Assembly (NCBI GenBank): GCA_964036045.1
Contig: OZ038378.1
Location: forward strand, 176,514,001-176,578,000
Reading direction: 5' to 3'
Source of the DNA: Eutreptiella sp. 'Long Island Sound 2002'
Lineage: Eukaryota; Protista; Euglenida
DNA length: 64,000 nucleotides
The translations under genes and the position numbers were made by a program. This document shows positions 1 through 64,000 of the stretch, piece by piece. Position 1 is the first letter of the stretch. Each line of letters begins with the position of its first letter. Under the pieces are notes generated by a model that worked only from the letters and a program-made list of their open reading frames with translations, ran no database searches and was not told the DNA's origin.

Positions 1-3000
1 TTACGTAGCCACCTTGCCCACAAGTGGGCCACTTCTGATTCTGCCCCCCGCTTTGGAGCGGAGGGGATCCCCGAGGCGGCAGGGGTTACGTAGCCACCTT
101 GCCCACAAGTGGGCCATTTCTGATTCTGCTCCCCGCTCTGAAGCGGTGGGGATCCCCGAGGCGGCAGGGGTTAAGTAGCCACCTTGCCCACTTGTGGGCC
201 ACTTCTGATTCTGCCCCCCGCTCTGAAGCGGAGGGGATCCCCGAGGCGGCAGGGGTTACGTAGCCACCTTGCCCACAAGTGGGCCACTTCTGATTCTGCC
301 CCCCGCTCTGAAGCGGAGGGGATCCCCGAGGCGGCAGGGGTTACGTAACCACCTTGCCCACAAGTGGGCCACTTCTGATTCTGCCCCCCGCTCTGAAGCG
401 GTGGGGATCCCGGAGGCGACTGGGGTTATGTAGCCACCTTGCCCACAACTGGGCCACTTCTGATTCTGTCCCCCGCTCTGTAGTGGAGGGGATCCCCGAG
501 GCGGCAGGGGTTAACTAGCCACCTTGCCCACAAGTGGGCCACTTCTGATTCTGCCCCCCGCTCTGAAGCGGTGGGGATCCCCGACGTGGCAGGGGTGAAG
601 TAGCCACCTTGCCCACAATTGGGCCACTTCTGATTCTGCTCCCCGCTCTGAAGCCGAGGGGATCCCCGAGGCGGCAGGTGTTAGGTACCCACCTTGCCCA
701 CAACTGGGCCACTTCTGATTCTGCCCCCCACCCTGAAGCGGAGGGGATCCCCGAGGCGGCAAGGGTTACGTAGCCACCTTGCCCACAAGTGGGCCACTTC
801 TGATTCTGCCCCCCGCTTTGGAGCGGAGGGCATCCCCGAGGTGGTAGGGTTTACGTAGCCGCCTTGCCCACAAGTGGGCCACTTCTGATTCTGCCCCCCG
901 CTCTGTAGTGGAGGGGATCCCCGAGGCGGCAGGGGTTACGCAGCCACCTTGCCCACAAGTGGGCCACTTCTGATTTTGCCCCCCGCTCTGAAGCGGTGGG
1001 GATCCCCGACGTGGCAGGGGTGAAGTAGCCACCTTGCCCACAATTGGGCCACTTCTGATTCTGCTCCCCGCTCTGAAGCCGAGGGGATCCCCGAGGCGGC
1101 AGGTGTTAGGTACCCACCTTGCCCACAACTGGGCCACTTCTGATTCTGCCCCCCGCCCTGAAGCGGAGGGGATCCCCGAGGCGGCAGGGGTTATGTACCC
1201 ACCTTGCCCACAAGTGGGCCACTTCTGATTCTGCCCCCCGCTCTGAAGCGGTGGGGATCCCCGAGGCGGCAGGGGTTACGTAGCCACCTTGCCCACAAGT
1301 GGGGCACTTCTGATTCTGCCCCCCGCTCTGAAGCGGAGGGGGTCCCTGAGGCGGCAGGGGTTACGTAGCCACCTTGCCCACAAGTGGGCCACTTCTGATT
1401 CTGCTCCCCGCTCTGAAGCGGTGTGGATCCCCGAGGCGGCAGGGGTTAACTAGCCACCTTGCCCACAAGTGGGCCACGGCTGATTCTGCCCCCCGCTTTG
1501 AAGCAGAGGGGATCCCCGAGGCGGCAGGGGTTACGTAGCCACCTTGCCCACAATTGGGCCACTTCTGATTCTGCCCCCCGCTCTGAAGCGGGGGGGATCC
1601 CCGAGGCGGCAGGGGTTATGTAGCCAACTTGCCCACAAGTGGGCCACTTCTGATTCTGCCCCCCGCTCTGAAGCGGAGGGGATCCCCGAGGCAACAGGGG
1701 TTACGTAGCCACCTTGCCCACAAGTGGGGCACTTCTGATTCTGCCCCCCGCTCTGAAGCGGAGGGGATCTCCGAGGCGGCAGGGGTTACGTAGCCACCTT
1801 GCCCACAAGTGGGCCACTTCTGATTCTGCTCCCCGCTCTGAAGCGGTAGGGATCCCCGAGGCGGCAGGGGTTAACTAGCCACCTTGCCCACAATTGGGCC
1901 ACTTCTCATTCTGCCCCCCGCTCTGAAGCCGAGGGGATCCCCTAGGCGGCAGGGGTTACGTAGCCACCTTGGCCACAAATGGGCCACTTCTGATTCTGCC
2001 CCCCGCTTTGAAGCGGAGGAGAACCCCGAGGCGGCACGGGTTACGTAGCCACCTTGCCGACAAGTGGGCCACGGCTGATTCTGTCCCCCGCTCTGAAGCG
2101 CAGGGGATCCCGGAGGCGGCAGGGGTTACGTAGCCACCTTGCCCACAAGTGGGCCACTTCTGATTCTGCTCCCCGCTCTCAAGCGGTGGGGATCCCCGAG
2201 GCGGCAGGGGTTATCTAGCCACCTTGCCCACAAGTGGGCCACTTCTGGTTCAGCCCCCCGCTCTCAAGCAGAGGGGATCCCCGAGGCGGCAGGGTTGACG
2301 TAGCCACCTTGCCCACAAGTGGGCCACTTCTGATTCTGCCCCCCGCTTTGAAGCGGAGGAGATCCCCGAGGCGGCACGGGTTACGTAGCCACCTTGCCGA
2401 CAAGTGGGCCACGGCTGATTCTGTCCCCCGCTCTGAAGCGCAGGGGATCCCGGAGGCGGCAGGGGTTACGTAGCCACCTTGCCCACAAGTGGGCCACTTC
2501 TGATTCTGCTCCCCGCTCTGAAGCGGTGGGGATCCCCGAGGCGGCAGGGGTTATCTAGCCACCTTGCCCACAAGTGGGCCACTTCTGGTTCAGCCCCCCG
2601 CTCTCAAGCAGAGGGGATCCCCGAGGCGGCAGGGTTGACGTAGCCACCTTGCCCACAAGCGGGCCACTTTCGATTCTGCCCCCGCTCTGAAGCGGTGGGG
2701 ATCCCCGAGGCGGCAGGGGTTAAGTAGCCACGCCCACCAGTGGGCCATTTCTGATTCTGCCCCCCGCTCTGAAGCGGAGGGGATCCCCGAGGCGGCAGGG
2801 GTTACGTAGCCACCTTGCCCACAAGTGGGCCACTTCTGATTCTGCCCCCCGCTTTGGAGCGGAGGGGATCCCCGAGGCGGCAGGGGTTACGTAGCCACCT
2901 TGCCCACAAGTGGGCCATTTCTGATTCTGCTCCCCGCTCTGAAGCGGTGGGGATCCCCGAGGCGGCAGGGGTTAAGTAGCCACCTTGCCCACTTGTGGGC

Positions 3001-6000
3001 CACTTCTGATTCTGCCCCCCGCTCTGAAGCGGAGGGGATCCCCGAGGCGGCAGGGGTTACGTAGCCACCTTGCCCACAAGTGGGCCACTTCTGATTCTGC
3101 CCCCCGCTCTGAAGCGGAGGGGATCCCCGAGGCGGCAGGGGTTACGTAACCACCTTGCCCACAAGTGGGCCACTTCTGATTCTGCCCCCCGCTCTGAAGC
3201 GGTGGGGATCCCCGAGGCGGCAGGGGTTACGTAGCCACCTTGCCCACAAGTGGGCCACTTCTGATTCTGCCCCCCGCTTTGGAGCGGAGGGGATCCCCGA
3301 GGCGGCAGGGGTTACGTAGCCACCTTGCCCACAAGTGGGCCACTTCTGATTCTGCTCCCCGCTCTGAAGCGGTGGGGATCCCCGAGGCGGCAGGGGTTAA
3401 CTAGCCACCTTGCCCACAACTGGGCCACTTCTCATTCTGCCCCCCGCTCTGAAGCCGAGGGGATCCCCCAGGCGGCAAGGGGTTACGTAGCCACCTTGCC
3501 CACAAGTGGGCCACGGCTGATTCTGCCCCCCGCTTTGAAGCAGAGGGGATCCCCGAGGCGGCAGGGGTTACGTAGCCACCTTGCCCACAATTGGGCCACT
3601 TCTGATTCTGCCCCCCGCTCTGAAGCGGGGGGGATCCCCGAGGCGGCAGGGGTTATGTAGCCAACTTGCCCACAAGTGGGCCACTTCTGATTCTGCCCCC
3701 CGCTCTGAAGCGGAGGGGATCCCCGAGGCAACAGGGGTTACGTAGCCACCTTGCCCACAAGTGGGGCACTTCTGATTCTGCCCCCCGCTCTGAAGCGGAG
3801 GGGATCTCCGAGGCGGCAGGGGTTACGTAGCCACCTTGCCCACAAGTGGGCCACTTCTGATTCTGCTCCCCGCTCTGAAGCGGTAGGGATCCCCGAGGCG
3901 GCAGGGGTTAACTAGCCACCTTGCCCACAATTGGGCCACTTCTCATTCTGCCCCCCGCTCTGAAGCCGAGGGGATCCCCTAGGCGGCAGGGGTTACGTAG
4001 CCACCTTGCCCACAAGTGGGCCACTTCTGATTCTGCCCCCGCTTTGAAGCGGAGGGGATCCGCCAGGCGGCACGGGTTAAGTAGCCACGCCCACCAGTGG
4101 GCCATTTCTGATTCTGCCCCCCGCTCTGAAGCGGTGGGGATCCCCGAGGCGGCAGGGGTTACGTAGCCACCTTGCCCACAAGTGGGCCACTTCTGATTCT
4201 GCCCCCCGCTTTGGAGCGGAGGGGATCCCCGAGGCGGCAGGGGTTACGTAGCCACCTTGCCCACAAGTGGGCCATTTCTGATTCTGCTCCCCGCTCTGAA
4301 GCGGTGGGGATCCCCGAGGCGGCAGGGGTTAAGTAGCCACCTTGCCCACTTGTGGGCCACTTCTGATTCTGCCCCCCGCTCTGAAGCGGAGGGGATCCCC
4401 GAGGCGGCAGGGGTTACGTAGCCACCTTGCCCACAAGTGGGCCACTTCTGATTCTGCCCCCCGCTCTGAAGCGGAGGGGATCCCCGAGGCGGCAGGGGTT
4501 ACGTAACCACCTTGCCCACAAGTGGGCCACTTCTGATTCTGCCCCCCGCTCTGAAGCGGTGGGGATCCCGGAGGCGACTGGGGTTATGTAGCCACCTTGC
4601 CCACAACTGGGCCACTTCTGATTCTGTCCCCCGCTCTGTAGTGGAGGGGATCCCCGAGGCGGCAGGGGTTAACTAGCCACCTTGCCCACAAGTGGGCCAC
4701 TTCTGATTCTGCCCCCCGCTCTGAAGCGGTGGGGATCCCCGACGTGGCAGGGGTGAAGTAGCCACCTTGCCCACAATTGGGCCACTTCTGATTCTGCTCC
4801 CCGCTCTGAAGCCGAGGGGATCCCCGAGGCGGCAGGTGTTAGGTACCCACCTTGCCCACAACTGGGCCACTTCTGATTCTGCCCCCCACCCTGAAGCGGA
4901 GGGGATCCCCGAGGCGGCAAGGGTTACGTAGCCACCTTGCCCACAAGTGGGCCACTTCTGATTCTGCCCCCCGCTTTGGAGCGGAGGGCATCCCCGAGGT
5001 GGTAGGGTTTACGTAGCCGCCTTGCCCACAAGTGGGCCACTTCTGATTCTGCCCCCCGCTCTGTAGTGGAGGGGATCCCCGAGGCGGCAGGGGTTACGCA
5101 GCCACCTTGCCCACAAGTGGGCCACTTCTGATTCTGCCCCCCGCTCTGAAGCGGTGGGGATCCCCGACGTGGCAGGGGTGAAGTAGCCACCTTGCCCACA
5201 ATTGGGCCACTTCTGATTCTGCTCCCCGCTCTGAAGCCGAGGGGATCCCCGAGGCGGCAGGTGTTAGGTACCCACCTTGCCCACAACTGGGCCACTTCTG
5301 ATTCTGCCCCCCGCCCTGAAGCGGAGGGGATCCCCGAGGCGGCAGGGGTTATGTACCCACCTTGCCCACAAGTGGGCCACTTCTGATTCTGCCCCCCGCT
5401 CTGAAGCGGTGGGGATCCCCGAGGCGGCAGGGGTTACGTAGCCACCTTGCCCACAAGTGGGGCACTTCTGATTCTGCCCCCCGCTCTGAAGCGGAGGGGG
5501 TCCCTGAGGCGGCAGGGGTTACGTAGCCAACTTGCCCACAAGTGGGGCACTTCTAATTCTGCCCCGCGCTCTGAAGCAGTGGGGATCCCCGAGGCGGCAA
5601 GGGTTACGTAGCCAACTTGCCCACAAGTGGGCCACTTCTGATTCTGCCCCCCGCTCTGAAGCGGAGGGGATCCCCGAGGCGGCAGGGGTTAACTAGCCAC
5701 CTTGCCCACAAATGGGCCACTTCTGATTCTGCCCCCCGCTCTGAAGCGGAGGGGATCCCCGAGGCGGCAGGGGTTACGTAGCCACCTTGCCCACAAGTGG
5801 GCCACTTCTGATTCTGCCCCCCGCTCTGAAGCGGTGGGGATCCCGGAGGCGGCAGGGGTTATGTAGCCATCTTGCGCACAATTGGGCCACTTCTGATTCT
5901 GCCCCCCGCTCTGAAGCGGAGAGGATCCCCGAAGCGGCAGGGGTTACGTAGCCACCTTGCCCACAAGTGGGCCACTTCTGATTCTGCCCCCCGCTCTGAA

Positions 6001-7460
6001 GCGGTGGGGATCCCGGAGGCGGCAGGGGTTATGTAGCCATCTTGCGCACAATTGGGCCACTTCTGATTCTGCCCCCCGCTCTGAAGCGGAGGGGATCCCC
6101 GAGGCGGCAGGGGTTACGTAGCCACCTTGCCCACAAGTGGGGCACTTCTGATTCTGCCCCCCGCTCTGAAGCGGAGGGGGTCCCTGAGGCGGCAGGGGTT
6201 ACGTAGCCAACTTGCCCACAAGTGGGGCACTTCTAATTCTGCCCCGCGCTCTGAAGCAGTGGGGATCCCCGAGGCGGCAAGGGTTACGTAGCCAACTTGC
6301 CCACAAGTGGGCCACTTCTGATTCTGCCCCCCGCTCTGAAGCGGAGGGGATCCCCGAGGCGGCAGGGGTTAACTAGCCACCTTGCCCACAAATGGGCCAC
6401 TTCTGATTCTGCCCCCCGCTCTGAAGCGGAGGGGATCCCCGAGGCGGCAGGGGTTACGTAGCCACCTTGCCCACAAGTGGGCCACTTCTGATTCTGCCCC
6501 CCGCTCTGAAGCGGTGGGGATCCCCGAGGCGGCAGGGGTTATGTAGCCATCTTGCGCACAATTGGGCCACTTCTGATTCTGCCCCCCGCTCTGAAGCGGA
6601 GGGGATCCCCGAGGCGGCAGGGGTTACGTAGCCACCTTGCCCACAAGTGGGCCACTTCTGATTCTGCCCCCCGCTCTGAAGCGGAGGGGATCCCCGAGGC
6701 GGCAGGGGTTATGTAGCCATCTTGCGCACAATTGGGCCACTTCTGATTCTGCCCCCCGCTCTGAAGCGGAGGGGATCCCCGAGGCGGCAGGGGTTACGTA
6801 GCCACCTTGCCCACAAGTGGGCCACTTCTGATTTTGCCCCCCGCTCTGAAGTGGTGGGGATCCCCGAGGCGGTAGGGGTTACGTAGCCACCTTGCCCACA
6901 AGTGGGCCACTTTTGATTCTGCCCCCTGCTCTCAAGCGGTGGGGATCCCCGAGGCGGCAGGGTTTACGTAGCCACCTTCCCCACAAGTGGGCCACTTCTT
7001 ATTCTGCCCCCCGCTCTGAAGCGGTGGGGATCCCGGAGGCGGCAGGGGTTATGTAGCCACCTTGCGCACTATTGGGCCACTTCTGATTCTGCCCCCCGCT
7101 CTGAAGCGGAGGGGATCCCCGAGGCGGCAGGGGTTACGTAGCCACCTTGCCCACAAGTGGGCCACTTCTGATTTTGTCCCCCGCTCTGAAGCGGTGCGGA
7201 TCCCCGAGGCGGCAGGGGTTACGTAGCCACCTTGCCCACAAGTGGGCCACTTTTGATTCTGCCCCCTGCTCTCAAGCGGTGGGGATCCCCGAGGCGGCAG
7301 GGGTTACGTAGCCACCTTGCCCACAAGTGGGCCACTTCTGATTCTGCCTCCCGCTCTAGGGGGGCTCTCAATCTTTTTTTGATTTTGCTCCCCGCGCTAG
7401 GCGTTGGGAACCCCCGAGAATGCAGGGCTGACGTAGCCAATGTCCCCTCTTTTGGGCCTC
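1..7460. repeat. 85-bp GC-rich tandem satellite (about 86 units in window, continues beyond the left edge, degenerates at about 7350-7460)
   Basis: The unit TTACGTAGCCACCTTGCCCACAAGTGGGCCACTTCTGATTCTGCCCCCCGCTCTGAAGCGGAGGGGATCCCCGAGGCGGCAGGGG recurs every 85 bp (1, 86, 171...). ORFs listed in this region are repeat translations. Confidence 0.98.
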
Positions 7461-8579
7461 CCCTTTTTCCTTTTGCCCTTCGTGTTTGCAACAGTGTCCT
7501 CCGAGCAAAGCTCTGCGGAAGGCACTGAGGCGGGCACAAAGAAATCGGCGACAATGAGTCCTGTGGGCACGGATGACACACTTAGAATACGCATGCAGTG
7601 TACTTTTATTGCTTGGTTGTTTCTGACGCTTTACCCTTGATCTGATGAAGGAGCTTACTCATCATTCATGGGCAAAGAGTCACAGACACGGGCTAAGGTG
7701 CAATGCATGCGTGGGACCGACAATCATAATCTATGCCCCCTATTATGGGCCGCTACACTCATTGGACTTTCTGGGGGTTACTTCACGCCTCCGGCTCGGC
7801 TCTCTTCCCTGCATTGTATGTTGTATGTTACGTTTTGCTTATGCACATGGGGTGCCCAGCCGTGTTTCTGTCATGACTCCTCCCAGGTATTGGCACCTTT
7901 CGATTCGTTTCTATTTTTTTCAACTGTGTTTGCCCCCAAGATTCCCCTCCCCCCCAGGCGCGCCGACGGACATCAACGTGTATGGAGGGGATACAGATAA
8001 GGAAATCGAAAGGGCCACTACATGCAGTTTTGGTGCACATATTTTGGGTTGAGGTTTCGCCCAAGACCGCTATTTTGGTTCTGCGCATGTAAATGTTGTA
8101 TGTATGTACGTTTAGAAGCACAGTTGAGCATCCCCGTGTGCTCAAATGCTAGTGGGGGGTGGCCGCAACTTTGTTTTGGCCACCCCCCGTAACATACCCC
8201 CTGGTGTTCCCCGTGAGACAAATTTTGGGTCCGAGTGTGAGGCCGCACCACCCGCCATCCGGTAACACAGCACAATAATTTTCTTTGGCCGAGCTGTGGC
8301 TAATCTGTCTCCATTGCAAAGCAACCATGCCAGTGCGGAGGCTTCTGCGTTCAATGTGTGGTGTAAGCGGGGAGAGGTGCTTGTAGCCTGGCGCTGTGTG
8401 GTCCAAGGCCACCACTTGAAGTTGCTATGGCCATACGTACGCACTTGCCTCCACCCAAACTTGCAGTTGTGTGCAACTTCAATATTCTAGCCGGAGAGGG
8501 GGGAAAAGAAAAAACTGATGACTGGGGACGCCTGGGGCTCCTCATCAGTGTGGAGTCGCGATGCCCAACCCCCTTGTAA

Positions 8580-9542
8580 AGCGGGCTAAGCGAAATACCA
8601 TTCAGAAATTCTATATATACACCAGGGTAACGTGCCCTGTTGCATGTGACAGGTGCAAAACCCAATAGAGTTTTTGTGTTCGATCCGCTGTGTAACAAGC
8701 CGTACGTAGTGGGTGCAAACACCGAGGAGTTGGCAATAGTGAACCTCATTGCCGAACGAGAAGGCATTGAGGCAAGGGCGCAGAAGAGGTGGGACACGTT
8801 TTTGGGTGAGTTTGGCAGTGTAGCTTTTGCTATAGCCCCCCTCTACTCCACCTTCCTACATCAAGACGTCGGTGTGAGCTGCCATCCTGCCTGCCTTCAG
8901 ATGCTACATTGCCTTTTGTCTAGGCGTGTTGTCAACGGTAGCATCCAACTTCTACAAGACAGATTGTGGTTGTTGTGTGAGATTGCACAGGCAGCTTTGC
9001 ACTATCGCAATTCTCCGCATGCCCCCCCTATTGAGACCACACCCAGTTGGGCCTTGGCACGGATGTATGCTACGCCCTATTGTTCACGCAGCCGTTCGTC
9101 GTGCTTTTTTTGCGACGATACAACCCACATCACGTGCCCTGAATGTGGAGATTATCAGTGTGCCATGCATGCTTCCGGTTTCTGTCCCTCGGAGATATGT
9201 GTGGCATTGCGCAAATGGAGAGTGAAATTTACTGCCACACTGGCATGCATTGTGTTCGCATTCGCCTTGGGTGACCGGCTTGTGGTTGACAAGCCGCCTT
9301 CAGTAGATGAGGTCCGTCCAAATGTGGTGATCCGTGGTCAAGAATTTTTTGTTCCAGAGCATTACCCCAAAGATGCCTCTGGGAAATTGGAGTATGACAA
9401 AAATCTAATCAAAGAGTTGGAAGAAAAGACCACGGGCGTGCTTCGCAACATGTGCAAGCACAACCCTCCCTCTGCACAACCCACGTACAAAGATAAGAAG
9501 TCGGACCTCATCTACAAGCGTGTGTTTTGCGACTTCATATAA
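8580..9542 (+). pseudogene. Ulp1/C48-peptidase-like plus Cys-rich zinc-finger-like ORF, probably decayed transposon cargo
   Basis: Reads IPFRNSIYTPG*RALLHVTGAKPNRVFVFDPL...HQDVGVSCHPACL, resembling the Ulp1 pattern IP..HWxL...xYxDSL...Q..xCG. It has an in-frame TAA at 8628 and no HW motif. Downstream is CFFC..CPEC..CAMH..C..C. Pattern recognition only. Confidence 0.4.
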
Positions 9543-9702
9543 AGCACACGTGTGTGCACCTCATATATGTATAAATATATATATATATATATATGATATA
9601 AAAGCTCCTTCTTTTCTTGAGCCTCATTTTGTTTTTGCTGACCTTGCAATACACGGTTTGGCCCGGGTGGAGCGCCACTTACACAAGTGGCCTGGAATAG
9701 AC

Positions 9703-9995
9703 CAGGGGGCACCATGCCCTTAAACATAAATACCACCTACCGTTGACCCCCCCCCATAAACTTGGTGTTTTTTGTTCAAATTCAAGTCCAAATTTTGTCA
9801 CTACCTAGTAACCTAGTAAGGAAAAATTGTTTAAAATTTTTGCTTTTTTACCTAGTAAAAATTTTTTTCAAAAAAAAATTTAAAACAACTTTTTTTTACT
9901 AGGTTTTGCTACATTTTACTAGGTTTTGCTCCGTTTTACTAGGTTTTGCTACGTGCATACTAGGTTTCACTAAATGCCCCAGGCATGGTGCCCTG
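9703..9995. mobile_element. MITE-like element with imperfect CAGGG..CACCATGCC inverted ends
   Basis: GGGCACCATGCC (9707-9718) is inverted at GGCATGGTGCCC (9982-9993). The AT-rich interior has ACCTAGTAA x3 facing TTACTAGGT/ATACTAGGT x4. No TSD found. Confidence 0.45.
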
Positions 9996-11126
9996 CTCGA
10001 AGACTGTCTGGTCCAGCGTCTGTCCCAATTTTTTCGGTGATTTTCCGACCGGGAGTCTTGCCAAAGCTGTCCTGGGTGAACAGCTCTTACACCAGTTTGT
10101 AGCCATTTTGAGTTCGCTCCATTCCAGGCCCCCCGAGATGGTAGGAGTTTTGCAAGCATTTTGATCCCTCCCCGCTTGGGGGGACCCTAATGCGGTGGGG
10201 CCCTTGGGGGTATTCTTTTTCTTCCCGCCAGGTCCCAATGCAATCAGTGCTGTATAGCTACTTCAATTCGTTCAAATTCTGTGTACACGTCATCAAAGAT
10301 TCTCTGTGTATTACATTCAACTAGAGCAGGTAGATATTACACGACAAGAACATGCAGATGAAGCGAAGGGAACACGTCTCATGCATTTTTCGCGTGTGTC
10401 CATCTTATGCATGGGTGTGTTTGAAGGCGCATCGCCGAGGTCTTCCGGGCAATGCTCCGATTGATTTTGAGGAGCGTCATGGTTTGCTACGTATTAGCCT
10501 TTGTGTTTGAAAGATTTGGTTTGCAGACATCAATTTTGATGCTTTGGAAGCAATGCCGTCGTGCGGAAGACCAAACCTGGGAATAGCTTAAGGCAGCGTC
10601 GCAGTTTTGTCTCGAAACCACCAGTAACGTCGGAGAGAGCTGGCCACGAATGGTGATGGTGTCGGTTCTTTGTTTGGTCTTAGTGTTCATGTTGGGAGCA
10701 CGTGAGGGATCTTTATCAATGAACGAGGCAATGAGAGCACGCGGTGATGGCGATTTCTCTTTTACTGCCGCGGACGAAGGGAGCGATGAGCACTTAACGA
10801 ATGTCAGTGTGATCGGATGGAGCGATTTGAGTACGGACTCAAGTTACTCACGAGGTGCAAGCGATCCTACGACTGAAGACGTTGGCAAGGGTGGCCGTGA
10901 GTGTGTTGGCTCGGGCGCATCAGCCACAACGGTGGTCTCTCCCACACAGAAAGCCTTGGACGATTTTCTTGAATACGTTTGGTCCGGCCTCACAGACAGT
11001 GATAAAACCCTTGACCCTCACGATGAGCCCTTGGTGGACGTCCATGACGATGGAGTGAGGTTTGGATCACGGATCAACACCAAAGCAAGACCCTCGTGCC
11101 GTCACACCGCACGTGCTCGCCCAAAC

Positions 11127-11547
11127 TAAGGTTCAGAATTGGTTTCATGCAAAAATAACCGATTGTTTTCAATTATTTCTATGAAAATAATCAATTATTC
11201 CGATTATATGACATAAAAATATTCGGTCATTTTCGATTGTTGTCTCTACAAAATACAATTATTGCCGAAAAGCCGTGAATTTTTACCTAAGGGATAGTAA
11301 ACACGAAAATAGAGGTGAAAGACATGCTAAACCTTTGACTTTTATCCCAAATTGCCTGTGATTTTGCAAAATCCTCTGGTTTTTAATAAGAAACATTTCA
11401 TGGTGTATCAACGAAATATTTCTTTTTCATACATAACTTGTCCAATTAATTGGTTTATATCAGTTTTCAAAATAATCAGTTTTACCGATTATTTGTCACA
11501 TTAGACCCGATTATCCTATTAATTGGTAAAACCGATTCCGAACCTTA
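11127..11547. mobile_element. hAT-type MITE (421 bp)
   Basis: TIRs are TAAGGTTCAGAATTGGTTT and AAACCGATTCCGAACCTTA. There is a perfect 8-bp TSD, GCCCAAAC, at 11119-11126 and 11548-11555. The AT-rich interior interrupts ORF 10650..11129. Confidence 0.9.
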
Positions 11548-12099
11548 GCCCAAACATGTTGCCCCCAAAGTGTCACGTGTACATTACCACGACGTCGCGA
11601 ATGCATTTGCAGGATTCAAGATCCGATTCGTGGCGGGAGGAAAGGGCTGGGCCCTTTGAAGGAAGACAAATTTGACCGACGTCAGATCTGTCCCCGGGAA
11701 CTACGGCGCAGCCAACGGAACGCAACTGTACTGTGGTACCATGCGGTGAGTACCAATGAAAGTACGCCCGCGGAGGGCAGCGCCCCAGTGGCCTCTGGAG
11801 TGGACGTTGATCCGCGTCAAGGTGCGGTCCATCCCCCACACGACGTGACGGGGGATGGTTTGCATGTTGTTGTGAACTTGGGCTGATCGTGGGGCGTGGT
11901 TGCGGTTCTGTGGTGCCGTGGGGATTATGACCACAGATCGCTGCGCACGTCTGCGTGTGCGCGGAGTGGACGCCCTAACCCGAAGCGGTGTGCGCGGCCC
12001 ACCAGGTGCAGGGAGTACCGCCGGGGGCCTCACCAAACAAAGCCCTCCGAGTCCTGGGTCTGCAGTGTGGGAATGCCGTGCGCTTGGGCGGTAATACTT

Positions 12100-12660
12100 C
12101 TCCACACGCTCAACTCAGGGTACAGCGATTTCGTCGGACAATTCACGCGCGCTGTGAGCGGCGATATCCGGAAGCAACTGAGCGACAAAGAAGTGGAGCT
12201 TGACCCTACGCCCGTGGCCGACGATGTGTCGGCGCGCTTTTTGAGAGCGTGCGACGAGATGCGCGGCAAGGGGATCTATCCGAGGCTTGTTTTCCACGGC
12301 ACGGGGCCGGAGAACGTGACTTGCATATATCGAAACGGCATGTGCTTGTGCATTCGGGCAGGGGACGCTCATGCCATTCAAATGACCGCATTGTGCCGTG
12401 CTCTCTGTTGGGTGCATCAGATTGTTGGGTCATCACATTTGTTTGTGTGTGATCCAGTAGCTTGATGGTCGGGACAATCCCGTGGTTTCCCTCCGCAGGG
12501 CTTTTGCCGCCTCAGAAGTTGCCTTTCGGTGTGGACGGTTGGTACACAGATGCAATCTGGACTGCCACGCATGCAACCACGTCCTTGGGCTACTGCCGTC
12601 AAGGGAAGATGATGTTCGCCTGTGCCGTGTTGGACGAGAACATCAGAAAACATTCCGGTA
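12100..12660 (+). pseudogene. PARP-like ADP-ribosyltransferase domain fragment in two exons (to 12337; from 12499)
   Basis: PRLVFHGTGPENVTCIYRNG joins in frame, via a phase-1 GC-AG intron at 12338-12498, to LLPPQKLPFGVDGWYTDAIWTATHATTSLGYCRQGKMMFACAVL. This resembles the H-G-T / G-x-Y / S-x-x-Y / MFxCxV PARP motif order. Start and end are unresolved. Confidence 0.5.
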
Positions 12661-15600
12661 CACTGTCCCCCGTGCGGTCGCTGTGGGTCTGCGGATGATG
12701 TAGTGAGCTCTCAAGTCTGTAGGCAAATCGTGGTGCAGTCGTCGAATTCGTTGCTTTACGCTGTTTGCGCAAAACGTAGACACCCTAAATATCCGAAGTG
12801 CTACAGGCAACTCCACTGCGTACCGATGTACGCCGTGACGGGTTGCTGGAGTGCCGTGTGCCGCATAGTTCTCGTCGCCTCACAGAGACCCAAGGCTCAT
12901 CGGAGTCGAGGAATAAGAAAGAGCCCAAGATCGAAAAGCAATGGGGCAAGCACCAGCATCGCTCCACTCGCAAGTCCAGGGGACCACGGCCTGCGCTGAA
13001 AACGACGCATCAGGGACAGTGGGCTGTGTTGGTGCGGGACGAGAACCTGATCTGCCCCGTGCTCAATGTGCACGTGGTAAAGAACAAGGAGGCCCCAAAG
13101 GTCCGTTGTGCTCTGGTCTTGTCGAGAGATCAAGGGGGGCCTTTTCCAGTGTCCACGCGGCCGATGACGGTGTGTATTGGACGGGCACGATTCGTGCGAG
13201 TGGCTCAGGTCAGCAACGCAGTTAATTGTTGGGCCTTTGCCTCAATGAAACAATTTCGTTCCGTGCGGAGCTTCACCTTCGCGGGGGGGGGGGGGGGGGC
13301 TGAGGACGGAGGGGTGTGGTCAGCAAAAACAGTCAAACGACCCCCACAACAGCCAGCACAACCGCAATCCGCCAGCTACTGGGCGCCGCTGGCACACAAA
13401 CCGCCCATCATGCCACATCCAGCACAGCCCCAGCACACCAACCACTGGGCTCCACGAACGCCCGCAGGAGAACCGGCCGCAGCGGCCGACAGAAAGCAGC
13501 GACCCAACGCAACATGCGAAGGGAAGAACGGGTGAGTGTCTAGGACCCCGTAAAGAAGCAACAACCAGACAGAATGTCACATAGGGGGGGGGGGGGGGCA
13601 TTATCCCAAGGCTGGTAGGTTACTGCGTAGTACACCTGGTCTCCAGTTTCATGTCCCTTGTGTCACGCGCGTTTGCTGAGGTCACGTCTGGGGGTTGTTG
13701 GGGGATGGGGTAATTTTGTTGGTAAGAACGGAATGTCTGTCCGAATGCCCACCACTGCACTGGTCCGCCCCCGCGGTGTCCACGCCCATACCAGCGCTGA
13801 AGGGCTTCAAATTCGGTCAATTTCCTGAGGTTTGGAGGTCGCTCCCCACCACAAATGATGTGGGACGTAGTAACACAGGGCCAGGGGGATCATGAAGGTG
13901 CAGTGTAGTTTCGGGCGTTTTCCTCGGTCCGTTGCTCGTTGGCGCTCAAAGGTCAGGTGGTTGCTGATGGCTCTGTGATCGTGTTAGCCCGAGTGTGAGC
14001 CGAGGGTGGCGGTGGCCAGGCTTGTCTGATTTCTTGGCTGAGCCATGTGCGCCTAGCGTTGTGGCGGGCGGGCTCTCCGGGGCCCGGGCCCCGTACCTGC
14101 CCTCCCATCACCTGCCCATTGCCCATCGCCCCGGCAGTGGTCCTACAATGCGCTTTGGGGGGCCTAGCACTCCGTTGGCTACGGCGGGTTGAGGTGCAGC
14201 GGACAATGAGGACGGCGGCAGAGTAGACCGTGCAAGTGCCGCTCAGCGCCCTCAGGGTTGGGGATGCAGCAGACCTATCGCAGGGTCAAAGTTGTGAGTA
14301 CTGTGGATTCGATTTCAGATGCAGCGCTTTTGGACACGTGGATCTGTTTGGGGGCGGCCTGAGGGGAATCGCATGTGCGTTTCTGGCAACGCGGGTGTTC
14401 AAAGGCCTACGCATGTGTGCCATGCTTTGGGTTGTGTAGTCAGTGAAGGGTGTGGTATCGATGTGGTCAGGTGTGTGTTTCATCGTTTTCATCGTTTCAT
14501 CTGACTCCTGCTACTGCTGCCAACTACTACTGCTGCCACCAACACTGCTGGTGCTGGGTGTACCGCATTTCCTGCACTCTCTGCTGCCCCCCCCCCCTCC
14601 CCTTTTCTCCTGCGTACCTGTTTAGTTCAGAGGTCAGCTCCAATGAGACCTTTACATCGTCAGCCCACAGGGACCCCCGTTTTGCAATCTTTCATGGCAC
14701 ATTCGATGCCACAAGGATTGCCTTTTCCAATCGCACAATTTCACGAGAATGAGTGAGCCCAGTCGGGATTTCTTTGGTGTATTAATCGACTCTTCAGCTG
14801 GTTGGGAATGTCAGTGTTTACAATCGGATTCCAGGTCGACGTGTAATGGCAGCCATACATTGTGTGGTGTCCATTGCAGGCGTGGCTTCAGTGCCACTCT
14901 CATTCACCGCCTCAGCCTCATATCAATGACTCCTGCTTCCTTCCACCGCTTTGACCCTTGTTTCCATTGGTTTGATCGGTGTCATCGGTGGGAGGGAGTG
15001 GGGGGTTGGGGGCTGTGCCTCTTTTCAACTGACAGTACCGCATGTGGCGTGCGGCCCCCCGAGCAACTTGCAATAGGGTGGGAGCAGCAACGCGCCCACT
15101 AAGTCACCACAGGTTGACCAGCAGGGTGTCTTTGCATGCACTACACCACAAACCTCATGCCGCCAGACCAAGGGCACATGCCTTGCGGTGTCAACTGCAC
15201 CACTGCGTAGGACAGCCACGGTGCATCACAAATTGCATTTGAAAATGCTCTGCATAATATTCCTGCCTTGAAGGCACAGCCCTCAGGCGCTGCAGCATCG
15301 TTGCAGACACTGCACCTGCCTCGGCAGCACATCCTCAGTGGTTTTCGGGGAAGGAGGCAACTTCGAGCGGATTGTGAAGCAAAATGGGGTAAGGAGCTTG
15401 GGTGGCAGGGTGCACAGAGACATCGTCCCTCAGGGATCGGTTGGTAGTATGTATGCTGCGCAGAGACCAGCCCACCACCTGAGATCCGATGGAGTTTCAA
15501 ACTGGGTCCCAAGTCCTGCCAGCCACACAGCCCCCGATGCGGTCTGTCTGCCGAGAGTGATACACCAGGTGCATCGAGACCCACCGCACTACAGCACAAG

Positions 15601-17369
15601 CAAAGCCACAGCACCACCCTCACGGGCAATCCCGCACCACCACCAGCACTGCAGCACCCGCATACGTGCTACAGGCCTTGTTCTCCAGGAGTCCCGCTGT
15701 TCATTTTCTGGACAATCTCTCTACCTGCCGCCTCCTAACCTCCCCAAAGCTCCCTTTCACAACATTTCTGCCTCACTCACCTATGTGTACACACCTACGC
15801 ATGCAGAACCTTGGCATATTTTCAGCTCGAATGCTGAGCCGTGCAATGGCATTTGTCAGTGTGCTAACACGGGAACTGCGAGAGCACTTGACAATCCCAC
15901 ACCCGATATGTTTTGCCGATTCGCTTTGTGTTCATGCTGTTCTCATGCTTCTTTTCGGACGCTCCACTGAGGGACTGATTGGTACTCAGAGTTACGGATG
16001 TTACGGATAACTGAAAATGGCGCTCTGTGCGGCCCCCAGAAGAATTCCAACCAATCGAGCAGGGCTGCAGAGCTCCAGCGTTCACATCCGTATCGGCGCG
16101 TTGGCATGTGCTGGGACAACGTGAGCACACCTTTGCATCCGAGGCCTGCCTTCAGCAGCATGAGAGCTGAACGCAGTCAGGCCTCCATATGAGACCACCT
16201 CCTCTGTGGAACTACAGACCATTTGCTGAACACCACCACAACAGTATACTACAGGTTTCGAGGGCGGGGAGAGGGAGTGCAGACGGCACCTGCCACCACG
16301 ACCAAATCGCAAGGGCTAGAGTGATATGCAAACGTTTTGCAAGTGTCACCCAGCATGCAGAATCAGAAGGGAAATCGAGAGAGGTTGGTGTCATCGACGA
16401 TCACCTTCATCCACTCGACGGGCACCTGGACAGACTGTAGGATCGCTCGGGGCATGGGCGCGACACATGAGAAAGGCAACTACAAGTACCGCGTCCTCGA
16501 AGCATTGCAGGGTGGTTGACCGGGGAAAATGCAGACTGGTGGGTAAATGCCGCAGTGCACGCGCAGTGCACGTATTTGGAGGCTTAGCCTACCTGGACCG
16601 CACAAACAGCTTTACCTCTCTGTTTTGAAGTGATACAGCAGGGTCCTTGTCGGGAATCCTGTCAAGCCTGATCCAGCCTCCAATGTTGCCGCTGGTAAAC
16701 GGTCGTTTCCAGTGCAATCGGGCTTGAGAATTTGCTGCTCTTAATGAGCCTCACACTGAAGCAAACAGTGCTCGCTTCCCTTTGGGAGAGCAAAGCGTTT
16801 ATTCTAAAATGCTGATCACACTTTTTGATACGGAAGCAATCTGTCTCGCGACGGACATCGAGGCTGAGAGTGTCTGTGATGGGGGCACTCGGTACAAACA
16901 TTGCGCCCATTCATCCTTTGCCCCGAATTTCCTGTCCTAGTCACCTGAAATATGTCCCTGAACCACTCGATTCGCCGAATATCTCGGTCGTGCATGGTAT
17001 CTGAGATGTGTAGTGGCTGTTCACGTTGTAAACAAACTGTGTTGACTCTTTGGTTGCTCTCGTGAGCGCGGCACGGCATATGTTGTTGAACGGGAGTATT
17101 GTGTGAGGAGTTCCTTCTCCGACAGTTGCCCACTCGCACAGTTCATTGATTGTGTTGATACCCCGACATGCAACAAGGTCACAATGGTTCAATTGAATGC
17201 ATTTGAATGCATCACATGTGCACGCAAGTACAAGTTGTTCGCCATGTTGTCCTTTGTGTGATGTGTTGGGCTGTGGGAGGACAGAGAACGTTGCTGTTTC
17301 CTGCTTCTTCGAGTGGGGCTCTTTGGGGAACTTGGGAGTGGGTGATAGTCAAACCAAACGTACCAGGTC

Positions 17370-17389
17370 ACTGCTTGTCACCCCTGCAG
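17370..17389 (+). promoter_or_regulatory. Splice acceptor (probable trans-splice site) 10 nt upstream of the vWA gene ATG
   Basis: Pyrimidine-rich ACTGCTTGTCACCCCTGCAG followed by CACTTGCGCC and ATG. Confidence 0.5.
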
Positions 17390-17399
17390 CACTTGCGCC

Positions 17400-20300
17400 A
17401 TGTCGCCGGAAGACCTCTCTGACGCGCTATCTCGCCTGGATATCGAGAAGCGGTTCCACCGGATGCTTGTCGAGCTTTGCGATGGAGAGCCGGACTATTT
17501 GCGCGATATCGAGCCAGAAGACGTCGTTGATCGCGTCTGCGCCGACGGTCGCTCCATTGCTGCGCCAGTGGCCAGGGGTCTAGTCCGAAAGCTCCGGCAA
17601 GGCCCCCTTGCGCCGCCGCTGCAGGCGACTGGCGCAGCCGCGCGCGGCCCGTGTTCGATGCCACAACCGTCGCCACAACCGTCGCCTCTGGACCGCACCG
17701 CTGGGGAAAAGCGTGACACGGGCGCCGACTCGAGCAACTGCGCTGTGACACTTTGGCGGGGCTGCGGCGAGGACGCCTCCCTCGTGCGGTGTGCGGTAAG
17801 GGCGTGGCCGCCGCACGGGAGCGGGCCCATCCGACGTAAGGTACTCACCGCGATCCTGGACCGGTCCGGGTCGATGGCCAAGGAATGGCGGCTGCTGGTC
17901 GATGCGGTGGTGCGCGTGGTCACAGACGACATCCTGGCGGATCCCTTCACCTCTGTTGCGTTGGTGGTGTACGACGGGACTGCCGTGCAAGTGCCGCTGC
18001 CAGACTCCTCCGAGGCGCTCCGAGACTTGCTGATCCGCCGGTACTCTCCGAACCGCGGCATCACGTGCTTCCGTGCCGCCTTCGAGAAGGCGCTTGAATC
18101 CGTCCAACAGGCGCTCGGCAAGCACCTTGCAGCGGGAGCCCTCCCCGAGGACGTGGACATCGCGGCGCTGCTGTTCACGGACGGGCAGGACACGTCACTC
18201 CCGCCGCAAGGCTGCCCCTCCGAGGCATCGGCCAGTGCCGCGCGCGCGGCAGGAGATGCCTTCCGCCGGGGCATCCGCGGTCTGGGCTGCGCCTCGTACA
18301 CCTCCGTCGCGGCGTTCGGCGAGCAGCACAGCCCAGACATGTGCCAGTACCTTTCGGACCGCTACACGTACATCAACCGCCCCGGAGTTCTGAGTGACTG
18401 GCTGGCCATGGGCCTGGACGAGATGCTCGGAAGTGCGGGGCAGTGCGCCCTCCGTGTGGTGCCCCCGCCTGGGGCCGCCCTAGAGGAGCCGCCGCCGGGG
18501 TCCTTGCCCTTGAATGTGTCGGGCGACCTGCGGCACCACGTCTGGCTCCGCCTCCACGGCGCGCCAAGCGGCACCGTCGAAGTGGAGGTCGCGATCACGG
18601 GCGCGCTTCCCGTGCGCGCGGAGATCGACATGAAAGCGGCACACACCGTGGCGACCGACAGCTTCGAGGACCACATGTTCCAGCTCGACAAGGCCGCGCT
18701 GCAGATGCGCGTGCTGGCGGGGGAGCTGACCCGGCAGCGCCCCTCCCTCCAGGACCTGGACCGCATCCGGAACCGTCTTGTGGAGGTCTTTGCCAAAGTG
18801 ACCCGCACGAAGGAAGCCGCCTCGGACATCAACGGGGCATTGCGCGGCCGGACGGCACTGCGCCTCCGGGCGCAGGAGGTGCACGCCATGCGGGACCGCC
18901 TGTCGTATGCCGTGGGCCACTTCGATGCACGGGACCAGGACACGCGCCAAATGGGCGGCGTGGGGATCAACGCGGTGCTGCGCGATCTCGGTCAGCAGAA
19001 GCCGCTGGGCGCCGACGCCGCTGGGGCGCTGGTGACGCTCGAGGCTTTGGCCGCTCTGCCGGCCCCCGAGCCGCTGTCCCCGTACGGCCGCCGCTTTGCG
19101 CGCGATCCGTACACGGGCTGCGACGCCCAGGTGCTCGCCGAGGCCGGGGACGCGCTGTTCTTCCAGCTCCACGACGTGCAGTTCGCGCCCTCCGGGGCCA
19201 TTGTGTCGGCATCCGATGGCGTTGACCTGGTCAGCCACGAGGCCTTCCTCGCCCTCTCCAAGGACGCCACCGCTGCGGTCACCGCCGACGGCGCGGCAAG
19301 CTTCACGCACGTCGGCCTGCCCCTGTACGCGACGCCGGGCCACTTCCTCCGCGTGCAGCAGCTGCTGCCCCAAGTGCTAAGCCGCCTGGCCCCCGTGGGC
19401 GCGGGGGCGGTCGGGGCCGAGCGCCGGCTGCTGGCGTTGCTGGGCCGTGCGTTGGCCGCCGGGCGCGTTGCGCGTGGCAGCCGCGGTGCGGCCTCGCGCG
19501 GCGACTATACGAGCGCGCTCCTGCACAAGGCCCGGGCGGTGCACGCGGTGCTGTCGGCGACCCCAGGGCCGGGCCACGGGTCCCTCTTGTCCCGGGCGGA
19601 GCGCGAGACTGCGGAGCTCCTGGAGGACCCCAATGCCCTGCGCGACGCCCCCGATCTCTACGCCGTCGCGGCCCTGGGCCTACTCGTGGCGTGGCCCGCG
19701 TCCCAAGTCGTGCGGCTCGGGCACGCCGTGGCTCGCGAGGCTCTGCGGCGGTCGGTGGCGGATGGGCTGCAGAGCGCCGGGGAGATGCAGCGGCTGTGGC
19801 TCGGGTGGACGCTGCTGGGGCCCCCGGAGGCGTCGGGTCCGTGGCTCGAGGCCCTTGTGCCGCCCCCGAACGGCGGTGACGCGGGGCCTCCGTTGCGGAG
19901 CACCGGCGGGTTCAACGCCCTCACCGCCGGGGACGAGCTGGAGGAGCTCGAGCGCGCCGCCCCCGGGGCGTGGGCCCCTCGCGCCGCCGGGGTCGAGGTC
20001 CTGCAGGGCCTGCTCGCGCGCCGGGCCCCGGCCGGAGTGCCAGGGCCCCACGAGTGCGCCACCGTCTGCGACGTGCTCCCGCGCTGGGCCCAGCCGGCGG
20101 AGTCTCAGGGGGGCCTCGCGGGGCTGTGGCAAAGGCTCGACTCGGCCATGGCCTCCGATGCCAAGCCGCAGCAGAGCGGCGCGTGGCTGCCGCGCCTTCC
20201 CGATGACCTGTGCCCCGCGTCGGGCCCCCTGCAGCTTTGCCGCGTCGTCCGTGAGCCCGGCGCCATGGCGGCGGTCATCGGGGAGTGTGTGCGGGGGTGT

Positions 20301-20960
20301 GCCGTGCCCGCCCCCAGCGGCGGAGACGGGAAGGCCGTCCCCCTGCGGGCGATGGTTGCCGCCGCCACGCGGGCGCTAGTGGCCCGCCGGACCCGCCTCG
20401 TGCAGGAGCATCCTATCTGCGGTGCTGCATACCCCCGGGTGAGCCCTTGTTTCAATGAGGAGCACGCGCGCGACATTTGGGGGGCCCCCGCCGCCCCGGC
20501 GGACGTGGCGTTGCACGCGAAGGCCCGGCGGCAGGTGTTCGATTCCGGATTCCGCTGGTGCGCGGTGTCGGTGACCGAGGCCCTCGTGGACAAGGAATAC
20601 CGGGCCATGGGGGGAACTTTCGCCTTTCCGAGCCCGTTGGACACCTTCGTGGAGGGCCTGCACCGCCGCACGCGCGACCTCCACGAGGAGTGGCGGGACC
20701 GCGACGCCCGGCAGGCGGACGTGCGCGCGGCGGCCGTCCGCGAGATGCTGCTGCGCCTGCGCTGGGACGATCGCGACGCAGTGGCGCGGGCGAAGTTGTC
20801 GCACATCGTCGGGGCCATTTGGGACGATCTTGCGGGCGTGCCGGCAATGGGCGGACCACTGTCCTCGGCCCTGTGGCTGCCGGATTGGCCGGGGGCCTCC
20901 GTGGGTCAGGCCGACGACCCGCTTCGGCGGGACTCGGAATGGGAAGTTGTCGCGTCTTGA
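17400..20960 (+). CDS. Intronless 1186-aa protein: N-terminal SAM-like domain, von Willebrand A domain, long uncharacterised C-terminus
   Basis: Long, very GC-rich ORF from ATG to TGA. vWA MIDAS elements are ILDRSGSM, GITCFRAAF and LLFTDGQD. The N-terminus MSPEDLSDALSRLDIEKRFHRMLVELCDGEPDYLRDIEPEDV resembles a SAM domain. Confidence 0.9.
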   Translation: MSPEDLSDALSRLDIEKRFHRMLVELCDGEPDYLRDIEPEDVVDRVCADGRSIAAPVARGLVRKLRQGPLAPPLQATGAAARGPCSMPQPSPQPSPLDRTAGEKRDTGADSSNCAVTLWRGCGEDASLVRCAVRAWPPHGSGPIRRKVLTAILDRSGSMAKEWRLLVDAVVRVVTDDILADPFTSVALVVYDGTAVQVPLPDSSEALRDLLIRRYSPNRGITCFRAAFEKALESVQQALGKHLAAGALPEDVDIAALLFTDGQDTSLPPQGCPSEASASAARAAGDAFRRGIRGLGCASYTSVAAFGEQHSPDMCQYLSDRYTYINRPGVLSDWLAMGLDEMLGSAGQCALRVVPPPGAALEEPPPGSLPLNVSGDLRHHVWLRLHGAPSGTVEVEVAITGALPVRAEIDMKAAHTVATDSFEDHMFQLDKAALQMRVLAGELTRQRPSLQDLDRIRNRLVEVFAKVTRTKEAASDINGALRGRTALRLRAQEVHAMRDRLSYAVGHFDARDQDTRQMGGVGINAVLRDLGQQKPLGADAAGALVTLEALAALPAPEPLSPYGRRFARDPYTGCDAQVLAEAGDALFFQLHDVQFAPSGAIVSASDGVDLVSHEAFLALSKDATAAVTADGAASFTHVGLPLYATPGHFLRVQQLLPQVLSRLAPVGAGAVGAERRLLALLGRALAAGRVARGSRGAASRGDYTSALLHKARAVHAVLSATPGPGHGSLLSRAERETAELLEDPNALRDAPDLYAVAALGLLVAWPASQVVRLGHAVAREALRRSVADGLQSAGEMQRLWLGWTLLGPPEASGPWLEALVPPPNGGDAGPPLRSTGGFNALTAGDELEELERAAPGAWAPRAAGVEVLQGLLARRAPAGVPGPHECATVCDVLPRWAQPAESQGGLAGLWQRLDSAMASDAKPQQSGAWLPRLPDDLCPASGPLQLCRVVREPGAMAAVIGECVRGCAVPAPSGGDGKAVPLRAMVAAATRALVARRTRLVQEHPICGAAYPRVSPCFNEEHARDIWGAPAAPADVALHAKARRQVFDSGFRWCAVSVTEALVDKEYRAMGGTFAFPSPLDTFVEGLHRRTRDLHEEWRDRDARQADVRAAAVREMLLRLRWDDRDAVARAKLSHIVGAIWDDLAGVPAMGGPLSSALWLPDWPGASVGQADDPLRRDSEWEVVAS

Positions 20961-21299
20961 GCAGGAGGGCCCTTCCTTTTCTGCCGTTGTTCAGCAGTTA
21001 TTGGTTGGGTTCCGACCGGCGGCAGTCGACGTCCCGCCCATTCTGATGGGATGTCGGGCTTAGTCTCTGCTCAGGTCATGTGCATTTGCTGGGGGCATTT
21101 GATTTTGCTGAGGGAACTTGAGACAATGCCGTTTCAGCGAGGGAGCAGCCCGCTGCCCCAACGCTTTGCCGTGCACAAGTTCGCTGAGAGATTCAAGTTC
21201 TACTCCTCCCTGAAAGCGAATGGCAATGCCTTTCCTTCGATGGTGTATGTCCCTGTGTTTCAGATTCCGCTGTGCAGTCGACGACATTAGGTTCCAGGC

Positions 21300-22500
21300 A
21301 AGTGGAAAATGGCTGTTTTGGGGCGGGCTCCTGAAAGCCTCATTCGCAAGGGGGGGGGGGGATATTGAAAACGGGGCTCTCCCGTCAAGTGCCTGATGCA
21401 GGCCATTCTCAAGGAGATTTAGGGGGTCCAAGAAACCCCTGGGAAGTATCCTCCCGCTTTGGGGACCCCGAGACGGTAGACGTTATGTTGTTCACTGTTT
21501 CTCTCACACCACGAGACAGCCGGCATTATGCAGCCATTTTTTGTCCCCTATTCTGGGGACAGCAGGCATTATGTAGCCATGTATCGCAGACTGCTCCTGA
21601 TATTAGCCCACAGAGATTGTTGGCTGCTGCTTGCTGTGCGGCAACCCAGAGTTACAAGATCGGTCACCCATCCTGGCGATCGACCGAGACTCGTTGTTCG
21701 CACCAATTTTGAAAACACTTTTTGCCGCAGTCCCACAATCCCGCACTTGCAGTGCGGAGTGATGTAGGTTCCCGGGACAGAGGCTTTGGCATCGCAAACT
21801 GCGCGGTATCTTTGCAGATCTGCAGTTTCAGGCATAAAGAGAAGACAACGGGAGATGGAGTGACGGGTATCTGCGCATGACCTGTCAAGACCGCAAATGC
21901 TGCTGCTTTTTGGCCGAAAGGCGAGAGCTTTGATCCGGATACTCCAGCGAAAGACCCACAGGCATGAGCATTCGAAATTGCGGTGTGAAAGATAAAACAC
22001 TCAGTCTTGAGCTGCGTTCATAGCGCTCCTGAGCGCCGCACCATCTCCTTTGGGGTTGACACCCCTCGAGCTCAAGGAATGTGAAAACTGTGCGTCGTAA
22101 TGTCAGAAACAACCAAAAAACCTGCTGGAACCCTCCGAACCTGTCACATGCCATAACTGCGCCCTTGTGTTTCACGAGGATGACGCAAAAGGTGCTGCAC
22201 ATGGGGGCTACAGGGACGTGGTTCGGAAGATTTTCGATTTCGCGGCTGCATGGTCCACCAGAGAGAGGGGCAGGATCTTTGGGGGTGATCGTCGGGTCCT
22301 TTTCGGGCCTTTTTGATGATTTCGTGGCTTTTTCGTGTGGCTGTATTCTGCTGATTTGGACCCAGGTATTTCTTTGCACGGTGTCTTTTGAGTGCACCAG
22401 AATTCCTGCTTCGGGTGTTCTGCACCATGTGGACGTCGGCATCGAGTTCCACGTGAGACGAGACTCCATGTTGTTCGTTGAATACACGCCGCGGCCCGTA
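21300..22500 (-). mobile_element. Decayed LTR-retrotransposon-like reverse transcriptase remnant
   Basis: ORF 21885..22487 contains VILVKHKGAVMACD, LRRTVFTFLELEG and SFTPQFRMLMPVGLS, in the order and spacing of the Ty3/gypsy RT motifs VLVxKKDG, FSxLDLxxG and MPFGL. No intact YxDD seen. Confidence 0.4.
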
Positions 22501-25479
22501 AGGCAGGGAACTGAATCAGGGTACTCTGATTAGTCCATGAACAAACGTCGTGCCGATCATCCGACGAATGCTAACGCTCTCCTTGGTTTCAGCGGATGGT
22601 ATTCATTCATTCCGATGCTGAATCCGTGCGACCCCATCCCCGGGGCTGTACAAGTACGGCTGGTGTGGGGTGCCTCCTTTTCGCAAGTTGCGGTGCAAGC
22701 GATGATTCTTAGGGGAGTCTAGACCCCCCTAGGAATCATCGGGTGCCCTCTACACGCGAGGCCCTCTAGTCCATAGGGCAAGGATCTGGTAAGACTTGCG
22801 GCATCCACCACCGTGTCCCTGCCGGTGGATATCCGAATGCCAAAGCAAAGTGTTTTGCAGCCATGCATGCACGTTTAGTGTAATCCGTGAAGGGGTGCGA
22901 CAGGGTGGGCAGACATAGCTGCTTTGACTGTCGGTTGTGTGTGTTTGTGCCTTCTGCGCCTGTTGCATGTTTACGCACGTTGAGGACCCAGGTTGGGACA
23001 AAATGGCCATGGGTCTAGAATGGCCATTCTGCCCAAAATGGACGATCATAATCATTAGATTTGGTTCGCAGGCCACCCGGTACATCGCTTGTGGGATGCA
23101 TCTATCGTCTGCATTAGTATGGTGTTCGCGTAGGACCATCCCCCTGCACGCTGCTCAACAGGCCGTCATGCAAACTATGTTGTGAGGTGGTGTCAGGGTG
23201 CATCCGAAGATGCCCTTGACACTCAGCGAAGGCACACGCCAACGCAGGTTGCGTTTGGTCTCTTCGGATGCCCTAGACGCTGAAAGATGATTTTATTCTT
23301 CTCAGCGGTGGCCTGGGGCTTCATAGACTGTTGACTTTGGCATTTCGAGGTGGGTCATTTCAGACAGATCTGACTGAAACATGATCACTGCTCAAGGCAT
23401 GCGCAAAGAAGCGGCTGACCTGACTGAACATGAACACTGGCCTTGACAGCTCTGCTGCACCCTGTTTGAGCACTCAAGAGAGCAGCCTTGACAATTCTGC
23501 AGCATGCTGTCTAGGCCTTCGAGATAACGGCGGTGACAACTCTGCAACTACCGCACCAAAGACCACGTTGCCACAAGCCCTGAAAACACTGCCAAATGCA
23601 CACCACTGATAGTGGTGTACACCAGAAACTCCCACCAAAAGTACCTCCCCCCCGAAACGTACCCCCCAATTATTACCAGCCCCTCCCACCTCCTAAATGC
23701 CCCCCCCCCCCCCCTTTTGTATCAAACAACCCTCTTAGTGAAATACGAAAACTCCCCCTCGGAGTGTACCGGAAAAAAACCCAACATGCACGAACGAACC
23801 CTACCTTTGTCCCCAAAGGCCCCACTTTCAGACAGCTTAAAACCAAACAGCTATTCACCCCTGCACCAGCCGCCTAGCATTCATGTTCCCCTGCAACACA
23901 CATACAAAGAGCAATGCAAAAAACACTGAGTGTACAATCACATGTAGTTTCGTGACCTTCAATCATCTTTCCTACCTCCCTGCCTGTAATCTGCCCGAAC
24001 GGACCACCAAGATGCACTACAAGCAGATCTGGGCATACCAGGGGGGGGGGGGGGGTTTGACGGTTCTCAGGAATGCACCTAGCACCTGATACCATACCCG
24101 TATGGGGGCTACTTGGATGACCTGAAAGCCAAATTCCACTGCCCAACTATTCCTCTTGGGTTTTCAAAAGCCAAGCAACGGGTTCGGCAGTGGATATGTT
24201 GCACCACAACTTTATGCTACGTGTATGATTATTATTGGGGAGCTTAAGCTTTCCTATGAGCTTGAACCCAGCAGCATCCCGCCACCACCTGCTGTTTGGC
24301 CGAAACTCTATTGCTTGTGCGCAATGTTCAAAAGACTGTAACACAGTGGCATGTATATCGTCTGCAATTGGCCAGTGTATTCTATACTGAGCCATTTGAC
24401 TTGGCACCGGTTGCACAAGCTATGCGCATGGAGACATATGAGCAGCACCACCCCCACTAGGAGCCATGGTCGAAAAGGGATATTTTTCTTGTGGCCAGGA
24501 TTGTCACAATGACAGATCGCATTAAAGTACACAAGTGGGCAGAACATAAGTCTACTCACCAGATGCTAGAGAATTTTTACTGTCCTGCACAAGCAGCCTT
24601 TGGCTCTGTTGCCTATTCTGATGTGTAGCTGAGCTTTGCAGCCCACCAAAGACACTAGCCAAAGAACAAACAAAAGCATTCTCTTCTGGCCACCGAAGTG
24701 ACCCCTGCAGTGCAGTTTGGACCATCAGGATGGTGCAGGAAAGGCAGGGGCCTTTTGACAAACCCCTGGGGCTGAACCAAGGGCAGCAGCGCGGCCACTT
24801 TGCAGTGTAAACCACCCACTACGAGCGTACTCCACGCACGAAGCGCACGCCACCCACAGCCGTCAAGGAGCACGCCATGCACATGCGCTACCCACAGAGT
24901 GGTGGACTCCCGGAGGAGATTGGACAACAGCCAAGAAAATGTCCGACAAAAACCAAACGACATGTACTGAAAAACCGCAGATGTGTACTTGAAACCCCGT
25001 GAATTGTACCATAAAAATCCTCTAAATGTCACATTAAATCCCAAAAAAACTATACCGAAAACCCCCAAAATGTAACAACAATCCCCCCTGCACAAGCTCC
25101 AAAATGGAGCCAAAACCAACCCAGGGTAATTTTGGGGAGCATGGGAGGGATATTTTTTGGTATTTTTTAGCCGGGGGCGGAGGGGGCATTGGTACTTTTT
25201 GAAAAAGGCGGTTTTTTCGGTACAAAGTCGGGGGGTTTTTGGTACGCACTGCACCCACCTGACCCACAATGCTAGAGAATAAATGGATGGATACACCCTC
25301 CCTCCATAACTGAAAAGCCGGAACCGCTTTATGGATGAGTCCAAGAATCCCAGAGCTCTCGATTCCGTTACCCATGAATAAACAACATTTGTAATGTGGA
25401 CATGTAGAGACCTTTGTGGAGGCCACCTTGTTGTGCTTCTGGGGACGCGTCAACAGATCCCAGACCATTACAAAAATAG

Positions 25480-25830
25480 TCGTTCTTAAACCTCAATGCA
25501 ATCCTCATATGTGCATAGGTTAAGGTGCTCTAGGTGTCCATGTGTGCCTTGGGTCACACAAATTGCCTGTGCTGGGCATATGGGTATGTCGGTACCGGCA
25601 ACAAAGGTTTCACAGGCTGTGCAAAGGAAGGCACTCTCCACCACAAACATTGTGAAGGCTGTGGCACAGAGGGCACACAGAGTAGTGAATTGGCACAAAA
25701 AGAATGCCAAAGCGTTGGGTTTGTGCTTGCCAGCTGCCAACGCATTAAAGTTCCGCAACACACAGAAAACACTGTTTTGTGCAGAATGGCAAAGCGGCTT
25801 GAGACTGGTCTGGGCTGGGAGGTTCCAAAT
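25480..25830 (+). mobile_element. hAT transposase remnant
   Basis: PWVTQIACAGHM...RVVNWHKKNAKAL...CAEWQSG resembles the hAT CxxH motif and the downstream TRW-S motif. Confidence 0.4.
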
Positions 25831-26318
25831 CAGCACGTGTTGCACATCAGTGGTACCCACCCGCCAACAAGTGATCCCGCGATGTGTTGTGATGGCCCAA
25901 ATCAACCAAACCATGAATAAGACCAGCAGTGCTCCAAGGTACCACGAATTGAACCCATGCCCACGTACATTCGTGCTTTGCAATCTACATGACTACAACC
26001 GAGCGGCCCAACTTCATGAAAACACAGGTAGTGAAAAAAGACGCAAAAAAAACACAAAATCAAAAAGGGAGTCACACGTCGTTTCAAAATACAAGTGGTG
26101 ATATTTTTTTTCTTCGGTAACCATAGTCCGCAAGTTGCGAAGCTGAGTGCACTGGTTACTATGTCAGCCCGAGTCACATAGCATCTTTGGGACAGGCCTA
26201 CCCCTCACAAAGAGAATTTAACAATTTAGGTGGTGTTCCTAAAGGTGAAATGCGCAGTTGAATTATACAAGAAAAAGACGACAATAAGACAGCAAAAGGA
26301 CAATAAAAACAAGGAGTG

Positions 26319-27417
26319 GTAGACAAAATACGTCTACCGGAACAGTAAGACTATTAAGGCTGGAACATTCCATACTGTTCCAGAAGACGCGAGAGTTGTT
26401 CCAGAAGACGTGATACGTCTACCGGAACAGTAAGACAAAAAGTTAGACGTAGGATCCACCTCTACCAACCAACTCCAGCCCAGACCCACCCACTATGTTA
26501 TATTGTGTTATCATATGTTATGTTATGTGTAACCATGTGCAAGAGACATGTGTAATGTGTGTTGTTTCGACATATGTATGTGTTTTCATGTGATTGATTC
26601 AACAAACCAGAAGCTGCAAGAACTCTAGCAGAATATTTTCTCACTGCTTCTGCCACCTGCTGACCGTCGGCATTGCTATCCTGTGATCCGTCATCCATGA
26701 TCCATCCCACAGTGTTCCAGACAATTTCGTTTGGTGGTCATCTGTTGAATTTTTTAGCGAAATATTGTTTTGCTGCAAGAAATCTACTTGGAGTTGGTAG
26801 GACTACTGAATTACTGAATCAAGGCACTGATTGTTGTTCACGCCGAATGGTCCCATTTTTGTTTTCAGTAGTTCATGATGCTTTAGCATGTTTTAAAGTG
26901 CATTTTTTCCATGCTGAGCTGAGTTACACACAGAGTAGCTCCCTCCAAAGCCAGTAGATCTTGGGAGAAGGTGCATCGATGTTTTGGAAAGTGGCATGAG
27001 GTAGTCCCAATATGCTACGGATTGCACACAGCACCCAAAGCACTCTGTTTTTGTGTATCTCCACAGCTCCGCAGTCCGCAGTCCGCAGAAATGAAAGCCG
27101 AAAAGTAAAAAAATGAAAATGTACAAAATAATTGTGTGGTAGTATATGATATAATAGTAATACAATAGTAATATATAATATAGCATAATGGTGCGTCTAG
27201 TGGAACTATCTGTTGCGTCTAACATTTTGTCATACTGTTCCGATAGACGTATTACATCTTTTGGAACAGTATAGACTGTTCCACAACGTCTAACTTTTTG
27301 TCTTACTGTTCCGGTAGACGTATCACGTCTTCTGAAACAACTCTCGCATCTTCTGGAACAGTATGGAATGTTCCAGCCTTAATAGTCTTACTGTTCCGGT
27401 AGACGTATTTTGTCTAC
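26319..27417. mobile_element. Non-autonomous TIR element (about 1.1 kb) with 132-bp near-perfect inverted repeats
   Basis: 26319-26450 is the reverse complement of 27286-27417, with very few mismatches. Each arm has two copies of CGTCTACCGGAACAGTAAGAC. The ends are compatible with a TA TSD (element 26322-27414). Confidence 0.88.
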
Positions 27418-30400
27418 ATGCCGTGCAAAAGCAACGGTTTTATTGTTTATGATTATGCTCTTGACCACTCCATACCATTGATCAGGATAAGCTGAGAGCA
27501 TTCTTGCTTGACACAAAAAAAGAAGCGTCACATGTAATATACAAAGAGCATTGCTTGTAGAGCTGCTGTCTTCCAAGGCACCTTGCAATAAGAACAATGA
27601 TTGTGTGATTTGTGAGGCAAATACCATATATAAAAAAAGGGGGCACTGATTGTGGACAATGTCCCTTACACGGAAATGAGTTCAGATAAACAACCGCTAT
27701 TGTGCCCGTGTCCTTTTTGTGCCCATCTACACGTTTGAAAACTTGATCGCTGCTTTATATGGGCAACTCCAACAAGTCGCCAAGTTATGGTATTGTTGTC
27801 AGCCGTCTTGCTTTCCGGTCGGCACAAAGGCTGCATTCGCAACTCGGCAGCCTTTTGCAGATGTCCGCTGTGATTGGTAAACTTCAAGCCACGACGTAGC
27901 GGAGCTTTGCACTTGGCTGGGCGTTGGTATTCCGGCGCCTTAAGCCACCGCAGCATTGCTATTGAGGAAGTGCACATGGTCACGTCTGTATCAACAACAC
28001 AACATGGAATGGATTGAAAAGCGAAAAAAAATCGGACCATGTAAACCACTATCAGCGCAATATCAATGTGCCATTTTGAAAAGCACGTGTTGGTTATGAT
28101 TTGGGCATGTGTCCCCTGCAGGCCCGTTCCCTGGTCATTTTCAGCGACACCGGTGTTGGCGTTGGATGAGACACATCAAAAGAGAATACCACAATTATGT
28201 TCCATAGGACTTTTGTCCATTTGTATATAATCACATTCTTCTGATCAATTTGTCACCTATCGGTATTGCCACCGCTAAAGTAGTGAGTCAAAAGAGCTGT
28301 CTTGCTGTCTCGTGGACTCGCGGATCCAACCAAAATTAGCTACGGCTACAAGCAAATATCCAGAAAGGGCGTTTTAACTTCTCGGTCTGGTTTAAATTCT
28401 TGCGCTGCTGGATTGCGGCACACCTAGTACCTAGTACCTACCCAAAAAACCAATACAACAACAGTAGAAGCGGATTTGGGCCAATCTGAACATAAGAAAA
28501 GATGGATGCTTGAGCAAAATGGCGCCCAAGGAGCAACGGGCTCCACATAAAGTCTGAGACATGCTTCAACAGAGCTTCAAAAACAGCCCCTGGGGAGCTA
28601 GAATCGGGAACAATCGCGGCTAGGGTGCCAATGAGTATCACCTCTTATTGTGCTTGTAGACGATGCTACTTTTGCTCCACCGTATTAGTGCACAAAACAA
28701 TTTGATGACGTAGTTTTCGCACAGTGCGGGTACGGTACACACTTTCCAAACCACAATGACGTAAATTCAAAGAAAATGAAGAACTTTGCAGTGTCTTCTG
28801 CATCCTGGAGCCACTGTTGCAATGACCAAACCAATGCGCAAAAAATCAGGGCCGCAAATTTTTCCAACGGTGAAATGAAACTACTCTATCAGACCCACAT
28901 TGCATGATTGTTTGGCTGACTCAGTGCATTTAAGTCCAGTGCTCAAGAGGCACTTGTTGGAGGTAGAAAGTCGATGTGCGCGTTACTGATTCCTTTGGAA
29001 CCACAGACTGAACTGATGGACTGGTGAACACAAACAGCAATGTCACAAAACCTACTGGGCCTACGGACGATTGAAAGGCATCTAGCATCCAAGTAGGAGT
29101 GGAGTGGAAGAGCGACACGGACAGGACATGAGTGCAGGCTGTGCCCCTTACCCCATTGTGGACAATCCACCCACCACCCTGGCCTGACCCTAAGCACTGC
29201 AAAGCAACAAAGCAGTGTTGATCCAATCATTTTGGACAGTGTTGATGAAAGCAAGCGTATGACAATACAAGAGCTACAAAATACAAGACCTTCATGTATG
29301 AACTCACAATTGGCACCACAGGGATGGCATGCTCTTTGCTGCTCTCCTGCCCCTTCCTCATTCTCCAAGAAATCACCATAAGCAACTGGGCCAATACCAA
29401 CTTGCAGCACATCTGGATGACTTCAAGACAGAGCTGAATAACAGAATGCACATTGCAAAGCAAGCCAAACAGGCATCCAATTGACATTGCAACGTGTACT
29501 GTGGTATTGTACATTCAACAGTACAATTCGGAGGACAAGTTTCAAGGCAACATGAGCAAATGAAATCCAGAACTCTTGCAATAGCAAACATCAGAACAAC
29601 AGATGATGAGTACAAAAATTATGAATCTGTCACAAGTGGTAAACCAGGGCCTGTGTGAAACAGCCCTTTCAGCAGAGCATGAAAGACCGGTTTCAGTTCA
29701 TGACATGCATTCCAATCTCCATTCGACCCCCTGATGTATCCTAATCCCATTGCAGTCCCCGCACAGGCTGTTGCCCCCCTAACAGCGCACAGGCATGGGT
29801 TCACACCCCCTCAGAAGGGCTGCAAAAAGCTAATTCAGGATGACGCATTCCCCCCCTGGAAACCATGGGCTACCGAGAAAAGGGAGGGAAAACCCCTGCC
29901 AGTGCAACCCCCCCCCCCCACTTTTGTAGACCACCCCCCTCACCTTTTGTGGACCTCCTCCTCTCCCCCCTCTGTGGAAAAAAAATGCCCTGTCACCTGA
30001 TCACAACCTCCACCCTCCCCAGATCTAGACGAAGAACCCCACACATGGTGCAAAACAAACCCCAGGGGGATTTTTTGTCCAAATCGGGGGGGGGCTGTAG
30101 CCGACCACACCCCGTGCTCCACTGAATGGACAGGGCTTGCCCTCATCAATCCACAAGAACTTTGGGCATGATGAACGGGTCTCATATGCCTACATTCAGA
30201 CTGTCTCAGATCAAAATGGAGAGAGTCATGAAGATTGTGCAGCGCCCACGGAGGAGAGAGGAGCGCCCCACACAGCGCCCATTATTGGAGTTTATTCAAC
30301 CTTTCCTGAACCGATGTCAGCACCACCCTCCAGTCTACTGCACCAAGCCCCGTCAGGGTCTGCAAGGAAGTGAGGAGTAACCTGGCCACAGAAAGCTTTT

Positions 30401-30653
30401 CACAGGCGAGAACCATACGCCTGATGCAAGAAAGTCTTGGCGTGCAATCAATGGAAACCCTATCATTTGTGGTGGTCATATGGACAGATGGCCCAACAAG
30501 GTCAGCAGCACAGATTTTTTTGTGTGTGGAGGATGCAGATTGACTGGCGTTCATCGACTTGCGCATTGGTTGAGGTGGGTGAAGTCCTGTGTGTTGGATG
30601 TACTGATGCAGGTTGCCAGGGGCGTATCAACGTGTCAAAACATGTAAGCACTG

Positions 30654-31054
30654 CAGGCATCGGCGTTGGCCGCAGCCGAATTAGCCAACTAACCGCAGAG
30701 GCAAAGAAAAATGGTAAAAATGGAAAATTGGGGGGAAATTGGGGAAATTGGGGGGAAATTGGGGAAATTGGGGGGAAATGGGGAAATGTCAGAAAGTGCC
30801 AAAAGTACCTAGTGGGAAATATAGAAAAAATGTGTGAAATTCGTAGGAAATCGGAGAAAAATCGGAGAAAAATGAGACAACTTGGGACAAATTTCCCATT
30901 TTTCCGTGTCCCATTTTCCCCATTATTCCACAGCCTTGCCACCTTTCCCTCAGGTGCCTTTGGTGAATTTTGCCAGCCGAACTGGCCGACTGGAAAAATA
31001 GAAAAATTCCGACTAGCCAACAATGGCGGATTTTTTGGCTAGCGCCGAGGCTTG
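30654..31054. repeat. Interspersed repeat family with GGGGAAATT-like arrays, copy 1
   Basis: Homologous to about 54495-54900, sharing GCAGCCRAATTAGC, TGTGTGAAATT, TTTCCCATTTTT and GCCGAACT. Imperfect inverted ends CAGGCATCGGCG / CGCCGAGGCTTG. Confidence 0.75.
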
Positions 31055-31378
31055 GCACTGCAGGAATGTATTGTGTCTCTTTCATTGCTGTGTATGGGGC
31101 ACTGCACACCGTTCAGACACACGGTGCATATGCGCATTGTGCCCATGACCGTTGTGCTCTTCTGCGTGCGGACATTGGGCGTGGGACATGAGGCCTGGGG
31201 GGAAGGGCGTCAGGCAGTCAGAAGGCACGGGCCACCCAACAAAAAGGGAGGCCTGGATTGCCATAGACCGTCAACGAAGGCAGTTGGAGGTGTCAAATGC
31301 CGTGGTTTTGATTTCTTCGTGAACCACGTCTTGGCCGTTGGCAGTGGCCAGGAATGCGAGAACAAAGGGTACGGGGCA

Positions 31379-32383
31379 TCAAGCGGAAGGAGAGGACTCG
31401 GACAGCGGACGCGGAGTTGCATCGCTCGATGTCACAAAAGGAAGTACATGGCTTGGCACACGCCCACTCCCCACAATCTCGAGCCGATCCTCATGCACAT
31501 CCACGTGAGCGTGGCACAATTCCTGACCCCCGCATGTCAGGGGCGAAGGGAAGGTCACGTGGTGGACCCCGGCAGCGTCCTGACTATACCCTCCGCTGTG
31601 GTCGTGCCCGCACAGGACCGCCACCACACACTCGCTTTCGTGGAGGATCGCAAGGGCCTCCTCGGCGTCGAAGCAAACGTTGCAGTAGTCGCCGGCGTTG
31701 GGGTGCAGCAGCACATGGCTCAGCACCAACACCCGGTCCTGCGCAGCGGCGGCGGACTGCACCTGCTCACGCAGCCACTCGCGCTGCCTGGCACCCAACG
31801 CCCCGTTGTAGGTTACCCACCGCCGTGCCGAGCCCTCGAGCCCCTGAAGCAGCCCACCGCCCTTCAGGACATCGTTTGGGTTGTGGCGCTGCAGCGCCTC
31901 CAGAGCCGCGGCATAGCCCACGGAGTCCGGGGAGTTGCCGATGATAGCTTCCTCGTACGGGTCCAGCACCAGCACCGTCCATCCCGGCACCGGGCGGAAG
32001 CAGTAGTACCCCGTCCCGCCGGGGCCACGTGCAGTGCGCAGGTGCCGGGCCAGGGTCGGGCGGTCGAAGTTGTACAAGTCGTGATTCCCGATGCAGTGGT
32101 ACACGTCGCACACACGGCACTGCCCGAAGAGGGCCATGACAGTCGCCATCGCGGCATCGCACTGCCGCAGCGCCGCGCATTGGCCGTCGAGCAGGTCGCC
32201 CAATTGGGCGACGAACTGCAGATCCGGCAGCGTGTTCCAGTGCTCCACCGCCTGAACGAGGCAGTCCAGGGCCCCGCGGTAGTGGCGCTTCTCGGTGCCG
32301 TCGAAATTCGTGCCATCCTCCGTGTCGCAGTATTGCACGTCCGAGATCACGCCAAAGCGCAACACTGGGGCGCATGCGGCCAT
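31379..32383 (-). CDS. ADPRM: Manganese-dependent ADP-ribose/CDP-alcohol diphosphatase (calcineurin-like metallophosphoesterase), intronless, 334 aa
   Basis: Motifs FGVISDVQY, QLGDLLDG, IGNHDLYNF, YNGALG, LSHV and LCGHDH are typical of ADPRM. Likely start is MAACAPVLRFG at 32383, downstream of an acceptor-like TTTGTGCAG. Confidence 0.92.
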   Translation of the reverse strand: MAACAPVLRFGVISDVQYCDTEDGTNFDGTEKRHYRGALDCLVQAVEHWNTLPDLQFVAQLGDLLDGQCAALRQCDAAMATVMALFGQCRVCDVYHCIGNHDLYNFDRPTLARHLRTARGPGGTGYYCFRPVPGWTVLVLDPYEEAIIGNSPDSVGYAAALEALQRHNPNDVLKGGGLLQGLEGSARRWVTYNGALGARQREWLREQVQSAAAAQDRVLVLSHVLLHPNAGDYCNVCFDAEEALAILHESECVVAVLCGHDHSGGYSQDAAGVHHVTFPSPLTCGGQELCHAHVDVHEDRLEIVGSGRVPSHVLPFVTSSDATPRPLSESSPSA

Positions 32384-35234
32384 GTGTCGACGGGGCACGA
32401 GGCCGAGATGACCTGCCCTGCACAAACACCGGAAGCGGGCACGCAGGTCTGCACATCGCCCCCACCCCCTCCACCCGTTGTCTACAGAGGCACTCCAGAA
32501 TGCTTGACAGAGCAGGCAGGGCAGGCACAGGGCGGTGCCGGCGTGAGGGGCTTGTGGCCATCCGGCGCGGGGGAGTCCCCATGCACGCCGGAGTGCGCAG
32601 ACACCTTGCGTGCCCCCATCTCTTGAGGTTCTCCTCGCTTTTAGTACCCCGCTATGCCTAAGGTAAGGCAAGAAGGCCACAGTGGTACTTTGTTGAGGAC
32701 CCAGAGCTCTCTTTGTTCCATAGAATGTGTGCCACGGGGGCCGCCGCCAGCCAATGTGTGACCCCGAGGGGTGTTCGACAGTTTGGGGGGCTGTAGGGGG
32801 GGGGGGGACCCCACCCCCCCTCCGAAGGGGGGGGGGGACCCCACCCCCCCCCTTCGTTGACCCAAACCCAGCACCTTTTCCGTCAGGCAACCCATCAGCC
32901 AAGGTCCGACCCGGAGGCCGGGTCGGGGTCAAAATCCTTTTTTGTGCTTTTCAGCCATTTTTGAATTCTCCACGAAATTCTGAGTATTTTGAGTACCAAC
33001 ACATAGGGTCGAACCAAAAAATTCCCCCTGCCGTATGCCTAAAACAAAATCTCCGGCGCCTCTGGCGCCGACAAAGCACATTGTTGCGTACGACAATTTT
33101 GGGGTCCGTAGAGGAGGGGGGGTGCCCCCCCCCCCCCTTTGGGGTCGGGTCCCGACCAGGATCGGCCCCCGTGATGTGTGCGGCCCCAAGACGGCACATG
33201 CTAACAAATTACTCGTTCGCGACTTGCGATACTATGGTGACGAGCAGCAATCAATGAGGCTGTTTGATGAGGCTGCCGGTTGTGCATGGACTTGGTGGGA
33301 CGCATCCGGATGGAGGGCTGGGTGGAAACACGTACCTGTCTGGGACCCTAAGCTCAATTGTTGTAACTTGGGCTCATGGTGCCGTCAGAGCAATTTCCAC
33401 ACGTTTGTTAGATCCCAATCATTACCGGCCCATCCCCCCCACACACCTTCCCCATTTCCCTGCATTGTTTCAAGCCCACCCTGTATAAAGCCCTTGTACA
33501 TGACTCCATGCGGACCCCTTCTTGCACCATTGGCTTGCAGCACTGATGTCAAGAGAAGCAAAAATGTGTGCCGATCTGTCAAACCTTGTGAGTGTTGTGC
33601 TGATGTCACGTCTTCTGTCTGTTTTAGTATGACCCCCTCTTAACCCACCTACACACCGGTGTGCGCATGTGTGTGGTGCATAGCAAAGGTGTTGTCGAAC
33701 AAGTGGAAGCGCAAAAAATATGGTGCAGGTCGTTAGAGGGACAACAACAACAACAACACCAACAATAACAACAACAACAACAACAACCATCGACATAGCT
33801 GCCCGGAAAAGGTGCCCAATCGGATATGACCCAAAAAGGTATGCAAAACAATGTACGCATATGGATTTCCGTAAAACTAAAAGTGCTTCGAAACTACTTC
33901 CTTTTGCAATAGGGGGCAAGCACCCGCACAACGACAAGAGCAACCACCAATCTTGTTGACCTTGAGTCCTTCACCTGCGACTTGCGAATTGCGATGACCT
34001 ATGTGCTTTATTTACCAAGCCTTTTTTTCACTCTCTTTCCTCCTTCACAAAGGGAAAAATTTTGAAATATGTTGGTAGCACAATCCTTCTTTCAACAACT
34101 TGACCACATCACATGTGCAAGCTCCAAATGAATTTTCCAAAAGCATCTCCATTGCATTTCAAACAGCTTTGAAATACAAAATTCCTAAATCCCAATGCCA
34201 ACATGACCAACTGTGTTTGTTATTTAGCATGGCACATGGGTGGAAAAAAGGCAAGCCGAAATCCCACATAAGCATGGCAAAGGCATGCATGGGGAGGAAA
34301 ACTTCGTAAGGGGGTAATTTCGGATGGGAAATTTCGTGTCTCAAAATAGCCGCAAAGTTTCCCATGCAAATCTGGGGGTCTTCACGAAATTTTCACAATT
34401 GTAGGTGCCAAGAATTTCTCCTCGGTGCTTTTATCACCTCTTAATCTGTGGGTCAGGGCTCTCTCATGCTGTGCACTTCTGCACATTGGCATGTATGCAC
34501 ACATTGACACGTACCTTTTGTTTAGCCCCTTCTCCATGGAACACTTGTTCGTTCGAAAAAGTACTCTGCAGAGTCAAGTGGAGCATTTGGTTGAGCCCTT
34601 GAAGGATGTTGCAGCCCAGAGGCGCTTTACCGTGAAGCTGAAGCGTGGTTTGTACAATGCCAAACCATGGTTTGGTTGGGATGACGAACAGAGGGGCGCA
34701 GCTGCTGAGCTCTATCAAGCTGTAGAGCTCCAAAAATGTCAGCTGCAATATGGGTTGTCATGTCTACTTGAATCCAATTTTTGTGATTGGGGTGTACAGT
34801 TTACTGTACAGAGTTACATAGCTCCAAAGGGACGTCTGAGGAAGATGAGTGACGTGGAGGCTAAGGTGGGGTCTAGGATGGCAAGCATGGCATTACCCTT
34901 GAGATGGTCCACCAAATTTCCTGCAGGTTTGTCATTGACCTCCCCAAAGATTCCTGCTATGAAATTTACCACCGCGGAATTGTCCCCATACAAAAATTTC
35001 TTTTTCTTTTTAGGGTATGACACATTCTGATCTTGGTGTTGATATCTTTGTTCGTGATGTATTTGCAACGAAAATTGACATAGTCTCATCTTATACTTAT
35101 CGACACAGCAAACAAACAAACATGAACACAAAGCAAAAACAAATAAACACTCACTATTTCACTTTTACAAAAACGACACAATCAACTACTCTCGGATCGC
35201 CATCTGAAGTTGCGTGCACATCCGGCTCTACTGA

Positions 35235-35951
35235 TCATGCATGAACTTCACAAAACGGACATTTCCAGGTTAAGGACGTACAATGAAACAAAGTAGGAAA
35301 ATTCGTGTGTGTTGGGCACCGGAGTATTTGTTTTGGGAAGCACTGATTTGGGAGAGAACCCAAAAGGTGGGCAACGTTATTGCATTCCCTTCTTAAGACC
35401 AAACTGAGGGTAGAGCCATAAGTTTGGGCTAAAATTAGGATCATATAAAGTTGGCAGACCAACGAATAGTGTTGAGAGGCTGTAGCCATTTTTGTGTAGT
35501 TGTGGGTGTGGATATTGTGCGAGGGGCTCAAGACCTCATGTGCCTCTGCACCATTTGCCCGAGAGAAATTTAGGTAGAATGACAAAAACTCACCTATTGA
35601 GCAATCAAAAATTCAGGAAATCATAGATGTAAGGGGGGCGTTTTCGCACAGCGCGCGCACAGCGCCAGCTATTACGGTGTCCCATATCTTAACATCGGCA
35701 CTAGTGCCGGGTAGGACAGGGCATATCCACAAAATGTTGCCCAAGTGGTTCACGGCCACGGCAATCTTCCACACACAACCCGCATACTTGGGGTTGAATA
35801 GCATATCGGAAAGAGCACCACCAATAGAACTGATTGGCATGGCATCAGTGAAATGGGTCACGAGATACGGGAAATAAGGGGGCGGTGAGTCGGCACTCGG
35901 GATGGCAAAGGAGATGGACTCAACTTTGCACTGCCGATTCACCACCTTCAC
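35235..35951 (-). mobile_element. Harbinger/ISL2EU-type (DDE_Tnp_4-like) transposase remnant
   Basis: TDAMPI...LFNPKYAGCVWKIAVAVNHLGNILWICPVLPGTSADVKIWD matches the DDE_Tnp_4 pattern K..h..K.....G.i......PG...D. The reading is fragmented. Confidence 0.6.
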
Positions 35952-36899
35952 CGCGTCTCAGAAATACTCCAAGTGGATTAATCCGTCGGGCGCAAACTCC
36001 ACCACTGTGGCAGGAACCCGCACCCCATTGGAGCGAGTGTAGAACACCCTATCTCCAACATTAAAGTCCATGGTGAATGCAATAGGGGGTGTGAGAAATG
36101 AGAGCAAAAGATGATGCCCCGCGGCAAACACCCTGAGAATGTATCACCATATACCGGCCTCAGGGTGCCCGTTTGCAAGGGTACATACACGCAAGAAGGG
36201 GGATGGTTGAAGCTACAAGGATACACAATGGCAATAGTACCCTGCGGCAATCCTACACCCAAAAAACTGCCTACCGGTGGTGGAGAATGGCCTACTTTTC
36301 GCACGGTACGCCCCCAAGGACTCCAAAAATCAAGAACACCAAAAGATTCTTTAACTGCAGAAACTGTAGAAATTCAAGCGGCAAGGGATCAAAAAATGCA
36401 TAAAATTCATAAATTTGGCAACAGATGTTTTAGGCTTGCCTTCTCCTCAACCATCAAATCTCACCCAACGCATATTGCAATCCGCAACCCTTTCCAAAGG
36501 GATGTGCGGCATTCCCAGAAAGATGACCTCACACCAAAGATAAACTATTTTCCTTGCATACCAACTATAGCCTAGGCATACAAATGGGGACGGCGTTATG
36601 ACCACTAAGCTTGAATACATGGAGGGATATAGGACCGTTCCAGTGGACTACAACGTGGTTTTGTCCTGGTGGGATATCCCCCGCCTGTCGCAATAGTTTG
36701 TTGCTACCCACTTTAAATGGTATGTTCACACTTTGGGTGTTTACAACGATTAGCTCTCCTTTTCTCATGCATGTCCATTGAGCTGGTTGCCCAAGCTCAA
36801 TGCAAAAATTCTATACCGTTGCTACTTGGACTGATTTGGTTGCCCAAAGCTCGAGGCAAAAATCCTATACTGAGCTAGTTGGAGTGATTTGGCATTCAA

Positions 36900-37260
36900 C
36901 TGGTTTGCAATCTCGACACCAGCCAGAAAAGAAATTGTTGAAGTCTGAAAATTGGAGTAGTAGTGACAACACAAATTGCAACAGGTTGCATGCTACTTCA
37001 ACAAAGTCTTTTGGAATGCTGGCATGTCAAATTGGGCACCTTGCATCTTTTTTTGAATGTGAGTGATTGCTTTCATCATTCAACTATGGATACGCCTTTG
37101 TACTGAATATGGTTGCTTTCAATTCAAGCAAAGAACCTGTATGATGATACTCACAATATTACTTTCCTTGTGTGCTGAAAGAGGACTCTTGGATATTTGC
37201 CAACACATTGCCCACTATGCACACTGGTCCATCCAGAGAAAATCAAGTAGCTAGAGTTGC
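36900..37260 (+). mobile_element. Possible MULE-like transposase/SWIM remnant
   Basis: YFNKVFWNAGMSNWAP and CAERGLLDICQHI (SWIM-like) occur in different frames with stops. Confidence 0.3.
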
Positions 37261-39071
37261 AATTGTCACGAGTCAACTTTGCCGCGAAACTCATGACCTT
37301 CTACGCAACTTCATGGAAACACCCGGCTAGTGTCACAAGCTTTGTGTTTTCCTTTACAAACAGATGAGGATGCTATGGCACCAAAAACAGTGTTCTTGGT
37401 GAAATACAACATCAAATTCAACAGGTAAGACGAAATTTTGCTGATGGAAAGGTCAATTACGTACTGGTATAATTGAAACGTGCTTCAAAATAGCATCTAC
37501 CAACCGCCACAGTTGCCACTTTATCCACTACGTCAGTGGCTAGCATGCAACAATAAACACTACCCTATGTGAAAATACTTTTTCCCTGAAAGCAAATTTA
37601 TCCAGAAACGGTTGTGTAAATGTTCCATGTTTAAGGTTCTCATTGAGAAATTAACAAAACTAGGATTTTGGGGGAAACAATGGCCGAGGCAGAATTAAAA
37701 TATTTTTTTCTTGCAAACCACTCATTTGTTTCGTGATTCGTCTAAATGCTTTGCTTGTTTTTGTTTGCAAAAAAATTTTGCTGCATACTCTAAGTAGGGT
37801 TCATGTGTGTCCATATGTTGTTGTTAGATTTCTTACAGATGGTGCCACATGTTGAGTCTGCGACATCATTGTCTATCATTTGTAATTTTTTTTACCATCT
37901 TGGTTGTACACTGAGGTTTAGTTTCAATGGGGATTTGTTGTTTGCAGGAGCAATGTCCAATAGCTGCACACAGCACATGTGGATCGTGGGCTCAAATTGA
38001 CTCATGTATTTCCACCAACACTGGGACCAAATCAAAAACAAAATTTTGAAAACTAGAATCCAGTAAAAGAAAAGGTCGTTGCATTGTTTAGTATTTTGTC
38101 GAGTTATAGACTGCTTATTAGGCACAAGGTTTACTCAAGTGAGCACAAGCAACACAGCACCAAATGTTCGTGTTCTTCACAATGAAAAAAGTTCTTTGAT
38201 GAAGATGATTGCAACTACAACAACGAAAAGATGCTTTGTACCAATGCAGGCCAAAAAAAAAGAAAATGGTGTCCAAACAGTACTACCGAAAACCGATGCT
38301 ACTTGCGCCCATTGAGACAATAGCTGGAAGCAATTAAATGCACCATGCCAAGCTGCCACTGTTCCTCTTGGTGGATATAATTTCTGGATGCAATAGACAC
38401 GGTGGCATTGCAGGTTGGTCTGGGTATGCTGCATACTGATGACCTTGGACAGGTGGACATGTGCTTGAGCTCAGAGACACTCTGCTACACAGGTGACTGA
38501 GAACCTGGAAGGTACTGAGCATGAATTCCAGTGATGTACAATGCAGCATAAGGACGAGATCAAATGCTCAAGGCTCAATAGGTTTACTGTTGCGTGGACA
38601 ACAACTTTGCTGTATGGTACAGAGCTAATACCCAGTGCAAATGACCGGGTAAGGCGGGTTGAGCACCACAGGATCTTTCCGTGGTGTCACAACACCGAGC
38701 GCATGGATGCAATGTGTGTTCAGAAGTGGGTACAGATTTTCTGATGATATGATATGACATGATAGCACCTTGGTTCAACCTGGTAACTTCAGTGCTGCCG
38801 GCCATTGGCAGCCAGCAGGCATCAATGCGATTTGCGCCAGCACTACCAGCATGCCCATAATGATCATGGCGATGATTTCCAAGATCCAGGGTCTTAAATG
38901 TGGCACTAAGCCACAACCTGTGCTGAGCCCAAATGCATTGCATAAGACACCTTGCCCATGATGACGATTTCCAAGCTCCAGGCTCTCAAACGCGGCACTA
39001 AGCCACAACCTGTGCTGAGCCCAAATGCATCGTACACGTCAAGGTGTGATTCAGCAGCAGCTGAAGATCTA

Positions 39072-39113
39072 TCACTTCTTCACAATCAGTGGGCCAACAT
39101 TGTCCCCAGTAAG
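39072..39113 (-). CDS. CISD: CDGSH iron-sulfur (NEET/CISD1/2-like) protein, exon 4 (last)
   Basis: Acceptor TTTCCAG, then LTGDNVGPLIVKK*, which completes the canonical NEET C-terminus HNELTGDNVGPL. Confidence 0.92.
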   Translation of the reverse strand, partial: LTGDNVGPLIVKK

Positions 39114-39451
39114 CTGGAAAGCGCAGAGTGATGGACACTTTGCAGGTTGGGCTGGGCACCATGAGGGAGGGGCATGATTCCATCCCACCCAACCTTGTGA
39201 AATGTATGGCAGCAGTAATGTTGTTTGGTGCCCGGTGGTAGCCCCCTTGAGCCCCGGTGGTAGACGCCAGATCACCAGGTTGTGCAAATCAGTCATGTAT
39301 TGCCAGTCACTTTTTCCTTTGACGCTGCCTGTGCCATCGGTCATGTGGTCCCTGGCAGTTTTGTACTCAGGCTCAAGGTCCATGGCAGGGGGGGGGATTG
39401 CGGTCGGGGGGGGGGGGGGGTCAAAACCAATTGCGAAAAATTGCGGGGAAA

Positions 39452-40888
39452 TCACCTCGCAGAGGTTGTTAGATCAAAGCCAGGCAGGCGTATATATGGG
39501 GAAAACGCCACATACCCCCCCGTTTTGGCCTTTTTGGGCCTATTCGCGTACCCTACCCCAAGGGGTTGAATTGTTAGTTTAACCCCTTGTAAAATCATTA
39601 TTTTGTCCAATAAATGCATCCCCCAATGAGTTTTTGGTCCAGACCCCCCCAGACCCCCCCCACTTGAAACCCACTTTTTTCAGGTATTGAGGGAGGGGTG
39701 GGGGTGGGGGGGGGGGGTCAAAAAATGACCCCCCATTTTTTTGGGTCGAAAATCATGAATCTTTTGGTTTTTTTCGATTTTGAGCCGAAAAAGTGTTGCC
39801 GGGTCCCGACTCCATAGGGTTTGTGTGTGGGCGGAGTGGGACGAGCGCTTATGCAGTTTATGCACTTTTCAGCCATTTTTGCTATGTTGGCGGTTTTGGC
39901 GACCTCGGTGACCCCGTGGTACCCACTCTGAGGGGTGCAAGTGGGGATGTTGTGACAATATATGCCTACTAGGATACGGAAGAACGTTTTTTGCAGCCTC
40001 TAGCCTTGCCTGGGGCCGTTCACAACCCGTGCCAAAGAGGCGAAATGACTGTTTCCACCAATAATGGCCTAGTGAATGGGCCAGTACACAACCTGCTTAT
40101 GCAGTTTTTCACCCTGGACAGCTCAAAAATCGAAGTTTTCGAAACTTGTTTTTTTGATGTTGTGACCACCCAAAATGACCATCCAAGGTATGTAAAACAT
40201 GCTTTAGGCTGTATATGCGTGTTTTTCATCCTATTTGGGTATGAGATCCGGGGGGGGGGGGTCTCCCAAGGGATTGGTACACAACCTGCTTATGCAGTTT
40301 TTCACCCCGGGCAGCTCAAAAATCGAAGTTTTCGAAACTTGTTTTTTTGATATTGTGACCACCTAAAATGACCATCCAAGGTATGTAAAGCATGTTCTAG
40401 GCCGTATTTACATGTTTTTCACCCTATTTGGGTATTAGGTCCGGGGGGGAGGGGGGGGGGGGGCTCCCAAGGGATTGGTACACAACCTGCTTATGCAGTT
40501 TTTCACCCCGGGCAGCTCAAAAATCGAAGTTTTCGAAACTTGTTTTTTTGATATTGTCACCACTTAAAATGACCATCCAAGGTATGTAAAGCATGTTTTA
40601 GGCCGTATTTACATGTTTTTCACCCTATTTGGGTATTGGCCGCACGGGGGGGGGGGGGGGGTCTCCCAAGGGATTGGTACACAACCTGCTTATGCAGTTT
40701 TTCACCCTGGGCAGCTCAAAAATCGAAGTTTTCGAAACTTGTTTTTTTGATATCGTCACCACTTAAAATGACCATCCAAGGTATGTAAAGCATGTTTTAG
40801 GCCGTATTTATGTAGTTTTTACCCTATTTAGGGTGTGTGTGGCTTGGGGTAGAATCTCTGCGAGGTGGACTTGCCGAAGGCAATAGAA
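39452..40888 (+). mobile_element. Helentron/Helitron2-like non-autonomous element, copy 1
   Basis: The 5' CACCTCGCAGAG is inverted at the subterminal CTCTGCGAGGTG (40856-40867), followed by the hairpin TTGCC-GAA-GGCAA. There is no TSD. It carries about 4 internal tandem units of about 200 bp. Confidence 0.7.
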
Positions 40889-41047
40889 TTGCGGGAAAAT
40901 TGCCGAAAATTGCGGGAAAATCGCGGAAAATTGCGGAAAAATTGTGACACTGTAAGCAACCCTCCGTAACCCTCAAGGTGCAACAGTTCTGGACAGGTGG
41001 CTCGGATTTTTCCTTTCAGTCATACAAAAGGTCCATGGGCAGCACAA

Positions 41048-41470
41048 TTACAGTTCGTTGGTCCTAGCAACATGTAGCAATGTTGGCTGTGCCAAGGTGC
41101 TAACACGTAACACAACTTGGGTTGGGGTTTCCTCAGCTCGTTCTGCGCGTTTTTGCTCGCAAAGCTTCCACATCTTGCATGCTTGCTGGTGCCCCTTGCT
41201 GTCAACGTGCGACTGCACAAATGTTTTCTGTTGATGAGAAACAGGTTTCCCACAAGAGGTACAGAACAAGTACTCCTCGTTTTTGTCGGAAACTTAAACC
41301 TCAAATGGCTCATCGGGGAACTGTTCCTTCCTTTGCCACGGGGACATGCTGCAGTACCTTGCCCCTGCACCCCCACGACCAGCCCCACTTTTCCTCTTCA
41401 AGGGACCAGACGCAACAACCTCCTCGGACTCTGCCTCAAGGGGGAGTGTCTCAGATGGTGATGCCATATT
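41048..41470 (-). pseudogene. CGGBP1-like/BED-type zinc-finger N-terminus of a hAT transposase
   Basis: SPWQRKEQFPDEPFEV*VSDKNEEYLFCTSCGKPVSHQQKTFVQSHVDSKGH resembles the CGGBP1 sequence LFCTSC..H..K....HL.SK.H. There is one in-frame TAA at 41294-41296. Confidence 0.7.
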
Positions 41471-41660
41471 GCTGGTGGCAAAAAAAAGGACGAACAGAGT
41501 GTGGCACACCAGCAAATGGCAGTTGTCAGACACACGTTGCAGCATGGCCCTGTGGCACAGGAAGGAACCGTTCAGTCATCTTAATTCAAGTGTGGCAGCA
41601 GTGACAGCAAGGGTCACCTGCAAGCAAGCAAGAAGGGCAAAGCAGAAAAATTGCGGAAAA

Positions 41661-43473
41661 TCACCTCGCAGAGGTTGTTAGATCAAAGCCAGGCAGGCGT
41701 ATATAGGGGAAAACGCCACATACCCCCCTTTTTGGGCCTATTCGCGTACCCTACCCCAAGGGGTTGAATTGTTAGTTTAACCCCTTGTAAAATCATTATT
41801 TTGTCCAATAAACGCATCCCCCAATGAGTTTTTGGTCCGGACCCCAGACCCCCCCCACTTGAAACCCACTTTTTAGGGGGGGGTGGGGGTGGGGGTGGGG
41901 GGGTGGGGTGGGGGGTCAAAAATGTCGAAAAAATGACCCCCCCTTTTTTTGGGTCGAAAATCATGAATCTTTTGGTTTTTTTCGATTTTGAGCCGAAAAA
42001 GTGTTGCCGGGTCCCGACTCCATAGGGTTTGTATGGGGCGGAGTGGGACGAGCGCTTACGCAGTTTATGCACTTTCCAGCCATTTTTGCTATGTTGGCGG
42101 TTTTGGCAACCTCGGTGAACCCGTGGTACCCACCCTGAGGGGTGCGAGTGGGGATGTTGTGACAGTATATGCCTACTAGGATACGAAAGGACGTTTTTTG
42201 CAGTCTGTAGCCTTGCTTATGGCCGTTCACAACCCGTGCCAAAGACGCGAAATGACTGTTTCCACCAATAATGGCCTAGTGAATGGGGAGGTACACAACC
42301 TGCTTATGCAGTTTTTCACCCTAGGCAGCTCAAAATTCGAAGCTTGTTTTTTTGATATTGTGACCACCCAAAATGACCATCCAAGCTATGCAAAGCATGT
42401 TTTAGGCCGTATTTACGTGTTTTTCACCCTATTTGGGTATCAGGTCGGGGGGGGGGTTGTCTCCCAAGGGACGGGTGCACAACCTGCTTATGCAGTTTTT
42501 CAACCCGGACAGCTCAAAAATCGAAGTTTTCGAAATCTGTTTCTTGATATTGTGACCACCCAAAATGACCACCCAAGGTATGTAAAGCATGTTCTAGGCC
42601 GTATTTACGTGTTTTTCACCCTATTTGGGTATCAGGTCGGGGGGGGGGGGGTGTCTCCCAAGGGACGGGTGCACAACCTGCTTATGCAGTTTTTCAACCC
42701 GGACAGCTCAAAAATCGAAGTTTTCAAAACTTGTTTTTTTGATATTGTGACCACCCAAAATGACCACCCAAGGTATGTAAAGCATGTTTTAGGCCACATT
42801 TACCTGTTTTTCACCCTATTTGGGAATCAGGTCCGGGGGGGGGGGGGGGGGGGCTCCTAGGGGATTGGTACACAACCTGCTTATGCAGTTTTTCACCCCG
42901 GACAGCTCAAAAATCGAAGTTTTTGAAACTTGTTTTTGTGATATTGTGATCACCTAAAATGACCATCCAAGGTATGTAAAACATGTTTTAGGCCGTATTT
43001 ACGTGTTTTTCACCCCATTTGGGTATTAGATCCAGGGGGGGGGGTCTCCCAAGGGATTGGTACACAACCTGCTTATGCAGTTTGTCACCGTGGACAGCTG
43101 AAAAATCGAAGTTTTCGAAACTTGTTTTTTTGATACCGTGATCACCTAAAAGGATCATCCAAGGTATGTAAAGCATATTTTAGGCCGTATGTACATCTTT
43201 TTCACCCTATTTGGGTATTAGGTCCCCGGGGGTGGGGGGGGGGGGGTCTCCCAAGGGATTGGTACACAACTTGCTAGTGCAGTTTTTCACCCTGGGCAGC
43301 TCAAAAATCGAAGTTTTCGAAACTTGTTTTTTTGATACCGTGATCACCTAAAATGATCATCCAAGGTATGTAAAGCATGTTTTAGCCGGTATTTATGTAG
43401 TTTCCACCCTATTTTGGGTGTGTGTTGCTCGCGGTAGATTCTCTGCGAGGTGGACTTGCCGAAGGCAATAGAA
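41661..43473 (+). mobile_element. Helentron/Helitron2-like non-autonomous element, copy 2
   Basis: Same ends as copy 1 (subterminal IR at 43441-43452, hairpin at 43456-43468), same orientation, about 6 tandem units of about 195 bp. Confidence 0.7.
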
Positions 43474-43972
43474 TTGCGATAAAGTACAGAAAATTGCGGA
43501 AAAGTGTGGACCTCAATTCCCACCCTCCCTGTCCATGGGCCCTGGAGCGTGAGGGAGAGGGGGGGAGGGGCATTACATAGCAGCAAGCCTGTTTCCCCAG
43601 GACCATTCCCTGTGCACGTCTTTACAACAACCTTCTTGTGGTCCTGAAACCGGGGGAACCTAGTGCTCCATTGCTCAGGGAGGCTTGGGGTTCGGCTCCC
43701 AGCTGGACCCATGGCCCAAAGTAGGCTGCTGTTGCCGTCCTCTGGTCGGACGGCAACAGCAATGGGACCCAAGAGGCAGCTGGGGGAAGGGTCGATGGTA
43801 AGGATGGGCAACAGGATTTTCAGTCAAGCAAGCCAGAACCTCATCCCACAATCCAGCGAGAGAGAGGAAGTGAAGGTGGTGTGGGGAAGCAGAGGGAGGA
43901 GGAAGAGGGTTTCCAGCGAGGGCGCCCCTGCGCCACCAACACAACACGTGTGCTTGAATCAGCATGACGCAC

Positions 43973-44041
43973 CTCATTGTGCTTCGTGTGGCTCCCATCA
44001 CAATACGGGAATTTGGCAGATCTCCAGCACCTACACATCAC
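43973..44041 (-). CDS. CISD: CISD exon 3 (CDGSH [2Fe-2S] motif)
   Basis: [23 protein letters not shown], with acceptor TTGCAG and donor GTGCGT, phase 0. Confidence 0.95.
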
Positions 44042-45761
44042 CTGCAACCAAAATCACGGGGAGAAGCAGCATTCAAGAAGGCAGTTTGGCAGGCAAAAAG
44101 CACACGTGAGAAGTGACATGATCGCATGCTGCGGCGGTTCTACAATCCGAAACTCGGGGACGGCAGGGCGGGAGGTTGGCTTTCAAGACACACTGGGACA
44201 CAATACTGGCCGTGGACTTGAAAGTTAATGAAAGCGGGACCTCCAGACCTTCAGGGGCCCACACAAGATGTCATGCGCACGTTGCACACCCACATTACAT
44301 GATAAAACCGATAGAGCACGGAACAATTTACGAAACATAGGAGCAAAATTCAATTGACGAGACACAATTCTAGACATCTTCGATATGCAAATCTACATCT
44401 AATAGCATGCAAAGCACTCAGGTTCCCTAATTTACACCGAATTTATAAAAATTTACAGAAATTTACGCCACTTTTCGCGCGATTTATCAAAATGTACGTA
44501 ATTTTTGGCATAAATTGCCTTTGCCCCCCCCCCCCCCCCCATTATTAGCCGGCTTGAGATAGTGCCCGGGGGGGGGGGGGGGGAGGCACCTAAAATTGCC
44601 CAACACAAGCTAACGGGTCACATGCTCTATCACAGGAGCCTAAACCCCGCAGGTCAGCTAAAGCCAACATGCACCCTGAATTTTTGCTGGCAGGGACTGT
44701 AAGCAATCAGAGCCTCAGCGCCTGTGTCCCAGGGAGCCGCCCCCCGCAAGCTTGTGCCATCCATCCATCCATCCATCCATCGGTCCATCCATCCTACCCA
44801 CCGCCCCACCCCAACACCACAAATGCGTGACAGTGAACTGATGGGCTGGAGGTCGATGTCCGCTGGCCTTGCGGCTTGTTTGACTCCCAGGGGCACCGGA
44901 GCTCTGCCCCTTTCCCACCCCTTTCCCGTCCCGTTGCTGGTACCCCGTCAGCGTAGGGGAGTCCAGTGGTGTGTTGTCTGTTTGGTTTGGGACACCGCCC
45001 TGCTAGGACACCCGCCTTCCAAAGCGATGGACACCCCCGTGCAACGGTGTCTTTTTCATCCACTCTCCCCTTCGTCATTGTGCACTGTCAGCGATGGATG
45101 GATGGCTCATGCCCCGCGGCAGCGGCAGGCGTGGGCGCTGCGACAGGCACGTCCCATGTTGCAGGTCGACGATGACGCTAGCAATGGGGACCTCCAGGGG
45201 CGACGGGAACCCCGAGCACCACCGCCCCCATCAAGTGGAGGTGTGCAGGCCTCTGCAGCCCACGTTCATGGCACTGCCAAGATGGGGGCTCTCCAAACCC
45301 CTTGCTTCTCATTACCGCCCTTGAAAGAATGCCCATTAGTGTAATTGCCAGGACAACCCTGTTGGCCCAGCGAAGGCAACAGGCCTCTACATGCGGCACT
45401 CTCCCCGTCTCTGACCACTGAAAGAATCCCCCTACCTCCCCCCTGGGTGATTGTTCACTTCCCGCAGTGATGGGCAATGTTCACTGACGGCGGGTAGGGG
45501 TATGCACACCGCGGATACAAGGGTGCGCTTGCGAGTTGGCTGGAAACAATCTCAACCAGATCAACAACAACTAGCTACACTGAGCCCCTGCTTTGAAAGA
45601 TGGCACTTGTCCCCACTGGAGATCAAAGAATCAGAACAATCTGGAAGCAAAAGACATGCTTCTCAAAATTGAGAAGATTCGTGCGGATCAGATGCATGCA
45701 GTAGTTGCAGACCCTATTGTATTGCGCACCTTGTGCAACCTCTTAGTCCAGTCGAACATAC

Positions 45762-45881
45762 CTTTTTGTCAGCATCCTCAATATCCTGCATGCAAATAGT
45801 GTCCACCACTTTAGGCGAGTCTTTTTTGATGCTCAGGTTACACATCGGCTGACTTTCCTGTTTCTTGGAGACTGCGAACTT
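45762..45881 (-). CDS. CISD: CISD exon 2
   Basis: KFAVSKKQESQPMCNLSIKKDSPKVVDTICMQDIEDADKK (NEET N.xI.K..PKVV motif), with acceptor ATGCAG and donor GTATGT, phase 0. Confidence 0.93.
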
Positions 45882-46469
45882 CTGCATTGCAATGCACAAC
45901 ATGCTACAGGCGAACAAATTCCCCGGGGCTCCAACACGGGTTCAAGTTAGAAGAGACCGAACAAGAAACACCGAACAAGACTGATTCTGGGCATGTCCGA
46001 AATGCAGCTGCTGACCAGCAGGCTCCCTGCCCCCCCTAGGCCGTAAACCACTTCGGTGCGGTTGACGAACCTCTTTTGGTACATGATGCACAACACAACA
46101 CATCAATTGAGCTGCAGGCCTGGGGCATAAAATAACACACACATTCCTCCTGAACAGTATTCACAGAATTGCCCACCAACCACATCCTCTCCACTGGCAC
46201 ACACAGTGTTCCGCAAAGCAGTGGTTGAAGTGGCAAAAGAAGGGGGGAGCACGGGAATGCTGGCCAGTCACGTCACCGGGAAGTGACGCCATGGTGGTTT
46301 GATGCAGCGGGTAGCTCTCCATCCAACTCACCTTCACTGGAGCTGTACTATCCCATACTATCCTACTCCTGTTGTGCTGCCTGCTGATATCGCAGGGGTC
46401 TGAATCTTGCAGCTAACCCTCCTCCCTTGTCCCAATATGGGCCAGGTTCTGGTTCAGGGGGCAAAAGTG

Positions 46470-46800
46470 CGGAAGCACGGGGTCACCATGTTTGGAAAAG
46501 CCCGTGTTACTGTGTGGCACGCACCACGGAACACATGTTGCAAACATAAGCCAACCCTACCCCTCAAAACATGAAAATAAAAAGCAACAGGCCAGCATGC
46601 ACCCCAGACCTCAAGAGCACATGGAATTACAGCTAAACACCAACACTTTGCCACCCATATTGATCCTTCCTGCAGCCTGCACAAAGCTACAAACCACATT
46701 CTCTATTGAATTGGAACTGCAAAAACGGTGGTTCCAACAAAGACCCAAATGTGTGGAAACACAGGGTTGCGGTGTGTGGACAAGCCGTGTTCGGCCATAA
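46470..46800. repeat. About 300-bp interspersed repeat; second copy at about 59515-59810 in the MAD1 intron
   Basis: Shared segments TGTTTGGA(A/C)AAG, CACCACG(G/A)AACAC, GTTGCA(A/G)ACATA and GGAAACAC(A/G)GGGTTGCGGTGT(G/T)TGGACAA. Confidence 0.7.
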
Positions 46801-47299
46801 ATTGACGATGGTTGTCACCCTCCAGAATCACTCTGGCATTCCAACAGTACTTCAAGTATCACACGGCGAAGCCGCAGCACACGCTGTTTGTGTAGTCCAG
46901 CAAGGCGCCTTTCAGGCGTCGTCACAAATTGTTCAGGCCGTCCAGCAAGGCGCGGTTATGCACCCTTTCCAGTTGGGTTTCAAGGTCAGATTGTGCCTTT
47001 AGGCCACGTCAGGATTACTCTTGATTGTCCTCCTGCCCTTCCGACGACGGGAGTTGCTGATGTCTGTACTGCAATCGGTGTCCCACACTGCCGATGTACA
47101 CAGCTCCTGCGCCCTCCCCCGTGCTCTATCTATTACTGACATCTGTGGGGAACCCATCACTGACCCATTCTGCCGAGGACGACAATGCCATGTCCCCCTC
47201 CTCTGACGACCCCGCCCCGGATTCATCCCCTGAGTCCAGCTCGGACACCTGCTTGGACTCCGCCATCGGCCCCAACCCCAGGCTGTCTCACTCTGTCAC

Positions 47300-47640
47300 C
47301 CGTCGCCTCTGAGACAGCGGGAGCATATTATTTGGACGCAGACCCCTCCCCAAAGAGGGCAGGGCGTCCGCCTCTTCATTTCCATAAACATTCAGGTGCA
47401 ACGGTACCCATTGCATCTGCGCATCCCCAGCCCCCGTCTCGCAGAACCGCAGGATGGCTTCCCACAAGCCATTATGCCCCACCTCCCCTGTTGAACGCCG
47501 CCACCAATGGCGGCGCCACTTGACCGACCATTCCATCACCCCTTTGTATACATACACTGAGTCCAACACCACCAACAATTTCTCGGTGGAGCGCCACTGT
47601 GAGCGTGCAGGAGAGCGTGCAGGACCCCCTGCAACCCCCC
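47300..47640 (-). mobile_element. Retroelement RNase H remnant
   Basis: GVLHALLH (frameshifted), LDSVYVYKGVMEWSVKWRRHWWR, LWEAIL and WVPLHLNVYGNEEADAL follow the RNase HI motif order. Confidence 0.8.
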
Positions 47641-48206
47641 ACGACTGAGAGGGAGTACTCGCACCGTGCGTGCACTGTGCGCGCACCGTGCCAGGTATTT
47701 GAACAACTTCCCCAGAAGATGGTCTACCGGGAGAGGGGTTGTAGATGGTACCTGGTAGGCTCTGAAGCGTTACCATTCCCCCTGGTTGGCTCTGAATGGT
47801 TGCTGTTATTTCTTGGTGGGCATTGGATGGTCACTGGTATTTCGTGATGGGCTCCGGATAGCTGTTGTTATTTCTTGGTGGATCCTAGATGGTTGCTGGT
47901 GGCTGCAACTGGGGCGCTAGTAGAACGGGTGTATGTGACAGTGACACCACTGGGAAGCCTTGAAAGAGACATTGCTATGTGGGAAAACAAACAAAAGGAT
48001 GTGGGCAGACAATTTATGGCCTTTTGCCCTAACAACGGCATGCAGTACCCTCTAAATTGGAGGAAGTGGTTCCGAAAAAAACTCAAATACTTGCACCGTG
48101 CGTGCACCGTGCCTGGTACTCCCTCTAATACTCTGGCGCTCATGCGCTGGCACATGTGTATGAAAATTTCTGGGAGACCGGTCTCCCGAACCACACCCTA
48201 TAACCA

Positions 48207-48520
48207 GGGGCCAGGATTTCAATAAGGCCCCAGTGCGCTCATACACAGGGGCAAGGATTATAATGAGCCCCCACTGCGCTCACGCGCAGGGGCCAAGATT
48301 TCAATGAGGCCCCAGTGCGCTCATGCACAGAGGCTAGGCTTTCAATGGTGCCCCAGTGCGCTCATGCACAGGGGCCATGAGTTCACTGAGGCCCCACTGC
48401 GCTCATGCACAGGGGCCATGAGTTCACTAAGGCCCCAGTGCGCTCATGCACAAGAGCCAGGATTTCAATGAGGCCCCAGTGCGCTCATGCACAGGCGATA
48501 TGAGTTCAATGAGGCCCTAC
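48207..48520. repeat. 41-bp minisatellite, about 7.6 units
   Basis: Consensus GGGGCCAGGATTTCAATGAGGCCCCAGTGCGCTCATGCACA, head-to-tail with no spacers. Confidence 0.93.
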
Positions 48521-49175
48521 TTGCACTTGCACTTGCACTTGCACTTGCATCCCTGCTCTCACCCTTTTCGCCGATCCATCTGTGTAGACAGTTGTCCAGC
48601 CCTGAGACGACAGTTCCTCTAACTCTTTCATCAGTTCCTTCAACACCTTCTTATCCACCAGGGGCGGCTTGTAGGGCTTGTCAAGCCCGTGTTAGGGGGG
48701 TACCTTACGGCACACCCCATGCGGTGTTGCTGTCCCGATGGTTCCTGTTTGCCTGTACGCTTACACCAGTCACCAGTCGTACTGAAGATTTACTGGTTGT
48801 GTTGCGTCATGCACAGCCCTGCTAGTGTAGGATAGAAGTTCAACAAGTCCAGTTGCGCTGTCGCTGGTGTGCCCTGCCTTTGGTCCTTTCGGGTGTGTGC
48901 TGAACGCCCAGCTGGCGAGTGGAGGGTGCCTCTGGGTTGTGCATGGCCCACGTTTGGTGCAGTGCTCCCGTTGCTGATCATTGAAGGAGGTCAAACGAAG
49001 GTGAACGTTTCTTGCACCATAAAAAGTTTCCAATATAACGTGACAACTGTTCAGGTTTTCAGGATGGAGCATACTATTTTGTTGTGCGACCATCTCATTT
49101 TTGGGGTTGGGTACCTTCCATATCACGCGGCGACTACATTGTTTTAAGAACTTGAGGTGCGGTATCCGGCGGGGG

Positions 49176-49178
<3 letters not shown>

Positions 49179-49235
<57 letters not shown>

Positions 49236-49261
49236 GGTGGGTGGGTGGGTGGGTGGGTGGA

Positions 49262-49355
<94 letters not shown>
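49179..49355. repeat. Compound microsatellite (GT)n-(GGGT)n-(GCGT)n-(GT)n
   Basis: Directly visible. Further (GT)n tracts lie at about 49492-49517 and 49610-49655. Confidence 0.97.
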
Positions 49356-49356
<1 letters not shown>

Positions 49357-49486
49357 TCTGTACTTTTAGAGGTGGATCCTTGGATCCTTGTGCAGCGCTG
49401 GGCTGGACGCCTCATTTGGCTCAGGTCTGCTGAGGCCTCTTTGTGACGTTGTTTCCCTCCCTTCTGCGGAATCAGAACCTCTGCAG

Positions 49487-49517
<31 letters not shown>

Positions 49518-49609
49518 GACACCCAATTCTTTCAAATCATGCTCAACCTGCGAGGTTCAACAATGATGCGACCAAACCATGAGTTCTTGTGTTCTGTTGC
49601 CCTGTCGCC

Positions 49610-49659
<50 letters not shown>

Positions 49660-50221
49660 GCTGTGTCGGTGCTGCCCCCCAACCCCCCACACCCAAGTAG
49701 CGCGGACCCGGTCCCTTTGGCGCCCCTTAAGGGGAGGGGGGGGGGCACATCCATTTCAATTGAAGCAGAGCCATCATCAACTTGAACATCCATATGCTCA
49801 ACAGTATTGAACACAGTGACGACCGTCCCTCAACCAGTGACGACTTCCATCGACCGACCAACTCCCTGCGCCAGTGGATGGGCTCCGAGCCATGGTACGT
49901 CCGACACCGCCAACAACAATCGATGCAACAAGGTGGTGGAGAAGAGGACAAAGGTGAAGAACAAGAAGGAGAACAAGAAGCACTAAAAAGAGAAGAAGAA
50001 GAAGTAGAAGAAGGAAAGCCCGAAGAAGGAAAATCAGAAGAAGAAGAAGGAAACGGCCAACATCAGGACTGCCGGAGGCCATGAGGGCACGGTCCCGTGG
50101 GAATCCGGATCCCCACCCACAAGAATGTCAGCAAAACCTCAGGGAAAGCCTCAGGATCAGCATGTTCACAGCAAGAACCCGGGGAGGGGAGCGGATGCGG
50201 AGCATTTGCAGGGGCACATAC

Positions 50222-50302
50222 CCACATGAAAGGCACTGCAACCAGCGCTCCAATGATGCCGGCGACCATGACTGGGGACAGCTCTTCGGGGAAGGCAGAC
50301 AT
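50222..50302 (-). CDS. CISD: CISD exon 1 (N-terminal membrane anchor)
   Basis: MSAFPEELSPVMVAGIIGALVAVPFMW, with donor GTATGT. An upstream acceptor TTCCCCGCAG lies 18 nt before the ATG. The spliced product is 103 aa. Confidence 0.88.
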
Positions 50303-52463
50303 GTTGCAAGGTAAACGACTCTGCGGGGAATAGAAAGCGCAAACCTCAATGGCACGGATGCACGCCAACCACGGACATCAGCAAACCCCTCCCTCACTTT
50401 TGCAGGCCCAAGCCAAGCCTTGGGCTCATAGGGGACACGGCCCGATTTTCCTGCTTCATTGATAACAGATGGGTTTTTTTCCGAGAAACTGTGTTCATGA
50501 GCACACGCAGAAATCTCACAAAGAGATCCAGTACTCACAAAGCAGATACGGCTCTTGCATGACTGTATTGGCCTGGTGTAGTCATTGACCCCATGCAACC
50601 AGAAATGCCAGGATCCATTGCTCCATCCGTGCCAAAAGTACCCAAAATGCCCAAGGGGCCTACATGCTTCACCTCTCCTGTGCCATTGCGGTTGTTGGAT
50701 TCAAATGTTGGGGCTCCAGCGGGGAGAAATGGTTGGAGGCACAAGGGGGGCTATTGTGGTAGACTGCAGTGGGGAGGGAGGGGGTTCAGCGCCGTTGTGC
50801 ACTGCCAGAGGCTAACACAAACCGCACACACACAAACCGCGAGTGGGCCACCGCACGGACACAGGAGAGCGAAGGCCCACGCTGTGCACAAGGGGAAGCT
50901 GACCCACGCAATGGACTGCGGCCACCAGTAGGTAGGCCGCTACAGCCACACCAGAGGCTCAGATGTTGCCATCGTATTAGACGATTCACTGCGGTCACTA
51001 GCATGCGAGCTTCCACAGCCATGTGAGCGGGTCAAGGTCCATATTGTGCAACGTGGCAGGCTGACACACACAATGGAAAAATGCGGAGAGCAGGAAGGCG
51101 GGATTGGTTGTGTTTGGGAAAAGATGTTGCATGAGGTGTGTTTGAACATGCTACTTATGATATGATCGCCCATGTGCTGGGCATATCACCTCTTTGGCAG
51201 TGCGACTTTATCCCCTTGTCTATGAATGAGGTTTGTGTGCATGAAAGTGCACTGTTTGTTGTATTGGGCCTCTGGAAAATTGAAAGGTCCGGGGGGGGGG
51301 GGGGGGTTGAACCTCTTTTCCCGACTGCCCCCCCCTTGGGGCTCCAAAGGCAGACGGCCAATGGTGCCCCTTTTCTGTACCCCGCTGTAGGATGCAGGTG
51401 TTGATGCCAACTCTCCCCTGCAAGGCTGAAGGCTGCAGAGCAACAGCGTGAGAACAAAAAGCTCTTCAGTGACAGTTTCACGGGCACCTTTCGCTGTAAC
51501 AAGATGTACACAGTGTACTGAGGCTTGAGGGCGGCAAGGCTAAACCTACATGGTAGTGGTGGTGTGTATGGGAATTGGCATGGGTGTTCGACGAGATGCA
51601 TCGGGGTCGGCATGTGGGAGAGGTGTGCAGGGGGAAGGGGGATAGGAGTGCACGGAGACCTGCATGCTCAGGTATGCTGGCATACGCCGACAGCCCCAAC
51701 AGCCTCACGTCACATGATCCATGTAAACCCTGTGCAACCCACCTTGTCACGATGGTTGTTGGCGATATCCCGTGGGTTTGAACTGCTCCCCAGCCCCCAC
51801 AACCCGGATCCTGGCATCACATGTATTCACACAGCCGAAATGCCAAATTGTACCCATACAGGCAAACTGGCACATCCCACTCTTGTATGATACACTTGTT
51901 TGGAGTGCTCGTCAGACGAATCAACTGAGACACTTGTTCACTGCAGAAGCACCCCCCTCGCCCCCCCCCCCCCAAATACACGGGGATAATCCCCTCCCAT
52001 GGTACAAAATACCCAAAAAATAGGCCTGGGGCGGGCGGGTGGGGGGGGTTGGCATGATGCCTGGATGGATTGCTGTCTGAAGCTGGCGGCGCCTATTGGC
52101 CTCTCGCCACTTGCCCGTATCCTTTCCTCGAACCCTGTCCCTCCGTCGGTGGCAGTGCACATCGGCCTCTCACCACCGAGTGCCCTCCCTCACCCTGCCT
52201 GGCCCATCCATGCCCCCCCCTGCACACCATTCCTTTCCATTGGCAGTTTGTGCCAACGGAGCCCCCAGACTGTCGCTGTTTCACTGCTCTGCGTCAGGTC
52301 CACACGGAGGAGGGCAACGGCCCTCGCCATTGCCCAGGTGCGTCCAAGCGGAACCCCCATACCGGCGGTGGCTGTTGGGGGGAAGGGGGGTTTTATCCCT
52401 ACGACCGCTGCCCCGCACGGTCCCCCTTCCCCCCTCCCCTGGGGGCTGTCCTGCACCCAATAT

Positions 52464-53582
52464 TCACTTCTTGTTGTCCTGAAACTTTGCAGCAGCCACG
52501 GGCTCCCCTTCGCCTTCATCACTACTGTCCTCATCACTAAACTCGTGGTCTGCTGCTTCCCGCACATACAACTGCTCCGCATCGAGTGCTTGCACGCAGA
52601 ACGACTCACCGCACCTCACTTGCCCCCCCCCCTCCTGTGCTGCATCCGACCCATCAACAACCACAACTCGTGGCACCGTCAACACAACAGCAAACGTGCG
52701 GCCGCCCTGCGGAAACTGCAACTTCACGAAGGTACTTTCCCCTGGTCCAGGGACTGTGAAAGTGCGCAGGGGGTCCTCAGGTTCGCTACCCAAGCGCACG
52801 GGGCACGCTGCAGGAGGCACCGCCGGGGCGAGTCGCCGCCGCAATTTGCGTGAGGGATACTCTGCGTAAGCGGGTTTGTGGTTGATCCAGATGTTCACAA
52901 GGAGCGATATCCGCCGCGCGTCCTGCGCCGTGGGGCACACGCTGCCGATGAGGGCTTCGCTCAGGTCTGCAGGGGCGCCATGCAGTAAGCGGCCGTCGAA
53001 GCATATGTGCTTGCCACGCCGTGGGGGCGAGACCTGAAGTGCGCTGACGGTCTGGGGGATGTGCTCCAGATCCTGGTATTGCTTCTGCACGCACACTGTG
53101 GTTACGACAGTGGGGGCCCCAATGTTGCTGAGGTACGTCACGGTGCTCAGATGCGGGGGCACGTTAAGGCCATGTTCCTCCTTTGAGTAGTCCTTGTCCC
53201 AGTGGAATCCCACATCCGCGGTGTCCTCAATGCACAGTGTCCACCACTCAGCCCCAGAGCCCTTGGCATCAAAAGCAGGGTCCTTCTGGATATTGCATGT
53301 GTGAAAGCGGAAAATGTCGAGCACCACCTGCTCAATCAAAGAGGTTGGTGTGGCAGAAGCCGGCACCCAATAAGTATCCCCGCCACTGAGTTCATCATTC
53401 TCCTCTGCATCCCCAAGAGGCGTGGCTGAAAATGCGGCCGCGCAGCTGCTCACCAGCTGCTCTGTAATGCCCGCATCGCTGACGTCAATCGCATTTGTAA
53501 AAGAGCGGAAATTGGTGTTCAGGAGGCTCAGATCTACAGCACCGCGCACAACGCGGCATTGGTCATCTTGGGGCAGCTCCAT
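52464..53582 (-). CDS. 2OG-Fe(II) oxygenase-like protein, intronless, 372 aa
   Basis: GAEWW, FHWDKD (HxD), STVTYLS, FDGRLLHG (distal His) and RISLLVNIW (Arg) fit a double-stranded beta-helix dioxygenase. It has an acidic tail. Confidence 0.8.
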   Translation of the reverse strand: MELPQDDQCRVVRGAVDLSLLNTNFRSFTNAIDVSDAGITEQLVSSCAAAFSATPLGDAEENDELSGGDTYWVPASATPTSLIEQVVLDIFRFHTCNIQKDPAFDAKGSGAEWWTLCIEDTADVGFHWDKDYSKEEHGLNVPPHLSTVTYLSNIGAPTVVTTVCVQKQYQDLEHIPQTVSALQVSPPRRGKHICFDGRLLHGAPADLSEALIGSVCPTAQDARRISLLVNIWINHKPAYAEYPSRKLRRRLAPAVPPAACPVRLGSEPEDPLRTFTVPGPGESTFVKLQFPQGGRTFAVVLTVPRVVVVDGSDAAQEGGGQVRCGESFCVQALDAEQLYVREAADHEFSDEDSSDEGEGEPVAAAKFQDNKK

Positions 53583-53612
53583 GGGGGCAGCTGGCCGGGC
53601 ACTGCAAAGGCA

Positions 53613-53637
53613 GGAAAACAAATAGACACTCAGAAAA
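53613..53637 (-). other. Relic euglenid spliced-leader exon sequence
   Basis: The minus strand reads TTTTCTGAGTGTCTATTTGTTTTCC. Against the Euglena SL core TTTCTGAGTGTCTATTTTTTTTCG (recalled) it matches 22/24. It is not followed by GT, so it is not an SL RNA gene. Confidence 0.85.
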
Positions 53638-54494
53638 TACCCCCACCACCACAACCACTGTTAACGAGGGCTCCGTTGGACGTGTTTGGATGGATTCTGT
53701 TATTTCCTTGATATCTTTGGATAGATGCTGTTCCTTCCCAACGGCCTCTAGATGGGTGCTGTTACTTCTTGGAGGAGTTTGGATGGATGCTGTTGAAGCC
53801 CTCTGGATGATGCTGTGTCATTTTGGAGGGCTTTGGATGCATTGGAAACCCCACCTCAAAGTTTGGGGGGCTCCAAATCCCCAACCCCCCCCCCCCCCCC
53901 TGTACTTTTCAATTTTCCACCAACCTTCTTCGACAACAGGGTCAACCACCTCATGGCAGAGTGCCAAATATGGACATCCATCTTGTCAGAGTCAATGCTT
54001 TGTTTTTCCTTTGTTTGATATTTGTAGTTGCGCTATGGGGGGAATGTTTGCCCAGCGCGCGCCCGGCGTGCTACCTTTGTATTAAGTATCTCATCTCTAG
54101 CCCCAAGTTTATCCTCACCTTGGGAAGTCCCCCAAGTAGACCGCACTAGACCGCAAACCTTCTGTGCAAGACACCTTGTATAAGCCAAAATATGAGAATT
54201 CAACAACACAAAATGTCACTCACACCACTTCCAACCACCATCCTTGCCATAGTCATAAACTGGGTGCAAGGGATGGGCCAAATTCATAGACACGGCGAGA
54301 AGGTATTCCAAATTGTTTGGTGAGGTGGGGGCAAAAACAGGCACAAGTGGGGAATGGTCAAAAAGAGATGCCCGGCGCGCGCGCAGCACGCTAACGCTCC
54401 CCCATGGGCACAGCAGCAGCCATTGTGACAACTGAATGGCAAAAATGCAGTGCTGGTACCCAGGCTAGTACCTGCATGATGCACAGTGCATGCA

Positions 54495-54900
54495 CTGTCA
54501 GGATTCCACGTTAGCCGCAGCCAAATTAGCTGTCCAGCCGCAGGGGCTGGGGAAGATGGGGAAAATGGGGGGAAATGGGGGGAAATGAGGGAAAACGTGG
54601 AAAATTGGGGGGGAATGGGGGGGATGGGGGGAAGGATGGGGGACAATGGAGAAAAATGGGGAATTGTGAGAAATTGTCAAAAGTACATTGTGGGAAATGT
54701 ATTAGAAAGAATGTGTGAAATTGATCAGAGATAGGAGTAAAATCGGAGGAAAATGGGACAATTTGGACAACTTTCCCATTTTTTCCAGTCCCATATTCCC
54801 CATTTTTCCACAGCTTCGCCACCTTTCCTTCGGGTTCCTTTCATGAATTTTGCGAGCCGAACTAGCCCGCTGGAAAAATGGAAAATTTTTGCCACAAACT
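54495..54900. repeat. Interspersed GGGGAAAT-array repeat family, copy 2
   Basis: Homologous to 30654-31054. Confidence 0.75.
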
Positions 54901-57900
54901 TTGGGCAAATGGTCATTCTTGGGTCTTAAAATGTTGCACTGTCGGGGCATTTGGGCTGCTTGCTTTCTGGAGGCTTTTTGTGGAGGCTTGGTTTTTTCTT
55001 GGAGGCTCCTGGATGCTTGCTGTTTAATCTTGAAATTTCTCTATGTTTGCTCGTTATTCCTAGATGCTTCGGGATGGATGCTGTTAATTCTTGGTGGTTT
55101 CTCGATGGTTGCTATTAATTCCTTGAGGCTTCTGGATGGTTGTCGCCAGACTCATTGCCCACATAACACCCACGTGCGGAAGGGGAGATACCGGTGGCAG
55201 GCACCCCTATCACCATTTGATTGGATGTTAGTGACGGTGATGCCTGCAGGAAGCCATGAAAAGAACATTGTTGATGCTGGTCAAACCAATGGTCATACCT
55301 TTTAGAGCCCTGAAACACATGCACTGCCCTGTAAACTGATGTGTAGAATAATCCCAATACACACACCGCGCGTGCAACATGTATGGTATCCCCCCGCCCC
55401 CCAGTCCTAAAGTTCTCCCCAATTGGCCCCCTTAACGTGCATCCTGATGGCTCTAGGGTATTGTAAGAGATCCAGGAGCGGAAGTGAAGGACAAGATTTC
55501 CTGCTGTCTCATTCCAAACATTAGTGGACAAGCTTCTTACCCAGTCGTGAACACTGTACTTATTTGTGATCTGTTTGTGAGATTGTACAGCACGTTTCGC
55601 CTCTCAGCTATTGATACTGTCTCTCTTGTATGCGAAGCTGCACATTATCAGCTCATCAACTCCAGAGTGGCACAGTGGCAACCAAAGCAGCTCCTGAGCT
55701 GCATACCTGCATTTAGTGGCTCCTGCGTGACGGACCTGCGTGTAACAGCAGGGCAAGGAAACTTGATGCACAAGCAGCAACAGAGTAGATGCTGCTTCAT
55801 GCGTGACCGGCACCGAACAAGGTAACTGTCATGAACACTCACAGTAGTTCACAGCAGCAGGACGCAGCAGCAGGACGCAGCAGCAGCAGCAGCAGCAGGG
55901 CGCAAATGAATGAAACGGGGGGCAACAATGCAAATGTGTTTGTTTGCAGTGGTTTCTTAATTTGTATGGTTTTACCTCGAGCATTTGTTGCATATATTGC
56001 ATATTTATTGGATTCTAAACCAAACGATTGATCCTGATCTTCTTGGTAACCTGCTTTGCATTACTTTGCCGAGATTGTGTTGGACTACTTTGTGAAATCC
56101 AACATCATTTTGCAGTGGGAAACAAACATCTCTACTGAAGCAGGATACTAAGATAGTCTTTGTCTTGTCACGGCTTCCCGCTCCGCGTGAGGGATCTGCA
56201 GAAGGAAGTTGCAGCAAGGGGCACCGGCTGGCACCAGCTTGGCAGAGGTGGAAACGGAGGTACTAGGGACCAGGTCAGGAGAGCCACGGAATCCCATGAT
56301 TGCCATCGAGACATGTCAGGGGTTGCGTTTTTGGAGTGTCATGCGGCATCATTACACAAATGTCTGTCCCTGAGCCTTGCAAACCTTATGCCCTCGCGTG
56401 CCCTGCGGATGGTTTCAACATTTGAGTTGATTGGGCATTTGTTGCCCAAATCGCTATATTAATGCATGAAATCTTCCAAAAAAAAAAAAAACAGCTGCCA
56501 AGAGGGCAACAATACTGAACATCCCTCAACAAAGCCTCCGCAGCGCCTGCATCAACACCCAAGACAGATCACACATCGTTTGGGTGCAAGACGGGGAGGT
56601 CAGACAATTGAACCTGACGCCACAACAGCAGCGGCAAAAAAAGGCTGGTGGTCAACAGGGTAGACCAGGGTAACAATAACCGCTCGACAACCGGCGGTTG
56701 GCAGTCAACTGAGGCGACTTCGACCTGGTCGACCAGGCTGGGTCCAGAGGTGAACATTGGTACAAAGTCCTCATTGGACAATAGCCCCCCGAATAGAATT
56801 GGGAGGGGATGACAGAGAAATACAGAAACGTGCAGAGACGTACTACGGGATGGGGCCACTGAGACTATTGCCCCTCAAAAAGTATCGGTCGACAAAGGGG
56901 ACGGCCACGAAATATCGAATTCCCAAAAATGATCGCCATGTCGGTGCTGATCATCTTGAGATGCACAGGTTTGTGGCAAAACACTAGGCATGCAGCCCCC
57001 CCAAAATGTTTCCAGCATCCGTTTCTTGTGGGCTCGGTCGCCGCCAGAGGACTGACTCTTATGAAGTAGGCGGGGGTGAGGGTGGTGGGGTCTGTGGATC
57101 GGGCCCAGCGCCCCCCCCCCTCCCCTGAGATGCACAACGAAGTGCCTCATTTTGTCGACAGACATCGGCGGTAACCGCCAATCCCGTGATGCGCAGCCCC
57201 CACACGAGCGCCCAAAAGGAGCAGGCTACTGATGCAGTGATCTTCATGAAGCAGCGCTGAAAATTTTGCGGGATGTGTGCGGATCGCAAACATTCCCTGA
57301 CCCCTCTGAGTCTCCTGCTGTCACCCCTTCGCCCCAGGTCCGTCCCTCCAGTCTCTCCTGCACCCCTGCACCCAAGCCACCAACTCCCCTCCCCCATTCC
57401 TTGCATAAGAACGGGGGCAGCGGCAGATGATTAGGAAACCCGTCGGCGTGTGCAGTGGCCCTACCCCCTTTCAGTGCATCCTGGCAACGGTATGGATGTC
57501 TTCCCCACCGCACCCGTATAACCCAGGCTCCATGCGTCCCTCCCCCACTTCAGCCACGCTGCACACATCAGAAACTTCATAACAAGTGCAGTATGGCTCT
57601 GTGTCATTTCCTCAAACACAGAACAAATTCACTGCCCCATGGCCCCCACGCCCCGAACGATATACGGAGGCGCAAGAGAAGCGCGAGCTTGCGCCAAACT
57701 AAGCCTCCAGCCGATGTGAAGGGTCTGGCTCGGAGCAGGAGGCAAATGTACAGGCGCCAGTGTGTGCATCTGGGGGGGTCGTGCAGCGAGTCCCAGTGGG
57801 GACCCCCGCTGGTACCGCCCGTTTGTTCAACCCTCGTGGACACGCAGGGAAGACTTGGCGCATGTTTGGGTCAATGGTCAGGGATTTCGTGCTGTGCTGC

Positions 57901-58607
57901 GGATGAGGCAAGGGCCAAGGCTGGTGTCTGCCCAAGCCACACAATGGACAGTGAGTGTACCACACGGTACGCCGCCAGCCCTTATCCCCCACCCCTCCTC
58001 CACAGCAATCCACACCAGGTGTACTAAACAGTACCGCACCCGACTTTACGGACCACGCCCCTGCAGCCCCCACAGCACCGGATACCCAATGAACTATACG
58101 GTACAGCACCAGCCTTCATGGAAAACTCTGCCCCCTCGCCTGAGGCACTGGACACCAGGTGTAATACACCCTGCCCCACCAGCCTTCGAGGAACAACCCC
58201 GCCCCCTCCCCCCACAGAACTGGACACCGGGTGTCTACATGGTCACCACCAGCCTTTTGCAACACCACAGCCCAATGACAAGTAATTTGTTGTTTTTTTT
58301 GGGGGGGGGGGTCGTGAAAAATCACAGAGACCAGATTGAGGGAGGCAGCCCACGGGTCTCGGAGAGGGTAGTTCGGGGCAACCCCATCAACCCCAGCCCC
58401 AGCCCCAGCCCAACGTCAGACCGCATCCGACCCCATCCCCAACCACCGCGTCAACCTAAATTGCGTGGCCCTAGAACAACAACTCAAGCACAGGAAATGG
58501 GCCACAACCTTCGAGACACGCATGTACGAATGGATGAACTCTCCACTGGAACCCCCCCCCCCCCAAGCGGCGGTTTCACAGGAGGACTATACTGTGCGGC
58601 CAGCCCC

Positions 58608-59441
58608 TCACTTGCGCTTCTGCAGCTTCAGCTGGGCCTCTGCCAGGAACATTGGGATGCCATGCTCCCGACCGATGGTCCGCTCGGAAAGGTCCCCCAG
58701 CGTCTTCAGCAGCAGCGAGTCCAGCAGCTTGAGACCCCCACCGGGGCCCCCACTGGGGCTGCGGGCGTCGCGGGACGGCCGGTCCGGCATGAACAACAGG
58801 AACTGGTCCTCGTGGGGGAGGAAGCAGGAGGTCAGGCGATACAGGCCCTGGTCCTGGGTCTTATGGATCTTCCAGCCCGTCAGCTTGTACACGTTGTCCC
58901 GGTACTGCACCGTTTGCTTCTGGAACTCCTGCACCAACTTCTGGTGCAGCTTCTCCTTCTCTTCCAGCCGCGCCTTCTGCGCTGCGACCTCCGACTGGAG
59001 CGCGGCCAGGGCAACGGGCACGTTCTCTTTGTCGGGGGCGCTGGGAGGCTGCCGGGCAGCCTCTAGCTGCGCTTCGAGCGCGTCAATGCGCTGCTGCGCG
59101 AGGGGGGGGATGCCGCAGTGGAGGACCTTTGTGGTCTGCTCGTTGTAGGCCCCCTTGCCCACGAGACCTGTCAGCCTAGCGACCTCCTCCTCGAGCGCGT
59201 CCCGCTGCTTCACCAGGCGGCCGACCTCCTGCTGATGCCCTGCGGCCGCCGCCTCGCGCCGTCCCGCCTCTGCCTGCAGCGCGCGGTTCTCACGGGAAAG
59301 CCGCTCCACCTCCGAGCTCAATTGCTCCATCTGCCGGTCCCGGTCCCGAACCATCGTCTGCAGCCCTGAGAGTCGCGACTGCAGCGCAGTGCGGTCCTTC
59401 ACAGGCGTCGCTCGGACCATCTCTGCCTCGTGCCGCGTCAT
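58608..59441 (-). CDS. MAD1: Mitotic spindle checkpoint protein MAD1, last exon
   Basis: TTKVLH, YRDNVYKLTGWKI, LYRLTS, LKLLDS and GIPMFLAEAQLKL match the MAD1 C-terminal domain. Acceptor CCTCAG, phase 0. Confidence 0.88.
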   Translation of the reverse strand: MTRHEAEMVRATPVKDRTALQSRLSGLQTMVRDRDRQMEQLSSEVERLSRENRALQAEAGRREAAAAGHQQEVGRLVKQRDALEEEVARLTGLVGKGAYNEQTTKVLHCGIPPLAQQRIDALEAQLEAARQPPSAPDKENVPVALAALQSEVAAQKARLEEKEKLHQKLVQEFQKQTVQYRDNVYKLTGWKIHKTQDQGLYRLTSCFLPHEDQFLLFMPDRPSRDARSPSGGPGGGLKLLDSLLLKTLGDLSERTIGREHGIPMFLAEAQLKLQKRK

Positions 59442-59856
59442 CTGAGGCCGGCAGGTGGGCGGGATGGAGGGAGAGAGATTAGGGAGGGAGGGAGGGAGTT
59501 GGAGTTGGAGTTGGAGCAGGTGTTTGGACAAGGGCGTGTTTGCGCGCGATGCATACCACGAAACACACGTTGCAGACATATCCCAAACCCACCCTCAACC
59601 CACAAAAGGGTGCCCAACAGCCCAGCATACACACCATACCACAAGAGAACATGGAAGTGCAGGTACACCCACACTTTCACACCCAAGTTGACGACTCCTG
59701 CACAACGCTACGACCCACATCTTCTTCGTACTGGTACCGCAAAAACCGATCCCATGATCCCAAAAAGTGCGGAAACACGGGGTTGCGGTGTTTGGACAAC
59801 GGCGTGGTAGCGCAAGGGGGTGGGAGGGTGTGAAAGAGGATGGGAGGGAGGGACAC

Positions 59857-60456
59857 CGTCGACTGCAGCGCCTTATGCTCCAACTTCAGCGCAGCCAGCG
59901 ATGCGGTGCCACTCGCAAGCTCTGCTTGCAGCTCCTGTGCCTGCTCCCGAAGCTGCACCACCTCCGCCGTGCGGGCAGCCGTCTCCTCCGTGGCAGCCTC
60001 GAGACGGCCCTTCAGCCGCCCAACCTCCTGCTGCAGTTCTGATGCGGTCGCCGTCGACTGCGCGTGCGACGCCTCCGCCGCCGCGAGCAGTGCCGCTGCT
60101 GCCTCCGGCGCACGCTCCGGGAACGCCGCACACCACCGGCTGAGCTCGGCCTCGGCAGACCGGCCCTGCTCCTGCGCCCCAGCCAACGCCTGCTCCGCCT
60201 CGGACCGCTGCTGCTCGGCCCGGCGGAGGTCGACGCTTGCCCGCTGCAGCTTCTGGTCCACGCTCCTGAGCCCCTGCAGCTCCCGCTTCAGCTGCGCAAT
60301 CTCCTCCGCGCTGTCTCCCAACCGCTCCAACTGCCGCTGCAGCTCCTCCTTCTGCAGCCGCATGGCCGCAAGCTCCGCCTCGAGCCCTGGGTCCGGCCCC
60401 AGTGGATGCTGCGCTGCCTCCAGTTGGCGCCGCGCCTCGTCACGCTCTGCCGTCAC
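59857..60456 (-). CDS. MAD1: MAD1 internal exon (coiled coil, 200 aa)
   Basis: Acceptor TTGTAG and donor GTGTCC, both phase 0. Heptad-rich. Joins in frame to the last exon across intron 59442-59856. Confidence 0.85.
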
Positions 60457-62411
60457 CTACAATTACATGTGCCACAGGGCAAATGCCGCAGGGAGGGGCG
60501 GTGGGGACTGGTCCAACGCCCCTCTCCCCGTGCCTGGGGCGTGGGAGGAGGGGGTCAAGCGATGAAGGCCCAACCGCAAAGCTGCACTCAGCACCATGCA
60601 AACAGCGCTTGGGGCCTTGGGGCCGTGTCGCTTCTGGGCTCTGCTTCTCTTTGGCCAGATCTGACAGGAGATGGACTTTCTTTGGGGCATGTAGAGCTCA
60701 AAACTGTTCGGTTCAGAATCGGGTTTTGCCTCGCCAGGGGGGCGTGGGGCTGCGTTGGCAAACCCACGCAGAAGCAGAATTTTGGGGAACCCCGAGAGCC
60801 CCACGAGGGGGGGGGGGGTTCTCGGAATTCTCCGGGTTTGCGGGTCCGGCAATCCTCCTCCCCCCCGTGGGGGTAGGCCGTATGCGCGGGTCCAGGGTAC
60901 CGCTTAATCCCCTCCAAACCCTGTCCAATGCTCGTGTCTTGTGTGTTGCACCAGCGCTTGGGTGAGTGGGTGGGTCCGTGGGGTCAAGCCCCCCCAAGCA
61001 CCCCCCGTTTGGGTAGCAAAGTCTTGGTCCAGAAACTTACCGAAACATTGTAAGAGAATGTGGAAAATCAGGGAATTGGGGGGATCTTGAGAATTTTTTT
61101 TGGGGGGGGAAGATGGGGAAATCTTGATCAGAAGGCCCCAAAATGCCGCTGTTGGCAGATAAAATGATGGGGAGGGTGGGCTAATGAGGGACTGATTGGA
61201 GGGGAAATGGAGGGGAGGCTGGGGGGGGGGGGGGGATCGGGGGAAATTTGACAATGGGGCGTGTGGTTGTGGTTGTGCTTGGGTTTCGCCAATCTTGCCA
61301 GGCAGATCTGTGCTAGCCCCATATAATGCCGGCCACACTCAAGGAAAATCTGGCAAGCTAGTCAATGTGCTAGGTCCCCAACTCGAGCAACTTCCAGGGG
61401 AACGCCCCTGGAGGAAGCCCGTCAACATGTTGGCAATGTGCCCTGCGCATCGTCGGAGGAACACGTCGTTCGGCGAATAAAAATCGTCCGGGAAGGGAAG
61501 ACAGTGCCCTGTGGCCGTGTGGCGTCCGCAGGCACCCACACATGCCAAGGTACCCCAAACGCACATGGCAGACGTTGTTGTACGGGGGCGACCCAACAGC
61601 CGCCCGCAGGTGCGCACGTCACCAGAGCTGAGGATGGGCCATAAAGCCAAGGCAGGACGCATGCAGAGGAGATGGACGGGCACCCCAACACGGGACAATG
61701 AGCAACGGCAGCAGCAAGGGATGAGGGGAGGCGTGGTGGGCGCCAGGTGGAGGGGAAATGTAAGGAGCTGCATGGGAGAGTTCGGAAGGTCCGGTGTGGA
61801 CCCGCCACTGTGCTCCAGCTGCGCCTGCCTTCATATAGCCTTCACTGCCTTCTCATTTCGATCCAAGTTCGTACGCAAGTTCTCGCACTCATGCTCACAT
61901 TGTCCGAGTCTCGAACCCCCGGGAGAGCTCGGGGGCCATAAAGCAACGGATACAGAGCTCACATATGCCCCCGTGTCACAGGCATATGGTCATCGCCACA
62001 AACTTCAGTTCAATGTTTGACCTTCTGCTTTGCAGTACCCCTCAAACGTGGGCCGAATGTTGCCTTGAGCTCACCGCAGTCAGCGGCTATCGAATGTTTC
62101 TTGGCCCGTTTGGATAGGCCTACAAGCCTACACCCCCCATTGGATCGGTTAGGCAGGCATCCCAGAATAACAAAACGGACGGCTCCACGGCAGGCCAACC
62201 AGGACCTGGGCTCGAACCCGTGTTCTGTGGCGTGTGTGTGCAGTGCATTTCCGGTTTGCTGCTTGGCCATCACCAATATAACCGTTTTCCCAACCGCCCG
62301 CTCCCGTTTCCCAGTTTACCTCCCCGGGGTTCGAACTGTCCGTTGGTTCATATCTCGAACCGAAGCCCGGAGGCAGGGCCGGCCCCATCGCCTCCATGGG
62401 GGGGTGCACAC

Positions 62412-64000
62412 CTCCGCGACCTCCCCTTGGACTTTGCGAATCTGCTGCATCAGCTGCAGCTTGTCCGTCGCCCGCTCTGCACGGACCTCCGCGACTTCCT
62501 CCTGCAGCGCAATCACCTGCTTGGTCTTGGCAACGGCCTGCGCCTCAAAGTTCCGCACCTGTGCCTGCAATGCCGCGTGCGCCTCTGAAGCCTCGCTCTT
62601 TGCGGTCACGCTCCCCTCCGCAAGCGCCCTTTTCTCACTCTCGAGCCGCGCAATCGTCTCGCGCTGTGCGCGCAACTCCGCTTTCGCCGTGATCCTCCAT
62701 CGGTCGTACTCGGCAAAAGCTGCGGTGGTGTTGCGCCGGTGCTCCAGCAGCAGCTGCTCCAGCTCAACCACATGCGCCTCTGGGCTGCCACGTGCGCGTC
62801 GGACGATGGGCGTGAGCTCCAGATCCGGCAGCGCAAGGTCGTCCACGGAGATCTTCTGCGGCGTAAACAGGAGCGGGTCGTCGGTCTGGACGCCTCCCTC
62901 GCTCAGGCGCACCACGCGCTTCGCCGGGGTGCCAGCCTCACCGTCACACTTGCGCTTGCGCCCGACATTCTCAATTGCGGCATCTGCTACCGCTTCGTCT
63001 GCAGCGTCAGGTCTGGCATCGCCCTCGTCGTCGCAATCGCTTTCGTGCAGCTTCCACTCGCCCGCGTCTGCAGCGCTCTCCTCGTCCTCGCCCAGCCGCG
63101 AACTGTACTGCAACCCCACCTCCACGCAGTTGTCGTTCTGCAGCCCCAGCGCAGACGACAGGGGCGGCTCGCGGTCGGCAGCTGCTGTATCGCCACTGCA
63201 CACACCCTCTTCCGTCGCCAGCACATCTTCCTCCATAAGATGATCAGCACCATTGGACCCCTCCATGGACCTTTCTGACCCCTCCTCCCCCATACCTGCC
63301 TCCTCCCCCATACCCACCTCCTGTCCCATGTCCGCCTTCTCCCCCATATCCGCAGCCTGCAGCTGCATCCAGTCAACTGGATACTGTGATCCGGCATCTG
63401 CACCCTCTCCCGTCCCTGTGGGGGCCGGTGACTGCGGGGCGGCACCTCCCTCCGTCGGGGCGGCAGAAGCGCGGTCCTCCATCTCTACAGCCCCAGTTTC
63501 CACCGGAGCAGCAGCCATCGCACCCCCGACCTCGACACCCGTGGCAGTGCCCTCCCTTGCCCTGTCCATCACCACCCCCCCGTCCCTGTCGCCGTCGGCT
63601 GACCCCTTACAGTCCGTTCCGACCCCCTCCCCCTCCCTTACGTCCTCACCTGCCGCCTCTGGCGCTACACCCACTACAGCCCCTGCATCCCCCACCACCA
63701 CTTCGGCCTGTCTCTCGCACACCTGCGCATCCTCATCCATCGCGGCCTCCCCCTCCTCTGTGTCTCGAAGCTCATCTGTATCGCCAGCCGCCTGGACCGC
63801 CAGCGGCACGGCTGAGCCAGCGTCATCAAGGGCTGCCACCTCAACAACTGCAATGGCCTGGCCCCCCATCTGCGTGCCGTCCAAGGCCATGATGCACTGT
63901 CCTTGGGCCTCGGACGGGACAGTCACATGCCAGAAACCTGCAGTCTGAGGGGCATGGATGACGACGTTGCCGCCCCCCAACCAGCTCTCAATATCCTCCT
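62412..64000 (-). CDS. MAD1: MAD1 upstream exon (RRM-like segment, long acidic linker, coiled coil); 5' end beyond window
   Basis: Open to the window edge. Donor GAG|GTGTGC is phase 0 and joins to exon 60456 (EVAE|VTAERDE). KRK NLS-like motif present. Confidence 0.75.

What the first reader, a model, noticed from the sequence alone, without database searches (positions are those of the whole stretch)
53580..53637. Genomic spliced-leader relic directly upstream of an intronless gene: an SL-tagged retrogene whose old leader may now serve as the acceptor tract
The minus strand reads TTTTCTGAGTGTCTATTTGTTTTCC-TGCCTTTGCAG-TGCCCGGCCAGCTGCCCCC-ATG. It matches the recalled Euglena SL core at 22/24, is sense to the gene, and ends 30 nt before the ATG. 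It lacks the GT donor of an SL RNA gene. The simplest reading is reverse transcription and reintegration of a trans-spliced mRNA, a process well established in dinoflagellates. The T-rich 3' half of the relic plus TGCCTTT forms a pyrimidine tract ahead of the AG at 53603-53602, so retrocopies could arrive with a ready-made trans-splice signal (inference). This also indicates the organism is a euglenid.
Basis: partly seen in the sequence, partly recalled or inferred. Interest (0 to 1): 0.85.

Follow-up and report, generated by a model that had tools for sequence, protein, structure and literature searches.

The report
Spliced-leader relic before intronless Euglena gene
A near-complete copy of the short tag that Euglena normally adds only to finished messenger RNAs is written into the DNA 30 bases ahead of an intact, intron-free oxygenase-like gene, so this gene was most likely copied back into the genome from a processed message; whether the old tag now helps the gene get a new one is untested.

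Summary
It is sense to an uninterrupted 372-codon ORF, ends 30 nt before that ORF's ATG, and is followed by TG, not a GT donor. Twenty shuffles of the window never exceeded 18/26.

Contigs from four runs in two studies, which look like genomic DNA, carry the relic without any difference, so it is not a cDNA artefact.

The ORF is colinear with a stramenopile homologue, keeps 31 of 32 family-invariant residues and folds like a 2OG-Fe(II) oxygenase. E. gracilis genes average 8 exons.

The best reading is a retrocopy of a trans-spliced mRNA. The case is incomplete:
- The 3' end has only four A's and no target-site duplication.
- No parent gene was found.
- No RNA evidence was found.

The AG at 53603-53602 is the best-looking acceptor near the ATG, and about half of its pyrimidine tract comes from the relic. 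Its use is not shown.

This scan has already noted many similar SL relics elsewhere in this genome. I found no paper reporting them in euglenids. They are published for dinoflagellates and, as candidates, for Paulinella. I rate it a new member of a known kind, of moderate interest.

The parts
53613..53638 (-). Spliced-leader relic, 26 nt, 23/26 to the published E. gracilis SL. It is followed by TG, not GT.
   Evidence: present with 0 differences in contigs of four runs
53583..53612 (-). 30-nt spacer, the presumed 5' UTR of the copied mRNA. It contains the candidate trans-splice acceptor CAG at 53604-53602. The 20 nt before that AG are 16/20 pyrimidine, 11 of them from the relic. A second, weaker AG lies at 53592-53591.
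   Evidence: acceptor consensus from PMC11170887; usage not shown
52464..53582 (-). Uninterrupted CDS of 372 codons plus TGA, encoding a member of an uncharacterised family with a 2OG-Fe(II) oxygenase-like fold (HxD at 127-129, H201, R224).
   Evidence: ORF; colinear with P0002, 45% identity over aa 1-315 from the first residue; 31/32 invariant columns kept; AF2 mean pLDDT 79 and all Foldseek PDB hits are 2OG oxygenases; no Pfam hit
52391..52463 (-). Presumed 3' UTR, at most 73 nt, ending in ...GGGATAAAA. The four A's (52394-52391) are the only possible poly(A) remnant.
52030..52390 (.). High-copy element of about 350 nt that abuts the 3' UTR and begins with a poly-C run (minus-strand reading). 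It sets the outer limit of the retrocopy. Its strand and class are unknown.
   Evidence: depth of 1e3-9e4 against about 10 for unique DNA; 81% identical copies in L002 and L003, with unrelated sequence before the poly-C
53639..53667 (-). G-rich 5' flank directly ahead of the relic (..ACAGTGGTTGTGGTGGTGGGGGT). It has no pyrimidine tract and no second relic.
53668..53860 (-). Low-copy tandem array with a 31-nt period (unit begins ACAGCATCCATCCAAA) upstream of the relic. It is non-genic flank covered by the same single-copy contigs as the relic.

Best explanation
The segment 53638..~52391 on the minus strand is about 1.25 kb: SL, a 30-nt 5' UTR, a 1,119-nt CDS and a 3' UTR of at most 73 nt. I read it as a DNA copy of a mature, trans-spliced mRNA of Euglena (most likely E. 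gracilis) that was reverse-transcribed and integrated at this locus, producing an intronless gene that still carries the leader. That the sequence comes from the SL exon alone, not from an SL-RNA gene, is shown by direct reading. That it is in the genome is shown by the run contigs. Reverse transcription by a resident retroelement is inferred. The copy looks functional or very young, because the ORF is intact and the family-invariant residues are kept. To be expressed it must be transcribed from upstream and receive a new SL. The most likely acceptor on sequence is CAG at 53604-53602, whose pyrimidine tract is half relic and half old 5' UTR. This last step is inference.
For: - The relic matches the published SL at 23/26, against at most 18/26 in shuffles.
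- The match stops at the SL exon end, TG follows rather than GT, and the ATG lies 30 nt on.
- Sequence downstream of the relic is single-copy at a depth of about 10-11, so it is not the head of a repeat family.
- Contigs of four runs in two studies span the relic plus more than 130 to 400 nt of non-genic upstream DNA with 0 differences.
- The ORF is colinear with a homologue from residue 1, with no intron-sized gaps.
- E. gracilis genes average 8 exons for a 1,149-bp CDS (PMC11252322).
- 31 of 32 invariant and 55 of 59 near-invariant family columns are kept.
- If the 3/26 relic mismatches reflect neutral decay, an unselected ORF would stay open with P = 0.027. At the lower confidence bound of 2.4% divergence, P = 0.45.
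- AG 53603-53602 has the best pyrimidine tract (16/20) plus a CAG among all AGs within 180 nt of the ATG.
Against: - There is no poly(A) run (only AAAA) and no target-site duplication longer than chance.
- No parent or paralogue above 50% identity was found in two large protein collections. Exon-sized ORFs under about 72 aa could not be seen.
- No RNA run holds the locus. The exact protein is known only from this genome assembly, and no partial transcript-derived protein was found. Expression and the position of any new SL are therefore unknown.
- The three relic mismatches could instead come from a variant SL-RNA gene or from RT errors, which would weaken the age argument.
- The candidate tract is T-rich, whereas E. 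gracilis outron tracts are typically C-rich.
Confidence: 0.68

Rival explanations
1. In-place replacement. A full-length cDNA of the gene's own trans-spliced mRNA recombined with, or replaced, the original intron-bearing locus. All introns were erased and the SL was left behind, so there never was a separate parent copy.
For: No parent or paralogue was found, and there is no poly(A) or TSD as TPRT would leave. RT-mediated intron loss by recombination is the model favoured for kinetoplastids (PMC11613528).
Against: The SL has no homology at a native locus, so the 5' crossover would need illegitimate joining. The parent search was blind to short exons. Repeats abut the unit on its 3' side, as expected for insertion into repeat-rich DNA.
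Confidence: 0.12
2. Silent processed pseudogene. The unit is a recent retrocopy that is not transcribed or trans-spliced, and its open frame simply reflects youth.
For: No RNA run holds at least a twentieth of its words. The protein and its fragments are absent from transcript-derived entries of a 15-billion-protein collection. At 2.4% divergence an unselected ORF stays open with P = 0.45.
Against: The point estimate of relic divergence (11.5%) gives P = 0.027 for an open frame, before counting indels. All catalytic-type residues are kept. Many RNA runs are not indexed, so absence is weak.
Confidence: 0.3
3. The SL-like 26-mer is the head of a different SL-led mobile element, or a fragment of an SL-RNA gene captured at the DNA level, and is unrelated to a native intronless gene that happens to lie downstream.
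For: SL 23-mers sit next to another high-copy repeat at about 5 other places in the genome (joint 53636>54038). Earlier scan notes describe LINEs that begin with the SL (untested here).
Against: Retroelement copies are truncated at the 5' end, not the 3' end, so an SL head should be followed by the rest of its own RNA. The 30 nt and the CDS that follow are single-copy. The match ends exactly at the SL exon boundary with no GT, which DNA-level capture would not respect. The relic is sense to the ATG and only 30 nt from it.
Confidence: 0.05
4. Chance match or assembly/cDNA chimera.
For: None beyond the lack of a poly(A) tail.
Against: Shuffles reach at most 18/26 against 23/26 observed. Contigs from four runs in two studies run through the relic into non-genic repeats at single-copy depth with 0 differences.
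Confidence: 0.01

Closest known systems
Relict spliced leaders and 'mRNA recycling' in dinoflagellates (Slamovits & Keeling 2008, as cited in PMC9311404; Symbiodinium retrogenes, PMC5585692)
   Same: A genomic copy of the SL lies in sense directly upstream of an intron-poor gene. It is explained by reverse transcription and reintegration of a trans-spliced mRNA, and the copy must then be trans-spliced again.
   Different: The lineage (Euglenozoa) and the SL differ. In dinoflagellates the relic is typically seen in transcripts, truncated at an AG inside the SL and often in tandem. Here there is a single near-full-length relic, no transcript evidence, and the best candidate acceptor lies 11 nt downstream of the relic, which would remove it from the mRNA.
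Candidate mRNA recycling in Paulinella micropora (PMC9311404)
   Same: The operational criterion is the same: an SL hit less than 100 bp upstream of a gene start. Six verified candidates were found there, some of them single-exon.
   Different: Those candidates were checked against RNA-seq and this one could not be. The organism and SL are different.
LINE-mediated processed retrogenes (mammalian L1 type)
   Same: An intronless copy containing only 5' UTR, CDS and 3' UTR sits at a repeat-rich site.
   Different: The defining poly(A) tail and target-site duplication are not detectable here. No parent was identified.
Euglena SL-RNA genes
   Same: They share the 26-nt SL exon sequence.
   Different: There is no GT donor after the exon, and a conserved protein-coding ORF starts 30 nt downstream. 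No 5S rRNA or other RNA family is found in the window.
Other SL relics noted by this scan in the same genome (s1-222727, s1-197869, s1-199741 and others)
   Same: The same pattern: an SL relic in front of an intact intronless gene. One note names a multi-exon parent, and another reports a fresh SL ahead of the relic.
   Different: Those are AI notes that I did not check. This locus lacks a parent, a poly(A) tail and RNA support.

Membership tests
SL-bearing retrogene (recycled trans-spliced mRNA) | Genomic copy of the organism's own SL exon, sense to the coding sequence and closely upstream of it | tested here: met
   23/26 to the published E. gracilis SL, 30 nt before the ATG
SL-bearing retrogene (recycled trans-spliced mRNA) | The copy stops at the SL exon end: no SL-RNA intron, no GT donor | tested here: met
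   TGCC follows the relic and the conserved ORF starts 30 nt later
SL-bearing retrogene (recycled trans-spliced mRNA) | Introns absent where the parent gene or orthologues have them | tested here: inconclusive
   The CDS is uninterrupted and colinear with a homologue, and the species averages 8 exons per gene. No parent or euglenid orthologue was found for comparison.
SL-bearing retrogene (recycled trans-spliced mRNA) | Poly(A) remnant at the 3' end | tested here: not met
   Only AAAA at 52394-52391, before a high-copy repeat. No window with 10 or more A in 15 nt occurs in the 1.26 kb downstream.
SL-bearing retrogene (recycled trans-spliced mRNA) | Target-site duplication flanking the insert | tested here: not met
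   The longest shared word between the flanks is a 10-mer that belongs to the downstream repeat, not to the junctions.
SL-bearing retrogene (recycled trans-spliced mRNA) | Present in genomic DNA, not only in cDNA | tested here: met
   Single-copy-depth contigs of 4 runs in 2 studies span the relic and its non-genic flank with 0 differences. That these runs are DNA is inferred from their depth pattern.
SL-bearing retrogene (recycled trans-spliced mRNA) | Transcripts carrying a new SL, with or without the relic | not testable with these tools
   No RNA run holds the locus, and the single read-laying run went to DNA-like contigs.
SL-RNA gene | GT donor directly after the SL exon, followed by the SL-RNA intron | tested here: not met
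   TG follows, then a coding ORF. Rfam finds nothing at gathering score in the window.
2OG-Fe(II) dioxygenase superfamily (the gene product) | Double-stranded beta-helix fold with an HxD...H metal triad | tested here: met
   The AF2 model (pLDDT 79, pTM 0.83) hits only 2OG oxygenases in the PDB, with E about 1e-4 and modest TM of 0.3-0.6. H127, D129 and H201 are invariant in the family alignment. Triad geometry was not inspected.
2OG-Fe(II) dioxygenase superfamily (the gene product) | Match to a curated sequence family | tested here: not met
   No Pfam family at E of 1 or below. No PDB sequence match with the family profile.

The most novel reading that the evidence does not exclude
In euglenids, retrocopies of trans-spliced mRNAs arrive with part of their own re-activation signal. 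The U-rich 3' half of the fossil leader becomes the polypyrimidine tract for the first AG in the old 5' UTR, here CAG 53604-53602. Any read-through transcript can then be capped by a new SL, and the relic is discarded as outron. That would be a different route from the dinoflagellate one, where an AG inside the relic is used and the relic stays in the mRNA.
Probability: 0.3. Interest if true: 0.7.

Novelty: new member of a known kind. Interest (0 to 1): 0.5.

Why it matters
Recycling of trans-spliced mRNAs into new genes is documented for dinoflagellates and proposed for Paulinella. I found no paper reporting it in euglenids. If such loci are real and expressed in Euglena, they bear on three questions:
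- how an intron-rich, repeat-laden 2-Gb genome gains intronless genes;
- how a promoterless retrocopy can be rescued by trans-splicing;
- how gene models should be built, since SL k-mers would mark retrogenes.

This locus alone is a modest data point. The relic is clear, but the 3' hallmarks, the parent and the RNA evidence are missing.

Tried and rejected
- **RNA evidence.** The look-up of sequencing runs listed no RNA holder. The four runs I laid behave like genomic DNA, so neither the 5' end nor expression could be read.
- **Exact-protein look-up.** It found only the window's own assembly. L001 is 100% identical to the window, so it gives no independent or transcript contig.
- **Parent search.** The full protein found nothing above 45% identity apart from itself. 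A 131-aa central piece found nothing above 47% over most of its length. The exhaustive representative search found at most 50%, and because it clusters at 50% it would hide a closer paralogue. Exon-sized ORFs were out of reach.
- **Poly(A) and TSD scan.** Negative. The 10-mer shared between the flanks belongs to the downstream repeat, as shown by L002. I therefore dropped my idea that the 31-nt array had been split by the insertion.
The downstream element is a repeat of about 350 nt that starts with poly-C, but its class and strand could not be set.
- **38-nt inverted repeat with G16** at 51273-51309 and 53882-53919, which brackets the gene. I considered it as transposon ends. I rejected this because I read no matching flanks (no TSD), only 38 nt are shared, and such G-run elements are common.
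- **Second SL-like site** at 35159 (19/26). It lies in T/G-rich low complexity with no ORF behind it.
- **Other checks.** Rfam, Pfam and PDB sequence search found nothing.

Full report
**What is in the sequence.** Reading the minus strand, 53638..53613 is ATTTTCTGAGTGTCTATTTGTTTTCC. The spacer TGCCTTTGCAGTGCCCGGCCAGCTGCCCCC follows at 53612..53583, and the ATG is at 53582-53580. The SL of E. gracilis is printed as ACTTTCTGAGTGTCTATTTTTTTTCG in PMC6242988, and the same core is used as an SL primer in PMC5654406. The relic matches at 23 of 26 positions, with mismatches at positions 2, 20 and 26. The exact 17-mer core is unique in the window. A full scan finds 19/26 as the next best site and at most 18/26 in 20 shuffles.

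**It is genomic.** The four runs I could lay are kept as contigs of unrecorded kind. Unique parts of the stretch, including non-genic flanks, sit at a flat depth of about 10-25, while repeats reach 1e3-4e5. That is the pattern of genomic DNA.
- Contigs of X1 (52303-54064), X2 (52425-54041) and X3 (52303-53899) cover the relic with no differences.
- A contig of X4, from another study and organism label (53143-53769), does the same.
- No variant is listed in the relic.
- One of these data sets may be the source of the assembly. X4 at least is a second study.

Depth in the bin containing the relic is about nine times the single-copy level. SL 23-mers also appear in other contigs. I take both to mean that the SL sequence is multi-copy in this organism, as expected for its own SL (inference).

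**The gene.** The ORF 53582..52464 has 372 codons.
- It aligns from its first residue with a Pinguiococcus protein at 45% identity over residues 1-315, with only small gaps. The ATG is therefore the real start, and no intron interrupts the coding region.
- The family is large, with 1,725 representatives at E of 1e-3 or below. By the few names given, it is mostly stramenopile and metagenomic.
- The window protein keeps 31 of 32 columns that are invariant in 13 other members, and 55 of 59 near-invariant columns.
- There is no Pfam or PDB sequence match.
- An AlphaFold model (pLDDT 79) hits only 2OG-Fe(II) oxygenases, which fits the invariant HxD...H...R pattern.
- E. gracilis genes average 8 exons for an average CDS of 1,149 bp (PMC11252322), so an intronless 1,119-bp CDS is atypical.

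**Limits of the copied unit.** Two other loci of the same assembly, found through an ORF that overlaps the downstream repeat, show that a high-copy element of about 350 nt begins with a poly-C run at 52390. The sequence before the poly-C is unrelated in each copy. The unit therefore ends at or before 52391. That leaves a 3' UTR of at most 73 nt ending in GGGATAAAA. The four A's are the only possible tail remnant. There is no A-rich window downstream and no TSD. The whole unit of about 1.25 kb (SL, 30 nt, CDS, 73 nt) has the shape of a compact mRNA, but the 3' hallmarks of retroposition are absent or erased.

**Parent and expression.** The exact protein is on record only from this assembly. No paralogue above 50% identity and no partial protein from transcript assemblies turned up, and no RNA run holds the locus. 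These negatives are weak for three reasons. Exon-sized ORFs under about 72 aa were outside the length filter. The representative library hides relatives above 50% identity. Many RNA runs are not indexed.

On the other side, suppose the 3/26 relic mismatches reflect neutral decay (11.5%, exact 95% interval 2.4-30%). An unselected ORF of this sequence would then remain open with probability 0.027, or 0.45 at the lower bound. Together with the retained invariant residues, this mildly favours a gene under selection, or a very young copy whose mismatches come from a variant SL or from RT errors.

**Most likely mechanism.** A trans-spliced, polyadenylated mRNA was reverse-transcribed and integrated. 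The RT source is inferred. Earlier scan notes describe SL-headed LINEs in this genome, which I did not test. Alternatives:
- In-place replacement of the original locus by its own cDNA would explain the missing parent.
- A silent processed pseudogene remains possible.
- An unrelated SL-headed element is unlikely, because the sequence after the relic is single-copy and the match ends exactly at the SL exon boundary.
- Chance and assembly artefact are excluded.

**The acceptor idea.** Among all AGs in the 180 nt before the ATG, the one at 53603-53602 has the most pyrimidine-rich 20-nt tract (16/20) and the CAG motif. Eleven of those 20 nt are relic. The AG inside the relic (53630-53629) has a poor, G-rich upstream context (9/20). 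E. gracilis outrons end in CAG with a pyrimidine tract that is typically C-rich (PMC11170887), whereas this tract is T-rich (11 T, 5 C). The site is therefore plausible but not typical. TTTGCAG lies 11 nt into the old 5' UTR, which suggests it may already have been an alternative acceptor in the source gene (inference). No RNA data were available to decide. An earlier scan note reports the new SL ahead of the relic at two other genes, which would be the dinoflagellate-like outcome.

**Comparison and novelty.** The pattern is that of 'mRNA recycling' in dinoflagellates and the candidate cases in Paulinella (PMC9311404; PMC5585692). Five full-text searches found no report for euglenids, though subscription journals are not covered. 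A kinetoplastid study infers RT-mediated intron loss but reports no SL relics (PMC11613528). This scan has already flagged many SL relics elsewhere in the same genome. I used those notes as leads only. I file this locus as a new member of a known kind: a clear relic and an incomplete retrocopy signature, with an attractive but untested twist about how it could be re-expressed.

Noticed in passing
window 54038-54380 (and 53948-54600 more loosely): A very high-copy element of about 340 nt (summed depth 5e4-4e5 against about 10 for unique DNA). Related GC-rich motifs (GCGCGC..GGGCA..CATTCCCC) occur at both ends. In 4-5 contigs per run, its end at 54038 is joined to an SL 23-mer, so SL-led sequences sit beside copies of this repeat at about five other places in the genome.
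   Followed up: partly
window 51273-51309 and 53882-53919: A 38-nt inverted repeat (TGGAAAATTGAAA..G16, 92% complementary) brackets the gene and the downstream repeat, 2.57 kb apart. I read no TSD at its outer edges. Many contigs break at the G-runs.
   Followed up: partly
window 53668-53860 and 54991-55150: Two arrays of a 31-nt tandem unit (ACAGCATCCATCCAAA...). A single similar unit ends the downstream high-copy repeat (52076-52047) and is also present in L002.
   Followed up: partly
window 54549-54674: A G-rich tandem repeat with a 10-nt period (GGGGAAAATG-like, 10-11 copies). A related stretch at 30648-31008 is 81% identical to 54590-54888.
   Followed up: no
window 52464-53582 (protein): The closest named relatives are stramenopiles (Pinguiococcus at 45%, Hondaea, diatoms). 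None of the listed hits is named as a euglenozoan. The acidic C-terminal tail also aligns with the Pinguiococcus protein. This may be a laterally acquired gene.
   Followed up: no
window 58611-59579 (-): This ORF matches the C-terminal third of the MAD mitotic-checkpoint protein (Pfam PF05557, positions 426-659 of 661). It is presumably the last large exon of a multi-exon gene, about 5 kb upstream of the relic on the same strand.
   Followed up: no
window 31382-32932 (-) and 17400-20960 (+): Two more long uninterrupted ORFs: 517 aa with a calcineurin-like phosphoesterase domain, and 1,186 aa with no Pfam match in a stretch of 63-73% GC. Neither has an SL-like sequence of 18/26 or better nearby.
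   Followed up: partly
window 53583-53654 (-): The relic and spacer are in frame with the ORF and free of stops, giving a hydrophobic, signal-peptide-like extension from a TTG. There is no upstream in-frame ATG, so it is probably not translated.
   Followed up: no
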